From Alphaproteobacteria bacterium (GTDB lineage: Bacteria > Pseudomonadota > Alphaproteobacteria > SP197), in the NCBI GenBank assembly GCA_965228895.1, contig OZ245842.1, positions 768,001-832,000 of the forward strand: 64,000 nt of DNA, read 5' to 3'. Shown here one piece after another: positions 1 to 64,000 of the stretch; position 1 is the first letter of the stretch; every line of letters begins with the position of its first letter. Position numbers and translations under genes: made by a program. The notes beneath the pieces are model-generated. The model did no database searches, was not told the origin of the DNA, and worked only from the letters and a program-made list of their open reading frames with translations.

Positions 1-294
1 CAGCTTGCTGATGTGGGGATACTCCATCATCGTGCGGCCCAGGCTGTCCCAGGCGCCGCGCGCGATCCCTTGAAGCTCAGGCTCGGCCTTCTCCGGATAG
101 GCGGCCCGTAGATTGGTCATCGCCGTTCGATGGGGTTTGAGACGCGGCCCGAAGGTGCGTGTGATGAACCCGCCCAGGTTGGCCGCGGTATCGGGCCCGA
201 TCAGCCGAACGAACGCAAAGAGAGTACGCGCCACACCCAACATGGCGGCTGCGCGAAGGCGTGCGCCGATTCCGTCTCGGCGTGACCGCGCCAT
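1..294 (-). CDS. lpxXL: Lipid A very-long-chain acyltransferase LpxXL (N-terminal part; truncated by window edge)
   Basis: Translated by hand from ATG at 294: MARSRRDG...LIGPDTAANLGGFITRTFGPRLKPHRTAMTNLRAAYPEKAEPELQGIARGAWDSLGRTMMEYPHISKL. This is an HtrB/LpxL-family N-terminus, and it is the last gene of the acpXL cluster. Confidence 0.85.
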   Translation of the reverse strand, partial: MARSRRDGIGARLRAAAMLGVARTLFAFVRLIGPDTAANLGGFITRTFGPRLKPHRTAMTNLRAAYPEKAEPELQGIARGAWDSLGRTMMEYPHISKL

Positions 295-310
295 TACCGG
301 TGCCGCCGGA

Positions 311-1333
311 TCAGAGAAGCACCACGACCTTGCCGAACACCTTGCGTCCCTCAAGACGGGCGAGACCCTCCTCGAAGCGATCGATCGGCAAGACGGTATC
401 AATCACCGGCGTCAAACCGCCGGCGATGCGGGCAAGCGACTGTTCGATGTTGCGGATCGAACAGCCGAACGAGCCGAAGATGCGGTACTGCTGCTGGAAC
501 AGTTGCATAAGGTTCAAGGTCGTCGAAATGCCGCTGGTGGCGCCGCAGGTGACGAGGCGGCCGCCGCGTTTCAGGCATAGCAGCGACCCGTTCCAGGTAT
601 CCGCACCGACATGCTCGAAGACGACATCGACGCCCTTGCGCTTGGTCAGCTTGCGCACGACGCCTTCGAACCGGTCGTCGCGGTAGTTGATGACGTGGTC
701 GGCGCCGAGCGCCCTAGCCTTTTCGGCCTTTTCCTCCGACCCGACGGTCGTATAGACCGTGCAACCCAGATCCTTGGCCATCTTGATTGCCGTGCTGCCG
801 ATGCCGGAACCGCCGGCGTGAACCAAGATGGACTCACCCGGCTCGAGCTTCGCGTTGTCGAACAGCATGTGCTGGACCGTGCCGACACCGATCGGTGCGC
901 ACGCCGCATCTTCCAGGCTGACGCCGTCGGGCACGGGAACCACCAGCCGCTCCAGCCGGTTGACCACATCGCGGGCGAAACCATCGATGTGGAAGCCCAT
1001 GATGCCGGCAACGTCCTCGCACAGGTTGTCGCGGCCTTCCTTGCAGGCGCGGCAGACACCGCAGGTGTTGGCGCCGTACATAGTGACCATCTGACCGGGC
1101 TTGAAGCGTGTTGTCGCCTCGCCACAGGCAATGACTTCGCCGGCGGCTTCAACACCAATAATCAGCGGCAACTTGCGTTTGGCAAACGCCATGCCGCGAT
1201 AGCCCCACACATCCAGATAGTTCAGCGCGATGGCGCGTACCTGAACCTGAATCTCGTCCGGCCCTGGTTCGCTGGGCGGGTCTATCTCTTCCAGGCGAAC
1301 ATCGCGGTCGCCATGCAATACCAGTGCGCGCAT
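311..1333 (-). CDS. Zinc-binding MDR oxidoreductase of the VLCFA cluster (AdhA2XL-like)
   Basis: Structural Zn motif CxxCxxC...C (CGVCRACKEGRDNLC), NAD(P)-binding motif HAGGSGIG, C-terminal GKVV; position just before lpxXL. Confidence 0.85.
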   Translation of the reverse strand: MRALVLHGDRDVRLEEIDPPSEPGPDEIQVQVRAIALNYLDVWGYRGMAFAKRKLPLIIGVEAAGEVIACGEATTRFKPGQMVTMYGANTCGVCRACKEGRDNLCEDVAGIMGFHIDGFARDVVNRLERLVVPVPDGVSLEDAACAPIGVGTVQHMLFDNAKLEPGESILVHAGGSGIGSTAIKMAKDLGCTVYTTVGSEEKAEKARALGADHVINYRDDRFEGVVRKLTKRKGVDVVFEHVGADTWNGSLLCLKRGGRLVTCGATSGISTTLNLMQLFQQQYRIFGSFGCSIRNIEQSLARIAGGLTPVIDTVLPIDRFEEGLARLEGRKVFGKVVVLL

Positions 1334-1396
1334 CGTGGCGTTTGAATCCTTTCCGGTACGGCGTGCCGGCGCAAGACCGGATGCCGTCAGATCGCG

Positions 1397-2155
1397 TTAG
1401 CGGTGAATGCCCAGATGCGCCGTCAGGCCGCCATCAATCGGCAGCACGGCGCCGGTGATGTAGGCCGCTTGTTCGCCCATCAGAAACGCGGCGAGCGCCG
1501 CGACTTCATGGGCCTGGGCAAACCGGCCGACCGGGATCTGTTCTTCCATCCGCTCCCGGTAGTCCGCATAGGGGGCCAGCATGGCGGTGTCAATGAAACC
1601 GGGCGCCACCACGTTCACCGTCACCCCACGCTTGGCCGCCTCGACGGCCAGCACCCGGCAATAGGACGTGAGCGCGCCCTTCGACGCGGCATAGGCGGCG
1701 TTGCCGGCGCTACCGCGAAGCGCGGCGACGGAACTGATGGCGACGATCCGACCGTTTCTGGCGCGCATCATGCCGCGGCTGACGCCCTTGGCGAGGCGGG
1801 TGAAGGACCAGAAGTTGACCTGCATGACCGCCTCGGCCTTATCCTGCGCCATCATGGCTGTCAGCGCGTCATAGGACTGGCCGGCATTGTGGACGAGGCC
1901 ATAGGGCGGGTCTTCCGCAAGGCTGTCGGCAAACGTCTCGACCGCCGCTTGATCGGAGAGATCAACCTGGATCGACGTGATCTGGCGGTCCGGATGGTCC
2001 GCCTTCATGGCCTTGATGTGTTCGGCTGCTTCGTCAGCGGACGAACGGTACGTAAAGTCGATGTCGAAACCTTGCGCGGCAAGCGCGGAGACAATCTCCG
2101 CGCCGAGCCCTTTGCCACCGCCGGTGACGAGGACGCGTTTGGCTTCCGCTGTCAT
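1397..2155 (-). CDS. SDR family 3-oxoacyl-ACP reductase (FabG-like)
   Basis: TGGGKGLG, NAG, YAASK, VAPGFIDT and IDGG motifs; overlaps the fabF1XL stop. Confidence 0.85.
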   Translation of the reverse strand: MTAEAKRVLVTGGGKGLGAEIVSALAAQGFDIDFTYRSSADEAAEHIKAMKADHPDRQITSIQVDLSDQAAVETFADSLAEDPPYGLVHNAGQSYDALTAMMAQDKAEAVMQVNFWSFTRLAKGVSRGMMRARNGRIVAISSVAALRGSAGNAAYAASKGALTSYCRVLAVEAAKRGVTVNVVAPGFIDTAMLAPYADYRERMEEQIPVGRFAQAHEVAALAAFLMGEQAAYITGAVLPIDGGLTAHLGIHR

Positions 2156-3435
2156 TGAGGCTCCGCCGCGAACACCAGACAGGTGTTCTGGCCGCCAAAG
2201 CCGAATGAGTTGGACAGCACACGTTCGACCTTCGCATCGCGAGCGGTGTTCGGCACGACGTCGAGTTCAATGGCCGGATCCGGTGTCACATAGTTGATCG
2301 TCGGCGGCAGCCGCTGCTCCAAAATGGTCATCAACGAGAACACGCCCTCGACCGCGCCGGCCGCGGTCAGCGTATGGCCGACCATCGACTTGTTCGACGA
2401 GATCGGCAGCTGCTTCATGCGGTCGCCGAAGACCTCCATGCAGCTCATGCACTCCATCTTGTCGTTTTCCGGCGTCGAGGTGCCGTGCGCGTTGATGTAG
2501 TCGATATCGTCCGGCGACAAACCGGCGTCGTCGATCGCCTCCTGCATGGCGCGCATGGCGGGACGCCCGTCCGGGCTGGAGCGGGTGCGGTGGAAACCGT
2601 CGCCCTTTTCGCCGCAGCCGCTGACAACCGCCAGGATCTTGGCGCCGCGTGCACGGGCGTGATCATAGTCTTCCAGTACCAACGCGCCGGCGCCTTCGCC
2701 CATGACGAAACCGTCCCGGTCCTTGGAGAACGGTCGGGCGGCTTCTTCCGGCGGATCGTTGCGGACCGTCAGCGCCGACAACAGCGAAAAGCGGACAAGC
2801 GCCTCGACCTGGACGGAACCGTCGGTACCGATGGCCAGCGCCGCCTGGGTCTCGCCGCGCCGGATTTCCTCGACGGCGATCTGGATGGCGGTCGCGCCTG
2901 ATGAGCAGGCGGTCGATAGCGAAATCGGCGAACCTTTGGTGCCGAACCTGTCGGCCGTGCGCGCGGCAACGCCGGCAAACAGAAACAGCTCGTGATAGTC
3001 CTTGTGTTCGTGTTTCGCCGCGGTCGCCAGCAGATCGTCGTAGACAACGGTCTCCAGGCCTGATTCCTCGGCCAACCCAATCCGCTGCGGCCATTCCAGT
3101 TCCAGCGGCGGCACCGCCATGACCAGAGGACCGGGAAAATCGCCCGTCGTGCCAATGCCGCTCTGCGCGATCGCCTCTTCTGCGGCGATGGCCGCCAGGC
3201 GTTCGGAGAGTTCCGGCGACGTGAACGGCGCGTCGACCGCGTAGTCGACGGTGCCGCCGATCGTGGTCTTGAGGCCCTCGGTCGGAAAACGCGTGATGGC
3301 ATGCACGCCCGACTTGCCGGCGGTGAGGGCTTGCCAGTTATCGTCCTTGCCTTGGCCGAGGGACGTGATGATGCCGAAACCGGTTACGGCGACCACGGGG
3401 CGTCCGAGATGATCGCGCGTGCTGCTGCTCGTCAT
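2152..3435 (-). CDS. fabF1XL: Beta-ketoacyl-ACP synthase (FabF1XL)
   Basis: Catalytic TACSSG, NAHGTST, KSMVGHT and SNSFGFGG motifs; acpXL cluster context. Confidence 0.9.
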   Translation of the reverse strand: MTSSSTRDHLGRPVVAVTGFGIITSLGQGKDDNWQALTAGKSGVHAITRFPTEGLKTTIGGTVDYAVDAPFTSPELSERLAAIAAEEAIAQSGIGTTGDFPGPLVMAVPPLELEWPQRIGLAEESGLETVVYDDLLATAAKHEHKDYHELFLFAGVAARTADRFGTKGSPISLSTACSSGATAIQIAVEEIRRGETQAALAIGTDGSVQVEALVRFSLLSALTVRNDPPEEAARPFSKDRDGFVMGEGAGALVLEDYDHARARGAKILAVVSGCGEKGDGFHRTRSSPDGRPAMRAMQEAIDDAGLSPDDIDYINAHGTSTPENDKMECMSCMEVFGDRMKQLPISSNKSMVGHTLTAAGAVEGVFSLMTILEQRLPPTINYVTPDPAIELDVVPNTARDAKVERVLSNSFGFGGQNTCLVFAAEPQ

Positions 3436-4586
3436 GTCGTGTCTCCTTTGCCGGGTGACAGGATGCGCGCTGCACCTTCGCCACGCCAGTGGGATGCACC
3501 AGTGATCAGCACGTCGGCGCTCTTGCCTGCGCCAACGAATGCTGCCGCGAACGCAACCGCCGCCGGAAAAGCCGCCTCCAGACTGTGGCCGACCAGGTCG
3601 CCGACTGCGGTGACGTTGGCGTCCGGCACGGCGGTCGTTGCCGCCGCCCGTTCTTCTTCGGTCCAGGGCGCGACACCGCTTGCCGCCGAGATCACCTGAG
3701 TCTCATCGCTGTAGGGCCCGAGTTTAGCAATCAGGTCATCCATCGTGGCCTTTACCTCGCCGGGCTCGCGCCGCGCCCAGCCGGAGGCCACGCCGGCAAT
3801 TTCGGCCATGACATTCGCCCCGCGCGCCGTTGCGGTATCGCCCGCTTCGAGCACCACAAAGGCGCCGACGCTACCCATGATCATGCCTTCGCGCGCGTTG
3901 GAGAACACCGGTTCGAAGTCGCCCTTGTGGACATAGCCGGCGAATTCCAGCAACAGCAGCATGTCGCGGCGGCTGGCGTTATAGGCGCCGCCGACCAGGA
4001 TGGCGTCGCATTGGCCAAAGGCGATACGGTCGACCGCGTCACGCATGGCATCGACGCCGGCCTGTTCTTCGCCCATGAACGTCCGCGATCCGCCGGTCAC
4101 GCCATGCACGATGGAGATGTTGCCGGCCAAGAGGTTGGAGAGTTGCGCCAGGAACATGGTCGGGCGCAGGTCGTTCATCAGATGTTCGTTCAGATAGGCG
4201 GCCTTGTCCTCGACGGTGCGAATCTCCGTTGCGATCGCCGCATCGACCTCATGATCGCGCTCGCCGCCGCCGGCGGCGACCAACACCTCAAGCACGTCCT
4301 TGGCTGCCTCGTCGTCTTTCAGGCCCGCCGAGTCCAAGGCCAGACCGGCGGCATAGACGCCGAGCCGTTGCCAAGCTTCCATCTGACGCTGGTCGCTGCG
4401 CTTGGGGATCTGTAGCGAAAGATCCAGCTCCACGAGGGGGTGGATGGGGTAGGGCGCAAAACCTTCCGTATCGACATGGGGCGCGACATCGCCGTCAAGA
4501 GCCGCCAGGTGTGGTTCAAGCCCTTCACCCAGGCTCGACACCAGGCCGATGCCCGTGATCGCGACCTTTCGTCTCGTCTCCGTCAC
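3432..4586 (-). CDS. fabF2XL: Beta-ketoacyl-ACP synthase-like protein (FabF2XL) lacking the catalytic Cys
   Basis: N-terminal VAITGIGLVSSLG; RTFMGEEQAG at the position where catalytic KS enzymes have TACxS; cluster context. Confidence 0.85.
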   Translation of the reverse strand: MTETRRKVAITGIGLVSSLGEGLEPHLAALDGDVAPHVDTEGFAPYPIHPLVELDLSLQIPKRSDQRQMEAWQRLGVYAAGLALDSAGLKDDEAAKDVLEVLVAAGGGERDHEVDAAIATEIRTVEDKAAYLNEHLMNDLRPTMFLAQLSNLLAGNISIVHGVTGGSRTFMGEEQAGVDAMRDAVDRIAFGQCDAILVGGAYNASRRDMLLLLEFAGYVHKGDFEPVFSNAREGMIMGSVGAFVVLEAGDTATARGANVMAEIAGVASGWARREPGEVKATMDDLIAKLGPYSDETQVISAASGVAPWTEEERAAATTAVPDANVTAVGDLVGHSLEAAFPAAVAFAAAFVGAGKSADVLITGASHWRGEGAARILSPGKGDTT

Positions 4587-5056
4587 GCATGGCCTCCATC
4601 GGTAAGGACATCCAGCCCGATCGCCTGGGACCGCGCATTCATCAGATCGGCCAGCTCGGCCGGAAACGGCATCAGGCGAAACCGCAGCTCGCCGTTACAG
4701 ATCGCCTTGCCGTCGCTTCTGATGTTGGCGCGGGTAGAGGCATAGCCGGACCCCTCGATGTCAAACTCGGCCTCTGTCTCGAGCGTCGCGCCGGGCTCGA
4801 CGAAGGTCCGGAACCGCGCGCTGTCGACCGCCATCAGGAACGGCATCTTTGTGAACCCGTTGAGTGCCAGTACCAGATACCCCGATGCCTGCGCCATGGT
4901 TTCGGTCAGAAGCACGCCGGGAACAAGCGGATAGCCGGGAAAGTGCCCCTCGAACACCGGACTCTCCATCGGTACCGTGGATGTCGCCGCCAACGTCTTC
5001 GACCCCGCATCATAGGCCGTGACGCGATCGATCATGTCGAAATATTCGAGCCGCAT
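4583..5056 (-). CDS. fabZXL: 3-hydroxyacyl-ACP dehydratase (FabZXL)
   Basis: FEGHFPGYPLVPGVLLTETMAQ is the FabA/FabZ signature. Confidence 0.9.
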   Translation of the reverse strand: MRLEYFDMIDRVTAYDAGSKTLAATSTVPMESPVFEGHFPGYPLVPGVLLTETMAQASGYLVLALNGFTKMPFLMAVDSARFRTFVEPGATLETEAEFDIEGSGYASTRANIRSDGKAICNGELRFRLMPFPAELADLMNARSQAIGLDVLTDGGHA

Positions 5057-5114
5057 GGCGCCTTTCGCTCTTCACCGCCCGGGCGGTGCAGCCCGCCAAG
5101 GGAAATCGGCGGCC

Positions 5115-5396
5115 TCAGGCCGGTTTTGCCGCAACGAACTCGTCGATATGACGGCACAGATTGCCGAGGACGAAGTACTCCTCGGCGGGGGTGTTCCCTT
5201 CGTTGACCTCCTCGGTCCACTGTTCAAGCGGCAGCTTGATGCCGAAGGCCTTATCAATGGCGAAGGCCACGTCGAGAAAATCGAGTGAATCAATTTCCAG
5301 GTCGTCGATCGCATGGCTGTCGGGCGTAATGTCCTCAAGCGGCAGATCGCAGGTCTCGGAAATGATTTGGGCAACGGTGTCGAACGTTGACGACAA
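5115..5396 (-). CDS. acpXL: Specialised acyl carrier protein AcpXL
   Basis: [13 protein letters not shown] phosphopantetheine site plus the AcpXL-specific [17 protein letters not shown]...[10 protein letters not shown]; TTG start. Confidence 0.93.
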
Positions 5397-5764
5397 GGCT
5401 GGGCTCCATCGTGCTCAAAGGAGGCGACCCGTAGAGCCGCACGCGCACTTAACCATGAGAATACAAAGGGTTTGTACACGCCCGCTCAGGCAGGATCAAT
5501 CGGCGATCACGCGCTTGTGGGTGGTGAAAGGAATGCCAGTCTTTTGAGGTAGTTAGGGCTAGACAGGGCGCGTCATGGGCAAATGGCCGAGCGGACGGGG
5601 TACCGGTGAATCAAACGCTCAATGACAACGTTCTGACTTGATCAGCGTTTGGGGCAAAGAACATTCACCTGTGCAACCTATGGGCGATTTTGAATATCTG
5701 CCTTGCGCCGTTGCTGCCCAGACCGTTTCCTGGCTCCGACAGGGCATAGGAGAGAAGGTGCGAC

Positions 5765-7390
5765 ATGGGCTTAACGACAAGACCGGCATCGTGCGGTTCA
5801 TTGGCAAGTCGGATCCTCACGAACGTCTACGAAAGCGCCAGCAACGACCAGGAGGTCGTGCAGGTCTGGGGCTACACTGACCGTCTGAGTTACCAGCCGG
5901 GTGACCGGCTTGGCCTGCATCTCAACACGTCCGCGTCCGAACTGAAGCTCGAGATCTTGCGTGACGGTGCAACACTGGTTCCCGTTCATGGCGCGACCGT
6001 TGAGGGCCGTTTCCACGAGACGCCGGACGATTGTTCCGTAAAGGGCTGTGATTGGCCGGTCGGTTATGACTTCGTGGTCCCCGATGACTGGCCGTCAGGT
6101 GGTTACCGCATTCGGATGACCGCCAGCGGCAGCGGCAAGACGGTGTCGAGCGACCATTGGTTCGCGTTGCGCGCCGGGCCGCAGCAGACCCAAGGCGACA
6201 TTCTGCAGATCGCGGCGACCAGCACCTGGCTTGCCTATAACGACTGGGGTGGCTCGAACCACTATGATGGCATTGTCGGTCCCAACGGTGACCAGTTCGC
6301 GACCGAGGTCAGTACCCAGCGGCCGTGGAGCAGGGGGTTCTGCTGGTTGCCCCAAGGCGCGCCGCGCACAACCCACCGCGCCCCGCCCGCGGTCAACACG
6401 GTGCCACGCTATCCGCACCTGGAGTGGGCCTATGCAAACGGCTACAGCAAGAAGTATGCGTCGGCCGGTTGGGCAAGTTATGACCGGCACTTCTGTGGCT
6501 GGGCCGAGCGTCAGGGGTTCACGGTCGACATGGCAACCCAGGCCGATCTGCACTATCGCCCGGAAATCCTCGACGGGTATGCCTGCGTCGTCATCGTCGG
6601 CCATGACGAATACTGGAGCTGGCGAATGCGCGATGCCATCGATGCCTATGTCGAGTCCGGCGGTCATTTCGTTCGGTTCGGCGGCAACTTCCTGTGGCAG
6701 GTCCGGCTCGAAGACGAAGGCCGCAGACAGGTTTGCTATAAGTACCGCGCGCGTGATGAGGATCCGATCCGCGAGACAGCCGACGCGCATCTATTGACCG
6801 GCGCGTGGGAAGATCCGTTGGTCGGCCGTCCCGGCGCAACGACGGTCGGCCTGAACGGGCTACGTGGCATCTACGCGCGTTTCGGCAACTGTGTGCCGCG
6901 CGGTCCCGGCGGTTTTGTCGTCTATCGTCCCGATCACTGGGCCTTCGATGACGCCGACGTCTATTACGGCGACGTGTTGGGCGGGGCGTCCCACGTTTTC
7001 GGCTATGAGGTCGACGGGCTCGATTACACCATGCGCGAAGGCTTGGTGTTTCCCACCGGCCTGGACGGCGCGCCGGACAGCGTCGAGGTGCTCGCGATGT
7101 CGCTCGCAACATGCGTCGAGGACGATCACGGCCATGAGGGATCGGTCTTCTATATCGGCGACATGGACGGTGTGTTCGCCGCCGACATCCTCCATGGCGG
7201 AACGTCGCCGGAGATGGTCGAGCGCACACGGCGTGGATCGGGTATGATTGCCACCATGACCAAGGGCAAAGGCGAGGTCTTCAACGCCGGCACCTGCGAA
7301 TGGGTCAACGGTCTGATCGAACGCGACCCCCAGGTCGAAGCGGTGACACGCAATGTTCTGTCTCGTGCTCTTGGTCAGCGTGCGCCATGA
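5765..7390 (+). CDS. N,N-dimethylformamidase beta (large) subunit family protein
   Basis: WGYTDRLSYQPGD, TWLAYNDWGG, GHDEYWS, FGGNFLWQVR and VFNAGTCEW motifs; purine-rich SD-like GGAGAGAAGG upstream. Confidence 0.85.
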   Translation: MGLTTRPASCGSLASRILTNVYESASNDQEVVQVWGYTDRLSYQPGDRLGLHLNTSASELKLEILRDGATLVPVHGATVEGRFHETPDDCSVKGCDWPVGYDFVVPDDWPSGGYRIRMTASGSGKTVSSDHWFALRAGPQQTQGDILQIAATSTWLAYNDWGGSNHYDGIVGPNGDQFATEVSTQRPWSRGFCWLPQGAPRTTHRAPPAVNTVPRYPHLEWAYANGYSKKYASAGWASYDRHFCGWAERQGFTVDMATQADLHYRPEILDGYACVVIVGHDEYWSWRMRDAIDAYVESGGHFVRFGGNFLWQVRLEDEGRRQVCYKYRARDEDPIRETADAHLLTGAWEDPLVGRPGATTVGLNGLRGIYARFGNCVPRGPGGFVVYRPDHWAFDDADVYYGDVLGGASHVFGYEVDGLDYTMREGLVFPTGLDGAPDSVEVLAMSLATCVEDDHGHEGSVFYIGDMDGVFAADILHGGTSPEMVERTRRGSGMIATMTKGKGEVFNAGTCEWVNGLIERDPQVEAVTRNVLSRALGQRAP

Positions 7391-7462
7391 CGGATTGAAT
7401 GTGGCCGAGAGGCCGCAGGACATGGCAGGCTACACTGGTCTTGGAGAGGCCGATTACGGAGG

Positions 7463-7924
7463 GTGACCTCAGGCAACATGGGCGCCCAACAAACACCGAT
7501 CGATGTGCCTCTGACAGGCGGCTGCCAGTGTGGGGCCATCCGCTATGCGATCGCCGCGCCGCCTGAGAGAGTGCATTTGTGCCACTGCACGAAGTGTCAA
7601 CGGGCCGTCGGCGGCCCGTTCGCAGCGCTTGCTCCGGTCAAGGCCGAGTCGTTGACTTGGACAAAGGGCAAACCTGCGGAGTTCAAGAGCTCCCATGTGG
7701 CGGCGCGCGGCTTTTGTTCGGCGTGCGGCACGCCGCTGTCGTTCCGTTATCTCAATAGCGATTGGATCGATGTGACGATCGGTAGTCTGGACGAACCTGC
7801 CGCCGTTCGGCCGACGCTCAACTATGGCGCCGAAAGTATGCTCCCTTGGTTCGGCGAGCTTCATGCGATGCCATGCCAAGAAACCGAGACCGGTGGTTTG
7901 ACCGGTAAGGAGAAGGTGCCCTGA
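7463..7924 (+). CDS. GFA (CENP-V/glutathione-dependent formaldehyde-activating) family Zn protein
   Basis: GGCQCG, CHCTKCQR and FCSACGTPL cysteine pattern; the start may be ATG 7478. Confidence 0.85.
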   Translation: MTSGNMGAQQTPIDVPLTGGCQCGAIRYAIAAPPERVHLCHCTKCQRAVGGPFAALAPVKAESLTWTKGKPAEFKSSHVAARGFCSACGTPLSFRYLNSDWIDVTIGSLDEPAAVRPTLNYGAESMLPWFGELHAMPCQETETGGLTGKEKVP

Positions 7925-7968
7925 AGAGCCGGCTCTCAGGCGGACACCGCGCTGGCCCGAAAGCGGCC

Positions 7969-9042
7969 ATGCTGGTCGTTCACGTTGTTCTCGCTTCCCT
8001 CCTGCTTTCGGATGCGCGCGCGGAACCTTACACCTGGGACTTGCCGGATTGGCTCGACCCGCCGCCGGTGCCGGCCGCCAACCCGATGTCCGCCGAAAAG
8101 GTCGAGCTTGGGCGCCGGCTCTTTTACGAACTCAATCTGGCCGGTCCAAGCTACATGTCGTGTGCGACATGCCATGATCCGCTGAAGGCGTTCACCGATG
8201 GCCGGCCGGTCGCCATCGGCGTGACCGGCCAGTTTCATCCGCGCTCTACCTTGGCGCTGCAGAACGTCGCCTATTTCACAGTTTTCACCTGGGCGGACCC
8301 GACAACCACGTCGCTGGAAGAACAGATGGTGACGCCGATGTTCGGCCGGCATCCCGAAGAGATGGCGATCAGCGGTTTCGAGGAACGCGTGTTGGACTTT
8401 CTCCAGAACGACCCGGTCTATCCGGGCCTGTTCGATGCGGCGTTCCCTGAAGCGCCGGAGCCCGTTGGCTTCGACTCGATCAGGATGGCCATTGCCGCTT
8501 TCGAGCGCACGCTTGTCTCCGCCGATGCACCGTATGACCGCTATCGCTATGCGAATGACGAGGCGGCCCTGTCAGAGGCGGCCCAGCGCGGCGAAAAGCT
8601 GTTCAACAGCGAGAGAATGGCATGCGGCACCTGCCATACCGGTGTCCATCTGACAGACGCAATACCGGAAGCAAAATTCCACAACACCGGCCTCTACAAT
8701 CTGGATGGGTCCGGCGCGTTGCCGGAGGGCAACCACGGGCTGATCGAACACACCGGCGTGGCTGAGGACATGGGCAAGTTTCGCACGCCGTCACTGCGCA
8801 ATGTCGCGTTGACAGCGCCTTACATGCACGATGGCTCATTGGCGACACTTGATGCGGTGATCGATCATTACGCGGCCGGCGGCGAAGCGGCGCGGACCGG
8901 CGAACGATCGCCGCTGGGGTCGCCCCTGGTGATGGGGTTTTCCATTACGTCTGAAGAAAAGGCCGATTTGATCGCCTTTCTGGAAAGCCTGACCGACCAT
9001 TCCTTCGTCAACAACACGGATCATCACAATCCATTCCGTTGA
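7969..9042 (+). CDS. MbnH-family di-heme cytochrome c peroxidase-like enzyme, exported
   Basis: Signal peptide, WDLP...PPVPAANPMSAEKVELGRRLFY, two CxxCH motifs (CATCH, CGTCH), FHNTGLYN, GKFRTPSLRNVALTAPYMHDG. Confidence 0.85.
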   Translation: MLVVHVVLASLLLSDARAEPYTWDLPDWLDPPPVPAANPMSAEKVELGRRLFYELNLAGPSYMSCATCHDPLKAFTDGRPVAIGVTGQFHPRSTLALQNVAYFTVFTWADPTTTSLEEQMVTPMFGRHPEEMAISGFEERVLDFLQNDPVYPGLFDAAFPEAPEPVGFDSIRMAIAAFERTLVSADAPYDRYRYANDEAALSEAAQRGEKLFNSERMACGTCHTGVHLTDAIPEAKFHNTGLYNLDGSGALPEGNHGLIEHTGVAEDMGKFRTPSLRNVALTAPYMHDGSLATLDAVIDHYAAGGEAARTGERSPLGSPLVMGFSITSEEKADLIAFLESLTDHSFVNNTDHHNPFR

Positions 9043-9167
9043 GCTGGCGGCGGCTCCGGTCGCATGACCTTTGTTCAGACATTTATAGCAATGTACTGCG
9101 GACCCGGGTTGCACCAATGACCAGGATGACGTTGTCTTGCTGCCCGGTTGCCGGAGGATCGTTGAGA

Positions 9168-10382
9168 ATGACCAATCCCGTGAACTACAGCGCCGATGAC
9201 GCCGCGGCCTTTCATCGGCGCATGACCTTGCAGAATTGGTCGGACGATCCGGACATGATGTCTTATTCCTTCCTGCATATGCCGGAGTTTTTTCCGCACG
9301 CGATCGTCCACCGAAGTGGTCCTGTATCAACCCTTAACGATGCGTCGCGTACTGATATAGCGCGTTTTGAAGTTAAGAGCGCGCTGGGTGACATGCCGCT
9401 CGAAGACTATGTCAACACTGCGCCGGTCAATGGCGTGGTGATCGCACAGGGTGGTGACATAATATTCGAGCGTTACCCCGGCATGCGTTCGTTCGACAAA
9501 CATCTCTTGATGTCGGTGACCAAGATCATGGTCTCGGCGTTGGTGGCGATACTCGAAGATCGCGGCCTGGTCGATGTGCGACAGGGAATCGACCACTACC
9601 TGCCGGTGCTCAAAGGCTCGGCCTGGGAAGGCACCAGCGTGCTGGATGTGCTGGATATGGCGTCGGGCATCGACTGTCCGGAGGAGGGGGGCGAGGATGC
9701 CTATTCGAACCCCGAACAACCTTACTATCACTACGAAGCGAGCCTGGGCTGGCTGGCGCCGACCGAGCAAACCTGTGACACGCCCTATGCCTACATGCCG
9801 ACCCTGGGCCGCCGGATCGCGCCTGGACAAGCCTTTGAATACACCTCGGTCAACACCTTCGTTCTTAGCTGGCTTGTCGAACAGATTGCAGGTCGGCCGT
9901 TTAACGACATTCTGAGCGCTGAAATCTGGTCGAAGATTGGCGCTGAATCCGATGCGCTGATCTCGGTCTCCAGAAGCGCCAATGCGCCTGCGACCCATGG
10001 CGGGATGTCGGCGGTTTTGCGCGACGTGCTTCGCGTCGGTCTGCTCTTCACGCCGAGCGGACGGGCCGGGGTGTCGGATCCGGTTGTCAGCGACAGCGCC
10101 CTTGAGAAGATCCTGCACGGCGGACGGCCTGAGATCTTCATGCGCGGCTCGCTTGGGCCGGAGCTGACCAAGCAGCTCGGCGAACAGCCGCGCCACAACA
10201 CCTATCAGTGGGATTTCGTGATGGCCGATGGCGACTTTTTCAAAGGCGGCTATGGCGGTCAGGGACTTTTTGTCTCGCCCGAACGGGACATGGTGATCGC
10301 TTTCTTTGGCACGCCTGGAGCGGACAAAAAGGAAAATGAAATGACCGCCATTGCGCGGCAGCTCAGCGTCTCCGGCTTCTAG
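9168..10382 (+). CDS. Serine hydrolase, beta-lactamase/6-aminohexanoate-dimer hydrolase (NylB-like) family
   Basis: SxxK (MSVTK), FEYTSVNT and GYGGQ motifs; GGAGG upstream of ATG 9168. Confidence 0.85.
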   Translation: MTNPVNYSADDAAAFHRRMTLQNWSDDPDMMSYSFLHMPEFFPHAIVHRSGPVSTLNDASRTDIARFEVKSALGDMPLEDYVNTAPVNGVVIAQGGDIIFERYPGMRSFDKHLLMSVTKIMVSALVAILEDRGLVDVRQGIDHYLPVLKGSAWEGTSVLDVLDMASGIDCPEEGGEDAYSNPEQPYYHYEASLGWLAPTEQTCDTPYAYMPTLGRRIAPGQAFEYTSVNTFVLSWLVEQIAGRPFNDILSAEIWSKIGAESDALISVSRSANAPATHGGMSAVLRDVLRVGLLFTPSGRAGVSDPVVSDSALEKILHGGRPEIFMRGSLGPELTKQLGEQPRHNTYQWDFVMADGDFFKGGYGGQGLFVSPERDMVIAFFGTPGADKKENEMTAIARQLSVSGF

Positions 10383-10496
10383 TCTAAGGCATGATGAAGA
10401 CTACGCGGCGGCCTTGTCGGGTCCGCCGCCAGTCAGGCGATTTCCATTGCAGGGCGGACGCTCTAACCTGTTGCCGAAACTGAGAGGGAGGGCAGG

Positions 10497-11471
10497 ATGC
10501 AGATCAACATGCAAGGCGGGCCAAGGCGGCAGAACCAGCCGTTTGTCGGCATTCCAACCTTTCTGCGATGTGACTACTGCGACGACATCGCGACATTGGA
10601 TGCCGATATCGCGGTGCTCGGCGTGCCGACTGACGAGGGTTCGCCCTTCATGGCGGGTTCCAGATTTGCACCACGATCGATCCGCGAGCATTCCCTGCGT
10701 TTCGATGCGGGCGGTTACTACGACGTCAACACGGACAAACACTATCTGACATGGGAACTGCAGAACCGGCGTATTGTCGATGTCGGCGATGTCGATGTCT
10801 TGCCGACCAATGTCGAGAAGACGTTCGACTTCATCACCTCCGATGTCCAGGCGATCCTCGATCGTGGCGCCGTGCCCGTTATCATCGGCGGCGATCACGC
10901 GATCACCTACCCGGTCGTACGCGCGTTCAGCGAGCCCATGCACGTCCTGCACTTCGACGCGCATATGGACTACGCGCCCTTTATCCATGACCTTCGTTTC
11001 ACCAACGGCCATGCGTTCCGCCACATCAAGCCGATGCCACATGTGTTGAGCCTGACGCAGATCGGCATCCGCAGCCTCAGAAGCTCTGCCGAGCAGTTTT
11101 CCGATGCCAAGGCTGACGGCAGCCGGATTGTCACCATGGGCGAGATCTACAAGCGCGGGCCCCAGGGGTTCGTCGAAACCCTGCCGAAGGGCGAGAAGGT
11201 CTACGTCTCGATCGATGTCGACGTGTTCGACATGCCGCTGATCCCCGGCTGCGTCTCCGCCGAACCCAACGGCATGACCTATGCGGAGCTGCGCGACATC
11301 CTGCGCGCCGTCGCCGCGCACATGCAGGTCGTCGGTTTCGACTTCGTTGAGGTCAATCCGCAGCTCGATGTCGGCACCGGTATCACGTCCTACCTGGGCG
11401 CACACACCATGCTGGAATTCCTCGGCGCTATCTGCGATCAGCCGGGCTGGGCCGCGCGGGTCGGGCGCTAG
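10497..11471 (+). CDS. Ureohydrolase (agmatinase/arginase family)
   Basis: GGDHAIT, DAHMD, SIDVDVFD and VEVNP motifs; GAGGGAGG SD. Confidence 0.88.
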   Translation: MQINMQGGPRRQNQPFVGIPTFLRCDYCDDIATLDADIAVLGVPTDEGSPFMAGSRFAPRSIREHSLRFDAGGYYDVNTDKHYLTWELQNRRIVDVGDVDVLPTNVEKTFDFITSDVQAILDRGAVPVIIGGDHAITYPVVRAFSEPMHVLHFDAHMDYAPFIHDLRFTNGHAFRHIKPMPHVLSLTQIGIRSLRSSAEQFSDAKADGSRIVTMGEIYKRGPQGFVETLPKGEKVYVSIDVDVFDMPLIPGCVSAEPNGMTYAELRDILRAVAAHMQVVGFDFVEVNPQLDVGTGITSYLGAHTMLEFLGAICDQPGWAARVGR

Positions 11472-11493
11472 GCGACAAACAGGTCAAAGCAGC

Positions 11494-13071
11494 GTGGCCT
11501 ATGACATTGTGATCGTCGGTGCTGGGACGGCGGGATGTGTTCTGGCGGCGCGGCTCAGTGAAGACGACGCCATCTCCGTCTGCCTTCTGGAGGCGGGCGG
11601 TCCGGCGCTCGATCCCCGGATTGCCGATCCCGCCCGGTGGCCGGCCCTGCAGAGCAGCGAAATCGACTGGCAGTTTGAGACCGAGCCTCAAGCCCACAGC
11701 GCCGACCGGCGCCATGCCTGGCCGCGCGGCCGGGTGATCGGCGGGTCCAGCGCGCTTCATGCCATGGCCCATGTGCGCGGCCACGCAAGCGACTTCGATG
11801 TGTGGGCGGCGGACGGCTGTGAAGGCTGGGGTTACGCCGATCTCATGCCCTATTTCATCCGCTCGGAGACGTCGGATCGTCCGGCTTCGCCCTATCACGG
11901 CACCAGCGGGCCGATCGGACTGATGACGCCAGATGAACCGCACCCGCTGACGACCTGTTACATGGCGGCGGGCGAGAGCCTTGGTCTTGCGCCGACCGAT
12001 GATCACAACGGTCCCCGCATGGTCGGCCCGACCCTCAACACGCTGAACATTGTTGATGGCAAGAGGCAAAGTGTCGCTGATGCCTATCTCACTCCCGTTC
12101 TCGATCGGCCGAACCTCGCCGTATGCACGATGTGTCTAGTCGACCGTGCCGTCTTCGATGGCGGCAGCCGCTGCACCGGCGTCGAGATCATCGAGGCTGG
12201 CGAGCGCCGCTTGATCGAGGCGGACAGAGCGGTTGTCTTGTGTGGCGGCGCGATCGGCTCACCGGTCATCTTGACGCGCTCAGGAATGGGTTCTGCATCG
12301 GAGTTGCGGTCACTCGGAATCGATGTGGTGGCAGACCTACCGGAAGTCGGCGAGAACTTGCACGACCACCTCTTGTCGGGCGGCAATCTCTATCGTGCCA
12401 AGCGAAGCGTGCCGCCGAGCCGCTACCAGCATTCCGAATCGCTGATGTACATCGACAGCAACGACAGTGGTGTGCCGGAGGTCGCGCTTGCCTGTGTCGT
12501 CCTGCCGGTGGTGACCGAGTGTTTCGAGGCGCCGGCTCCCGGCGAGGCCTACACCATCATGTCCGGCTTCACCCATCCGAAGAGCCGGGGGCGGCTAAGT
12601 GTTTTGTCGGCGGATCCACGCGTCGCGCCACGGATCGACCCCAACTATCTGGCCGAGCAGGCGGACCGCGACGCCTACCTGCACGCGCTGGAGATGGCCC
12701 GGGCGGTGGGTTCGGCGGTGCCGCTGAACGACTGGCGCGACAGCGAGCTTCTGCCTGATCCGTCCGTCCGCAGTCAGAACGATCGGCTGGCGTTCCTGGC
12801 GCGTGCCGCCTTCACCCACCATCACCCGGTCGGCACCTGTCGCATGGGCAGCGATGAGCGGGCGGTCGTCGGACCGGATCTGGCGGTGCGCGGTGTCGAC
12901 GGTCTCTACGTCGTCGACGCATCGGTCATACCGTCGATTACCGCCGGTCCTGTCAACGCCGCCATTGTGGCGATCGCGGAACGTGCGGGCGATCTGCTGC
13001 GCGGGTTGGCACCGCTGCCGCCATTCGATCCGCGTGACATCGAGGCCAAGGCGGAGCAAGGTCTGTCGTAA
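11494..13071 (+). CDS. GMC flavoprotein oxidoreductase, pyridoxine 4-oxidase-like
   Basis: GAGTAG FAD fold, WPALQ, GGSSALHAM, GNLY..RSVPPSRYQHSES, THHHPVGTCRMG and ITAGPV; GTG start at 11494. Confidence 0.8.
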   Translation: MAYDIVIVGAGTAGCVLAARLSEDDAISVCLLEAGGPALDPRIADPARWPALQSSEIDWQFETEPQAHSADRRHAWPRGRVIGGSSALHAMAHVRGHASDFDVWAADGCEGWGYADLMPYFIRSETSDRPASPYHGTSGPIGLMTPDEPHPLTTCYMAAGESLGLAPTDDHNGPRMVGPTLNTLNIVDGKRQSVADAYLTPVLDRPNLAVCTMCLVDRAVFDGGSRCTGVEIIEAGERRLIEADRAVVLCGGAIGSPVILTRSGMGSASELRSLGIDVVADLPEVGENLHDHLLSGGNLYRAKRSVPPSRYQHSESLMYIDSNDSGVPEVALACVVLPVVTECFEAPAPGEAYTIMSGFTHPKSRGRLSVLSADPRVAPRIDPNYLAEQADRDAYLHALEMARAVGSAVPLNDWRDSELLPDPSVRSQNDRLAFLARAAFTHHHPVGTCRMGSDERAVVGPDLAVRGVDGLYVVDASVIPSITAGPVNAAIVAIAERAGDLLRGLAPLPPFDPRDIEAKAEQGLS

Positions 13072-13099
13072 CGTTTCTTCAAGATGGTGGAACAAGGCC

Positions 13100-13828
13100 A
13101 TGCAGAACAGCCGTGAGCTAGAGGTACGCCGCGATCTCGCCGCCGCCCATCGCCTGGCGGTTCGCGACGGTTTGAACGAAGGCACCTGGAACCACCTCAG
13201 CGTCATGTCGCCGGACGATCCCGGGATCATGCTGATCTCCCCGGGCTACACCCACTGGTCCCAAGTCACGGCCAGCAACCTGGCCGCTGTCGGGCCGGAC
13301 GGCGAACCGGTGTCGGGCGAAAGCCGGCCGACGGTCGCGGGCTGGATCATTCACTACCCGGCTCACCAGGCTTTGCCCGAGGCCAAATGCCTGATGCATG
13401 TGCATTCGCCCTATGTCACCGCCTTGTCGATGAAGAAGGACGTGCGTCTCGACACCTGCTCGTCGCAGCAGGCGGCTCAGTTTCACGACGATGTCGCGTA
13501 TTTCGAGGTCTATGACGGTCTGTTGAACTCCGAGGACGAAGGCCGGCGCATGGCCGATGCCATGGGTGACAAGCGCGTCCTGATGATGCGCAATCACGGC
13601 GCCATGGTCGCTGGCCGTGATGTCGCCAACACCTATGTCGACCTCTATCAGCTCGAACGCGCCTGCATGTATCAGGTTCTCGCGATGAACGGCGGCGGCG
13701 ACCTCGCGCAGATCCCGGATGACATCGCCAAAGCGATGGCGACCCAGGCACGTGACGGCCATAGCGAGCGGCACTTTGGTGCCATGCGCCGCCTGATCGA
13801 CGCGAAGGAACCGGACTACATCAATTGA
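13100..13828 (+). CDS. Class II aldolase/adducin family protein
   Basis: NHLS, IIH, MHVHS and MRNHG Zn-ligand motifs; ATG 13100. Confidence 0.85.
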   Translation: MQNSRELEVRRDLAAAHRLAVRDGLNEGTWNHLSVMSPDDPGIMLISPGYTHWSQVTASNLAAVGPDGEPVSGESRPTVAGWIIHYPAHQALPEAKCLMHVHSPYVTALSMKKDVRLDTCSSQQAAQFHDDVAYFEVYDGLLNSEDEGRRMADAMGDKRVLMMRNHGAMVAGRDVANTYVDLYQLERACMYQVLAMNGGGDLAQIPDDIAKAMATQARDGHSERHFGAMRRLIDAKEPDYIN

Positions 13829-13868
13829 TCAGAACCCGTGCGCGCGACGACGGGGAGGGGGTAGCACC

Positions 13869-14951
13869 ATGCTCAACACCACCAGCCGTCCAGTAAAGAT
13901 CGACACGCTGCGCGGCTTCATGGAAGGCATTCTGGGCGCCGTCGGTTTCGACAAAGAGACTGCGGCAATCCTTGCCGACATTCATCTGGAGTCCGATCTG
14001 CGCGGCGTCCATGTGCAGGGCTTCAATCACCTGATCAACACCCACGTGCAGAAGTACATCGCCGGCAAGGCCGACCCGAAGGCAAAACCGGTCGTCGCCA
14101 AAGAGGGACCGAGCTACGCGCTGATCGACGGCAGGATGGGGCCCGGACCTATCGCGGTCCTCAAGGCGTGCGACGTCGCTATCGAGAAAGCGAAAGAGAC
14201 CGGCACGGCGATTGTCGGCGTCAACCACAGCCACGATGCCTTTCAGGCGGGGCTCTATGTCGACCGCATCGCGCGCCACGATCTCGTCGCGATGATCTTC
14301 TCCGACGACAACGTCCCCGTGGTTCACCCGCTCGGCGGCACCCAGCCGATCATCGGCAGCAATCCCTTGGCGTGCGCCGTGCCGTCGTCCGGTGATCCGT
14401 TCCTGACCGATTTCACGCCCTGCGTCACGCTGCCGACCTATGTGCGGTACTCCCAGCGTTATGACACGCCGATGGACGAGGGCTTGGTGACTGACGCCGA
14501 CGGCAATCCGACGACCGACCCGAGTAAGGTATGCACGGGAATCGGCCATACGCTCGATATCGGCGCCATCAACCCCGGTGGCAACAAGGGTTTCGGCTTG
14601 TTGCTGATGATCGACTTTTTGTCCGGCGCGCTGGTCGGCGCCGATATGGGGATGGATCACATCACCAAGAAGGACGCGCACAAGGGCCATCTGCTGATTG
14701 CCATCGATCCCGGCATCTTCGGTGATGCCGAGACGTTCAAGGCTGCCGTGACGGCGCGCATGAACGCCATTCGGGAGTCCAAGAAAGCGCCGGACGTCGA
14801 CGCGATCCGCATGCCGGGCGAAGGCAGCTATGCGCGGCGGAAGAAGGCCCTGGAGACCGGCGTGGTCCAGATCGACCGCTTGTGCTGGGACGACAGCCTG
14901 AAGCTTGCCGACGAACTTGGTGTTACGGCACCGGACCTCGACCCCGGCTGA
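13869..14951 (+). CDS. Ldh2 family (malate/L-lactate/ureidoglycolate dehydrogenase-like) oxidoreductase
   Basis: SDLRGVHVQG, GSNPLACAVP, GGNKGFGL, IAIDPGIF and RMPGE motifs. Confidence 0.85.
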   Translation: MLNTTSRPVKIDTLRGFMEGILGAVGFDKETAAILADIHLESDLRGVHVQGFNHLINTHVQKYIAGKADPKAKPVVAKEGPSYALIDGRMGPGPIAVLKACDVAIEKAKETGTAIVGVNHSHDAFQAGLYVDRIARHDLVAMIFSDDNVPVVHPLGGTQPIIGSNPLACAVPSSGDPFLTDFTPCVTLPTYVRYSQRYDTPMDEGLVTDADGNPTTDPSKVCTGIGHTLDIGAINPGGNKGFGLLLMIDFLSGALVGADMGMDHITKKDAHKGHLLIAIDPGIFGDAETFKAAVTARMNAIRESKKAPDVDAIRMPGEGSYARRKKALETGVVQIDRLCWDDSLKLADELGVTAPDLDPG

Positions 14952-15048
14952 CGTCAGCGGTTACCAAATAGAAACACGAAAGCGCTTGCGGCGGTCACCC
15001 CTCAACAACAGATTGAGTGACGGAACCACGTCAAAAGGGGGAATTCGC

Positions 15049-15573
15049 ATGGCCGCGGTCGATCAGATTAAGCGCGCGCGTGAGCGAGCCACTAAAGCCG
15101 TGTCACTGCGCCCGGCCGTCGGCCAGGCCACATCGGTGACCCGGGCTCAAATCACGGATGGCTATCACTGTGAGGTCAGCGAGGGATCGTGGACCATTGC
15201 AGCGGATATGCCGAAGAGCGAAGGCGGTTCGGAACGCGCGCCGACTCCGGGCGTCCTCGGCCGAGGCGCGCTCGCAAGCTGTTTTGCGATCGGCCTTGTC
15301 GGTCTGGCGGCCCAACGTGACATCCCTCTTGACGACCTGTCGGTCGAGGTCCATGCGGATTGGGATGCGCGCGGTGAGTTAGGCGTTGGCACCGATGTTG
15401 TTCCCGGTTATTCGCAGGTCAGAATTGTGGTGGAGATCGCAAGCCCGGCATCCGAAGCGGCGATCAAAAGCCTGTTGGAGGATGCCGAACGTCACAGTCC
15501 CTATATCGATGTGTTTCGTCGCGACAACACCGTTCTGGTGGAGCACACGATTACACAGCCTGTCGGCGCGTAG
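15049..15573 (+). CDS. OsmC/Ohr-like family protein
   Basis: DMPKSEGG...PTPG..GRGALASC with a single Cys; HSP at the position of the second Cys. Confidence 0.8.
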   Translation: MAAVDQIKRARERATKAVSLRPAVGQATSVTRAQITDGYHCEVSEGSWTIAADMPKSEGGSERAPTPGVLGRGALASCFAIGLVGLAAQRDIPLDDLSVEVHADWDARGELGVGTDVVPGYSQVRIVVEIASPASEAAIKSLLEDAERHSPYIDVFRRDNTVLVEHTITQPVGA

Positions 15574-15584
15574 GCGTCGCAGCC

Positions 15585-16406
15585 ATGGACGCCAGACTGC
15601 AACGCCGTGTGCAGCGCTACGGATGGGATGCTGCGGCAAGGGTTTATGAGTCGACGTGGCGCGACAATCTGCAGCCGGCCCATGATCTCATGTTCGAGTT
15701 AAGCGCCTTGAAGCCGGGCGATGCGGTCGTTGATGTGGCCTGTGGTTCCGGCTTGGCTACCTTTCGGGCGGCGACGTGCGTTGGCGATCAAGGAAGTGTT
15801 GTCGCGACCGACATCTCCGCGGAAATGACCGCTCTCGTACAGCGAGAGGCCGATCGGCTGGCCATCGATACCGTCACAGCTCACAGGATGGATGCCGAGG
15901 CGCTCGACCTGGAAAACGAGCAGTTCGACGTAGCGTTGTGCGCCTTGGGACTGATGTATGTTCCCGATCCCACGGCTGCCTTACGGGAAATGCGGCGGGT
16001 GTTGCGGCCGGGTGGCCAGGCTGTCGTGTCCGTCTGGGGCGCGCGAAAGAACTGCGGATGGGCTGACTTGTTCCCCATCGTCGATAGCGTGGTCGAGTCC
16101 GAAGTCTGCCCACTGTTCTTTGGATTGGGCGCCGGTGACGGCTTGAAGACCACAGTGGAGACAGCGGGCTTTGAAGACGTCGACGCACGCCGCCTTCAAT
16201 TCAGCATTCGTTACGATTCGGTCAAGGCAGCGCTAGAGGCCATGATTGACGGCGGCGCTGTCGCGTTGGCGGCCAAGCGGTTTGATAAGGCGACGCGAGA
16301 CAAGGTCGACAAGGCATTCCTCGCTTCGATCGAGCCCTACCGTGATCAAGACGGCCGGTATGATATCCCCGGCGAGTTCGTCGTCGCGTCGGCGACAAGA
16401 CCTTGA
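15585..16406 (+). CDS. Class I SAM-dependent methyltransferase (UbiE-like)
   Basis: VDVACGSG, MDAEAL and RVLRPGG motifs. Confidence 0.85.
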   Translation: MDARLQRRVQRYGWDAAARVYESTWRDNLQPAHDLMFELSALKPGDAVVDVACGSGLATFRAATCVGDQGSVVATDISAEMTALVQREADRLAIDTVTAHRMDAEALDLENEQFDVALCALGLMYVPDPTAALREMRRVLRPGGQAVVSVWGARKNCGWADLFPIVDSVVESEVCPLFFGLGAGDGLKTTVETAGFEDVDARRLQFSIRYDSVKAALEAMIDGGAVALAAKRFDKATRDKVDKAFLASIEPYRDQDGRYDIPGEFVVASATRP

Positions 16407-16419
16407 ATACTTTGTTTCG

Positions 16420-17388
16420 TCAGCCTGACCTCTCCTTGTCGTAGTAGCCCGCGCGTATCGTCGCGCCGATGAAGTTGCAGATCAGGCGTTCGGCGTAGAC
16501 CAGCGTCAGGTCACGCACGTCGTAGCTTGGTGCGATCTCGACGATGTCCATGCCCATGACGCGGCCCTTTTTGACCAGGCCGTGTATCAGCTTGTGCATT
16601 TGCGGCCAGGTCACACCGCCCGGCGTCGGCGCCATGACCGCAGGCATGATGGTCGGGTCCAGACCGTCGGCGTCGATGGTGAGGTAATAGGGGCCGCCGT
16701 CGGGGATCCGGTCGAGAACCGCCTGCATGCCCATGTCGTGCAACTCATAGGCATCAATGATGTCGCAACCATAGGCGCGGGCATCGTCGACCTCGCCCTG
16801 GCGCGCGCTGCCGATACCGCGCATGCCGATCTGCACGATATCGCCGAACCATGCCATTTCCGACGCCCGCCTGATCGGGCTCGAATAACCGTCGGTCACC
16901 CCGTTCACGTCGTGGCGCCAATCCAGGTGAGCGTCGACATGGACCAGCGTCACCGGACCATGGTTTTCCAGCGCGCGCATCACGGGGATCGGCACACCGT
17001 GATCGCCACCGATCGTAACCAGCACCGCGCCGGCGTCGAAGATCTGGCGCGCGGCCGCTTCGGCCCGTGTGTAGTGGAGCGCTGAATCAAAGGCGTCGGC
17101 GGTCACGTTGCCGCAGTCGATGACCTTGATGTCGCGGTTATCCAGCAAGGGTCCGCCGAGATCCCAGTCGTAGTGGTTAAGCGTGTAGCTCACGTCGGCT
17201 GCTATTTGGCGCAGGGCGTCGGGTGCCCGGCTTTGATCGTTGGCCTGTTCCGGTGGCGAATACGGCTGGCCATAGGGAATGCCCAGGATCGCGATGTCGG
17301 CGTCAAGCTTGTCGAGGTCGAGGGCAAGCGGGAAGTCGAGAAAGGTCGCGCACGGTGTGCCGGGCGCCTCGGTCAGGGTATCGGTCAT
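16420..17388 (-). CDS. Ureohydrolase (agmatinase family, YSSP subtype)
   Basis: GGDHGV, DAHLD, TIDADGLDP and VEIAP motifs. Confidence 0.88.
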   Translation of the reverse strand: MTDTLTEAPGTPCATFLDFPLALDLDKLDADIAILGIPYGQPYSPPEQANDQSRAPDALRQIAADVSYTLNHYDWDLGGPLLDNRDIKVIDCGNVTADAFDSALHYTRAEAAARQIFDAGAVLVTIGGDHGVPIPVMRALENHGPVTLVHVDAHLDWRHDVNGVTDGYSSPIRRASEMAWFGDIVQIGMRGIGSARQGEVDDARAYGCDIIDAYELHDMGMQAVLDRIPDGGPYYLTIDADGLDPTIMPAVMAPTPGGVTWPQMHKLIHGLVKKGRVMGMDIVEIAPSYDVRDLTLVYAERLICNFIGATIRAGYYDKERSG

Positions 17389-17493
17389 GGTGTCTCATCT
17401 GATGGTTGGGACGTGAGATGGCACAGCATGACCGCCTGGCGCCGCGATGGCGACTCAGTTTACCTAACGGGCAATTGCGGGCATCGTTAGGCC

Positions 17494-18570
17494 ATGGCGG
17501 CTCCCAGCAAACTCGGCGGCCCGGCGGCATGGCATGGCCGGGATCTCTTGCGGCAGCGCGACTGGATACGCCCGTTGTCGCCACCAGCGCTCCGGGAACT
17601 GGACGCCGCGGTAACTGCGCTACGAGGCCGTTCCGACGACATGGAAGACCTGACGCGCAGTGAATTCTCCTTTGATCATCTCGCCGCCGAACTGGCCGAG
17701 GCCGCCGATGAACTGGAGAACGGCCGTGGCGTCGTCAAGCTGACGGGCGTGCCGGTCGAACGTTACGACGATACCGACTTGCGCCGTTTATTCTGGGGTG
17801 TCGGCCTGAACCTCGGTACGCCCGTTTATCAGAACGCCCATGGTGAGTTGATGGGGTTGATTTGCGACGAGGGCGCGGGTGTCGGCGCCAGGCGTGGTCA
17901 GATGGTCGACAAGGACGGCGCGGCGTTTCTGTCGTCGCGGGCCCGGGCGCAATCAACCCAATTGCTGCGTTGGCATACCGACCGCACCGATGTGGTCGGT
18001 CTGCTGTGCGCAGGCCAGGCGGCCGAGGGCGGCACAAGCCGCGTCGCCAGCGCCGTTGCCATCCACGACGAAATGGTGCGCCGCCGCCCCGATCTCGCCG
18101 CCGTGCTTTATGACGATATCGTGCGCAGTCGGTTGGGCGAGGAGGCGGGCGGTGTCGACGCGACCTATGCCCTGCCGGTGTTCGGCGTCCATCACGGCCG
18201 GTTCTCCAGCCACTACTCCAGGACCTATGTCGAGGCAGCCCAAAATTTGGACGGTGTCCCGGCCATGCGTGACGACCAATGGGCGGCGCTCGATCTGCTG
18301 GCGGACTTGGGCGAGGAGTTGTGTTTCGAGATGGAGCTCAACAAGGGCGACATCCAGTTTCTCAACAACCACGTCATCTATCATGCACGCGGCGCGTTCC
18401 GTGACGATCCGGCGACCGGGCGGATCCGCCGGCTCTATCGCCTGTGGCTTGCCATGCCAAACAGTCGCGAGTTACCGCCGGGCTACGACATCCTGTTCGG
18501 CAGCCGCGACGCCGGTGCGATCCGCGGCGGTATTCTTCAGGCGGAAAACGGTCGGCGCACGCCGGTCTGA
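17494..18570 (+). CDS. TauD/TfdA family Fe(II)/2-oxoglutarate dioxygenase
   Basis: HxD (WHTDRTD), distal His in NNHVIYHAR, RRLYRLWL. Confidence 0.88.
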   Translation: MAAPSKLGGPAAWHGRDLLRQRDWIRPLSPPALRELDAAVTALRGRSDDMEDLTRSEFSFDHLAAELAEAADELENGRGVVKLTGVPVERYDDTDLRRLFWGVGLNLGTPVYQNAHGELMGLICDEGAGVGARRGQMVDKDGAAFLSSRARAQSTQLLRWHTDRTDVVGLLCAGQAAEGGTSRVASAVAIHDEMVRRRPDLAAVLYDDIVRSRLGEEAGGVDATYALPVFGVHHGRFSSHYSRTYVEAAQNLDGVPAMRDDQWAALDLLADLGEELCFEMELNKGDIQFLNNHVIYHARGAFRDDPATGRIRRLYRLWLAMPNSRELPPGYDILFGSRDAGAIRGGILQAENGRRTPV

Positions 18571-18587
18571 CTTAAGCTTGGCCTTTG

Positions 18588-18656
18588 CCGGCCCACTCCC
18601 CCGCCCGACCACCCTGAGGATGCTGCCATGGGTGGTCGGGCGGGGGAGCGGGCTGG
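18588..18656. repeat. 69-nt palindromic REP-like element, copy 1
   Basis: CCGGCCCACTCCCCCGCCCGACCACCC...GGGTGGTCGGGCGGGGGAGCGGGCTGG; near-identical to the reverse complement of 43447..43515; lies between convergent tauD and lysR. Confidence 0.85.
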
Positions 18657-18685
18657 TGCCGCCGTCGCATTGGCGGCACAACCCC

Positions 18686-19567
18686 TCAGACTGCGCTTGC
18701 CCAGTCGTGGCGGTTGGCGAGGCGGGTGAACGTCTCTACCGCCGGCGTATAGCGCCGCCCGGCGACGGTCAGTAGATGCACGGTGCGCGTCACCTCCGGC
18801 TCGACCAACAGGCGGGTGGTCAGGTCGGGCATCATCGGCATGGATTCCGGCATGATAGAGCAGCCCATGCCGGCCTTGACCAGGGACTGAATCCAGTCTT
18901 CGCGCTCACTGCTATAGCGGATCTTCGGGCTGCCGCCCCAATCGCCCTCCAGGGCGTCAAAGAAACTGTCGAACTCGCAGTTCAGGCGTTCCAGGTAAGG
19001 CTCGCCAACCAGATCGGCGACAGGCACAGCGTTCATGCGGGCGAAGCGGTGATCCTTTGGCACGGCAATGACATAACGTTCCGAGAACAGGGGTGTAGCG
19101 TCGATCCGTTCGGGATACTCGGCCAGGCCCGCCACTGCGATATCGATCTCGCCGTCCATCAAGCTTGCCACGACGTCTTCGCCGGAGGCCTCGTGCAGCT
19201 TGAGATCGAGACCCGGCAGCTCGTCTTCCAACTGGCGCAAGATCGGGATCAGCCGGCGCGGGCCGATCGTGCACATGACGCCCAGCTTCAAGGGTGCCTT
19301 CTTGCGGGTGCGGAAGGCCACGGCGTCCTGGTTCGCGCGCTGTGCCGATTCAACGACCTGCTCGAGGTGCGGCTTCATCATGCGGCCGAGGTCGGTCAGG
19401 TGGGTGCGCGCGCGTTCGCGTCGGAACAGCTCGCCGCCCAGCTCGTCTTCCAGCTTCTTGATCGCTTTGGTCAGCGACGGTTGGGCGACGTGGCACTGCT
19501 CGGCCGCGCGCGTGAAGTTGAGCGTCTCGCACACCGCCAGAAAGTAGCGGGCCTGGTGCATTTCCAT
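18686..19567 (-). CDS. LysR family transcriptional regulator, OxyR-like
   Basis: N-terminal HTH (LNFTRAAEQCHVAQPSLT); Cys197 in ERLNCEF. Confidence 0.9.
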   Translation of the reverse strand: MEMHQARYFLAVCETLNFTRAAEQCHVAQPSLTKAIKKLEDELGGELFRRERARTHLTDLGRMMKPHLEQVVESAQRANQDAVAFRTRKKAPLKLGVMCTIGPRRLIPILRQLEDELPGLDLKLHEASGEDVVASLMDGEIDIAVAGLAEYPERIDATPLFSERYVIAVPKDHRFARMNAVPVADLVGEPYLERLNCEFDSFFDALEGDWGGSPKIRYSSEREDWIQSLVKAGMGCSIMPESMPMMPDLTTRLLVEPEVTRTVHLLTVAGRRYTPAVETFTRLANRHDWASAV

Positions 19568-19653
19568 GGGTGTTCTACTCCGTTGCCACCGTCCTGTCCG
19601 TTTCCCCTAGATGGCGATTTGCCGCCCCGATCGCATCACCGATAACGGCGCGA

Positions 19654-19691
19654 TCAAGCCCACGTTATGACCTTTGATAGCCCCAGGCTAT
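19654..19691. promoter_or_regulatory. Putative LysR/OxyR-type operator (ATAG-N7-CTAT, preceded by a degenerate TCAA-N7-TTAT)
   Basis: ATAGCCCCAGGCTAT at 19677..19691, in the divergent lysR/cupredoxin intergenic region. Confidence 0.55.
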
Positions 19692-19774
19692 TGAATTGAG
19701 ACCGACCCGATATTTCATCTTCCGCGGGGCCACACCGATATCCCGACCCACACACGAAGCCACTGGAGCTACCC

Positions 19775-20254
19775 ATGTCCCTGCTTTCCCGCGCCGCCCA
19801 CACGACCGCCTTTTCTGCTGGCCTGCTGCTTGCCGCCAGCGCCGGAACGGCCCAAGCCGCTGAAGATGTCACCATCATCGAACTGACCCAGACGGGCTGC
19901 CAGTTCATTGAATCCGAAGGTGGCGTCGACCACGGCTACATGCCGAACGCCAAAGCCGACTGCGAAGAGATCAACGCTCAGACCGAGGGCCAACGCATCG
20001 GTGACGACAACACGCTGCACCTGAAGCCCGGCAAGTACGTCTTCCGCATCACCAACACGGACGTTCCCTACATGCTCGGTTTCTATCTGCGCTCCGAGAG
20101 TGTCATCGATCGCCCGTTCTTGCCGTCGGTTTCCGGTGGTGGTCTGCACCAGGGCGTCACCCAAGACTATGAGATCGAGCTGGAAGAGGGCGAGTACGTC
20201 TATTCCTGCCCGCTCAACATCACGCCCGACTACAAGCTGGTCGTCGAAGGTTAA
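19775..20254 (+). CDS. Exported cupredoxin-like domain protein
   Basis: Signal peptide (AQA-AE), LKPGKYVFRITN and LEEGEYVYSCPLN cupredoxin-type strands; GGGAG SD. Confidence 0.7.
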   Translation: MSLLSRAAHTTAFSAGLLLAASAGTAQAAEDVTIIELTQTGCQFIESEGGVDHGYMPNAKADCEEINAQTEGQRIGDDNTLHLKPGKYVFRITNTDVPYMLGFYLRSESVIDRPFLPSVSGGGLHQGVTQDYEIELEEGEYVYSCPLNITPDYKLVVEG

Positions 20255-20297
20255 GCATCGGCCTCGGCAAACTCTCAACCTTGGGATCACGATAACC

Positions 20298-21725
20298 ATG
20301 TCACAGACCATTACGACGGACATCTGCGTCATCGGTGCCGGGTCAGGCGGCCTTTCGGTCGCCGCCGGTGCCAGCCAGATGGGCGCCGATGTCGTGCTGA
20401 TCGAAAAGCACAAAATGGGTGGCGACTGCCTGAACTACGGCTGCGTTCCCTCGAAATCCCTGCTGGCCGCCGGCAAGGCGGCCCAGGCAGTGCGCAAGAG
20501 CGGCCGCTTCGGCGTCAACGGTCATGAGCCCGAGGTCGACTTTGCCGCCGTGCACGACCACGTCCATGGCGTCATCAAGGCCATCGAACCGAACGATTCC
20601 GTCGACCGGTTCGAGAGCCTGGGCGTCAAGGTCATCCAGGGCGCCGGCCGGTTTACCGGTCCGCGCGAGGTCACCGTCGGCGATCAGGTGATCCGCGCCA
20701 AACGGTTTGTTATCTCGACGGGCTCGCGGGCGGTCGCGCCACCGATCCCCGGCCTTGATGATGTCCCTTACCTAACGAACGAGACGATCTTCGATCAGAC
20801 CAGCTGTCCCGAGCATCTGATCGTCATCGGCGGCGGTCCGATCGGCTGCGAGATGGCCCAAGCACATCGCCGGCTTGGCGCGCGTGTGACGGTCCTCGAG
20901 CGCAACGGCATCCTGCCGAAGGACGATCCCGATGCGGTCGACGTCGTGCGCAAGCGCCTGATCGACGAAGGCATTGACCTACGCGAAGGCGTCGGCATCG
21001 CTCGGGTCGACAAGGACGGCAACGGTATCGCCGTGACGCTGACCGATGGCGAACATGAGGAGCGCGTTACCGGCAGTCACCTGCTGGTCGCCGCCGGCCG
21101 CCAGCCCAATCTGGACGGTCTGGGTCTGGAAAAGGCCGGTGTCGACTACGAGCGTCGCGACATCAAGGTCGACGACCGTCTGCGCTCCACCAACAAACGT
21201 GTCTATGCCATCGGCGACGCGGCCGGCGGCTATCAGTTTACGCACATGGCGAGCTATCACGCCGGTATCGTCATCCGGAACATCCTGTTCCGCCTGCCGG
21301 CCAAGGTCGACACCAAGGCCGTACCCTGGGTCACCTATACCGACCCCGAACTCGCCCATGTCGGTCAGAACGAGGCAGTCGCGCGCGATCGTTTTGGCGA
21401 CAAGGTGCGTGTTGTGACCTGGGCGTTTGACGAGAACGACCGTGCCCAGGCGGAGCGCGCCACCGATGGGTTCATCAAGGTCGTGACCGACGCCAAAGGC
21501 AAAGTACTGGGCGCCACCATCGTCGGCGTGAACGCCGGCGAGCTGATTCAGCCATGGGTCCTGGCCGTCGGCCAGGGCATGAAGATCGGCGCCATGGCGT
21601 CGATGATCGCGCCCTATCCGACACTGTCGGAAGTCTCCAAACGCGCGGCGGGTGCCTGGTACACACCGCAGCTCTTTTCCGAGCGGACCCGCAAGGTCGT
21701 TCGCCTGCTACAGCGCCTGGGCTGA
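20298..21725 (+). CDS. FAD-dependent pyridine nucleotide-disulfide oxidoreductase (dihydrolipoyl dehydrogenase/MerA-like)
   Basis: GAGSGG, GGDCLNYGCVPSK, IGGGPIGCE and APYPTLSE motifs; no C-terminal CC. Confidence 0.88.
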   Translation: MSQTITTDICVIGAGSGGLSVAAGASQMGADVVLIEKHKMGGDCLNYGCVPSKSLLAAGKAAQAVRKSGRFGVNGHEPEVDFAAVHDHVHGVIKAIEPNDSVDRFESLGVKVIQGAGRFTGPREVTVGDQVIRAKRFVISTGSRAVAPPIPGLDDVPYLTNETIFDQTSCPEHLIVIGGGPIGCEMAQAHRRLGARVTVLERNGILPKDDPDAVDVVRKRLIDEGIDLREGVGIARVDKDGNGIAVTLTDGEHEERVTGSHLLVAAGRQPNLDGLGLEKAGVDYERRDIKVDDRLRSTNKRVYAIGDAAGGYQFTHMASYHAGIVIRNILFRLPAKVDTKAVPWVTYTDPELAHVGQNEAVARDRFGDKVRVVTWAFDENDRAQAERATDGFIKVVTDAKGKVLGATIVGVNAGELIQPWVLAVGQGMKIGAMASMIAPYPTLSEVSKRAAGAWYTPQLFSERTRKVVRLLQRLG

Positions 21726-21751
21726 GGCCCTGGCCAGCGGAGGAAACTGCC

Positions 21752-22501
21752 ATGACCACGTCCCATGAAACCGTCAGTCCGGTGTCTCCGGCCGCCAAGA
21801 TCGGCGGACAGGTGAAGCGCTGGTTGCCGGCCATTGTTTTGGTCGGCGCCATCGGGACCGCCTTTGCCCTGGGTCTCGACAAGTACCTGACCCTCGAAGC
21901 GTTGCGCGAGCATCGCTTTGAATTGCAGTCCTTTGTCGCCCAGAACCAGGTGGCCGCCATTGCTCTCTTTATCGCCATCTACGCGGTATCGACGGCACTC
22001 TCGCTGCCCGGCGCGACGATCCTGACCATCGCCGGCGGGTTCCTGTTCGGTATCTGGTTCGGCACCGTCTATGCCGTCATCGGTGCGACCATCGGCGCTA
22101 CCGGTGTCTTCCTCGTCGCGCGTACGGCGATCGGCCAGTCTCTGCGCGAGCGGGCGGGGCCATGGTTCTCGAAAATGGAGGATGGCTTCCGCGACAACGC
22201 TCTCAGCTACATGCTGGTCTTAAGGCTGGTGCCGCTGTTTCCGTTCTTCGTCGTCAACCTGGTGCCGGCGTTCATGGGTGTGTCGCTGCGCATCTATGTC
22301 CTCGCGACGTTGATCGGCATCATCCCGGGTGCCTGGGTCTACGCATCGGTTGGCGCCGGACTGGGCAGCATCTTTGACAGCGCCGAGGAGGTTTCCTTGG
22401 GCAGTGTCCTGACGCCTGAGCTGATCGCGGCCTTGGTTGGTCTGGCGCTTCTGTCACTCGCGCCAGTTGTCTACAAAAAGATCAAACGCAGACGCGGCTG
22501 A
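21752..22501 (+). CDS. TVP38/TMEM64 (DedA/SNARE-associated) membrane protein
   Basis: LSLPGA..LTIAGGFLFG, LRLVPLFPFFVVN and IGIIPG motifs; GGAGG SD. Confidence 0.88.
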   Translation: MTTSHETVSPVSPAAKIGGQVKRWLPAIVLVGAIGTAFALGLDKYLTLEALREHRFELQSFVAQNQVAAIALFIAIYAVSTALSLPGATILTIAGGFLFGIWFGTVYAVIGATIGATGVFLVARTAIGQSLRERAGPWFSKMEDGFRDNALSYMLVLRLVPLFPFFVVNLVPAFMGVSLRIYVLATLIGIIPGAWVYASVGAGLGSIFDSAEEVSLGSVLTPELIAALVGLALLSLAPVVYKKIKRRRG

Positions 22502-22658
22502 CTTTATTCACGATTTTCTGAGGCGGGACGGCGAATTAGCGCTGTCCCGCCTTTGATTCTGCCTTCCCTTTGTCATTATTGTTACGTACCAAGGTATCGT
22601 GACTTGGTGCCGATTTGCGCCGGTCACGATCCGTAACTCCGAGCGAAGGCGCTGTGAC

Positions 22659-23711
22659 GTGGGCAATGCGTCGAAACAGGACGTCACCCGCCGCCGGACC
22701 CTAGGCCTTTTGGCCGCTGGCGCCGGTGCTGTCCTTGCGCCGTGGTCGGGGACGGTTCTTGCCCAAGACACCACCTTCTTCCGTATCGGGACTGGCAGCA
22801 CAGGCGGCACCTACTACCCCGTCGGCTCGGTCATCGCGAACGTCATTTCCAAACCACCGGGATCGCGGGAATGCGGCAAGGGCGGCAGTTGCGGAGTGCC
22901 CGGTCTGGTCGCGGTCGCGCAGGCAACTGACGGCTCAATTTCGAACGTCGAGGCGATCAACGCCGGCACGCTCGAATCCGGCTTCTCTCAGTCCGACATC
23001 TTGTTCTGGGCCTACAACGGCAACGGCATCTTTGCCGATCAGGAGCCGCTCGCGAACTTGCGCCTGATCGCCAACCTCTATCCAGAAGTCGTGCAGATCG
23101 TCGTCAGAAAAGACGCGGGGATCTCCTCGGTTGAAGAGCTGGCCGGCAAGCGTGTGTCACTCGACGCACCGGGCTCCGGCACGTTGGCCGATGCCCGCAT
23201 CATCCTCGGTGCGTACGGGCTGTCCGAGAACGATTTCGACGCGATCTACATGCAGTCGCCGCAGGCCATGAGCCTGATGCGCGACGGCGAACTCGATGCT
23301 TTCTTTATTGTCGCGGGTGCGCCGACCGTTTCGGTGTCGCGTTTGATTGCTGACGATGTCGCGTCGTTGTTGCCGATCATCGATCAGCGCGCGATTGAGA
23401 TCGTCATCGCCTATCCGTTCTTTTCGCTGTCCGCGGTCGCCTATCCCAACACCGACATTATCCCGACCTTGAGCGTTGGCGCCCAATGGGCGGTCTCGTC
23501 GACCGTTGACGAAGAACTGGTCTATGGCATCACGAGCGCGCTGTGGAACGAACACAGCCGCGACGTGCTGGATACCGGTCACCCCGTCACCTCGGAAATC
23601 CTGTTGCGCAACGCCCTGAAAGGCGCCGGTATCCCCCTGCACCCGGGCGCGCGCCGATACTACGAGGAAATCGGCCTCGACCTCTCCCAGGTGCCCGTCA
23701 TCGCCGCCTGA
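22659..23711 (+). CDS. TAXI family TRAP transporter solute-binding subunit with Tat signal
   Basis: TRRRTLGLL twin-arginine leader, IGTGSTGGTYYPVG, LYPEVVQIV and PLHPGA motifs. Confidence 0.88.
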   Translation: MGNASKQDVTRRRTLGLLAAGAGAVLAPWSGTVLAQDTTFFRIGTGSTGGTYYPVGSVIANVISKPPGSRECGKGGSCGVPGLVAVAQATDGSISNVEAINAGTLESGFSQSDILFWAYNGNGIFADQEPLANLRLIANLYPEVVQIVVRKDAGISSVEELAGKRVSLDAPGSGTLADARIILGAYGLSENDFDAIYMQSPQAMSLMRDGELDAFFIVAGAPTVSVSRLIADDVASLLPIIDQRAIEIVIAYPFFSLSAVAYPNTDIIPTLSVGAQWAVSSTVDEELVYGITSALWNEHSRDVLDTGHPVTSEILLRNALKGAGIPLHPGARRYYEEIGLDLSQVPVIAA

Positions 23712-23722
23712 GACACCGCGAT

Positions 23723-24655
23723 CTAATAGCCGCGATCCATATCGACCAGATTGAGCAGAGGCCGGCCGTCCTGCATGCGCAGGTAGTTCTCGGCGATCTG
23801 CGGCGCACAGGTTTCGGCAATGGTGAGCGCCGCGACGTGGGGAAAGGTCAGGATCCGCGGATGGAACCAGAATGGATGGTCGGACGCCATCGGTTCTTGA
23901 ATCTGGACATCCAAGGTCGCGCCGGTGATTTGGCCGCTGTCGATCGCCGCGATCAGGTCGGGCTCGACGATATGGGCGCCGCGCGCACCGTTGACGATGA
24001 AAGCGCCGGGCTTCATCTGGGCGAAAGTCTCGGCGTTTAGAATGCCCCGGGTTTCGTCGGTCAGCGGCAGCAGGCAAACCACGATGTCGCAGTCGGCCAG
24101 GAACGCCGGTAACTGCGCCGTTCCGTGAAGACACCGAACACCCTCGATCTCCTTCGGTGACCGGCTCCAGCCGGCGACCTGATAGCCCATGGGCAGCAGG
24201 GCGCGGGCGACGCTGCCGCCCAGTTCGCCCAGGCCGAGCACGCCGACTGTGACGCCGGCCGGCGGCGCGACATCGATCTCTTCGTAGCGGCGTTCGCGGT
24301 GCAGCGCCCGATAGTCATCCCAGCGGCGATGGTGATTGAGGACGGCCATGACACACCATGCCGTCATCTGGCTGGTCATCGACGGGTCGACCAGGCGCGT
24401 CAGCGGCACACCGTCAGGCAGATGGTGGCGTTCGCCGACCAGGTGATCGACGCCGGCGCCGAGGGAGGAGATCAGCTTGAGGTTCGGAAAGGTCTTCAAC
24501 TGATCAAGCGCCACGTGCCAGATCAGCGCCATTTCGATGTCAGCGGGATCGCCGATCTCCGGGTAGAGGCGAAAGTCGACATCGGGCAGGTGCTGGCGCA
24601 TCAGGGTCTGCCAGTGCTCACCGTTTGCCCACCCGCTCATGTAGAGCATCGCCAT
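23723..24655 (-). CDS. ghrA: Glyoxylate/hydroxypyruvate reductase A (D-2-hydroxyacid dehydrogenase)
   Basis: GAGVDH, GLGELG, LLPLTDET, NGARG and FPHVAA motifs. Confidence 0.85.
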   Translation of the reverse strand: MAMLYMSGWANGEHWQTLMRQHLPDVDFRLYPEIGDPADIEMALIWHVALDQLKTFPNLKLISSLGAGVDHLVGERHHLPDGVPLTRLVDPSMTSQMTAWCVMAVLNHHRRWDDYRALHRERRYEEIDVAPPAGVTVGVLGLGELGGSVARALLPMGYQVAGWSRSPKEIEGVRCLHGTAQLPAFLADCDIVVCLLPLTDETRGILNAETFAQMKPGAFIVNGARGAHIVEPDLIAAIDSGQITGATLDVQIQEPMASDHPFWFHPRILTFPHVAALTIAETCAPQIAENYLRMQDGRPLLNLVDMDRGY

Positions 24656-24728
24656 AACCGCCACTCCCGCGTTTTCTTGGGATGCGGACTATAGCCGCCC
24701 GGAAAGAGGCGTACAGACGATTCAGCGA

Positions 24729-26351
24729 CTAGGTCGCGACGACCCCGGTTTCGGTCGCCTGCAGCTCAAAGGCGGCGGCCATCAGCGCTTTCGTGTATGC
24801 GGTTTCCGGCGCATCGAAAATGGTGTCGGCGGCGCCTTGCTCGACCACATTGCCGTCTTTGAGGACCACGACCTTGTGACTCATGGCCCGCACGACCTTG
24901 AGGTCGTGGCTGATGAAGAGATAGGCGAGCTTGTGGTCGCGCTGCAGCTTGCGCAGCAGTTCGACGATCTGGGCCTGGACCGACATGTCGAGGGCGCTGG
25001 TTGGTTCGTCCAGGACAACAAAGCGTGGCTTCAGCACCATGGCGCGGGCAATCGCGATGCGCTGGCGCTGGCCGCCGGAAAACTCGTGGGGGTAGCGGTC
25101 CATCATGGCCGGTTCCAGACCGACTTCCTCGAGCGCTTCGGCGACCAGTTGACGCCGTTCCTTTTCGTTATGGCCGAGTCCGTGAACCTTCAGACCTTCG
25201 GCGACAATGTCCTTGATCGACATGCGCGGGCTCAACGAGCCATAGGGGTCCTGAAAGACAATCTGCATCTCGCGGCGAAGGGGCCGCAACGCCCTGAAGT
25301 CGAGGCCCTGGATCTCGTCGCCGCCGAAACGGATATCGCCCTGGCTGGCAATCAGCCGCAGGATCGCCATGCCCAAGGTCGTCTTGCCCGAGCCGGACTC
25401 GCCGACCACGCCGATGGTTTCGCTTTCCTTCAGATTGATCGTGACGCCATCGACGGCCTTGATGTTGCCGACCGTGCGCCGCAGCACGCCACCCTTGATC
25501 GGGAAATAGACCTTCACGTCGTCAGCCTCGACCACCTCAGGCGACCCCTCCGGCACCGGATCGGGTCTGCCCCTTGGTTCGGATGCCAGCAGATGGCGCG
25601 TGTACTCGTGCTGGGGGTTGTTGAAAACGTCAGCCACCGGCCCGGCTTCGACGATCTGGCCTTCGTTCATGACGCAGACCCGATCGGCGAAGTGGCGCAC
25701 GATGTTGAGATCGTGGGTGATGAACAGCATCGCCATGCCGAGGCGATGCTGCAGGTCCTTCAGGAGCTTCAGGATCTGCGCCTGGATGGTGACATCAAGC
25801 GCGGTTGTCGGCTCATCGGCGATCAAGACATCGGGATCGTTGGCCAGCGCCATGGCGATCATCACGCGTTGGCGCTGGCCGCCGGAGAGCGTGTGCGGGT
25901 AGTCGCCCAGACGGTCTTTGAGGTTGGAGAGGCCGACGAGGTCGAGCAGTTCCAGGATGCGCTTGCGGGCGTCGGGCCGGTTCATGCCCTTGTGCAGCAG
26001 AAGCGCCTCGCCGATCTGCTTTTCGATCGTATGCAGCGGGTTCAGCGAGGTCATCGGCTCCTGGAAAATCATCGAGATCTGGTTGCCCCGGATCTCGCGC
26101 AATTCGCGGTCGCTGGCGCCGACCATCTGCTCGCCGTTATAGGTGATGCTGCCTTCGGGATGGCTGGCGGTCGGGTAGGGCAGAAGCTGCAGGATCGAGA
26201 GCGCCGTCACCGACTTGCCGGAGCCGGATTCGCCGACCAGCGCGACGGTCTCGCCCTTGTCGAGATCGAAGGAGACGTTGCGCACGGCGTCGATCTCGCG
26301 CTTTTCGACGCGGAAACGGGTCGTGAGATCGCGCACTTGCAAAAGGCTCAT
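24729..26351 (-). CDS. yejF: Peptide ABC transporter ATP-binding protein with two ATPase domains (YejF)
   Basis: Two Walker A motifs GESGSGK and two SGGQRQR signatures. Confidence 0.9.
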
Positions 26352-27382
26352 TGCGGCATTTTCCTTGGATCGAAGGCGTCGCGCACGGCTTCCCCGATGA
26401 AGATCAGCAGGCTCAGCATGATGGCGATAACGAAGAACGCGCTCAAGCCGAGCCACGGCGCCTGCAGGTTAGCACGGCCCTGGTTCAAGAGTTCACCCAG
26501 CGATGGCGAGCCCGGCGGCAGGCCGAGCCCGAGGAAGTCGAGAGAGGTCAAGGTGACGACCGAACCGTTCAGGATGAAGGGCAGGAAGGTGAGGGTCGAG
26601 ACCATCGCATTGGGCAGGGCGTGGCGAAACATGATGACGCCATCGCGCACGCCCAGCGCTCGGGCGGCACGGACATAGTCGAGGTTGCGGACGCGCAGGA
26701 ACTCCGCGCGCACCAGACCGACCAGCGCGGTCCAACTGAACAGCATCATGATCAACAGCAGCGTCCAGAACCCGGGCACGATGACGCTGGCCAGGATGAT
26801 CAGAATGTAGAGCACGGGAATGCCGGACCAGACCTCAAGCGCGCGCTGGCCCAGCAGATCGACCCAGCCGCCGCGATAGCCCTGGATCGCGCCGGCGGCG
26901 ACGCCGATGACCGACGACACCAATGTCAGTGTCAGGCCAAACAGCACCGAAATGCGGAAGCCGTAGATCAGGCGGGCGACGACATCGCGCCCCTGGTCGT
27001 CGGTGCCCAGCCAGTTCTCTGCCGTCGGCGGGCTGGGTGCAGGCGAGGGAAGGTCGTAGTTGATGGTGTTGTAGCTGTAGGGCACCAGTGGCCAGACCAT
27101 CCAGCCCTTCTCGTTGATCAGGTCTTCGACAAAGGGATCGCGGTAGTCGGCTTCGGTCTCAAAATCGCCGTCGAACGTCGTCTCGGGATAGGCGTTGATG
27201 ATCGGCAGATAGATGCCGCCATCATACCAGATCAGGAGCGGCTTATCGTTGGCGACAAACTCGGCCGGCAACGCAATGAAAAACAGCACCAGGAAGATCC
27301 AGAATGACCAGTAGCCGCGCTTGTTGGCGCGGAATTGCTGCATGCGCCGCTGGTTGAGGGGATCGAGTTTGACCAGCGCCAT
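26348..27382 (-). CDS. yejE: Peptide ABC transporter permease YejE
   Basis: FRANKRGYWS, ANDKPL, GTDDQGRDV and ALPNAM motifs. Confidence 0.9.
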   Translation of the reverse strand: MALVKLDPLNQRRMQQFRANKRGYWSFWIFLVLFFIALPAEFVANDKPLLIWYDGGIYLPIINAYPETTFDGDFETEADYRDPFVEDLINEKGWMVWPLVPYSYNTINYDLPSPAPSPPTAENWLGTDDQGRDVVARLIYGFRISVLFGLTLTLVSSVIGVAAGAIQGYRGGWVDLLGQRALEVWSGIPVLYILIILASVIVPGFWTLLLIMMLFSWTALVGLVRAEFLRVRNLDYVRAARALGVRDGVIMFRHALPNAMVSTLTFLPFILNGSVVTLTSLDFLGLGLPPGSPSLGELLNQGRANLQAPWLGLSAFFVIAIMLSLLIFIGEAVRDAFDPRKMPQ

Positions 27383-27383
27383 G

Positions 27384-28490
27384 TCAGCCGACATCCCGGC
27401 TTTCGAAGTCGATGCGTGGATCGATGACGACATACATCAAGTCGCCGACAAGGTTCATGACCAGCCCCAGAAGCGTGAACATGTAGAGCGTGGCGAACAT
27501 GACGGGGTAGTCGCGGTTGATCGCGGCCTCGTAACCGAGCAGGCCGAGGCCATCGAGCGAGAAAATGATCTCGATCAGCAGCGCACCGGTGAAGAGGATG
27601 CCGATGATGGCGCCGGGAAAACCGGCGATGACAATCAGCATGCCGTTGCGGAAGACATGGCGGTAGAGCACCTGGCGTTCGGTCAGACCCTTCGCGCGCG
27701 CCGTCACCACGTACTGACTCTTGATCTGATCCAGGAACGAGTTCTTGGTCAGCATGGTCAGCGTCGCGAAGCTGCCGATAATGAGCGCTGTCAAGGGCAG
27801 CACGAGATGCCAGAAGTAGTCGAGGATCTGGTTGATCAGCGACATATCCTCCCATCCGGGCGACGTCAGGCCGCGCAACGGGAACCACTTGAAATAGGAG
27901 CCGCCGGCAAAGACGACGATCAGCAGAATGGCGAACAGGAAGCTGGGGATCGCGTAACCCAGGATGATTGCGCCGCTGGACCACACATCGAACTTGCTGC
28001 CGTCGCGCACGGCTTTTGTTATGCCAAGCGGGATCGAGACGAGGTAGACGATGATGGTGGTCCACAGCCCCAGCGAGATCGATACCGGGAGCTTGTCGAT
28101 CAAGAGGTCGATGACGCTGCGGTCACGAAAGGCGCTGTTGCCGAATTCGAACGTCAGGTAGTTCCCCATCATCAGGAAGAACCGTTCGACCGGCGGTTTG
28201 TCGAGACCGTACTGCTTTTCCAGTTCGGCGACGAAAGCGGGGTCGAGACCCTGGGCACCGCGATAGACGTTGTCGCCGCCGGCCCCTGTCGACGATCCGG
28301 TGTTGCTGGCGACTTCACCGCCGGCGCCGGAGAAGCGCGCCGTCGCATCGACGCCGGTTCCCTGCAGCTCGGCGATCAATCGCTCGACCGGACCGCCAGG
28401 CACGAACTGCACGATAACAAAGTTCACCACCATGATGGCGAACAGCGTCGGTATGATCAGCAGCAGGCGCCGAACGATGTAGGCCAGCAT
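27384..28490 (-). CDS. yejB: Peptide ABC transporter permease YejB
   Basis: [27 protein letters not shown] and DPRIDF motifs. Confidence 0.9.
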
Positions 28491-28515
28491 GGCGGTGCCC
28501 CGGTCTCCTGACCGC

Positions 28516-30351
28516 CTATTCCTTCAGCGCCTCTTCGGCTTCCTCAAGTTCGGTGGCGAGCCCGGGATCAATCCACCAGGTGTTGAAACCCAGGCCGAAG
28601 CGCGGCGGGATTTCCGGGCTCATGAACTTGTCCCAATAGGCTACCCGGTAAATTTGCACATGCCAGTTCGGGATGACGTAGTGGTTCCATAACAGCACGC
28701 GGTCGAGCGCGCGTGTGGCGGTCACCAGCGATTGCCTGTCTTCGGCAAAGATGACCTCATCGATCAGGGCGTCGACAACGGGGTTCTTGATGCCGATCAG
28801 GTTGCGGCTGCCGTCGATATCGGCGGAGTCCGAACCCCAGAAGTCCCGTTGTTCATTGCCCGGCGACTGGGATTGGCCGAACACCGCGACGGTCATGTCG
28901 AAGTCGAAACTGTCCATGCGGTTCTGGTATTGCGCGGCGTCGACCGTACGCAGGCTGGTCTTGACACCAAGTCGTTCGAGATTGCGCGAAAACGGCTGGA
29001 CGATGCGCTCGAATGCCGGGTTCACCAGCAGGATTTCAATCTCCATCGGCCCGCCGTTGGGGCCGGTCAGAACGCCGTCCTGAATCGTCCACCCCGCCTC
29101 TTCCAGCAGACCTCTGGCGGCCCTCAAGCCCTCGCGAATGTTGCCTGACCCGTCGCTTGTCGGAGGATCATAAACTTCGGTGAAGACTTCCGGCGGCAGC
29201 TGATCTCGATAGGGCTCGAGTAGCGCCAGTTCCGCCTCGCTCGGCAAATCGGTTGCCGCGAGTTCGGAGTTTGAAAAGTAGCTCTTGGTCCGCGTGTACT
29301 GGCCATAGAACAGGTTCTGGTTCGACCATTCGAAGTCGAACGCATAGGCCAGCGCTTGGCGCACCCTCGGGTCGGCAAACTTGTCGCGGCGCAGGTTGAA
29401 GATGAATGCCTGCATGCCGGTCGGATTCTCGTGGACGATTTCCTCCAGAATGATCAGGCCCTGATCGACCGCCGGGCTCGCATAGGCGGTCGCCCATGTC
29501 TTCGAAACGTTCTCCTGGCGGAAGTCATACTCGTGCGCCTTGAACGCCTCGACCGCGACGGAGTCGTCACGGTAATAGTCGTATCGCATGGTGCCAAAGT
29601 TGTACCGGCCGACATTGACGGGCAGATCCTTGCCCCAATAGTCGTCGACCCGCTCGTAGGTGATGGAGCGCCCGGCATCGACCGAGGCGATACGGTAGGG
29701 GCCACTGCCCAAGGGCGGCTCCAGAGTCGTCTCAGCGAAGGTCTGGTCGGCATAGTAGTGTTTCGGCAACACGACCATCTGACCCATGATCAAGGGCAGC
29801 TCACGGTTGCCTTCCTGATCAAAGGTGAACTTCACCTTGCCGCCGCCCATGTCTTCGGCGCTGACAACGTTGGCGTAGTAGGCACTATAAAACGGATGGC
29901 CCTCGTTCTTCAGGGTTTCGAACGTCCAGATCACGTCGTCCACCGTCAGCGGCGTGCCGTCGTGCCAACGCGCCTCAGGCCTCAGCGTGAACGCGACCCA
30001 CGAGCGGTCGGCCGGGATTTCAACCGTTTCGGCAAGCAGGCCATACTCAGAGAACGCTTCATCTTCGGAATTCACCATCAGCGTATCGAAGACGTTACCG
30101 ATGCCGGCGGCGGGTGTGCCGCGCAGGATGAATGCGTTTAGGCTGTCATAGGTGCCGCGTGCCGACAGCCTGACCTCACCGCCCTTGACGGCGTTCGGAT
30201 CGGTGTACTCGAAATGGGTGAAGTCGGGTCCGTACTTGAGGTCGTCGTACATCGAGATGCCGTGGCCGACATAGACGTCGCCGTCGTCCTGGGCGGAAGC
30301 CGGAAAGGCGATCAAAAGGGCCAGGCTGGCAAGTACGGCAAATCGGCGCAT
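28516..30351 (-). CDS. yejA: Peptide ABC transporter substrate-binding protein YejA
   Basis: Signal peptide, [24 protein letters not shown] and ALDRVL motifs. Confidence 0.9.
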
Positions 30352-30474
30352 GAAGATCTCCTGCGTCTTGGCGGCGGTTACGCCGGTTGTTCGTCGAAGG
30401 TGCGGCGGTTGTATGGCCGGGACCGGACCAAGGGGCGCCAATCTAGCCCCGAAGGCGCGTTCATCACGGCTATT

Positions 30475-31251
30475 TTACCCATCGATGAGCGCCAGGCACT
30501 GCTCGTGGAGCGCGGGGTCGCCGACAGCCAGAATCCGGCCGTCGGAAGAAGGACGCATGGGTCGGCCTTGCCAATCGCTGACCACGCCGCCGGCATTGCG
30601 GATCAGGGCCGTCGGGGCGGCGAAATCGTGCTGGTGCAAATCGGCGTCGATCATCACATCGTGAAAACCCATGGCGAGCAGGCCGTAATCATAACACTCG
30701 CCGCCATACATCACCCATTTGCCGGCCCTGTGCACCGGGCGCATGGCGTCATAAGCGTAGTATGCGTAGTCGTCGGGCCCGGACGTGGTGACCACCGCAT
30801 CGGCCAGTCGGGGGCAGGCCCGGGTCCGGATTGCCTCTCCGTTCATGGTGGCGCCGTGGCCGTCGGCGCCGATCCAGCGTTCGCGTAGGACTGGCTGGTC
30901 GACCAAGCCGAGTACATAATCGTCGCCGTGGCGCAGCGCAATCAGCGTGCCGAACATCGGAATGCCGCAGACAAAGGACTTGGTGCCGTCGATCGGGTCG
31001 ACGATCCAGACGAACTCCGCATCCGGGCGGGTCGGCTCATACTCCTCGCCGATCACGCCGTGATCGGGCGCGTGCTTGTCGACGAGGTCGCGCACCATCT
31101 GTTCGACCGCCTTGTCGATCTCGGTCACCGGTGTCTTGTCTGCTTTGGTCTCGGTATCGAAGTCGCGCCGAAACTTGGCGCGGACGATGTCGCCGCTGGC
31201 GTCCGCCATCTGGTGCGCCAGAGCGATAAAAGCGTCGGGAACGAGGATCAT
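30475..31251 (-). CDS. Inositol monophosphatase family, histidinol-phosphatase (HisN)-like, paralog 1
   Basis: PVTEID, GEE, DPIDGTKSF and GTLIAL motifs. Confidence 0.85.
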   Translation of the reverse strand: MILVPDAFIALAHQMADASGDIVRAKFRRDFDTETKADKTPVTEIDKAVEQMVRDLVDKHAPDHGVIGEEYEPTRPDAEFVWIVDPIDGTKSFVCGIPMFGTLIALRHGDDYVLGLVDQPVLRERWIGADGHGATMNGEAIRTRACPRLADAVVTTSGPDDYAYYAYDAMRPVHRAGKWVMYGGECYDYGLLAMGFHDVMIDADLHQHDFAAPTALIRNAGGVVSDWQGRPMRPSSDGRILAVGDPALHEQCLALIDG

Positions 31252-31293
31252 GAGGCGAATGTGCCCGGCTGGGGGGCCGCGATCAAGGTCATG

Positions 31294-32070
31294 TCAGAAG
31301 TCGAGCAACCGGATCGCCTGTTCATGTAACCGGGGATCGCCGGAGGCCAGGGTTCGCCCGGCATAGGTGATGTCGACCGGGCCGCCCTTCAGATCGGACA
31401 GGATACCGCCGGCATTACGCACGACCGGTTCCAGGGCGGCGATGTCGTCGATGCCCAGCTCGGCCTCGATCGCCAGATCCAGCGCGCCGTTGGCCATGGC
31501 GCCATAGGCAAAACACTCCAGGCCGTACATCAGCCAGCGGATGCTTTGGCGCAGCGGTGCGACCTTCGGCTCGTCGGCCTCGGTCTGGGCATCGGCGCCG
31601 ACGGCGGCCATGACCGCCTGGTCCAGCGTCGGACAGGCGCGCGTCTTCACCGGATGGCCGTTGTGCGTCGTGCCGTGGCCATCCGCGCCCATCCAGCGGT
31701 CGCCGGTAATCGGCTGATCGATGATGCCCAGCACATAACGGCCGTGGTGGGCCAGGCCGATCAGGCAACCGAAGGTCGGTTTTCCTTTCAAGAAGCTCTT
31801 GGTGCCATCCAGCGGGTCGACCAGCCAGACCCACTCGGCATCGCCGCGGACGGTGGAAAACTCTTCGCCGTGGATGCCGTGGTCGGGGTAGTGCGCCTCG
31901 ATCAGCGTGCGCACCGCCGTCTCGGCTTCGCGGTCGGCCTTGGTTACGGGGCTTTCGTCCTGTTTGGCTTCCGAAGTGATGCCGCTCCTGAAGTACTGGC
32001 GCAGCACGGCGCTGTCGGCATCGGCCAGACGCTGAGCGAAGGTCACGAGTTCGGGCGGGACGGTTTCCAT
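31294..32070 (-). CDS. Inositol monophosphatase family, HisN-like, paralog 2
   Basis: SPVTKADREAE, GEE and DPLDGTKSF motifs; ATG at 32070. Confidence 0.85.
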   Translation of the reverse strand: METVPPELVTFAQRLADADSAVLRQYFRSGITSEAKQDESPVTKADREAETAVRTLIEAHYPDHGIHGEEFSTVRGDAEWVWLVDPLDGTKSFLKGKPTFGCLIGLAHHGRYVLGIIDQPITGDRWMGADGHGTTHNGHPVKTRACPTLDQAVMAAVGADAQTEADEPKVAPLRQSIRWLMYGLECFAYGAMANGALDLAIEAELGIDDIAALEPVVRNAGGILSDLKGGPVDITYAGRTLASGDPRLHEQAIRLLDF

Positions 32071-32183
32071 GGCGCGCGGACCATGCCGCCCGCTTGCCGA
32101 CTTGGCAACCTTGTGTGGTATATCCGGGTACATCGCGGTATGAGGCCGCTGGTGGAATTCCGGGCCAGAAAGGGGAAGGCGCC

Positions 32184-32942
32184 ATGGCGTTGAAAGCGGT
32201 CAGTTTCGACCTTTGGGACACGGTGATTCACGACGATTCCGACGAGCCCAAGCGCGCGGCCATGGGGCTGAAGAGCAAGGTCGACGAGCGCCGTCACCTG
32301 GTTGCCGATGCGCTTGAGCGTGCCGGCAACGCGGTCGACCTCAAGGCGGTTTCGGATGCCTATGACAAGGCCGACGAGGCCTTCAACAAGGCGTGGAAGG
32401 GCGACCACATCACATGGCCCATACGCCAGCGCCTGGAACTCGTGCTGTCCAATCTTGGCCATTCGCTGACCGACGACCTGATGAACGAGGTCGTGAAGGC
32501 GCATGAGCAGATGGAACTCGTCATCAAACCGGACCCCGTGCACGGGGTTGTCGACGCGGTTCGTGATCTCGCCGGGCGCTACCAGCTCTGTGTCGTGTCC
32601 GATGCCATCGTTTCGCCGGGAAAGGCGCTGCGCCAAATTTTGCACAGTTATGGCGTCGACCGTTTCTTTGACTCCTATGCCTTCTCAGACGAAATCGGCC
32701 ACTCCAAGCCGCACAAGGACATGTTCCAGCATGTCGCCGACGAGTTGGGCGTCACGTTCGAGGAAATGGTGCATGTCGGCGACCGCGACCACAACGATGT
32801 CAAAGGGCCGCAGGCGCTCGGTATGAAGGCTATTCTGTTCACCGCGACCCGCGATGCCGACAAGGAGGCGACGTCGGCCGACGCGATCTGCGAACGCCAC
32901 GGCGACCTGCCTGGCATCGTGGACCGCCTGGCGGCCGAGTAG
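32184..32942 (+). CDS. HAD superfamily hydrolase
   Basis: FDLWDT motif I, SKPH and HVGDRDHND. Confidence 0.85.
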   Translation: MALKAVSFDLWDTVIHDDSDEPKRAAMGLKSKVDERRHLVADALERAGNAVDLKAVSDAYDKADEAFNKAWKGDHITWPIRQRLELVLSNLGHSLTDDLMNEVVKAHEQMELVIKPDPVHGVVDAVRDLAGRYQLCVVSDAIVSPGKALRQILHSYGVDRFFDSYAFSDEIGHSKPHKDMFQHVADELGVTFEEMVHVGDRDHNDVKGPQALGMKAILFTATRDADKEATSADAICERHGDLPGIVDRLAAE

Positions 32943-32951
32943 GGGGTGGCC

Positions 32952-33812
32952 ATGGCCGACGACATTCGATTTCTGGTCATCGACGGCTACGCCAAGGACA
33001 GCCGCGACGAATTGGCCGCCGGTGGTTGCTCGGTGGCCGGCGAACTCTATGCCCGGCTTCTGAAGAAGCACCTGCCGGGCTCCCATGTCGACATCCTCTA
33101 TCCGTCCGACCCCGGCGCCGGCCTGCCCGAGGGCACGGGTCTGGAAGACTATGACGGCATCGCCTGGACCGGATGCAATCTGACGGCCTATGAGGAAGAG
33201 CCGAGGGTCGTCTCGCAGATTGACCTATCAAAACGGATCTTTGAGATCGGCACACCCAGCTTCGGCAGTTGCTGGGCGGCCCAGATCGCCGTGGCGGCGG
33301 CCGGCGGCATCGTGCGCGCCAGTCCCTATGGCCGCGAAATGGGCATCGGGCGGAAGATCAGCCTGACGCCGGAAGGTCGCGGCCACCCGATGTACGCCGG
33401 TAAACCGACCGTGTTCGACGCCTTCATCAGCCATGTCGATGAGGTGACCCATCTGCCGCCCGGCTCCCAGGTGCTGGCCGGCAACAACTTTTCGGCCGTG
33501 CAGTCGGTTTGCGTCACCTACAAGCGCGGCACATTCTGGGCGCCGCAATACCATATCGAATACGACCTGCACGAAATGGCGCGGCTGATCGCGTGTCGCA
33601 AAGACAAGCTCATGAAGCTCGGCTTCTTTCGCGATGGCGATCAATGCGATGCCTATGTCGCCCAGCTCGAAGCGCTGCATCAGGATCCCACGCGGTTCGA
33701 CATCGCCTGGGCGCTCGGCATCGACGACGATGTCATGCGCGAGGAGGTCCGCGAGCGGGAGCTGACCAATTGGATGGAACAACAGGTCTTGCCGAGAGCG
33801 GGTCGTCGTTAA
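32952..33812 (+). CDS. Type 1 glutamine amidotransferase-like protein
   Basis: Nucleophile FGSCWAAQ, SHVDEV and QYHIEY catalytic His-Glu. Confidence 0.85.
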   Translation: MADDIRFLVIDGYAKDSRDELAAGGCSVAGELYARLLKKHLPGSHVDILYPSDPGAGLPEGTGLEDYDGIAWTGCNLTAYEEEPRVVSQIDLSKRIFEIGTPSFGSCWAAQIAVAAAGGIVRASPYGREMGIGRKISLTPEGRGHPMYAGKPTVFDAFISHVDEVTHLPPGSQVLAGNNFSAVQSVCVTYKRGTFWAPQYHIEYDLHEMARLIACRKDKLMKLGFFRDGDQCDAYVAQLEALHQDPTRFDIAWALGIDDDVMREEVRERELTNWMEQQVLPRAGRR

Positions 33813-33931
33813 GTGGAACCGTTTGACGGTTCCACTTAACGACGTGAATCCGCTCTCCAGTTGCAAGTAGAGCAGATTCACCTGATATGATGGCATCGCA
33901 ATGCGATACCTTCATATCAGGATCTGCTCTA
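33794..33931. repeat. 138-nt multi-hairpin palindromic element (RIME/BRU-RS/RPE-like MITE)
   Basis: GAGAGCGG...CCGCTCTC and TAGAGCAGAT...ATCTGCTCTA nested inverted repeats; a perfect 19-bp IR at 33804..33822/33826..33844. Confidence 0.8.
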
Positions 33932-33941
33932 GGGTGCGCCG

Positions 33942-35177
33942 ATGATGATTCGGCTCGCCGCTCTAGTCTTCTTGCTGGCGGCGCCCGCCGCCGCGCAGAC
34001 GGACCTGTCGGGGCCGAACGAGCCGGTCGGTTACAAGTTTCTGATCACGCCGGAAGACCTGCCGCCTGCTTTTGCGACAGAGAGCTACTCTAACAGTGGC
34101 GAGTTGAACAAGCGGCCCGATCCCCCGGTGTTGAACGTGCCGGACGGTTTTGACGTCAATATCTTCGCCGAAGACCTCGATCACCCGCGTTGGATGACGA
34201 TTGCGCCCAATGGCGACGTCTTCCTGGCGCAGACGCGGCCCGGCAGGATCACGGTGCTGCGCGATACCGACGGCGATGGTACCGCCGATGAAACCTTCAC
34301 CTATCTGCGCGGGCTTGAAGCGCCGACAGGCATGGCCTTCCGCGACGGTTACTTCTATGTCGCCGATCTGGAGGCGGTGTGGCGGGTCCCCTACGAGGAC
34401 GGCGACACCGCGGCGCGCCAGGGGCCGGTGCCGATTACCGGTCAGGGGGCGTTGGGCGACCCCGACGGCCATTGGACGCGGACTTTGGTATTCGAGCCGG
34501 ACAGCGAGACGTTCTACGTTGCCATCGGGTCGCGCGGCAATGTCGGCATAGAACGGCTGCCGCGCGCGACGGTTCAGGTCTTTCGGGAGGGCGCGATGAC
34601 TCCTGAGACGTTCGCGTCCGGTCTCAGAAATCCGGTCGGTATCGACTTTCATCCGGACACCGGCGAGCTCTACGTCGTCGTCAACGAACGCGACGGCTAT
34701 GGCGACGACTTGGTGCCCGATTACTTCACGCGCATCCGCGAGGGCGAGTTCTTTGGCTGGCCTTATGCCTGGGCCAACGGCATTCCCGATCCGAAGTATG
34801 GTCCTGATGCGCCGGACATGGTCGAAAGGACGCTTCTGCCGGATGTCATGTTCCAGTCCCATTCCGCACCCATCGGGATGGTGTTCTATGACGGCACCAT
34901 GTTTCCCGATGCGTACACGGGCGATGCCTTCGTCGCGCTGCGCGGATCGTGGAACCGCTCGACACCCACCGGCTACAAGATCGTTCGCGTGCGCTTCGAA
35001 GACGGCCGGCCGGTGGGTGGTTATGAAAACTTCGCGACCGGCTTTTGGTTCGCTGGTGAAGAAAAGGCCGAGATTATTGGCCGACCGGCGGGGCTCGTTG
35101 TGGCGGCAGATGGCAGCCTCTTGATCGCCGACGACACGGGCAAGGCCGTCTGGCGCATCAGCTATACCGGCAGTTAA
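33942..35177 (+). CDS. PQQ-dependent sugar/L-sorbosone dehydrogenase family protein, exported
   Basis: Signal peptide, HWTR, SGLRNPVG, NERD, HSAP and GSWNRS motifs. Confidence 0.85.
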   Translation: MMIRLAALVFLLAAPAAAQTDLSGPNEPVGYKFLITPEDLPPAFATESYSNSGELNKRPDPPVLNVPDGFDVNIFAEDLDHPRWMTIAPNGDVFLAQTRPGRITVLRDTDGDGTADETFTYLRGLEAPTGMAFRDGYFYVADLEAVWRVPYEDGDTAARQGPVPITGQGALGDPDGHWTRTLVFEPDSETFYVAIGSRGNVGIERLPRATVQVFREGAMTPETFASGLRNPVGIDFHPDTGELYVVVNERDGYGDDLVPDYFTRIREGEFFGWPYAWANGIPDPKYGPDAPDMVERTLLPDVMFQSHSAPIGMVFYDGTMFPDAYTGDAFVALRGSWNRSTPTGYKIVRVRFEDGRPVGGYENFATGFWFAGEEKAEIIGRPAGLVVAADGSLLIADDTGKAVWRISYTGS

Positions 35178-35236
35178 TCGACCCTGCTTGAGCCGGGGAT
35201 GCTGATCCGGCGGCTTGGGACTATCATATAAGGGTC

Positions 35237-35794
35237 ATGGCCGACCAAAAACCAGCCGGACCCGTGAATCGCCGCGTACCCGACGGTGACAACCGCGAGC
35301 GCCTGGTGTGCGATGAATGCGGTTTCGTCGCCTATTCGAACCCCAAGGTCATGGTCGGAACCGTCGCGCATTGGCAGGACCGCATCCTGCTCTGCCGCCG
35401 CGAGATCGACCCGCGGGCCGGATTCTGGACCTTGCCGGCCGGTTTCCTGGAGAATGATGAAACCACCGCCGATGGTGCACGGCGCGAGGCGCGCGAGGAA
35501 TCAGGTGCCGATATTGAGCTTGAACACGTGCTTGCGGTGTACAGCATCCCGCGCATCAGTCAGGTTCAGGTGATCTATGCCGGCAAGCTGGTTACCCCGG
35601 ACATCTACGCAGGCGATGAGACACTGGAGGTCGGCCTGTTCGCCTGGAACGACATTCCGTGGGACGATTTGGCGTTCCCGTCCGTGCGCTGGGCGCTCAA
35701 CCATTGGCGTGACGTGCGTGAGACCGGCGATACGGCCGCCCGCTCCAACCCGCCAGGCGAGACCGGCAGCTACGTCGAGGGTTCGTCGATCTAG
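35237..35794 (+). CDS. NUDIX hydrolase with N-terminal zinc-ribbon-like domain
   Basis: PDGDNRERLVCDECG, NPK, and Nudix box GFLENDETTADGARREAREE. Confidence 0.88.
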   Translation: MADQKPAGPVNRRVPDGDNRERLVCDECGFVAYSNPKVMVGTVAHWQDRILLCRREIDPRAGFWTLPAGFLENDETTADGARREAREESGADIELEHVLAVYSIPRISQVQVIYAGKLVTPDIYAGDETLEVGLFAWNDIPWDDLAFPSVRWALNHWRDVRETGDTAARSNPPGETGSYVEGSSI

Positions 35795-35830
35795 GGAGTC
35801 TCAATTGGCCGGCACCGGCCAGCGGTAGAG

Positions 35831-36460
35831 CTAATCGACGTCCTTGGAGCTGTTGATGATGTGGGTGACGACGCCGTACTCCTTGGCTTCATCAGGCCCC
35901 ATCCAGTAATTGCGGTCGGTGTCCTTGGCGACACGCTCGATCGGCTGGCCGGTTTCCTCGGCGATGATCTGGTTAAGACGCTCGCGCATCTTGAGGATTT
36001 CCTTGGCCTCGATATCGATTTCGGTCGCCTTGCCGCCGACACCGCCCATGGGCTGGTGCAGCAGAAAGCGCGTGTTCGGGGTGCAGTAGCGGTTGTCCTT
36101 GGCGGCAGCCAGGAAGATATGCGCGCCGGCGCTGGCGACCCAGCCGGTGCCGATCACCTTCACCGGTGCGCGGACGAACTGGATCATGTCGTGGATGGCG
36201 TCACCGGACTCGACATGCCCGCCGGGCGAACTGATCACCATCTTGATCGGATCGGCGCCTTCTTCGTCCAGGGCCAGCAACTGGGCGACGGTCTCGCGCG
36301 CCATCTTTTCGTTGATCTCGCCGAACAGCAGGATCGTGCGGGCGTCGAACAGGATCTTCTGGACCGCGCGGTTCTTATCTTTCTTGCCCGACGACTTGCC
36401 GCTTTCCTTGTCGTCGTCATCGTCGTCGTCATCGTCGGCGCGGAGGTCAAAATCGATCAT
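35831..36460 (-). CDS. clpP: ATP-dependent Clp protease proteolytic subunit (stand-alone ClpP paralog)
   Basis: SPGGHVESG, catalytic VASAG, LLHQP and DTDRNYWM; AGGA SD before ATG 36460. Confidence 0.9.
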   Translation of the reverse strand: MIDFDLRADDDDDDDDDKESGKSSGKKDKNRAVQKILFDARTILLFGEINEKMARETVAQLLALDEEGADPIKMVISSPGGHVESGDAIHDMIQFVRAPVKVIGTGWVASAGAHIFLAAAKDNRYCTPNTRFLLHQPMGGVGGKATEIDIEAKEILKMRERLNQIIAEETGQPIERVAKDTDRNYWMGPDEAKEYGVVTHIINSSKDVD

Positions 36461-36562
36461 GATATCCTGTCCGTAGGGTAAAGGTCCGCCGGGCCCGGCA
36501 GCGGTCACTGACATAGGCAGCGGCGGCATGGAATGCAAGGCATTGCGCGGTAGAGCCCTCCA

Positions 36563-37486
36563 CTAGCCGAGGCCCATCAGGGACCTGGCAAAGTCGCGGG
36601 CGTCAAAGGGGCGCAGGTCTTCGGCGCTCTCGCCGACGCCGATCGCATGGATCGGCAGGCCGAAGCGGTCGGCCAGGCCGATAACGACACCGCCGCGCGC
36701 CGAACCGTCGAGCTTGGTCACGACCAGACCGCTGACATCGGCCATCTGGCCGAACGTCTCCGCCTGTGAGTGGGCGTTTTGGCCCGTGGTCGCGTCGAGC
36801 ACCAGGATGCGGTCATGGGGTGCATCGGGCACGAGCTTGGCGACGACCCGCAGAATTTTCTGCAGTTCGGCCATCAGCTCGTCCTTGTTATGCAGCCGAC
36901 CGGCGGTATCGATCAGCAGGATATCGGCATTGTGGGCCTGGGCACGTTGCAGAGCCTCATAGGCCAGGCCTGCGGCATCGCCGCCCTGTTTGCCGGAAAC
37001 GACCTCGGCGCCGGTCCGATCGCCCCAGATCTGAAGCTGCTCGATGGCCGCGGCGCGAAACGTGTCGCCTGCCGCCATCACGACCTTCTTGCCATCGTCG
37101 GCGAAGTGTTTGGCGAGCTTGCCGATTGTTGTCGTCTTGCCGGTGCCGTTGACGCCCATGACCAGGATGACGTGAGGACGGTTCGCGGAATCGGGCGCGA
37201 GTGGCTGCGCCAGTGGCTCCAGGATCTCCGCGATGCTGTCGGCGAGATCCTGGCGGACCTCCTCAGGGCTGACTTCCTTGTTGAAGCGTTTCTTGGCGAG
37301 GTCGGCGGTCAGTTTGGCCGAGGTGGCGACGCCGATGTCGGCGGCAATCAGGGCTTCTTCCAGTTCTTCGAGCGCATCGTCGTCAAGCCGCCGCTTGGTG
37401 AAGATCGCGCCGATGCTGTCGGTCAGCCGTCCGGACGAGCGTGACAGGCCGGCCTTCAGCCGGGAAAACCAACCGCCTTCGGCCAT
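36563..37486 (-). CDS. ftsY: Signal recognition particle receptor FtsY
   Basis: GVNGTGKTTT, DTFRAAA, DTAGRL and TKLDG motifs. Confidence 0.95.
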   Translation of the reverse strand: MAEGGWFSRLKAGLSRSSGRLTDSIGAIFTKRRLDDDALEELEEALIAADIGVATSAKLTADLAKKRFNKEVSPEEVRQDLADSIAEILEPLAQPLAPDSANRPHVILVMGVNGTGKTTTIGKLAKHFADDGKKVVMAAGDTFRAAAIEQLQIWGDRTGAEVVSGKQGGDAAGLAYEALQRAQAHNADILLIDTAGRLHNKDELMAELQKILRVVAKLVPDAPHDRILVLDATTGQNAHSQAETFGQMADVSGLVVTKLDGSARGGVVIGLADRFGLPIHAIGVGESAEDLRPFDARDFARSLMGLG

Positions 37487-38724
37487 CAGGCGGCCTCGGC
37501 CAACAGGGTTCCGTTGTCGATCCCCGTCAGTCGGGCGGATACCAGATCACCGTCGGGGGCATCGTGGGTCAGTTGGGCTGGCGCAAACTGTTCGGTCCGT
37601 CCGGACGATGCCTGTTCGACCAGGATGGTCGCGCGTTGGCCGACACGGGATCGAAGGAAGGCGTCCTGGGCGGCTTGGCCGGCGTTGCGCAGCCGCGCCG
37701 CACGGGCCTTGCGTTCGGCCTTTTCGACCTGGGGCATCTTGGCCGCCGGCGTGCCGGGTCGCGGTGAATAGGGGAAGACGTGCAGATAGGTCAGATCGCA
37801 ATCGGCAATATGATCCAATGTCGCCTGGAACATCGTCTCGGTCTCGGTCGGGAACCCGGCAATCAGATCGGCGCCGAACACCGCATCGGGACGCAAACGC
37901 CGCACGAGGTCGCAGAACGCGACGGCCTGCTCGGGTTGGTGACGGCGCTTCATGCGCTTCAGGATCATCGGATCGCCGGCCTGGAGTGAGAGATGCAGAT
38001 GCGGCATCAAGCGCGGCTCCTCGGCGATGACCCGGTAGAGGGTCTCGTCGATCTCGGCGACATCCAGCGATGTCAGCCTGAGGCGCGGCAGGTCCGGTAC
38101 CTGATCGAGCAGCGTGCGGACGAGATAACCCAGGCTCGGCTGGCCCGGCAGGTCGCCGCCCCATCCGGTGATGTCGACACCGGTCAGGACGACCTCGCGA
38201 TAGCCGCGTTCGACGAGGGTCCGGACTTCGTTGACGACGCGGCCCGCCGGCACGCTGCGGTTGTTGCCGCGGCCGAACGGGATGATGCAGAACGTGCAGC
38301 GGTGATCACAGCCGTTCTGGATTTCGACAAAGGCGCGCACGCGATCGTTGAAACTGGGCACCAGATGGGCCGCGGTCTCGCGCACGGCCATGATGTCGGT
38401 GACGTGGATGGCCGGGCCGTCGGATTTCGCCCAGGTTTGCGGCTCCAATTTCTCGACGTTGCCGACCACCTGATCGACTTCGGGTAGGTCGGCCCAAGCT
38501 TGCGGATTGATCTGGGCGGCACAGCCGGTAACGACGATCGTGGCGTCCGGGCGTTCGCGCCGCGCCCTTCGGATCTGTTGGCGCGCCTGGCGTTCGGCCT
38601 CCGCCGTGACGGCGCAGGTGTTCACGACGATAAGGTCGTCGCGGCCGGCGGCTTCCGCGTGGCCGCGGATGACACCGGACTCATAGGTGTTCAACCGGCA
38701 GCCGAAGGTCAGGACGTCGGTCAT
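37486..38724 (-). CDS. mtaB: tRNA t6A37 methylthiotransferase MtaB
   Basis: FGCRLN, NTCAVT, radical SAM CDHRCTFC, HVFPYSPRPGT; dapF-mtaB-ftsY synteny. Confidence 0.93.
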   Translation of the reverse strand: MTDVLTFGCRLNTYESGVIRGHAEAAGRDDLIVVNTCAVTAEAERQARQQIRRARRERPDATIVVTGCAAQINPQAWADLPEVDQVVGNVEKLEPQTWAKSDGPAIHVTDIMAVRETAAHLVPSFNDRVRAFVEIQNGCDHRCTFCIIPFGRGNNRSVPAGRVVNEVRTLVERGYREVVLTGVDITGWGGDLPGQPSLGYLVRTLLDQVPDLPRLRLTSLDVAEIDETLYRVIAEEPRLMPHLHLSLQAGDPMILKRMKRRHQPEQAVAFCDLVRRLRPDAVFGADLIAGFPTETETMFQATLDHIADCDLTYLHVFPYSPRPGTPAAKMPQVEKAERKARAARLRNAGQAAQDAFLRSRVGQRATILVEQASSGRTEQFAPAQLTHDAPDGDLVSARLTGIDNGTLLAEAA

Positions 38725-38725
38725 C

Positions 38726-39553
38726 TCAGGCCGTCAGATGGGGCGCCATGACGCCGTTGAACGAGAAGGATACGGCGCCTGCCATCAGCACATGGCCGTC
38801 GTCTTCACGCCAGGTGATGGTCAGCGGACCGCCGTCCAACTGGATGGTGGTCTGTCGCCCGGCCAGACCGCGCCGGTTGGCCGCGACCCCTGTCGCGCAG
38901 GCTGCCGAACCGCACGCCCGGGTCTGGCCGGCCGCGCGCTCCCATACCCTGAGGCGGATTTGATCCGTGCCGGTCACTTGGGCGAAGCTGACATTGGCGC
39001 CTTCCGAGAACAGGGGATGGCGCTCCAGCGCCGCGCCGACGGCGGGGACGTCGATCGCCTCGGCGTCATCGACAAAAAAGACCATGTGCGGGTTGCCCAT
39101 GTTGACGGCGCACGCCGGGCCAGGCGCTGGTTCGCCAAGGTCGATGGCCTCGGTCCCGGTTTCGCTGGCGAGCGGTATGTCCTGCCACGACAGGTTCGCC
39201 GGACCCATATCGACGGCGATGCCCGTGTCGGTGATCCGGCATTGCAGGACGCCGGCCACGGTCTCGATCTCGGTGCTGTCGCGCCCGTCCTCATCCATCA
39301 ACAGGTGGGCGACACAGCGCGTGCCGTTACCGCAGGCTTCCGCGTCGCTGCCGTCGGGGTTCCAGATGCGCATGAAGGCGTCGGCCTTGTCGGACGGTTC
39401 GATGCGCAAAAGCTGGTCAAAGCCGATACCGGTATGGCGATCGCCGATACGCTGGATGGCGTCGCGCGACAGCTCGTGGTCATGCTTGCGCGCGTCGACA
39501 ATGACAAAGTCGTTGCCGAGCCCGTGCATCTTGATGAAGTCCACACCGCTCAT
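38726..39553 (-). CDS. dapF: Diaminopimelate epimerase
   Basis: KMHGLGNDF, ACGNGTRC, MGNPH and TRACGS motifs. Confidence 0.95.
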   Translation of the reverse strand: MSGVDFIKMHGLGNDFVIVDARKHDHELSRDAIQRIGDRHTGIGFDQLLRIEPSDKADAFMRIWNPDGSDAEACGNGTRCVAHLLMDEDGRDSTEIETVAGVLQCRITDTGIAVDMGPANLSWQDIPLASETGTEAIDLGEPAPGPACAVNMGNPHMVFFVDDAEAIDVPAVGAALERHPLFSEGANVSFAQVTGTDQIRLRVWERAAGQTRACGSAACATGVAANRRGLAGRQTTIQLDGGPLTITWREDDGHVLMAGAVSFSFNGVMAPHLTA

Positions 39554-39656
39554 GGCCGGTATATAGGTGCTAGACGAGGCGAAAGTCCACCAATCGGCGC
39601 TTTTTGGGCCAAACCCGCTATAGTGCCGCCAACCGAGGAAACCAGGGGAAACTGCG

Positions 39657-40136
39657 GTGACAACGTTCGATCGATTGCCGGTTCTGGAACGCCGGCGCAT
39701 TCAAGCCGAGGTCATCAAGCCGATCTTTGAGGCCATGGTGACCCGTATCGGTGAAGATATGGCGCGCGAGATCCTGGGCGGCGCCATCAAAAAGGCCGCT
39801 ATTGACGAGGGCCGTCGGTTCGCCGAGCGCGATGGCGACGATGGTGGCGTGAAGGGCTTTGTTGCCATGCAGCACCTGTGGGAGGCCGATGGCGCGCTGG
39901 AAACCGAAGTCATCGAACAGACCGAGACGACCTATGTCTACAAGGTCAACCGGTGCCGCTACGCGGAGATGTACCGCGACATGGGTATGGCCGATATCGG
40001 CTTCCTCTTGTCATGCAACCGCGACGGCACGTTCTGTGAGGGTTACGACCCCAACCTCAAGCTCACCCGTAAGCAGACATTGATGCAGGGCGACGATCAC
40101 TGCGACTTCCACTATCGGCTTGATGAGGAGCGCTGA
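39657..40136 (+). CDS. L-2-amino-thiazoline-4-carboxylic acid hydrolase family protein
   Basis: RCRYAEMY, LSCNRD and TLMQGDDHCDFHY three-Cys pattern. Confidence 0.8.
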   Translation: MTTFDRLPVLERRRIQAEVIKPIFEAMVTRIGEDMAREILGGAIKKAAIDEGRRFAERDGDDGGVKGFVAMQHLWEADGALETEVIEQTETTYVYKVNRCRYAEMYRDMGMADIGFLLSCNRDGTFCEGYDPNLKLTRKQTLMQGDDHCDFHYRLDEER

Positions 40137-40163
40137 GCCTGACGGGCAGCGGAGAACAGACCC

Positions 40164-40364
40164 TTGAACGATCGGCTACCTTTTTGGCAGCGTCTATTGA
40201 TCACTCTCCTGGTGATGCTGCTCAGCAGTTATGTGGCGGGCATCATTTGTCAGCTCATTTTCGGATTCGCCATTCCCAGCTACATCGCCGGCGCCATCGG
40301 CGGTCTGACAAGCCTTCCGACCTGGGATTTCCTCAAGCGAATTCGACCATCCGGCCGGGGATAG
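40164..40364 (+). CDS. Small two-helix membrane protein of unknown function
   Basis: 66-aa hydrophobic ORF with GGAG SD and TTG start; PSYIAGAIGGL..P.W. Confidence 0.6.
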   Translation: MNDRLPFWQRLLITLLVMLLSSYVAGIICQLIFGFAIPSYIAGAIGGLTSLPTWDFLKRIRPSGRG

Positions 40365-40389
40365 CGCGGTTACGGATAACCGGCGGTGA

Positions 40390-41865
40390 TCAACCGAACA
40401 TCAGTTTGATTGCCCAAGGCAGGTAGAGGCTGATCAGGACGACGGCGGCCAGATTGATCAGGAAACCCGCGCGCGCCATCTGACCGGCGCTCACGGCGCC
40501 GCTGCCATAGACGATGGCGTTGGGCGGGGTCGCCACCGGCAGCATGAAGGCGCAGCTTGCCGCCACCGCGACCGGCGCGGCGAGGTCAATCGGGCTGACG
40601 CCCAAGGTCAGGGCGAGTGCGCCGGCAATTGGGATGAAGGTCGCGGAGGTCGCGGTGTTGCTGGTGATCTCGGTCAAAAAGACGATGATAAGGACCGCCA
40701 TGCCGGTGATGAGCAGAACCGGCCATGTCATGAGGTTCTCAAGCCCATGACCGATCCACTCGGCAAGACCCGACGTCTCGATCGCGTCGGCAAGCGACAG
40801 ACCGCCGCCCAACAGAATCAGCACTCCCCAGGGAACACGCTTGGCGCTCTCCCAGTCGAGCAGACGCGGGCCGTCCGATCCGCCTGACGGCATCACAAAA
40901 AGCAAAACCGCCGCGCCGATGGCGACGCTCGTGTCGCTGACGACGCCAGGACCCAGGACGAGGTCGATAAGGGGACCCGTGATCCACAGAACAGCGGTGA
41001 TGGCAACGACTAGCGCCACGCGAATTTCGCCCGCTGACATGGGTCCCAGTGACCGATGTTGTTCTGCGATAACCGAGGCCGCACCCTCAATCCTGCCACG
41101 CGGCAGGCGGCAGACGATACGGCACAAGATGAACCAGCCTGCGGCCAGCAGCGCGATACTGAGCGGCAGGGCGACGGCCATCCAGGCGGCAAATCCGACA
41201 TGGATGCCAAAACTCTCCGCCATGACGGCGGCGACCAGAGCGTTCGGCGGCGTGCCGATCAAGGTAGCGACGCCGCCTATGCTGGCGGCATAGGCAAGGC
41301 CCAGCAGCAAGGCGATGGGAAAGACGCCGCCGGCTTTTTCCTTGTCGTCGTGCAACAGGGCAATTACCGAGATCACGATTGGTAGCATCATGAGCGTTGT
41401 CGCGGTGTTCGACACCCACATGCTCAGGCCCGCTGCGGTGGCCATGAACCCGCCAACCAGGATGGCGGGCCGTTCCGGCAGGCGCACCAGCATGGCAAGC
41501 GCGATGCGCCGGTGAATCCCCACCCGCTCAACGGCGAGCGCGATCAGGAATCCACCCAAGAACAGGAAGATCAGTTGATTGCCGAAGGGTGCCGTGGCTT
41601 CGACCACCGTGCTGTCACCCGTCGCGGGCAATACGACAACTGGCAACAGCGCGGTGGCCGGCAGCGGCACCGCTTCGCTCATCCACCAGACCGCCATCCA
41701 CAGCGCCAGCCCGGCAACGTGCCAGCCCGTCTCGGGCAGCCCTTGCGGTGGCGCCAGAACGAGTGTCAGAAGGAAAAGCGCCGGGCCCAGGGCCATGCCG
41801 GTGTGCCGCACTAAGGCGGCATGGCGGTGCGGGCGGTCGGGCGTAGCGGTGTCGGGTTCGAACAT
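40390..41865 (-). CDS. DASS/SLC13 family Na+/anion (dicarboxylate/sulfate) symporter
   Basis: SMWVSNTAT, LIGTPPN, TEITSNTAT and PVATPPNAI motifs. Confidence 0.9.
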   Translation of the reverse strand: MFEPDTATPDRPHRHAALVRHTGMALGPALFLLTLVLAPPQGLPETGWHVAGLALWMAVWWMSEAVPLPATALLPVVVLPATGDSTVVEATAPFGNQLIFLFLGGFLIALAVERVGIHRRIALAMLVRLPERPAILVGGFMATAAGLSMWVSNTATTLMMLPIVISVIALLHDDKEKAGGVFPIALLLGLAYAASIGGVATLIGTPPNALVAAVMAESFGIHVGFAAWMAVALPLSIALLAAGWFILCRIVCRLPRGRIEGAASVIAEQHRSLGPMSAGEIRVALVVAITAVLWITGPLIDLVLGPGVVSDTSVAIGAAVLLFVMPSGGSDGPRLLDWESAKRVPWGVLILLGGGLSLADAIETSGLAEWIGHGLENLMTWPVLLITGMAVLIIVFLTEITSNTATSATFIPIAGALALTLGVSPIDLAAPVAVAASCAFMLPVATPPNAIVYGSGAVSAGQMARAGFLINLAAVVLISLYLPWAIKLMFG

Positions 41866-41997
41866 GGCATCGGAGCCTAATGCAACGGGCTGTCCATGGC
41901 CCTTGACCTGAATCATGGGGTCACGCTAAGTCGCGCCGGACTGGCCGGCGCACCATATGCTAGGCTATGTGGATCTTAACACCGGGAAGCACCGCCT

Positions 41998-43419
41998 ATG
42001 TTCGATAGCTTAAGCGGCAGGCTTAACGACATTTTCGACCGCATGCGCCGGCGCGGCGCCCTGCGCGAAGACGATGTCGGCGCGGCGTTGCGCGAGGTGC
42101 GCGTGGCGCTGCTCGAGGCCGACGTCGCGCTGCCGGTTGTCAAGGAGTTCGTCGCTAAGGTCAAGGAACAGGCGATCGGCCAGGAGGTCCTGCGCGGCGT
42201 CAATCCGGGTCAGATGGTGGTCAAGATCGTCCATGACGAGCTGGTCGCTACTCTGGGCTCGGAAGCAAGCGAGCTCAATTTGGCGGGTAACCCGCCGGTC
42301 GCGATCATGATGGTCGGTCTGCAGGGTTCCGGTAAGACGACCTCGACCGCGAAGATCGCACGCCGCCTGCAGGAGCGTGACAAGAAACGCGTCCTGATGG
42401 CCTCGCTCGATACCCGCCGTCCGGCCGCTCAGGAGCAGTTGAAGGTGCTGGGCGAGCAGGCGGGCGTGGTGACGCTGGAAATCGTGCCCGGTCAGGAGCC
42501 GGTCGCCATCGCCAAGCGCGCCATGGACCAGGGCGCCAAGGGCGGTTTCGACGTCGTCATGCTGGATACCGCAGGCCGCCTGCATGTCGACGACGCGTTG
42601 ATGGCCGAAGCCGCCGCCGTCCGTGATGCGACCGGCCCGATCGAGAGCCTGCTGGTGGTCGACGCCATGACCGGTCAGGACGCGGTCAACGTCGCCCAGA
42701 GTTTCAAGGACACGGTCGGTGTGACCGGCATCGTCATGACCCGGGTCGACGGCGACGCGCGCGGGGGTGCCGCGCTCAGCATGCGCCAGGTCACCGGCTG
42801 TCCGATCAAGCTGATCGGTGTCGGCGAGAAACTCGATGCGCTGGAGGCGTTCCATCCCGACCGCATCGCCGGGCGCATCCTGGGCATGGGCGATGTCGTC
42901 AGCCTGGTCGAGAAGGCCGCTGAGACGATTGAGCACGACGAGGCCGAGCGTTTCCGCAAGAAGTTCGAGAAGGGCCAGAAGTTCGATCTGGAAGATATGG
43001 CGAGCCAGCTTAAGCAGCTGCGCAAGATGGGCGGCATGGACGGGCTGATGAGCCTGATGCCGGGCGTCGCCAAGGCCAAGAAACAGATGAAGGCGGCCAA
43101 GATGGACGACAGCCTGTTGGCCCGCCAGGAGGCGATCTTGTCGTCGATGACGCCGAAGGAGCGGCGCGATCCCCGCTTGATCAACGCTTCGCGCAAACGA
43201 CGGATCGCGGCCGGCGCCGGCGTCGCGGTGCCCGACGTCAACAAGATCCTGAAGCAGTATCAGGAAATGAACTCGATGATGAAAAAGGTCCGCAAGATGA
43301 GCAAGAAGGGCCAGCTGCCCGGCGGCCTGCCAGGCATGCCGGGCGGCGGCGAGATGCCGGCGGACCTGCCGGGCGCCATGCCCGACGGCCTGAAACTGCC
43401 GCCGGGCTTCAAGTTCTAG
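41998..43419 (+). CDS. ffh: Signal recognition particle protein Ffh
   Basis: GLQGSGKTT, DTAGRL, RILGMGD and Met-rich M domain. Confidence 0.97.
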   Translation: MFDSLSGRLNDIFDRMRRRGALREDDVGAALREVRVALLEADVALPVVKEFVAKVKEQAIGQEVLRGVNPGQMVVKIVHDELVATLGSEASELNLAGNPPVAIMMVGLQGSGKTTSTAKIARRLQERDKKRVLMASLDTRRPAAQEQLKVLGEQAGVVTLEIVPGQEPVAIAKRAMDQGAKGGFDVVMLDTAGRLHVDDALMAEAAAVRDATGPIESLLVVDAMTGQDAVNVAQSFKDTVGVTGIVMTRVDGDARGGAALSMRQVTGCPIKLIGVGEKLDALEAFHPDRIAGRILGMGDVVSLVEKAAETIEHDEAERFRKKFEKGQKFDLEDMASQLKQLRKMGGMDGLMSLMPGVAKAKKQMKAAKMDDSLLARQEAILSSMTPKERRDPRLINASRKRRIAAGAGVAVPDVNKILKQYQEMNSMMKKVRKMSKKGQLPGGLPGMPGGGEMPADLPGAMPDGLKLPPGFKF

Positions 43420-43446
43420 GTAGATTCGCTTCAGCATTGACCGGTG

Positions 43447-43515
43447 CCAGCCCACTCCCCCTCCCGGCCACCCATGGCAGCATCCTCGGGGTGGCCGGGA
43501 GGGGGAGTGGGCCGG
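43447..43515. repeat. 69-nt palindromic REP-like element, copy 2 (inverted relative to copy 1)
   Basis: CCAGCCCACTCCCCCTCCCGGCCACCC...GGGTGGCCGGGAGGGGGAGTGGGCCGG between ffh and rpsP. Confidence 0.85.
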
Positions 43516-43700
43516 TGATGCGCCGTGTCTGGCCCTTGGCCGGACCACAATCCAACCAAAACCAACACTTGCGATTCCCCTGCAGCGGCTTTATGTAGCC
43601 GCTCCGGTTTCCAGATTTATGAGCAGTTTCTCAGGCGGCATGCTGGGATCGCAGCCGATTTCGGCGGTTTTCGCTTGAGAAACAAGAGGATAGACGACGT

Positions 43701-44207
43701 ATGGCCTTGAAGATTCGCCTTTCCCGCGGTGGCGCCAAGAAGCGCCCGATGTACCGAATCGTGGTCGCCGATTCCAGGCGCGCCCGCGACGGCCGCTTTA
43801 TCGAGCGCCTCGGCCTTTATCAGCCGATGCTGGCCAAGGATGATCCCGAGCGCCTGACCATGGACACGGACCGCATCAAGTATTGGCTCGACAAGGGCGC
43901 GACGCCGACCGACCGGGTCGCGATTTTCCTGGGCTCTGCCGATATCATCCCGATGCGGACCCGCACCAAGGGCAGCGGTAAGCAGAAGATCCGCGAGGAA
44001 GAGGCCGCCAAGGCGGCCGCGGAGGCCGAAGCCGAGGCAAAGGCCGCCGCCGAGGCTGAAGCCGCGAAGGCCGCGGAAGCCAGCGAAGAGGCGTCTGAGG
44101 CGCCTGCCGAGGCCGAGGAAGCACCGGCCGAGGAGGCACCTGCCGAGGCCGAAGCCGCGCCTGCCGAGGAGCCCGCCGAGGATGGCGAGGAGAAGCCGGC
44201 CGGCTGA
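43701..44207 (+). CDS. rpsP: 30S ribosomal protein S16 with Ala/Glu-rich C-terminal extension
   Basis: [33 protein letters not shown]; GAGGA SD. Confidence 0.96.
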
Positions 44208-44751
44208 ATCCCAGGCGCCGTCTGACGACGGTGCCGGCGACTGGGTTTGCATGGCGGTCATCGGTGCGCCCAAAGGCGTCCGTGGCGCTCTCAAGATTAC
44301 CTGTTTCAGCGAAGAGCCCGACAGTGTCGTGGCCTATGGACCGCTCTCCGTGGGACCGGGCGAGCGGACGTTGACACTGCACCTGCTGGAACGCCTCAAA
44401 AACAACCAGATCGTGGTCGCCATCGACGGTATCGAGGATCGTGATGCCGCCGCCGCGCTGACCGGTACCCGGCTCTATCTGCGCCGCGCCGACCTGCCGG
44501 AGCCCGAGGATGACGACGAGTTCTATTTCCACGATCTGATCGGCCTTGCGGTCCAACATGTCGACGGCCATGCGATCGGCCGGGTGACCACGGTTCACGA
44601 TCACGGCGCCGGCGCCTTTCTGGAGGTCTTGCCGGATGGCGCAAACAAGACCGTGATCATCCCCTTTACCCGCGAGGCCGTGCCGGTGGTCGATCTGGAG
44701 CACGGCAAACTGGTGGCCAACCCGCCGGCCGGTCTGATGGATGATGGCTGA
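44182..44751 (+). CDS. rimM: Ribosome maturation factor RimM
   Basis: [26 protein letters not shown] and IPFT motifs; synteny. Start uncertain. Confidence 0.92.
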
Positions 44752-45466
44752 AAACCGGCAGAAAACCTGGACGGCGACGGTGCTGAGCCTGTTTCCGGAG
44801 ATGTTCCCGGGTCCGTTGGGTGCATCGCTACCGGGCAAGGCGCTGGAATCCGGCCTGTGGGCGCTGGAAACGGTGGACATTCGCGATTTTGCGCGTAATA
44901 AACACCGCTCTGTTGACGACAGCCCCTTCGGCGGCGGGCCAGGCATGGTGATGCGGCCCGACGTTTTGGCCGCAGCGATCGATGCCGTGGCCGGCGAGGG
45001 GGAGGACGAAGCGCTGATCTACCTGACCCCGCGTGGCAAACAGCTAACGCAAGCGCGGGTGAGGGAATTGTCCCGGCTTCGCCGTCTCACCATCGTCTGT
45101 GGCCGTTTCGAGGGCGTGGACGAACGGGTGATCGAGGCGCGGGAGATGGAGGAGATCTCGATCGGTGATTTCGTGCTGTCGGGCGGAGAACCGGCGGCTA
45201 TCGCCTTGATCGATGCCTGTGTGCGTTTGCTGCCAGGCGTCGTCGGTGCGCCGCAAGGATTGGACGAGGAGAGTTTCGAAGGCGGATTGCTGGAGTATCC
45301 GCACTATACGCGCCCCAACCCCTGGGAGGGACGCGACGTGCCGGAGGTTCTGCTGTCGGGTCACCACGAGAAGGTCCGCCAGTGGCGCCAGCAGGAAGCC
45401 GAAAAAATCACGCGCCGGCGTCGACCGGATTTGTGGCAACGCTATAGGCGCGATCACGACACCTGA
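44741..45466 (+). CDS. trmD: tRNA (guanine37-N1)-methyltransferase TrmD
   Basis: [33 protein letters not shown] and EYPHYTRP motifs. Confidence 0.97.
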
Positions 45467-45506
45467 TAGGAAACATGCCGGCAGGCCGCGGCTGGAGGAA
45501 TTTGAG

Positions 45507-45896
45507 ATGAACGTTGTCGAAACGATCGAGCAGCAGCAGATCGACAAACTGACCGCCGACAAGGCGATCCCCGAGTTCGCGCCGGGCGACACGGTGCGTG
45601 TCGCCGTGCGCGTCATCGAAGGCACGCGCGAACGTGTCCAGAACTATGAGGGCGTGTGCATCGCGCGTAAGAACCGCGGCCTCAATTCGTCCTTCACGGT
45701 GCGCAAGCTTTCCTACGGTGAAGGCGTGGAGCAGGTCTTCCCGCTTTATTCGCCGCGCATTGCCGGCATCGAGGTGGTGCGCCGCGGCGATGTGCGCCGC
45801 GCCAAGCTTTATTACCTTCGTGGACGTACCGGCAAGGCGGCCCGTATCGCCGAGAAGCGTGAGGACCGTACGAAGAAGACCGATAACGGCGCCTGA
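45507..45896 (+). CDS. rplS: 50S ribosomal protein L19
   Basis: [22 protein letters not shown] and [10 protein letters not shown] motifs; GGAGG SD. Confidence 0.97.
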
Positions 45897-45963
45897 CACG
45901 CGCGCCGGGTGCAGCCGGCGACACCGTCGGTCGCCAGAAAAACGACGGAGTTGATCAGACACC

Positions 45964-47373
45964 ATGACCAAACCGCGCACGCTGTTTGACAAGATCTGGG
46001 ACGATCACGTCGTCGCCCATAATGGTGACGGCACACCGGTCATCTATATCGACCGCCACCTCGTGCATGAGGTGACCAGCCCACAGGCGTTTGAAGGTCT
46101 GCGCAATCACGGCCGCCGGGTACGCCGGCCCGCCGCGACGCTGGCCGTTGCCGACCACAACGTCCCGACCCACGACCGCGCACTCGGCATTGACGATGAG
46201 GAGTCGTGCATTCAGGTCGAGACCCTGACGATGAATTGTGAGGCGTTCGGCGTCGAGCTCTTCGGCATGAACGATCCGCGTCAGGGTATCGTGCACATTA
46301 TCGGGCCGGAGCAGGGTTTCATTCAGCCGGGCATGACCGTGGTGTGCGGTGATAGCCACACCTCGACCCACGGCGCATTCGGCGCGCTCGCCTTCGGTAT
46401 CGGTACCAGCGAGGTCGAACACGTCCTGGCGACCCAGACCATGGTCGAGGACAAACCGAAGAACATGTTGGTCAAGGTCGACGGCGATGTGCCGCTCGGC
46501 GTCACCGCCAAAGACGTGGTGCTGGCGATCATCGGTGCCATCGGCACCGCCGGCGGTACCGGCCACGTTATCGAGTTTGCCGGATCTGTCATTCGCGGGC
46601 TTTCCATGGAAGGCCGCATGACGGTTTGCAATATGACGATCGAAGGCGGTGCGCGCGCCGGCCTGATTGCGCCCGACGACACGACCATCGACTACGTCAA
46701 GGGCCGTCCGATGGCGCCGACCGGCGATCACTGGGACCAGGCCGTCGCCTACTGGCGGTCGCTGCCCAGCGACGAGGGCGCGCATTTCGACAAGCAGGTT
46801 TTCCTGGACGCGGCTGACATCGAACCGCAGGTGACGTGGGGGACGAGCCCCGAAAACGTCCTGCCGATCTCCGGCCGCGTGCCCGACCCCGCCGATTGTG
46901 CCGAAGACCATCACCGTGACGCCATGGTGCGCTCATTGAACTACATGGACCTGAAGCCCGGCACGCCGCTGGACGGCATCACGATTGACCGCGTCTTCAT
47001 CGGCAGCTGCACCAACGGCCGCATCGAAGACTTGCGCGCCGTCGCCGAGGTCGCCAAGGGCCGCAAGGTCGCCGATAACGTGAACGCCATGGTGGTGCCC
47101 GGTTCCGGGTTGGTGAAGCAGCAGGCCGAAGAAGAGGGCATCGCGCAGGTGCTGGTCGATGCCGGTTTTGATTGGCGCGAACCCGGCTGTTCCATGTGCC
47201 TGGCGATGAACGCCGACAAGCTTGAGCCCGGCGAACGCTGCGCCTCGACCTCGAACCGCAACTTCGAAGGCCGTCAAGGCCGCGGCGGGCGCACCCATCT
47301 GGTCAGCCCGGCCATGGCGGCGGCGGCCGCGATTGCCGGTACACTGACCGACGTTCGCAAACTGGTTGGCTGA
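45964..47373 (+). CDS. leuC: 3-isopropylmalate dehydratase large subunit
   Basis: [30 protein letters not shown] and [12 protein letters not shown] motifs. Confidence 0.97.
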
Positions 47374-47384
47374 GGGAGACGATT

Positions 47385-47990
47385 ATGGACAAGTTCACCA
47401 CGTTGACCGGGATCGCCGCGCCCTTGCCGATGATCAACGTCGATACCGATATGATCATTCCCAAACAGTACCTGAAGACGATCAAGCGCACGGGCCTTGG
47501 CAAACATTTGTTTGACGAAATGCGTTTCACGCCGGACGGCAAGGAAGTCCCTGAGTTCATCTTGAACCAGGATGCCTACCGCAAGGCCGAGATCCTGATC
47601 GCCGACGAGAACTTCGGCTGTGGCTCCAGCCGTGAACATGCGCCGTGGGCGCTGCTCGATTTCGGCATCCGCTGCGTCATCGCGCCGAGCTTCGCTGACA
47701 TCTTTTTCAACAACTGCGTCAACAACGGCATCCTGTGCATCGAGCTGCCCGACTGGGAAGTTCACCGCTTGCTCGCCGATGCCGGGCTTGGCGCCAACGC
47801 CCGTTTTACAGTTGATCTGGAAGCGCAGACGATAACCCGTCCCGACGGTGAGACGATCGAGTTCGACATCGACGCCGCCCGCAAGCACCGCCTGTTAAAT
47901 GGCCTTGACGAGATCGGCCTGACCATGCAGATGGACGATCAGATCTCCGACTTTGAATCCGAACGCGATAAGAAGCATCCCTGGGTGTGA
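47385..47990 (+). CDS. leuD: 3-isopropylmalate dehydratase small subunit
   Basis: [11 protein letters not shown] and [13 protein letters not shown] motifs. Confidence 0.97.
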
Positions 47991-48354
47991 ACGCCACGCG
48001 CGAACGGCGGACGACTGTGTCGAACCTACGCCGTGGACCGTAAGTCTTCTCTCGACATCGCGACGTCGAGCAGTGCCGTCACCCGCTATGTTGGCATGCG
48101 TGTGGGGCGCATGACGATCAGCGCGCGAGTAGCGCTGAAATTTGCAGCTAGCGTTCAAGGGGCGATGGCCCTCGAACCAACCCTACTTTGAGTGGTGTCG
48201 TCGGCATGTTTGTTGGTTGTCGAAAAACTCCTACCATTCCCCGTGATGCGCTGGTAGGGGATGCGACACGGGCGGCTCTGGGGCAAAGCTGGCGCGTCGC
48301 ATCTGCGTCAAAGATCTACCCGTACATAGACTGTCCTGGTTTGGGGGGAACACA

Positions 48355-49464
48355 ATGACAGCCAACAAGCAGCTGCTGATGCTGCCTGGCGATGGCATCG
48401 GCCGTGAGGTCATGGCCGTGGCGGAACGTGTGGTTGACTGGTATGCCAAACGCCGGTCGCTTCAATTCGATGTCGAACACGATCTGATCGGTGGAATCTC
48501 GTTCGATACGCACGGCACGCCGTTGACGGACTCGGCGCTCGAGCGCGCCAAGCGAGCTGATGCCGTGCTGCTGGGTGCTGTCGGTGGACCCCAATGGGAT
48601 GGTCTGGCGCGTGAGCACAAACCGGAGACCGGCCTCCTGAAGATCCGCAAGGAGATGGGTCTTTTCGCGAACTTGCGCCCGGCCCTCGTTTTCCCAGCTT
48701 TGGCGGAAGCCTCGACCCTCAAGACCGAGCTGGTGTCGGGCCTCGACATCATGGTCGTGCGCGAATTGACCGGCGGTATCTATTTTGGCGAACCGCGTGG
48801 CATCGACGATCTGGGTGGTGGCGAACGCAAGGGCTTCAACACCATGGTCTACACGACCGAAGAGGTGCGGCGCATCGCCCGTGTCGCCTTCGACCTGGCC
48901 AAGAAACGGAGTGGCCGCGTGTGCAGCATCGACAAAGCCAACGTGCTGGATGTTTCCATGCTGTGGCGCGAGGAGGTCATCAAGCTGCACCAGGAAGAAT
49001 ATGCCGACATCGAGCTATCGCACATGTATGTCGACAACGCGGCCATGCAGTTGGTGCGCGATCCCAAGCAGTTCGATGTCATCGTTACCGGCAACATGTT
49101 CGGCGACATTCTTTCGGATGCGGCCGCGATGCTGACCGGTTCGCTCGGCATGTTGCCGTCGGCGTCGTTGGGTGCGGAGGTTGGCGGTCGCATTCCGGCA
49201 CTCTATGAACCCGTCCACGGTTCGGCACCGGACATCGCCGGCAAGGACATAGCGAACCCGCTTGCGACCCTGCAGAGCTTTTCGATGATGCTGCGGTACT
49301 CCTTCGACTTGGGCGAGGAGGCGCAACTGCTGGAGACCGCAATCGAACGTGTGCTGGCCAGCGGTTTGCGAACCGCCGACATCATGCAGGACGGCAAGGC
49401 GCGGGTGTCGACCAGCACCATGGCCGACGCCATCTTGCGCGAGCTCGACAAGGCTGCCGACTAG
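48355..49464 (+). CDS. leuB: 3-isopropylmalate dehydrogenase
   Basis: [25 protein letters not shown] and [10 protein letters not shown] motifs. Confidence 0.97.
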
Positions 49465-49469
49465 TCTCG

Positions 49470-50243
49470 TTAGGGCGTGTTCACCGTCAGGTGCGTGCCT
49501 GAATCGACAACCAGCAACTGGCCGGTGACGCCCGGCGCGCCGCCGGCAAACCAGGCGACTGAATCGGCGACATCCTCGGCGCTCACAAGATGTTTCAGCA
49601 TCGATAGCTCGCGAACCCTGCCACGGAACGTTTCATAGGCAGCCGGCTCCATACGCTGCGCCGACCAGCGGGTGTCGACGTAGCCGGGGCACACCGCGTT
49701 GACCCGAACCTCCGGCGCCAGAATGCGCGCCAACGACATGGTGAGCGTGTTGAGCGCGCCCTTCGAGGCGGCGTAGACGACCGAGCTGCCGTAGCCCGAA
49801 AAACCTGAATGGGATGAGATGTTGACGACGCTGCCGTGCGACGCGCGCAACGCCTGTTCGGCCGCGCGCGCCATCTGAAAGGCGCCCCGGACGTTGACGC
49901 TGATGACCTTCTCGAAGTCCTCGGCGGTCACTTCGTCCATCTGATCAAGCGGTACATAGCGTGTGATCCCCGCATTGTTGACGAGGGCGTCGACCCGACC
50001 CCAACGGCCAAGCGCCGCATCGACCATGGACCGGCATACGGCATCGTCGGTGACGCTGCCTTGCTGAATGAAAAAGTCGGCGCCGGCGTCGCGGCACAAC
50101 CGGGCCGTTTGCTGAGCGTCAGCTTCGCTCCTGGTGAAATTGATGACGACGTTCCATCCGTCTGAGGCCAGACGGCGTGCGCTCGCCGCGCCGATGCCGG
50201 TGGCCGAGCCGGTGACGATGGCGACCTTGCGTTGGCCTGTCAT
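49470..50243 (-). CDS. SDR family NAD(P)-dependent oxidoreductase
   Basis: TGSATGIG, NNAG and YAASKG motifs. Confidence 0.88.
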   Translation of the reverse strand: MTGQRKVAIVTGSATGIGAASARRLASDGWNVVINFTRSEADAQQTARLCRDAGADFFIQQGSVTDDAVCRSMVDAALGRWGRVDALVNNAGITRYVPLDQMDEVTAEDFEKVISVNVRGAFQMARAAEQALRASHGSVVNISSHSGFSGYGSSVVYAASKGALNTLTMSLARILAPEVRVNAVCPGYVDTRWSAQRMEPAAYETFRGRVRELSMLKHLVSAEDVADSVAWFAGGAPGVTGQLLVVDSGTHLTVNTP

Positions 50244-50358
50244 GGATCCTCGTCGCGTCCGTGTCGATATCTGTCGAATGCATCAGGATGGCCCAGGCGA
50301 CGCGCTGGGTCGAGCCTGCGCGCCGGCTTTAGGGCTGGATGGGTAGGTCCTTTGGGCC

Positions 50359-50387
50359 TTGCACATTGGACCGACTGACGCCATATT
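50359..50387 (+). promoter_or_regulatory. Putative sigma70 promoter for the asd leader
   Basis: TTGCAC-N17-CATATT, about 40 nt upstream of the leader start codon. Confidence 0.5.
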
Positions 50388-50429
50388 CCGCGCAGCTGAC
50401 AAGCGATTCGAGTGAGTTTGGATTCCGTG

Positions 50430-50528
50430 ATGAACGTTCGTTTCACCTTACCGGTCGATCTGGCCGCCGCCCTTGGCGGTGCCGCCATGACCAAAACCAC
50501 GACCAAAACCCCGGTAGTGAGGCGCTGA
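50430..50528 (+). CDS. Putative asd leader peptide (32 aa; MNVRFTLPVDLAAALGGAAMTKTTTKTPVVRR)
   Basis: Run ATG ACC AAA ACC ACG ACC AAA ACC at 50487..50510, with the stop 4 nt before the antiterminator arm. The in-frame ATG 50487 is an alternative start giving 13 aa. Confidence 0.75.
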   Translation: MNVRFTLPVDLAAALGGAAMTKTTTKTPVVRR

Positions 50529-50562
50529 CCACCGGCCCGGTCAGCGTGCCATAAGATGAACC

Positions 50563-50586
50563 AAGGGGCCGGAAGGCCCCTTTTTT
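50563..50586 (+). terminator. Rho-independent terminator of the asd leader (attenuator)
   Basis: AAGGGGCC-GGAA-GGCCCC-TTTTTT: GNRA-loop hairpin plus U-tract, about 58 nt upstream of the asd start. Confidence 0.85.
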
Positions 50587-50644
50587 GTTGCTTTGATTGT
50601 AGGATAACCGCCCAGGCTGGCTCGGGCGGCGAAAGGAGAGGGTG

Positions 50645-51682
50645 ATGGGTTACAAAATGGCAGTTGCTGGCGCCACGGGCGCGGTCGGCAACGAAATGCT
50701 GCAGATCCTCGCCGAGCGGAACTTCCCGGTCGACGACATGGTGGCACTCGCCTCGTCCAACTCGGTTGGACGCGAAGTGTCGTTTGGCGAAGACCACACG
50801 CTGAAGGTCCAGGACCTCGCCACCTTCGACTTCAAGGGCACCGAGTTGGCGCTCTTCTCGCCGGGCGCGAAGGTATCCGACGAGCACGCGCCGCGCGCCG
50901 CTGCTGCCGATTGCATCGTCATCGATAACACGTCGCGTTTTCGTTACGACGAGGATATCCCGCTCGTCGTGCCGGAAGTGAACGCCGAGGCGCTGGCCGG
51001 GTACGAGAACCGTTACATCATCTCCAACCCCAACTGCTCGACGATCCAGATGCTGGTGGCGCTCAAGCCGCTGCACGATCTGGCGACCGTCAAGCGCGTC
51101 GTCGTCGCGACCTACCAGTCGGTCGGTGGTGCCGGCAAGAAGGGCATGGACGAGCTCTACCTGCAGACCAAGAACAAGTTCTGGAACGAGACGTCGGAGC
51201 CCGACGCTTTCCAGAAGGAGATTGCGTTCAACTGCATTCCCCAGATCGACATCTTCATGGATGACGGTTCGACCAAGGAAGAATGGAAGATGGTGGTCGA
51301 GACGCAGAAGATCCTGGATCCAGCGATCAAGGTGCAGGCCACCTGCGTGCGCGTGCCTGTCTTTGTCGGCCACGCCGAGGCTGTGAACGTGGAGCTTGCT
51401 TCACCGCTGTCGGCCGACGATGCGCGTGAACAGCTCCGGGAATCCGACGGCATCGTGGTCTTGGACGAACGGGTGCCCGGCGGTTACATCACCCCGAAGG
51501 AATGCGCCGGCGAGGACGCGGTCTATGTCAGCCGTATCCGCAACGACCCGACGATCGAGAACGGGCTCTCGATGTGGGTCGTCTCGGATAATCTGCGCAA
51601 GGGCGCCGCACTTAACGCCGTGCAGATTGCCGAAGAGATGGACCGCCGGTTCCTGAAGGGCGCGTTGCCGAAGGCCAGTTGA
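50645..51682 (+). CDS. asd: Aspartate-semialdehyde dehydrogenase
   Basis: GATGAVG, NPNCSTIQ, CVRVPVFVGH and DNLRKGAALNAVQI motifs; AGGAGAG SD. Confidence 0.97.
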   Translation: MGYKMAVAGATGAVGNEMLQILAERNFPVDDMVALASSNSVGREVSFGEDHTLKVQDLATFDFKGTELALFSPGAKVSDEHAPRAAAADCIVIDNTSRFRYDEDIPLVVPEVNAEALAGYENRYIISNPNCSTIQMLVALKPLHDLATVKRVVVATYQSVGGAGKKGMDELYLQTKNKFWNETSEPDAFQKEIAFNCIPQIDIFMDDGSTKEEWKMVVETQKILDPAIKVQATCVRVPVFVGHAEAVNVELASPLSADDAREQLRESDGIVVLDERVPGGYITPKECAGEDAVYVSRIRNDPTIENGLSMWVVSDNLRKGAALNAVQIAEEMDRRFLKGALPKAS

Positions 51683-51718
51683 CGACGTCGGCTGCGGACG
51701 GTTGAACGGGTGGGCGCC

Positions 51719-52120
51719 TTAGAAAGCGCCCTTCCATTGCTCCGTGTCGACGAACCAGCGCTCCTCAAAGACCTTGCCGTTGCTGAGCTTGAACAACACC
51801 GCGAGCTGGCTGCCTTCCGGCACCTTCTCGCTTGTCCATTCGATGATGGAGACAACTTCGTCGCTGTCGCCAATCTGACGGATTGAGGAAAACGCGAACC
51901 CGGGCGGCAAGGCGGCACCGATGTTCTCGAGCGCACTGCGAAACCCTGCTTTGCCTTCGATCACATCGTTTTGGCCGGGTATGACAAAAATCATGTCGTC
52001 GGTGTAGTCGGCGATCAGCGTGTCCCAATCGCCTCGTAGAACTGCTTCCCATCCCCGCTTCACGATGTCTGCATCACTTGCCCCGTGATCAACGGAATGC
52101 GACGGTTGTGCGTTGGACAT
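51719..52120 (-). CDS. SnoaL/NTF2-like protein
   Basis: GDWDTLIADYTDD...GKVFEERWFVDT; AGGAG SD. Confidence 0.75.
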   Translation of the reverse strand: MSNAQPSHSVDHGASDADIVKRGWEAVLRGDWDTLIADYTDDMIFVIPGQNDVIEGKAGFRSALENIGAALPPGFAFSSIRQIGDSDEVVSIIEWTSEKVPEGSQLAVLFKLSNGKVFEERWFVDTEQWKGAF

Positions 52121-52291
52121 TTCCTGGCTCCTATCGTTACGACCGATGTGTCAGCGTAGTTCGGCGGTTGGCAGTCGGATATCCGGCCGATGATGTATTT
52201 TGGCTCCATCAAATGCAGTATTCTGCCTACGGCGTCTGCGCTGAATGCGGATCGATGAGCTGGCAGGTCCGACAGAAATCGGGGAGGAAAC

Positions 52292-53728
52292 TTGGAAAAT
52301 CCCACGCCTCCGTATGAGCGGCTAAGCCGCAGGGAGAAGGAGATTGCGACCGCATTCTCTGGCGGGGAGAACCATCACCAGATTGCCGAACGGCTTTGCA
52401 TCGCGCCTTCCACGGTTCGCACGCATCTGGCGTCGATCTACCGAAAGCTTGAGGTCTCGTCGAAGCTGGAGCTTCACAAATCGCTTGAAGGTGGCGGTTC
52501 GAAACGAGTCGGGTCGGATACCGCACTTCCGGTTATCTCGGACAGACCTTCGATTGCCGTTTTGCCGTTCGCCAGCATGTCAGACGATCCCGATCAGGGA
52601 TACTTTGCCGAGGGAATCGCAGAAGACATCATCACCGCGCTGTCGAGGATCAAGTGGTTCTTCGTGACCGCGAAGCTCTCAAGCTTTTCCTACGAGGGCC
52701 GTGCCGTCGACGTGAAGCAAATCGGAAGCGAGCTCGGCGTGCGCTACATCTTGGAGGGTAGCGTTCGCAAATCCGGTCTTCGCGTCCGTGTTACCGCCCA
52801 ACTGGTCGACTCATCGAACGGTGAGCATGTCTGGGCGGAACGGTATGATCGCGAAATCAGCGACATTTTTGACATCCAAGACGAGATAACCCGCAATGTC
52901 GTCGCAAGCACGCAAACCCAAGTTGCGTTAGCCGAAGCGTCCCTGTTCGCAGACTTGGAGAAACCGTCCTTGCCCGTCTGGGCGCTGGTCAATCGATCTT
53001 GGAAGCTCATGTACGACATGACCGCTGACTCCTTGCTGGAAGGTCGGCGTTTGGCTGAAGAAGCCATTGCCATGGATCCAGGCAGTGGCCGCGCCCATCA
53101 GGTTTTGGCAGCCCACTTCTGGCACTGGTATTGGATGGGTTTTGCCGACGACCGAAGAAAGACCCTTGATGAAGGCAGGAAAGCGGCAGAGCGGGCCATT
53201 CGCCTCAACGAGTATGACGAGTATTCCCATTGGCTGCTCGGTCTGCATCAGATGACCGATCATAACTTCGATATGGCGGTGGCGGAGCTAAAGCGCGCTA
53301 TTGAGATCAACTCCAACTGCTCATTGGCCTATGGCAGCCTTGCCACGGTTCTTAACTTTGCGGGGCAACCAGAAGAGGCGATCACCAACAATTTGATTGC
53401 GGTTCGTTCCAATCCTCGCGATCCGAGCATTTTCTATCGGCATACCGGACTGGCGTTGTCGCACTTCTTGCTGAACGACTATGAGGCGGCGATCGGATGG
53501 GCTCGACAGTCGGTTCTATTCAAGCCGGACTGGTTCCAGGGGCATGTCGTACTGATTGCGGCACTCGTTGAATCCAACCAGATCGGGGCCGCTAAGATAG
53601 CCTTTAGCGATTACTTGAGACATTTCCCCAAAGCATCGCGCGACGAGGTCTTGGGCCTGCCTTTTAAAGACCCCGAACCCGGTCTGCGGTTGGTCAAGTC
53701 TCTGGAAAAGGCGGGCTTGCAAGGGTAA
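52292..53728 (+). CDS. LuxR-type HTH + TolB-like (adenylate-cyclase-associated) + TPR regulator
   Basis: LSRREKEI...IAPSTVRTHLASIYRKL, PSIAVLPF, YILEGSVRK, WAERYD, followed by TPRs; TTG start with GGGGAGGA SD. Confidence 0.85.
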   Translation: MENPTPPYERLSRREKEIATAFSGGENHHQIAERLCIAPSTVRTHLASIYRKLEVSSKLELHKSLEGGGSKRVGSDTALPVISDRPSIAVLPFASMSDDPDQGYFAEGIAEDIITALSRIKWFFVTAKLSSFSYEGRAVDVKQIGSELGVRYILEGSVRKSGLRVRVTAQLVDSSNGEHVWAERYDREISDIFDIQDEITRNVVASTQTQVALAEASLFADLEKPSLPVWALVNRSWKLMYDMTADSLLEGRRLAEEAIAMDPGSGRAHQVLAAHFWHWYWMGFADDRRKTLDEGRKAAERAIRLNEYDEYSHWLLGLHQMTDHNFDMAVAELKRAIEINSNCSLAYGSLATVLNFAGQPEEAITNNLIAVRSNPRDPSIFYRHTGLALSHFLLNDYEAAIGWARQSVLFKPDWFQGHVVLIAALVESNQIGAAKIAFSDYLRHFPKASRDEVLGLPFKDPEPGLRLVKSLEKAGLQG

Positions 53729-53802
53729 TCCTCAATTCGGCCGGGGATCACCTGCTTCTTCAACACGGTCAGGTTCGCAGAAATCTAAGTATGGCGACGG
53801 CC

Positions 53803-54252
53803 TTATGCGTTCACGTCCCCTTGCCACTGAGCCAGCTCGACCGTGACGCCTCCGGGGCCATCCAGGAAGACGAGTTTGCGGTCGTGGTAGTTCAGGATGT
53901 CGCCACGGGTCTTGAAGCCGTTGGCGCGGATCTTCTCGACCAGCGCGTCGACATCGTCGACGGCGTAGCAGACGTGGTTGTAGCCGAGCTTGGCGAGATT
54001 GCGGATTTCCGGATCGACTACCGCATCGGGGTGCTGGTAGTGGACGAGCTGCACATCGAAACGCGGCGATGACCCCGGCATAAGCATAGTGACGTGGTTG
54101 GCCTCGATGCCGTCGACGCCCATGTAATCGGCGAACGTCTTGCCTTTGATGACGGAGTTGTGCTCGACCTCGAAACCGAGAACGCTGAAGAACGCCTTGG
54201 CGCGGTCCAGATCGTTCACCACGATCGAGACGTGGTCCATGCTGCGGATCAT
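53803..54252 (-). CDS. VOC/glyoxalase family protein
   Basis: MDHVSIVV, NHVCYAVDD and GPGGVTVELAQ motifs. Confidence 0.85.
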   Translation of the reverse strand: MIRSMDHVSIVVNDLDRAKAFFSVLGFEVEHNSVIKGKTFADYMGVDGIEANHVTMLMPGSSPRFDVQLVHYQHPDAVVDPEIRNLAKLGYNHVCYAVDDVDALVEKIRANGFKTRGDILNYHDRKLVFLDGPGGVTVELAQWQGDVNA

Positions 54253-54317
54253 CACGTGCTCCCTATCGTCGGCTGGGGTCATGAGAATAGTGCCGCGGGT
54301 CCTTCACGGCAACGCGC

Positions 54318-55163
54318 TCAAGCCATGGCGGTGACGGGTACGCGGGCCGATGGCGAGACGATTTCGTTGCGGGCGGCGACCAAGGCAATCTCCGGCAGGC
54401 CGAGCTCAACGGTCTTGCGCAACACGCCGTGGGTCGATGCCAGCGCGTGGGCCAGGCAATCTTCGGTCGGTTCGCCGTTGAGCGCCGCAGCTGTATAGAT
54501 TGCGGCGAACAGATCGCCGGCGCCATCAACCGGCACGTCCAGGCGGGCGACTTCGGCCTGCCAGGCGCCCCTGCCGTCGACCACGACCACGGGGATCGTA
54601 TCGGGGAAGTCGGCGCGTGCCTCAAGCGAGGTGACGATGACGGCTTCGGGGCCCATCGCGCGAATCTCCTGGGCGGCCTCACGAGCCTCGGCGATGGTGC
54701 CAATCGGCCGTCCGACCAGAAATTCGAGCTCCATGTGATTGGGATACAGGATATCGGCGCGCGGCACGATGTGGTCGCGCAGGTATTCCGGCACCTTCGG
54801 CGCGACAAAAAAGCCGTCCTCGTTGCCCATGACGGGGTCGCAGGCATAGATCGCCTTGGGATTTTGCGCCCGTAGCGTGTCGAGTGCGTGCAGCACCACT
54901 TTGCCCAGTTCCGGACCGCCGATAAAGCCGGTCAGAAGCGCCCCGCAGTCGCTCAGGCCGCGCTCGGCGACGCCGTCGACCAGATCGTGAACCCAGTTGT
55001 GGTCCAGCGGCTTACCTTTGAACGTATCCCATCCCAGGTGGTTCGAAAACACGACGGTTGGCACCGCGTCGACCTCGAAACCAAGGAGCTGGAGAGGTAA
55101 GACGGCGGCATTGAGACCGACATGCCCCCGGGCCACCAGGGACTGGATTGTGAGAACGTCCAT
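54318..55163 (-). CDS. pdxY: Pyridoxal kinase PdxY
   Basis: IQSLVARGHVGLNAA, TVVFSNH, CDPVMG and GAGDLF motifs. Confidence 0.88.
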   Translation of the reverse strand: MDVLTIQSLVARGHVGLNAAVLPLQLLGFEVDAVPTVVFSNHLGWDTFKGKPLDHNWVHDLVDGVAERGLSDCGALLTGFIGGPELGKVVLHALDTLRAQNPKAIYACDPVMGNEDGFFVAPKVPEYLRDHIVPRADILYPNHMELEFLVGRPIGTIAEAREAAQEIRAMGPEAVIVTSLEARADFPDTIPVVVVDGRGAWQAEVARLDVPVDGAGDLFAAIYTAAALNGEPTEDCLAHALASTHGVLRKTVELGLPEIALVAARNEIVSPSARVPVTAMA

Positions 55164-55241
55164 GAATTTGCAATGCCCGGGCGGTTGTCCGGAGAAGACC
55201 CATCACTATAGTAGCGCGCGGTTCAGTTCAGGAGGCAAGAC

Positions 55242-56126
55242 ATGCCGCGTACAGTAAGACCGCGTCGAAGCGTACTCTACATGCCGGGATCTAATCCCCG
55301 CGCGCTCGAAAAGGCAAGAGATCTCGCTGCCGACACGCTGATTTTGGACCTGGAGGATGCTGTCGCTCCCGACGCCAAGGAGAAAGCGCGCGTCCTCGTC
55401 TGTAGCGCGCTGACCGAAGGCGGGTTCGGCAAGCGCGAGCTGGTGGTGCGGATCAACGGTCTGGCGACGCCCTGGGGTCGCGACGACATCATCGCGGTGT
55501 CGCGCTGCCGTCCCCATGCGCTGTTGCTGCCAAAGGTCGAGGGCGCCGGGTACATCCGCGAGGTCCTGTCGATCATGGACGTCGCCGGTGCTCCGCCAGA
55601 GACCGCCATCTGGTGCATGATGGAGACGCCGCTGGGCATCTTGCACGCCGAGCGTATCGCTTCGGCCAGCCCGCGTATCGGAAGCTTCGTCATGGGCACG
55701 TCCGATCTGACGAAGGACCTGCAGGCCCAGCACACCCGCAGCCGTGTGCCGATGCTGACGGGCTTGAGCCTGTGTCTGCTGGCCGCGCGCGCCTTCGACA
55801 TCAGCATTATCGACGGCGTTCATCTGGCGCTCGATGACATGGAGAGTTTCGAAGCCGCGTGCGAGCAGGGCCACGAGATGGGCTTCGACGGCAAGACCTT
55901 GATTCACCCCAAGCAGATCGATATCGCCAATCGCGTGTTCGGTCCCAGCGACGAAGAAGTTGCCTGGGCGCAGCGCATTATCGAGGCCCACGAAGAGGCC
56001 TCGGAGACCGGCAAGGGTGTTGTCGTGCTTGATGGCAGACTGATCGAGAACCTGCATGTTCAGGATGCGCAACGCACCATCGCGTTGGCGAAGGCGATTG
56101 CCGAGCGGGAGGCTCCCGCCGCATGA
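55242..56126 (+). CDS. CitE-family CoA ester lyase / (3S)-malyl-CoA thioesterase (Mcl2-like)
   Basis: RRSVLYMPGS..RALEKA, DLEDAV, GFDGKTLIHP and IENLH motifs; adjacent to mch. Confidence 0.8.
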   Translation: MPRTVRPRRSVLYMPGSNPRALEKARDLAADTLILDLEDAVAPDAKEKARVLVCSALTEGGFGKRELVVRINGLATPWGRDDIIAVSRCRPHALLLPKVEGAGYIREVLSIMDVAGAPPETAIWCMMETPLGILHAERIASASPRIGSFVMGTSDLTKDLQAQHTRSRVPMLTGLSLCLLAARAFDISIIDGVHLALDDMESFEAACEQGHEMGFDGKTLIHPKQIDIANRVFGPSDEEVAWAQRIIEAHEEASETGKGVVVLDGRLIENLHVQDAQRTIALAKAIAEREAPAA

Positions 56127-57178
56127 GTTGGACGCCGGAAGGGAACTTTTTCGAGGATTTCGTGCCCGGCACCGTGCTGAAGCACGCCACGCCGCGCACG
56201 GTGACGACGGGCGACGTCGCGCTCTACACGGCGCTGACCGGGTCGCGTTTCGCGATCAACTCGGCCGATACCTTCGCCCAGCAACTGGGCCTTCTGGGCA
56301 GTCCGCTGGACGATATCCTCGTGTTCAACATCGTCTTCGGCAAGACGGTGCCGGATATCTCGCTCAATGCGATCGCCAATCTGGGTTATGCGTCAGGCCG
56401 TTTCGGCAAGCCGGTCTATCCCGGCGACACGCTGAAGACGGAAAGCCGCGTCATCGGCCGCCGCGAGCTCTCCAACGGCAAGGCGGGCATCGTGTGGGTG
56501 CGTTCGATCGGCACCAACCAGTTCAAGAAGAAGGTTCTGGACTATGTGCGATGGGTCATGGTCAACAAAAAGGACCCGGAGAGCCCCGCGCCTGAGTCCG
56601 AAGTGCCCGATCTGCCGCAGGCCGTCGGTGGGCAGGACCTCACCGTGCCCAAGGGGCTTGATCTGGCGGCTTACGATACGGTCGCCGCTGGCGACGATCG
56701 GCTATGGGACGATTTCAACGTTGGCGACCGCATCGACCACGTCGACGGCATGACCCTGGAGGAGGCCGAGCACCAGATGGCGACGCGGCTCTACCAGAAC
56801 ACCGCCAAAGTCCACTTCAACCAGCATCAGGCCCACGACACCCGCTTCGGTCGGCGCATCGTCTATGGCGGCCACGTGATCAGCCTGGCCCGCGCACTCA
56901 GCTTCAACGGTCTGGCGAACGCGTTTCGCGTTGCCGCCATCAATGGCGGGCGCCATGTCGCGCCGTTTTTCGCCGGTGACACGCTTTATGCCTGGTCCCA
57001 GGTGCTGGACAAGGCCGAGATCGAGGGCCGGCAGGACGTCGGTGCGCTCAGGATCCGTATGATTGGCGTCAAGGACCATTTAAGTGGTGATTATCCCGAT
57101 AAGGATGGCGATGACGAAGACCATCCCGGCGTTGTCCTGGATTTCGACATGTGGGTCCTGATGCCACGCGCCGTGTGA
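56123..57178 (+). CDS. mch: Mesaconyl-CoA hydratase (double MaoC)
   Basis: GNFFEDF, VFGKTVPDISLNAIANLGY, YVRWVMV and YQNTAKVHF motifs. Confidence 0.88.
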   Translation: MSWTPEGNFFEDFVPGTVLKHATPRTVTTGDVALYTALTGSRFAINSADTFAQQLGLLGSPLDDILVFNIVFGKTVPDISLNAIANLGYASGRFGKPVYPGDTLKTESRVIGRRELSNGKAGIVWVRSIGTNQFKKKVLDYVRWVMVNKKDPESPAPESEVPDLPQAVGGQDLTVPKGLDLAAYDTVAAGDDRLWDDFNVGDRIDHVDGMTLEEAEHQMATRLYQNTAKVHFNQHQAHDTRFGRRIVYGGHVISLARALSFNGLANAFRVAAINGGRHVAPFFAGDTLYAWSQVLDKAEIEGRQDVGALRIRMIGVKDHLSGDYPDKDGDDEDHPGVVLDFDMWVLMPRAV

Positions 57179-57202
57179 CCGGCTTTGGCCGCGCCTGGTT
57201 CG

Positions 57203-57231
57203 TTGACGCTTCCAGGGACCGGACCTAAAGT
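57203..57231 (+). promoter_or_regulatory. Putative sigma70 promoter of sdhCDAB
   Basis: TTGACG-N17-TAAAGT. Confidence 0.55.
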
Positions 57232-57305
57232 CGTAGCGTTATTTTGCAGTGCAGCATGACGAGAATCGCCGTCGGCTGTCGAAAAGGAATGTGAACGGAC
57301 GACCC

Positions 57306-57704
57306 ATGGCAGAAACACCTGAACGGCCGTTATCGCCGCATTTTCAGATCTACCGGCCGCAGATTACGTCGGTCTTGTCGATTACCCATCGAATCACGGG
57401 GCTGATTCTGTCCCTGGGCGCGCTGTTTCTGGTCATTTGGCTCGTGCTCGCGGCATCCGGTGAGGTCGCGTTCCGGGCCGGCCAGGCTATTGCGGGATCA
57501 TGGCTGGGTTACGCCTTCCTGATCCTGTTCTCCTTGTGTCTGTTTTATCATCTGTTGAACGGCATCCGGCATCTGTTCTGGGACATGGGCCACGGCTTTG
57601 AACTGCCGACCGTGACGCGCACCGGATGGGCCGTTGTCATCGGCACGTTTATCTTGACCGCCATCGCCTGGTTCTTCGGTCTGACCGCCATGGGGGCCTT
57701 GTGA
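57306..57704 (+). CDS. sdhC: Succinate dehydrogenase cytochrome b556 subunit
   Basis: RPLSPH, SITHRITG and HLLNGIRHLFWD motifs. Confidence 0.95.
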   Translation: MAETPERPLSPHFQIYRPQITSVLSITHRITGLILSLGALFLVIWLVLAASGEVAFRAGQAIAGSWLGYAFLILFSLCLFYHLLNGIRHLFWDMGHGFELPTVTRTGWAVVIGTFILTAIAWFFGLTAMGAL

Positions 57705-58066
57705 TGGATAGCCGTCATCTAAGACGTATGGGTTCGGCGAAGTCTGGTATGCGCCATTGGTGGTACCAGCGGCTGACCGCGATTGCGATGATCCCGTTGG
57801 TCATCTTCTTCGTCGGCCTGCTGCCTCAGTTGGCAGACGCCAGCTACAACGAATTCCGGGCCCTGGTCGGCTACCCGGTTGTCGCGGTGTTGTTCGCGCT
57901 GATCGTCGGTGTCGGCTTGTGGCACATGAAGCTGGGCGTCCAGGTGGTGATCGAGGACTACATTCATCACGAAGCCTGGAAGATGGCGCTTCAAATTTTG
58001 CTCACGCTCGGAACCGGCCTGTTGTTGGTTGCTGGCATCATGTCGATCGTTCTGATCGCCGTCTAA
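57704..58066 (+). CDS. sdhD: Succinate dehydrogenase hydrophobic anchor subunit
   Basis: HWWYQRLTA and HMKLGVQVVIEDY motifs; TGATG coupling with sdhC. Confidence 0.95.
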   Translation: MDSRHLRRMGSAKSGMRHWWYQRLTAIAMIPLVIFFVGLLPQLADASYNEFRALVGYPVVAVLFALIVGVGLWHMKLGVQVVIEDYIHHEAWKMALQILLTLGTGLLLVAGIMSIVLIAV

Positions 58067-58084
58067 GACAGGAAAGGTCTCAGC

Positions 58085-59884
58085 ATGGCGGAAGCCTCGC
58101 CCAGCTATACGATTGTCGACCATACCTATGACGTTATTGTCGTCGGCGCCGGCGGTGCCGGCTTGCGCGCGACATTGGGGCTTGCCGAGGCGGGTCTGCA
58201 CACCGCCTGCCTCACCAAGGTGTTCCCGACCCGCAGTCACACGGTTGCCGCGCAAGGCGGCATCTCGGCAGCGCTCGGCAACATGGGCCGCGACGACTGG
58301 CGGTTCCACATGTACGACACGGTCAAGGGCTCGGACTGGCTGGGCGACCAGGACGCGATCGAGTACATGTGCCGCGAGGCGCCTGCCGCCGTCATCGAGC
58401 TGGAGCACTATGGCGTCCCGTTCTCGCGCACGCCCGAAGGCAAGATTTACCAACGCGCCTTTGGCGGCATGACGACTGATTATGGCGAGGGCACCGCGCA
58501 ACGCACCTGCGCCGCTGCCGATCGCACCGGTCATGCCATCCTGCACACGCTTTACCAGCAATCGCTGCGTTATCAGGCCCAGTTCTTCCTGGAGTACTTC
58601 GCGCTCGATCTCATTATGGATGACGACGGCGCGTGCCGAGGCGTCATGGCCTGGTGCCTGGAAGACGGCACGCTGCACCGCTTCAATGCCGAACTGACTA
58701 TCCTGGCGACCGGCGGATACGGCCGCTGCTACTTCTCTTGCACCTCTGCCCATACCTGTACCGGCGACGGTGGCGGCATGGTGTTGCGCGCCGGCCTGCC
58801 GATCCAGGATCCGGAGTTCGTGCAGTTTCACCCGACCGGCATCTATGGCGCCGGCGTGCTGATCACCGAAGGCGTACGCGGCGAGGGCGGTTACCTCGTC
58901 AATTCCGAAGGCGAGCGTTTTATGGAACGCCACGCGCCGCATGCCAAAGACTTGGCGAGCCGCGATGTGGTCAGCCGTGCGATGACCATCGAGATTCGTG
59001 AGGGCCGCGGGGTCGGGGAGGAGAACGACCACGTGCTCCTGAAGCTCGATCACCTGGACCCGGCGATCATTCACCAGCGCCTGCCGGGCATCTCGGAAAG
59101 CGCGCGGGTCTTCTCCGGCGTCGATGTGACGAAGGAACCGATCCCGGTGCTGCCGACCGTGCATTACAACATGGGCGGCATCCCGACCAACTTCCACGGC
59201 GAGGTCTTGACCATTCGCGACGGCGATCCCAATGCCGTGGTGCCCGGCCTGATGGCGGCGGGCGAGGCGGCTTGCGTTTCCGTCCACGGCGCCAACCGGC
59301 TGGGGTCGAACTCGTTGCTTGACCTCGTTGTCTTCGGCCGTGCTACCGCCCAGCGTGCCGCCGAGCTGGTCGAGCCGCATGCCACCAAGCGCGAGCTGCC
59401 GGCTGATGCGGGCCAGGCGACACTCGACCGCTTTGACCGGATGCGCCACGCCAAGGGCGGCACGCCGACAGCGGCGATCCGCGATGCCATGCAGCGGACC
59501 ATGCAGAAAGATGCTGCCGTCTTCCGTACCCAGGAAACGCTTGAGCAGGGCGTGCAGAACATCGGCGAGGTCTATAACAGCTTCGACGACCTCCACGTCT
59601 CCGATCAGTCGATGATCTGGAACACCGATCTGATGGAGACCTGGGAACTCGACAACCTGTTGCGTCACGCAGTCATCACCATGAACTGCGCGGAGAACCG
59701 CAAGGAAAGCCGCGGCGCCCACGCGCGCGAGGACTTCCCCGACCGCGACGACGACAACTGGATGAAACACACGGTGGTGTGGCTCGGCGATGACGGCAAA
59801 CCGGTCATCGACTACCGCCCGGTCCACATGAACACGCTGACAAACGACGTGCAGAGTTTCCCGCCGAAGGCGCGGGTCTACTGA
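58085..59884 (+). CDS. sdhA: Succinate dehydrogenase flavoprotein subunit
   Basis: [16 protein letters not shown] and [11 protein letters not shown] motifs. Confidence 0.98.
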
Positions 59885-59911
59885 GCGGCGGCGACACAGG
59901 AGACAGATCCC

Positions 59912-60694
59912 ATGGCCGAGTTTCGACTGCCGCGCAATTCGCGATGGAGCGACGGCAAGACCCATAAAGCGCCGGATGGTGCCACCGACGTCAAGTCGTT
60001 CCGCGTCTACCGTTACGACCCCGACAGTGGCGACAACCCGACGGTCGACACGTTCGAGGTGGACTTGAACAAATGCGGGCCGATGGTTCTGGACGCGCTG
60101 ATCAAGATCAAAAACGAGACAGACGCTTCGCTGACGTTCCGCCGCTCATGCCGCGAAGGCATCTGCGGTTCCTGCGCCATGAACATCGACGGCACTAACA
60201 CACTGGCTTGTCTGAAGCCGATCGACGACGTCAAGGACGACGTCAAGATCTTTCCGCTGCCGCACATGGCGGTGGTCAAGGACCTGGTGCCCGACCTCAA
60301 CCACATGTACGAGCAGTTGGCGTCGATCAAGCCGTGGATGCGCAACGACACGCCGGCCTCGCCGGATAAGGAGCGGCTGCAGTCCCCGGAAGAGCGTGCG
60401 CAGCTCGACGGCCTCTATGAATGCATTCTCTGCTTCTGTTGCCAGACCAGTTGCCCGAGCTACTGGTGGAACTCCGACCGCTACCTCGGCCCCGCGGTTC
60501 TGTTGCAGGCCTATCGCTGGCTGGCCGATAGCCGCGATGAGGCAACCGGTGAGCGGCTCGATGAGCTGGAAGATCCGTTCAAGCTCTACCGCTGCCACAC
60601 CATCATGAACTGCGCCAAGGCCTGTCCGAAACATCTGAACCCGGCCAAGGCGATCGCCGAGACCAAAAAGATGATGGTCGAGCGGCAGGGATAG
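59912..60694 (+). CDS. sdhB: Succinate dehydrogenase iron-sulfur subunit
   Basis: [22 protein letters not shown] and [12 protein letters not shown] motifs. Confidence 0.98.
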
Positions 60695-60755
60695 CCGAGG
60701 CTCGTCAAACGGCGCCGAGGTCCAAAGAACGGCCTCAACTCAGCAATGACGCGTT

Positions 60756-60779
60756 CCGGCTCGCGCTTCGCTTGGCCGG
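60756..60779. repeat. Short REP-like hairpin between convergent sdhB and cyclase genes
   Basis: Minus strand reads CCGGC-CAAGCGAAGCGCGA-GCCGG, resembling alphaproteobacterial REP cores. Confidence 0.4.
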
Positions 60780-60806
60780 GGTGCGGGTGCAGTTTGTGGT
60801 TGGGCG

Positions 60807-62036
60807 TTAGCCGCCGTCTGAAGGCGGCGCGAAGACGTCGACCGGGTTGGGAATGCCCTTCAAGACGTGGCTTCCCAGATCTTCCCATGGCACGTCCAAG
60901 ACCCCGGCGAATTCGGCGCTTGCCAAGAGCGGCCGGTCGAGTGTCTTGGTCAGGGCTTCGATGCGTGCGACCTGATTGGCCGCCGGTCCGACGACCGTGA
61001 ACTGAAGGCGTTGCGGCACGCCGATATTGCCATAGGTCAGATCGCCGATATGAAGCGCCAGGCCGCAGGTCAGGCGGCTTTCGCCGGCTTCGTGACGGAC
61101 GACGTTGATCTCGTCCATGCGTTCGCCAGCCTCCTTGGCGGCGGCCAGCGCCTTGGTCGCGGCAGCCTTGTCGCCGGCTTCGGCGGTCGGGAAGATGGCA
61201 AGGACGGCGTCGCCGATCAGCAGCAGGACCTGTCCGCCATGATCCAGCACGGCGCCCGCCGTGCACTCGAAGTAGCTGTTGAGTGCGGCCAGATAATCGG
61301 CCGGTGACAGCAGCTCGGCCAGGCGTGTCGAGTTTCTGAGATCCGAATACCAGATGACCGCGTGGATCGACTCGCCGTCGCCGCGCTTGATGCGGCCGTC
61401 CAAAACGCGGCGGCCCGGATCGGGGCCCAGATAGGTGGTGACGATGTTCTGGGTTACCTCGGTCCTGATCCTGACCTTGCAGGCGACGGCGAGCCGCTTC
61501 TGGATGCGCCGAAGCGAGCGGATGTCGGTTTCGCTGAAGCCGCCCGGCCGGTCGGTGGTCCAGGAGACGAAGATGCCGTCGCCGCTGGCCTCCATGGTCG
61601 AGGAGGGGCCGAACGGCACATTGCCGGCCAGATAGTCGGTGGCCCCTTGTTCGGTCAGATCCTCGAGCACGGGAAAGTCGAGCAGGGTGTCATTGCCTTC
61701 GAGCTTGCGGCGCAGATACGGCACGCCGCTATCGAGCATGTGAAAGAAGGGACTCTTGCGGAACACCTCGTTGCCGACCTGGCCGTGTGGCATTTCGTAC
61801 GTGCCCATGCCATGGCCGCGATGCCAGGTCAGCCATATCGCGCCAAACAGCGGGTGTAGCGTGCGATAGCTCACCATGGCGCGCGACAGCGGCACGCCGG
61901 CCGCGTGCAGGCGCTGGCAACAGCCCTTGACCAGTTCGGTCATGGTCGTGTCGGCCAGGGCCTCATCCATCAGCCAGTCGGCCACGACGTCGATAAAGGC
62001 GAGGTCGAGGCCCGGTTCATCCAGGGGTTTTGACAT
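60807..62036 (-). CDS. Class III adenylate/guanylate cyclase domain protein with N-terminal GAF-like region
   Basis: WYSDLRNST, IGDAVLAIF, LHIGDLTYGNIG and GPAANQVARIE motifs. Confidence 0.85.
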   Translation of the reverse strand: MSKPLDEPGLDLAFIDVVADWLMDEALADTTMTELVKGCCQRLHAAGVPLSRAMVSYRTLHPLFGAIWLTWHRGHGMGTYEMPHGQVGNEVFRKSPFFHMLDSGVPYLRRKLEGNDTLLDFPVLEDLTEQGATDYLAGNVPFGPSSTMEASGDGIFVSWTTDRPGGFSETDIRSLRRIQKRLAVACKVRIRTEVTQNIVTTYLGPDPGRRVLDGRIKRGDGESIHAVIWYSDLRNSTRLAELLSPADYLAALNSYFECTAGAVLDHGGQVLLLIGDAVLAIFPTAEAGDKAAATKALAAAKEAGERMDEINVVRHEAGESRLTCGLALHIGDLTYGNIGVPQRLQFTVVGPAANQVARIEALTKTLDRPLLASAEFAGVLDVPWEDLGSHVLKGIPNPVDVFAPPSDGG

Positions 62037-62107
62037 GGCTGAGATATAGACCATTAAGCGCGCGATACCAGTCAGACTTGGTTGAACCAGGATCGCGTCA
62101 GCAGCTC

Positions 62108-62144
62108 TTGACATATTTTGATATTTCCATAATTATCAAAGTAT
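62108..62144 (+). promoter_or_regulatory. arsR promoter/operator, probably producing a leaderless mRNA
   Basis: TTGACA-N17-AATTAT with the ATG 7 nt after the -10 element; imperfect 11-bp IR ATATTTTGATA / TATCAAAGTAT overlapping the promoter; no SD. Confidence 0.7.
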
Positions 62145-62499
62145 GAAGGCAACGGAAACCATCGAGGCGTTGCAGGCGCTTGCCCAGGAACATCGGTTGG
62201 CGGCGTTTCGTCTGCTGGTCGAAGCCGGTCCGCCAGGCCTGGCGGCTGGCGAGATCGCGCGCAATTTGAGTGTCGCGCCGGCCACCCTTTCGTTCCATTT
62301 GAACCAGTTGGCCCAGGCCGGGCTGGTTGGTTCACGCCGGGACGGGCGCTCGATCATTTATGCCGCGAACTTCGAGGCGATGGAGGATCTGGTCGGTTTC
62401 CTGACCGAGAACTGCTGCCGGGGATCCGGCGACATCTGCGCGCCGCCCTTGACCCTATCGAAAGCCAAGGATCTCTTGCTTGAGGAGAACGAGCCATGA
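62143..62499 (+). CDS. arsR: ArsR/SmtB family repressor, C-terminal CC type
   Basis: RLAAFRLL, PATLSFHL HTH and LTENCCRG..C As(III) site. Confidence 0.9.
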   Translation: MKATETIEALQALAQEHRLAAFRLLVEAGPPGLAAGEIARNLSVAPATLSFHLNQLAQAGLVGSRRDGRSIIYAANFEAMEDLVGFLTENCCRGSGDICAPPLTLSKAKDLLLEENEP

Positions 62500-62957
62500 A
62501 ACGGCTGCACGTCAGCGTCAACGTCGAGGACCTGGACCAGGCCATCACGTTTTACTCCGCCCTGTTCGGTGCTGAGCCGGACGTGGTGAAGGACGACTAC
62601 GCCCGCTGGCGCCTGGACGAGCCTTGCGTCAACTTCGCGACGACCTCGCGCGATCGCAAACCCGGTGTCGACCACCTGGGTATCGATGTCGACGACCGCG
62701 CAGAATTGGACGAGGTGACCGATCGCCTTAAGGCCGCCGGTCAGGCGACCAGTAACCTGAGCGAAGGCGCGTGCTGTTATCACCAGTCGGCGAAGTCGTG
62801 GACGGTCGATCCCGGCGGCGTCGCCTGGGAGACGTTCCATACCTACGGCAAATCGGTCACCTACGGCACCGACACCCTGGACGAGACCAACATCGCGCAG
62901 ATGGCGGCCGAGAACGATGCCCCACATGAATCGAAGGTGCGGGGCTCTTGTTGCTGA
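62496..62957 (+). CDS. arsI: ArsI/CadI family glyoxalase-fold metalloenzyme (putative C-As lyase)
   Basis: RLHVSV, VDHLGI and ACCY...KSWTVDPGGVAWETF motifs; C-terminal CC. Confidence 0.8.
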   Translation: MKRLHVSVNVEDLDQAITFYSALFGAEPDVVKDDYARWRLDEPCVNFATTSRDRKPGVDHLGIDVDDRAELDEVTDRLKAAGQATSNLSEGACCYHQSAKSWTVDPGGVAWETFHTYGKSVTYGTDTLDETNIAQMAAENDAPHESKVRGSCC

Positions 62958-63051
62958 ACGGTCCGCGCCGAGGCGGATTTCCGCGACGACACAAATGTGA
63001 CATCGAAGGGGGCTAGTATGCCACGGCGTATGGCAGTGGGGAGGTCGGGGC

Positions 63052-63567
63052 ATGGGCGACACGACGAACAAACCCTTCAATGTACTTTTTTTGTGCACCG
63101 GCAATTCGGCGCGCAGCATCATGGCCGAGGCCATTTTGGGGCTTTGGGGCCAGAAGAAGTTCAGCGCCTACAGCGCGGGCAGCCACCCGACCGGCACGGT
63201 GAACCCGCACGCCATCGCGTTGTTGGAAAAACGCAATTTGCTGACGGCCGATCTCCGGTCAAAGTCGTGGGACGAGTTCGCGCAAGAGGGCGCGCCGGCG
63301 CTCGACTTCGTCTTCACGGTCTGCGATCAGGCTGCCGCAGAGGTGTGTCCGGTATGGCCGGGTCAGCCGATCTCAGCGCATTGGGGGGTGCCCGATCCGG
63401 CTGTCGAGATCGACGAGGCGAAGATCGACAAGGCGTTCTTGAACGCCTTCCTGACGCTCGAAGCGCGTATCAAGCTCTTCACGGCGCTGCCCATCACGTC
63501 TCTCGACAAACTGGCGCTCCAGGAGCGTGTCGACAGCATCGGCCGGGACCAGGACAGAGCTTCCTAG
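63052..63567 (+). CDS. arsC: Arsenate reductase ArsC (LMW-PTP fold)
   Basis: CTGNSARS, SAGSHP, TVCD..AEVCPVWPGQP and HWGVPDP motifs. Confidence 0.92.
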   Translation: MGDTTNKPFNVLFLCTGNSARSIMAEAILGLWGQKKFSAYSAGSHPTGTVNPHAIALLEKRNLLTADLRSKSWDEFAQEGAPALDFVFTVCDQAAAEVCPVWPGQPISAHWGVPDPAVEIDEAKIDKAFLNAFLTLEARIKLFTALPITSLDKLALQERVDSIGRDQDRAS

Positions 63568-63622
63568 ACCCCCGCGTTCGCCGGAGGGTTTCACTCCGTT
63601 CACGACTTCTGTGTGAGACATC

Positions 63623-64000
63623 ATGACATTTGATTTGGCGCGCCGTCTGGCGGCGGAGGCCCTGGGCACGGCGTTTTTGCTGGCGACCGTGGTCGGCTCC
63701 GGCATCATGGCCGAGTCGCTGGCCGGCGGTAACGTGGCGCTGGCGTTGCTCGGCAACACGATCCCGACCGGCGCCATCCTGATCGTGCTGATCATCATGT
63801 TCGGGCCGATCTCCGGCGCCCATTTCAACCCGGCGGTGACGCTCGCCTTCGCGCTCAAACGCCAGATCAGCCTGCGCGACGGCGGCCTCTACGTCGTCGT
63901 CCAGATCATCGGCGGCCTGATTGGCGTCATCGCCGCCCACATCATGTTCGACGTCGCCATGATCCAGGAATCGGTCAAGGCGCGCGCCGGGCCCGCCCAA
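63623..64000 (+). CDS. aqpS: MIP family aquaglyceroporin AqpS-like (truncated by window edge)
   Basis: Translated by hand: MTFDLARRLAAEALGTAFLLATVVGSGIMAE...SGAHFNPAVTL, with an NPA motif; ars operon context. Confidence 0.85.
   Translation, partial: MTFDLARRLAAEALGTAFLLATVVGSGIMAESLAGGNVALALLGNTIPTGAILIVLIIMFGPISGAHFNPAVTLAFALKRQISLRDGGLYVVVQIIGGLIGVIAAHIMFDVAMIQESVKARAGPAQ

Follow-up and report, generated by a model that had tools for sequence, protein, structure and literature searches.

A candidate leader-peptide attenuator with clustered threonine and lysine codons upstream of asd in an alphaproteobacterium

Organization and predicted folding of the asd leader region

The window, which is the whole 64,000-nt stretch of DNA analyzed here, carries the aspartate-semialdehyde dehydrogenase gene asd, the sole match in the genome at E<=1e-60. 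Upstream of it, on the same strand, lie a promoter-like site, a short leader ORF and an intrinsic terminator (Table 1). The promoter-like site, the ORF, its codon run, the antiterminator pair, the terminator and the asd Shine-Dalgarno sequence had been placed by an initial annotation of the window, and all were found at those coordinates.

Table 1. Coordinates of features in the asd leader region, numbered from the first nucleotide of the window
Feature	Position	Strand	Description
Promoter-like site TTGCAC-N17-CATATT	50359..50387	+	TTGCAC 50359-64, 17-nt spacer, CATATT 50382-87; read from the sequence
Leader ORF, 32 codons + TGA	50430..50528	+	ATG 50430, TGA 50526-28; peptide MNVRFTLPVDLAAALGGAAMTKTTTKTPVVRR
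Codon run M-T-K-T-T-T-K-T	50487..50510	+	ATG ACC AAA ACC ACG ACC AAA ACC
Hairpin A	50523..50546	+	5' arm 50523-30, including the stop codon 50526-28; loop 50531-38; 3' arm 50539-46; -13.9 kcal/mol
Antiterminator segment CCGGCCC, in the hairpin A loop	50532..50538	+	pairs with GGGCCGG 50566-72; duplex -14.9 kcal/mol
Intrinsic terminator	50563..50586	+	8-pair stem 50563-70/50575-82, loop GGAA, T-run 50581-86; -15.8 kcal/mol; terminator scan
GC hairpin CCGCCC...GGGCGG	50608..50629	+	ends 4 nt short of the asd Shine-Dalgarno sequence
asd, aspartate-semialdehyde dehydrogenase	50645..51682	+	Shine-Dalgarno AGGAG 50634-38, ATG 50645; NF011456 486 bits, TIGR01296 432 bits

Within eight codons of the 32-codon leader ORF, five specify Thr and two Lys. 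In a set of 1345 long high-GC3 ORFs from this genome, 24% of the Lys codons are AAA, previously described as the minor Lys codon. The Thr/Lys run of this genus ends six codons upstream of the stop codon, with P-V-V-R-R between the two, and rare codons occupy leader positions -4 (GTA, 2.4% of Val codons) and -2 (AGG, 3.6% of Arg codons). Alternative in-frame starts are present at 50412 (GTG), 50427 (GTG) and 50487 (ATG), and no clear Shine-Dalgarno sequence was found upstream of the ORF. The assigned start is ~35 nt past the likely transcription start, so that this leader ORF is not leaderless. Searched against Pfam and NCBIfam with hmmscan at E<=10, the leader peptide matched no family in either.

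The two promoter-like hexamers are weak with respect to the E. coli consensus and fall below the thresholds of a consensus scan, which listed no promoter-like site in 48000-53000, including the interval from 50586 to asd. Both hexamers are unchanged in all three genomes of this genus, with spacers that differ, and the motif TGGACA-N17-TAnnnA is found at the equivalent position in each of the ten homologues outside the genus. By eye, the interval between 50586 and asd contains only the GC hairpin listed in Table 1; in the alignment, relatives have a GC-rich hairpin of other sequence at this position.

The string GGGGCC-GGAA-GGCCCC-T6 at 50565-86 forms the core of the terminator stem at 50563-82, and the GGGCCGG segment to which CCGGCCC is complementary is the loop-proximal half of the terminator 5' arm. 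At full length, the minimum free energy (MFE) fold consists of hairpin A plus the terminator at -33.9 kcal/mol, as against -23.0 kcal/mol for the antiterminator state. As the terminator state is thus favored by ~11 kcal/mol in the complete transcript, the switch must be kinetic. Before the terminator 3' arm is made, the hairpin A and antiterminator states are isoenergetic (-18.8 and -18.9 kcal/mol). Folds masked by a ribosome footprint gave a divided answer to the expectation that a stalled ribosome selects the antiterminator: with the ribosome edge at 50523-31 and the terminator 3' arm not yet made, the antiterminator is the MFE structure, and masking through 50535 or beyond abolishes it, but a ribosome stalled at the Thr/Lys run protects only to ~50519-21, and hairpin A can then fold. 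The unmasked fold before synthesis of the terminator 3' arm also includes a long-range helix of CCCCGGU (50509-15) with ACC..GGGG that encloses hairpin A. This helix was set aside: it would be covered by a run-stalled ribosome, and no equivalent was seen by eye in genus g2.

Conservation of the element and its codon signal

A covariance model (R1) was searched over 33 genomes of the family and 13 of them each yielded a single strong match (75-115 bits); these are the three genomes of this genus and ten outside it. In all 13, asd lies immediately 3' of the element on the same strand. The element is missing from the other 20 genomes, in many of which the leuB-asd gap is 4-10 nt. Outside the genus, leuB is directly 5' of the leader in nine of the ten homologues; in genome G014, where ~830 nt separate leuB from asd, the element still adjoins asd. 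The antisense SDR gene that was noted as parting asd from leuB does so in 3/3 genomes of this genus and is specific to it. Here the end of leuB lies 1.1 kb upstream, and the element beside asd has retained 85% identity.

Across the 13 sequences, hairpin A is paired in 89% of cells, the terminator in 97% and the antiterminator in 94.3%; slid controls over these helices gave 20-61%, and 27-51% for the antiterminator. The proposal that CCGGCCC pairs with GGGCCGG to the exclusion of the terminator is thereby supported comparatively, as it is thermodynamically by the folds. Hairpin A, which was also predicted independently by RNAalifold, is conserved in its loop, has GCUGACC as an invariant arm and shows one-sided G-U changes and one covarying outer pair. 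In the antiterminator, one pair covaries (GC in ten genomes, CG in three); the three CG cells all come from this genus and so probably reflect one event. Most helix pairs are invariant, and covariation is thin. Four genomes have GGCCCC in the hairpin A loop, with the pairing shifted by one register to GGGGCC. The terminators of the homologues range from -13 to -17 kcal/mol. An upstream pairing between CCGGTAGT and ACCACCGG proposed in the initial annotation contains an A-C mismatch and is formed in 48.8% of cells, no better than in shuffled or slid controls; the conserved upstream structure is instead the stop-codon hairpin, 50523-30/50539-46. The distance from the stop codon to the antiterminator is +6 nt in 12 of the 13 homologues and +7 nt in the other, as would be expected if a ribosome at the stop codon covers the antiterminator, and every homologue has the antiterminator as its MFE structure (-15 to -25 kcal/mol) once the ribosome edge is set at the stop codon. 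The sequences themselves show the parts of the element, their conservation, the mutual exclusivity of the two folds and the fixed spacing of stop codon and antiterminator.

An ATG-started ORF of 32-39 codons, in frame with the Thr run and the stop codon, is present in all 13 homologues. The N-terminal two thirds of the peptides vary in sequence and length and cannot be aligned; conservation is limited to the C-terminal Thr/Lys tail. The RNA 5' of the Thr run is likewise not conserved, leaving ~25 conserved nucleotides. In the last 12 codons of the homologues Thr makes up 62/156 residues (40%) and Lys 17/156 (11%), compared with 12/321 (3.7%) and 9/321 (2.8%) in the rest of the peptides and a genome background of 5.4% Thr and 2.8% Lys, an enrichment of ~7-fold for Thr and ~4-fold for Lys. 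Thr-synonymous ACC/ACG changes separate G178 from G179, and a two-base AAA-to-ACG (K-to-T) change separates this genome from its sisters. Met had been included among the sensed residues. It occurs in the tails at 7/156, against 2.6% genome-wide, and 7 of the 13 homologues lack the element's single ATG at that position, which may itself serve as an internal start; sensing of Met is not borne out by this comparison. Alignment of the relatives' upstream regions thus retained the Thr/Lys enrichment and not the Met, with one covarying pair each in the antiterminator and hairpin A. Taken together, the comparison points to a conserved element made up of Thr/Lys codons, a stop-codon hairpin, a terminator and a predicted antiterminator pairing.

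How often such a signal arises by chance was gauged by scanning the genome in six frames for at least six Thr/Lys in eight codons, followed by a stop no more than 20 codons on and by a terminator at up to 110 nt. Five places in 5.5 Mb were returned, two of which precede Thr-related genes, namely the asd leader and a thrS paralogue. The places at 4511557 and 1496745 of G000 were rejected, as each falls within a long open frame that has no distinct gene after it and gives the impression of being antisense to paralogous transporter genes; by eye, the place at 2150560 resembles an off-frame read of a gene end. Leaders with cognate codons, followed by terminators, also precede the thrS paralogue and a metG paralogue of the same genome.

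Thr/Lys-rich short ORFs that cannot be aligned with the present element are also found 5' of asd in other alphaproteobacterial lineages (L091/92, L110, L097, L152 and L146). In each, a segment able to pair with the 5' arm of a terminator begins directly after the stop codon. A relaxed scan detected a Thr/Lys leader before asd in 6 of 80 sampled families, against 1 of 80 for the reverse-strand control and 0-3 of 80 for 11 other residue pairs, and the Thr+Lys asd leaders of several lineages are apparently of independent origin. The initial annotation knew of no characterized asd attenuator, and our literature search found none either; the nearest is a paper on the Sinorhizobium meliloti short ORF SEP5 (Microlife 2023, PMC10117765), with its preprint, so that a Thr/Lys short ORF had already been proposed as a leader peptide. 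As described in that paper's account of SEP5, six Thr and three Lys codons are clustered near the 3' end of the ORF, which lies in the 5'-UTR of an 'aspartate dehydrogenase' gene, presumably asd; translation was detected by Ribo-seq and Western blot, a leader-peptide role was proposed since Thr and Lys derive from aspartate, and conservation was reported only in Sinorhizobium (PMC10117765). The account of SEP5 considered here includes neither a terminator or antiterminator structure nor a test of regulation. The SEP5 ORF, as presented there, and the present element are alike in their upstream position and their Thr/Lys codon cluster, which is a functional likeness. The leader of genome G059 (…ATTKTATKTAGKTTGV) is T/K-rich, with a composition like that of SEP5, and does not align with the present element.

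Proposed mechanism and alternative explanations

In our view the element is likely to control asd by ribosome-mediated (leader-peptide) transcription attenuation, with the supply of charged tRNA-Thr, and probably that of tRNA-Lys, as its signal. Transcription would start near the promoter-like site, and the leader ORF, which we infer to be translated, would be read behind the moving RNA polymerase. An unhindered ribosome reaching the UGA codon would open hairpin A and cover CCGGCCC, which lies at +6 to +12 nt from the stop; with this segment covered, the terminator would fold and most transcripts would end before asd. A ribosome held up in the leader would leave CCGGCCC free to pair with GGGCCGG before the terminator 3' arm is made, and polymerase would then read through into asd. 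The leader most likely raises asd when threonine or lysine runs short, a starvation response predicted from the codon content of the tail. Judged from its sequence, the asd leader is a genuine and uncharacterized variant of classical leader-peptide attenuation, with a predicted function.

The stall positions that would be relevant can be predicted in two ways. In a classical arrangement, hairpin A would act as an anti-antiterminator, and only stalls one to four codons before the stop would open it. This suits those relatives, 10 among the 13 homologues, in which T/K/I/M occur at codons -3 to -5, and misfits this genus, where P-V-V-R-R intervenes. Stalling at the Thr/Lys run had been thought to free the antiterminator; a leader with Thr/Lys codons is supported by the comparison, but the run ends too far before the stop for a ribosome held there to open hairpin A. 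Because hairpin A can fold under such a stall and the terminator still forms on nested-structure energetics, read-through during Thr/Lys starvation needs a putative pseudoknot or some other effect. Alternatively, hairpin A would stay folded during a stall at the run and present the antiterminator in its loop, forming an H-type pseudoknot with an 8-bp stem 1, a 1-nt connection, a 7-bp stem 2, a 0-nt connection and a connection of ~26 nt. Any upstream stall would then lead to read-through, and termination would return only with a ribosome that has come to the ORF end. We advance tentatively, and with more doubt than confidence, the full form of this second arrangement: in place of a plain '2:3' helix, an H-type pseudoknot would arise when the loop of the stop-codon hairpin captures the terminator 5' arm. 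A run-stalled ribosome or an untranslated leader would by default allow read-through, and termination would be switched on only by a ribosome at the last codons that unzips the hairpin and sits on its loop. Taken with the recurring Thr+Lys leaders of asd, this would make the element a two-end-product sensor at the common step of a branched pathway, with an RNA geometry that is out of the ordinary.

That the structure is an ordinary terminator, serving leuB in the relatives or an unrelated short transcript, with an incidental ORF and complementarity and an asd promoter further downstream, seems to us very improbable. The element does directly follow leuB in all but one of the ten homologues outside the genus and could end leu transcripts there, GC-rich DNA keeps long frames open by chance, and a perfect complement of at least 7 nt to the terminator 5' arm is found 8-65 nt upstream at 10 of the 165 strong terminators of the genome and is only moderately unusual. 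In this genus, however, leuB is far off with an antisense gene between, yet the element has remained largely identical beside asd; the Thr/Lys enrichment is limited to the ORF tail, where it has been maintained through synonymous and class-preserving changes; the offset from stop codon to antiterminator is fixed in 13/13; and the consensus scan placed no promoter-like site between the terminator and asd. In a second reading, the element would be an independent small gene, ended by a terminator of its own and coding for a functional small protein or a small RNA, that happens to be syntenic with asd without regulating it in cis. The promoter-like site and the strong terminator speak for this, and the S. 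meliloti paper includes statements that attenuator transcripts and leader peptides (rnTrpL, peTrpL) can act in trans (PMC10117765). We nevertheless hold this reading to be highly unlikely: conservation is confined to the C-terminal Thr/Lys tail, a pattern unlike that of a peptide that folds or is targeted, the element invariably adjoins asd on its 5' side and on its strand, and a mutually exclusive pairing would be purposeless in a free-standing gene. A role in trans may exist on top of attenuation.

A terminator/antiterminator switch could also be set by another input, such as a metabolite-binding RNA, an RNA-binding protein, or translation efficiency or transcription-translation coupling without amino-acid specificity. 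Hairpin A, with its conserved loop and invariant arm, could be a binding site, the distance between the hungry codons and the hairpin in this genus is greater than the classical mechanism allows, and the rare codons GTA and AGG lie close to the stop. Against this stand the recurrence of Thr/Lys enrichment in non-homologous asd leaders, a conserved core that is too small for a known aptamer class at ~25 nucleotides, and the Rfam search, in which no family matched apart from a spurious sub-threshold one; we give such an input little probability, and continue to favor attenuation by a translating ribosome.

Relation to known systems and significance

Among characterized leaders, the thrL attenuator of enterobacteria is close in layout and likewise has a run of Thr codons, a stop codon by the antiterminator segment, and a terminator before an aspartate-pathway gene. 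It regulates thrABC and responds to Thr and Ile, whereas the present element precedes asd and carries Thr and Lys codons. The present element differs further in that its antiterminator follows the stop codon, inside the loop of the hairpin that contains the stop. The pertinent families are Thr_leader (Rfam), the thr leader peptide families of Pfam/NCBIfam, the lysine riboswitch and the asd RNA motif. A cmscan of 49000-52000 with 4227 Rfam families at E<=10 returned only four weak, unrelated matches, and Thr_leader, the lysine riboswitch and the asd RNA motif were not among them. The element is put forward as a candidate RNA family absent from Rfam.

A match to the Rhizobiales sRNA Atu_C8 (RF02502) at 50492-50597 (26.5 bits, E 0.023) was rejected: its score falls short of the gathering score of 50, and it is the terminator hairpin that carries the match. 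Across 151 genomes of the class, Atu_C8 has one true match (98.8 bits), located before an MFS transporter gene and not asd, and two weak matches that correspond to a plain terminator and an ilvIH leader. Atu_C8 and the asd leader element are judged to be unrelated.

The trpL/rnTrpL leader of S. meliloti and the ilvIH leader share with the asd element a short leader ORF and a terminator, and differ in the amino acids sensed and in the target gene. The leader of S. meliloti trpL is given as leaderless in the SEP5 paper (PMC10117765). All ten homologues outside this genus resemble that arrangement as it is given there, with an ATG 7-10 nt past the TAnnnA -10-like hexamer, and the leader of the present genome does not. 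As a separate observation, an ilvIH-type leader (MRFVIVLVGRATGVI) was found in genome G087.

Asd is the last enzyme common to the lysine, threonine, methionine and isoleucine branches of the aspartate pathway, and other organisms use riboswitches or repressors at this branch point. To our knowledge, control of Asd levels outside enterobacteria and Firmicutes is poorly known. The class of mechanism proposed here is a textbook one, and the gain is incremental unless the pseudoknot geometry is real. If the present reading is true, the mixed Thr/Lys codons would allow two end products to be read out at the branch point in a simple AND/OR fashion, and a textbook type of control would extend to asd, a gene for which it had only been hinted at before.

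Organization of the asd upstream region

The initial annotation placed a candidate leader-peptide attenuator sensing Thr, Lys and Met upstream of asd, and the sequence between the SDR-family gene and asd, read off the window, matches that description exactly. The element comprises a leader ORF with Thr and Lys codons, a hairpin holding the leader stop codon (hairpin A), an antiterminator and a terminator. Among 1345 long ORFs of this genome (62% G+C), AAA makes up 24% of Lys codons; for Thr, ACC and ACG are the common codons. The GC-rich hairpin 3′ of the terminator stops 4 nt short of the asd Shine-Dalgarno; at the equivalent place relatives also carry a GC hairpin, but its sequence differs. 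Roles in mRNA stability or translation are possibilities.

Table. Features of the leu-asd locus (window coordinates)
Feature	Position	Remarks
leuC	45964-47373	NCBIfam
leuD	47385-47990	NCBIfam
leuB	48355-49464	NCBIfam
SDR-family gene	49470-50243	antisense, minus strand; NCBIfam
Promoter-like TTGCAC-N17-CATATT	50359-50387	between SDR gene and asd
Leader ORF	ATG 50430 to TGA 50526-50528	encodes MNVRFTLPVDLAAALGGAAMTKTTTKTPVVRR
Hairpin A	50523-50530 with 50539-50546	5′ arm GCUGACC includes stop codon
Antiterminator	CCGGCCC 50532-50538	complement of GGGCCGG 50566-50572
Terminator	stem 50563-50570/50575-50582	loop GGAA; T6 50581-50586; also detected by terminator scan
GC-rich hairpin	50608-50629	CCGCCC...GGGCGG
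asd Shine-Dalgarno AGGAG	50634-50638	good SD
asd	start GTG 50642 or ATG 50645, end 51682	NCBIfam
478-residue protein	52292-53728	~600 nt 3′ of asd; N-terminal LuxR-type HTH (weak matches), C-terminal TPR repeats

In all ten homologues outside the genus of the window genome (L010, L008, L013, L004, L196, L202, L009, L006, L203 and L205), the leader ATG lies 7-10 nt past a TGGACA-N17-TAnnnA sequence, and this spacing suggests that the leader-peptide mRNAs outside that genus may be leaderless or near-leaderless. The -35-like hexamer falls within the final leuB codons in nine of the ten; in G014 it is also there, at a noncoding position. In a Sinorhizobium meliloti study (PMC10117765), trpL is described as leaderless, and its arrangement is the same as in these homologues. 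Within the genus of the window genome, the hexamers TTGCAC/TTGCAT and CATATT are conserved in 3/3 genomes, the spacer between them varying; the ORF begins ~35 nt further on. A consensus promoter scan returned no promoter at this site at its thresholds.

Conservation of the RNA structures and leader peptide

RNAalifold analysis of 13 homologous sequences predicted two hairpins, corresponding to hairpin A and the terminator, in which 89% and 97% of cells are paired, respectively, versus 20-61% in slid controls; the pair changes are G-U changes plus one covarying outer pair. The antiterminator is paired in 94% of cells (slid controls 27-51%), and one of its pairs covaries, being G-C in ten genomes and C-G in the three of the window genus. 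Because all of the C-G cells come from these three genomes, the covariation probably reflects a single event. In four genomes the hairpin A loop reads GGCCCC and pairs with GGGGCC one register over. The "segment 1" helix of the initial annotation (CCGGTAGT:ACCACCGG) had 48.8% of its cells paired, a share that did not exceed the controls, and was set aside.

The leader ORFs of the 13 homologues span 32-39 codons from the promoter-proximal ATG, and their N-terminal two thirds are unalignable; what they share is the frame, a Thr/Lys cluster and the stop together with the final codons (A/G)-G. In the window, it is equally conceivable that ATG 50487 serves as an internal start, from which a peptide of 13 residues would be made. 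The peptide tails read MTKTTTKTPVVRR in the window genome (G000), MTTTTTKTPVGRR in G002, MTTTTTKTPVVRR in G001, AATKTTTVTRGG in G007, FATKTTTMFRGG in G010, AATKTTTMTAGG in G003, AKKTTTRTTAG in G014, AMKTTTTLMKAG in G174, AAKTTTTKIIAG in G175, CTKTTTATIKAG in G005, AATTAALAATAG in G012, AMKTTTTRITAG in G179 and AMKTTTTMRTAG in G178.

Table. Residue composition of the leader peptides
Residue	Last 12 residues	Rest of peptides	Genome
Thr	62/156	12/321	5.4%
Lys	17/156	9/321	2.8%
Met	7/156	14/321	2.6%
Ile	4/156	12/321	5.2%

The close relatives G178 and G179 differ by synonymous Thr codons, and an AAA to ACG (Lys to Thr) change separates the window genome from its sister genomes; these changes point to selection acting on the decoded residue rather than on the base sequence. 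AAA is the Lys codon adjacent to the run in 12/12 genomes having one; Lys codons three and five codons before the stop (-3 and -5) are AAG. The tail composition and the codon changes among homologues therefore support sensing of Thr and Lys. Met sensing is unsupported, at 7/156 tail residues versus 2.6% in the genome.

Ribosome position and competing structures

Counted from the first base of the leader stop, the antiterminator starts at +6 nt in 12 of the 13 homologues and at +7 in the other; it occupies the hairpin A loop save 1-2 nt, adjoining the 3′ arm. Assuming ribosome protection of ~12 nt counted from the first base of the A-site codon, a ribosome terminating at the leader stop would exactly cover the antiterminator segment. 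In the full-length window sequence, hairpin A plus terminator is calculated at -33.9 kcal/mol versus -23.0 for the antiterminator state; as long as the terminator 3′ arm has yet to be made, there is no real difference between hairpin A (-18.8) and the antiterminator (-18.9). With positions barred from pairing to stand for the ribosome, the antiterminator is the MFE structure for mask ends at 50523-50531 and no longer forms for mask ends at 50535 or further 3′. When masking stops at the stop codon, all 13 sequences have the antiterminator as MFE structure (-15 to -25 kcal/mol); the terminators range from -13 to -17.

A stall at the run of the window genus would leave hairpin A free: the Thr/Lys run there ends at codon -6, and a ribosome starved at that point would reach only ~50519-50521. 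Because hairpin A is left free, such a stall would, in terms of nested structures, lead to termination, the wrong sign for read-through upon starvation. T, K, I or M occupies codons -3 to -5 in 10 of the 13 homologues, and a ribosome stalled at these codons would unfold hairpin A yet leave its loop exposed, as in the classical scheme. The window genus has P-V-V-R-R at those codons, including the rare codons GTA and AGG. One resolution may be an H-type pseudoknot in which hairpin A remains intact and its loop pairs with the terminator arm; by general rules, the loop lengths of such a fold (8 bp, 1 nt, 7 bp, 0 nt, ~26 nt) would be sterically acceptable.

Distribution and related leaders

To gather the asd upstream regions, 41 relatives were searched at the DNA level and a search with Asd was run as well; a covariance model was built on an alignment of 11 homologous leaders. 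This model gave a single strong match (75-115 bits) per genome in 13 of 33 family genomes: 3/3 in the window genus (g1), 3/3 in g2, 7/23 in g4, 0/3 in g3 and 0/1 in g5. All 13 have asd directly 3′ of the element, with asd cut by a contig end in one. Two weaker matches, scoring 28.7 and 26.7 bits, correspond to terminators that have no asd in their vicinity. Outside the window genus, leuB lies immediately 5′ of the leader in 9 of 10 homologue genomes, and G014 has a leuB-asd gap of ~830 nt. Among the 13, the antisense SDR gene lies between leuB and the leader only in the three genomes of the window genus; the element kept its place beside asd as this insertion split asd from leuB. Family members lacking the element mostly have a leuB-asd gap of 4-10 nt. 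In most genomes of g4, the largest genus of the family, 4-10 nt separate the leuB stop from the asd start and there is no leader (L005, L007, L011, L012, L015-L019); in these genomes asd seems to be the terminal member of the leu operon.

Among 80 named public-genome loci, the same element occurs only in records duplicating family genomes. Three other lineages have unalignable asd leaders (…STKTLTTKKTLA in L091/L092, …ITKGKIKTATTR in L110, and a Thr-rich one in L097) in which the segment right after the stop complements the terminator 5′ arm. A class-wide draw of 151, one genome per family, included 133 Asd-matching genomes, of which 80 from the top of the score ranking were scanned; passed over were six genomes already in the set, one whose match sits at the edge of a contig, and every weaker match. 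The draw of 151 includes G063, an unpublished genome on which none of the claims here rests. A strict scan (terminator plus an sORF tail with at least 9/14 T/K/M/I) was positive in 2/80, L152 (…ATTKTATKTAGKTTGV) and L146 (…FITKTTKYH). Under relaxed criteria (6 or more T/K among the last 14 codons, terminator not needed) 6/80 were positive, versus 1/80 on the reverse strand and 0-3/80 for eleven other residue pairs. Thr/Lys leaders upstream of asd are therefore sporadic yet recurrent in the class.

Chance occurrence was assessed by scanning the six frames of the 5.5 Mb window genome for stretches with at least 6 Thr/Lys per 8 codons that have a stop no more than 20 codons away and a terminator no more than 110 nt away. 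Five places were found, two of them upstream of Thr-related genes (the asd leader and a thrS-paralogue leader); the remaining three look like coding sequence that was read off-frame or on the antisense strand. A 7-nt complement to the terminator arm is present at 10/165 strong terminators of this genome and, taken alone, is thus weak evidence.

The thrS-paralogue leader, outside the window (L209:1-1501; G000:C1:3190800-3192300), is a 25-codon sORF, MFGWNAQTWTTTTTRKGGPLGCRAR, with five consecutive Thr codons, starting 7 nt past TTGACA-N17-TATGTG. A terminator is next, then a truncated thrS paralogue (TIGR00418, 470 bits, profile positions 164-548 of 565 only) and a DHA2/EmrB-type MFS efflux gene. 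This reads like a Thr-codon attenuator that would switch on a spare ThrRS upon failed tRNA-Thr charging. A metG-like gene 4 kb from the paralogue (TIGR00398, 417 bits; L209:4150-5955, G000:C1:3194950-3196750, outside the window) is preceded by a Met-rich sORF, MVNLTNLSAAMMKPHMMHGAASFVMS, 5 nt past TTGACC-N17-TAGATA, and a terminator whose 5′ arm has a 7-nt complement upstream. Together the two loci look like spare aminoacyl-tRNA synthetases under leader control, clustered with an efflux pump. The only Rfam match to the asd element, to Atu_C8, is sub-threshold (26.5 bits) and spurious. Another weak Atu_C8 match, L113:1400-1700 in G087, is a branched-chain leader (MRFVIVLVGRATGVI) with a terminator 5′ of an acetolactate synthase large-subunit gene, an instance of the known ilvIH-type attenuator of alphaproteobacteria.

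The asd leader peptide has no matching Pfam or NCBIfam family, and no characterised asd attenuator was found in the literature searched. The S. meliloti peptide SEP5 is translated and considered by its authors a possible leader peptide, and they report conservation in no group other than Sinorhizobium (PMC10117765, Microlife 2023); on that report, the idea of such a leader peptide is therefore already in print. The structure, the family found here and its wider distribution are not in print as far as the literature searched reaches. The main point of the initial annotation, an attenuator of asd, stands without segment 1 and Met sensing: this conserved element is likely a genuine attenuator of the leader-peptide type, which would control asd by reading Thr and probably Lys codons, and as such a new version of a textbook mechanism.
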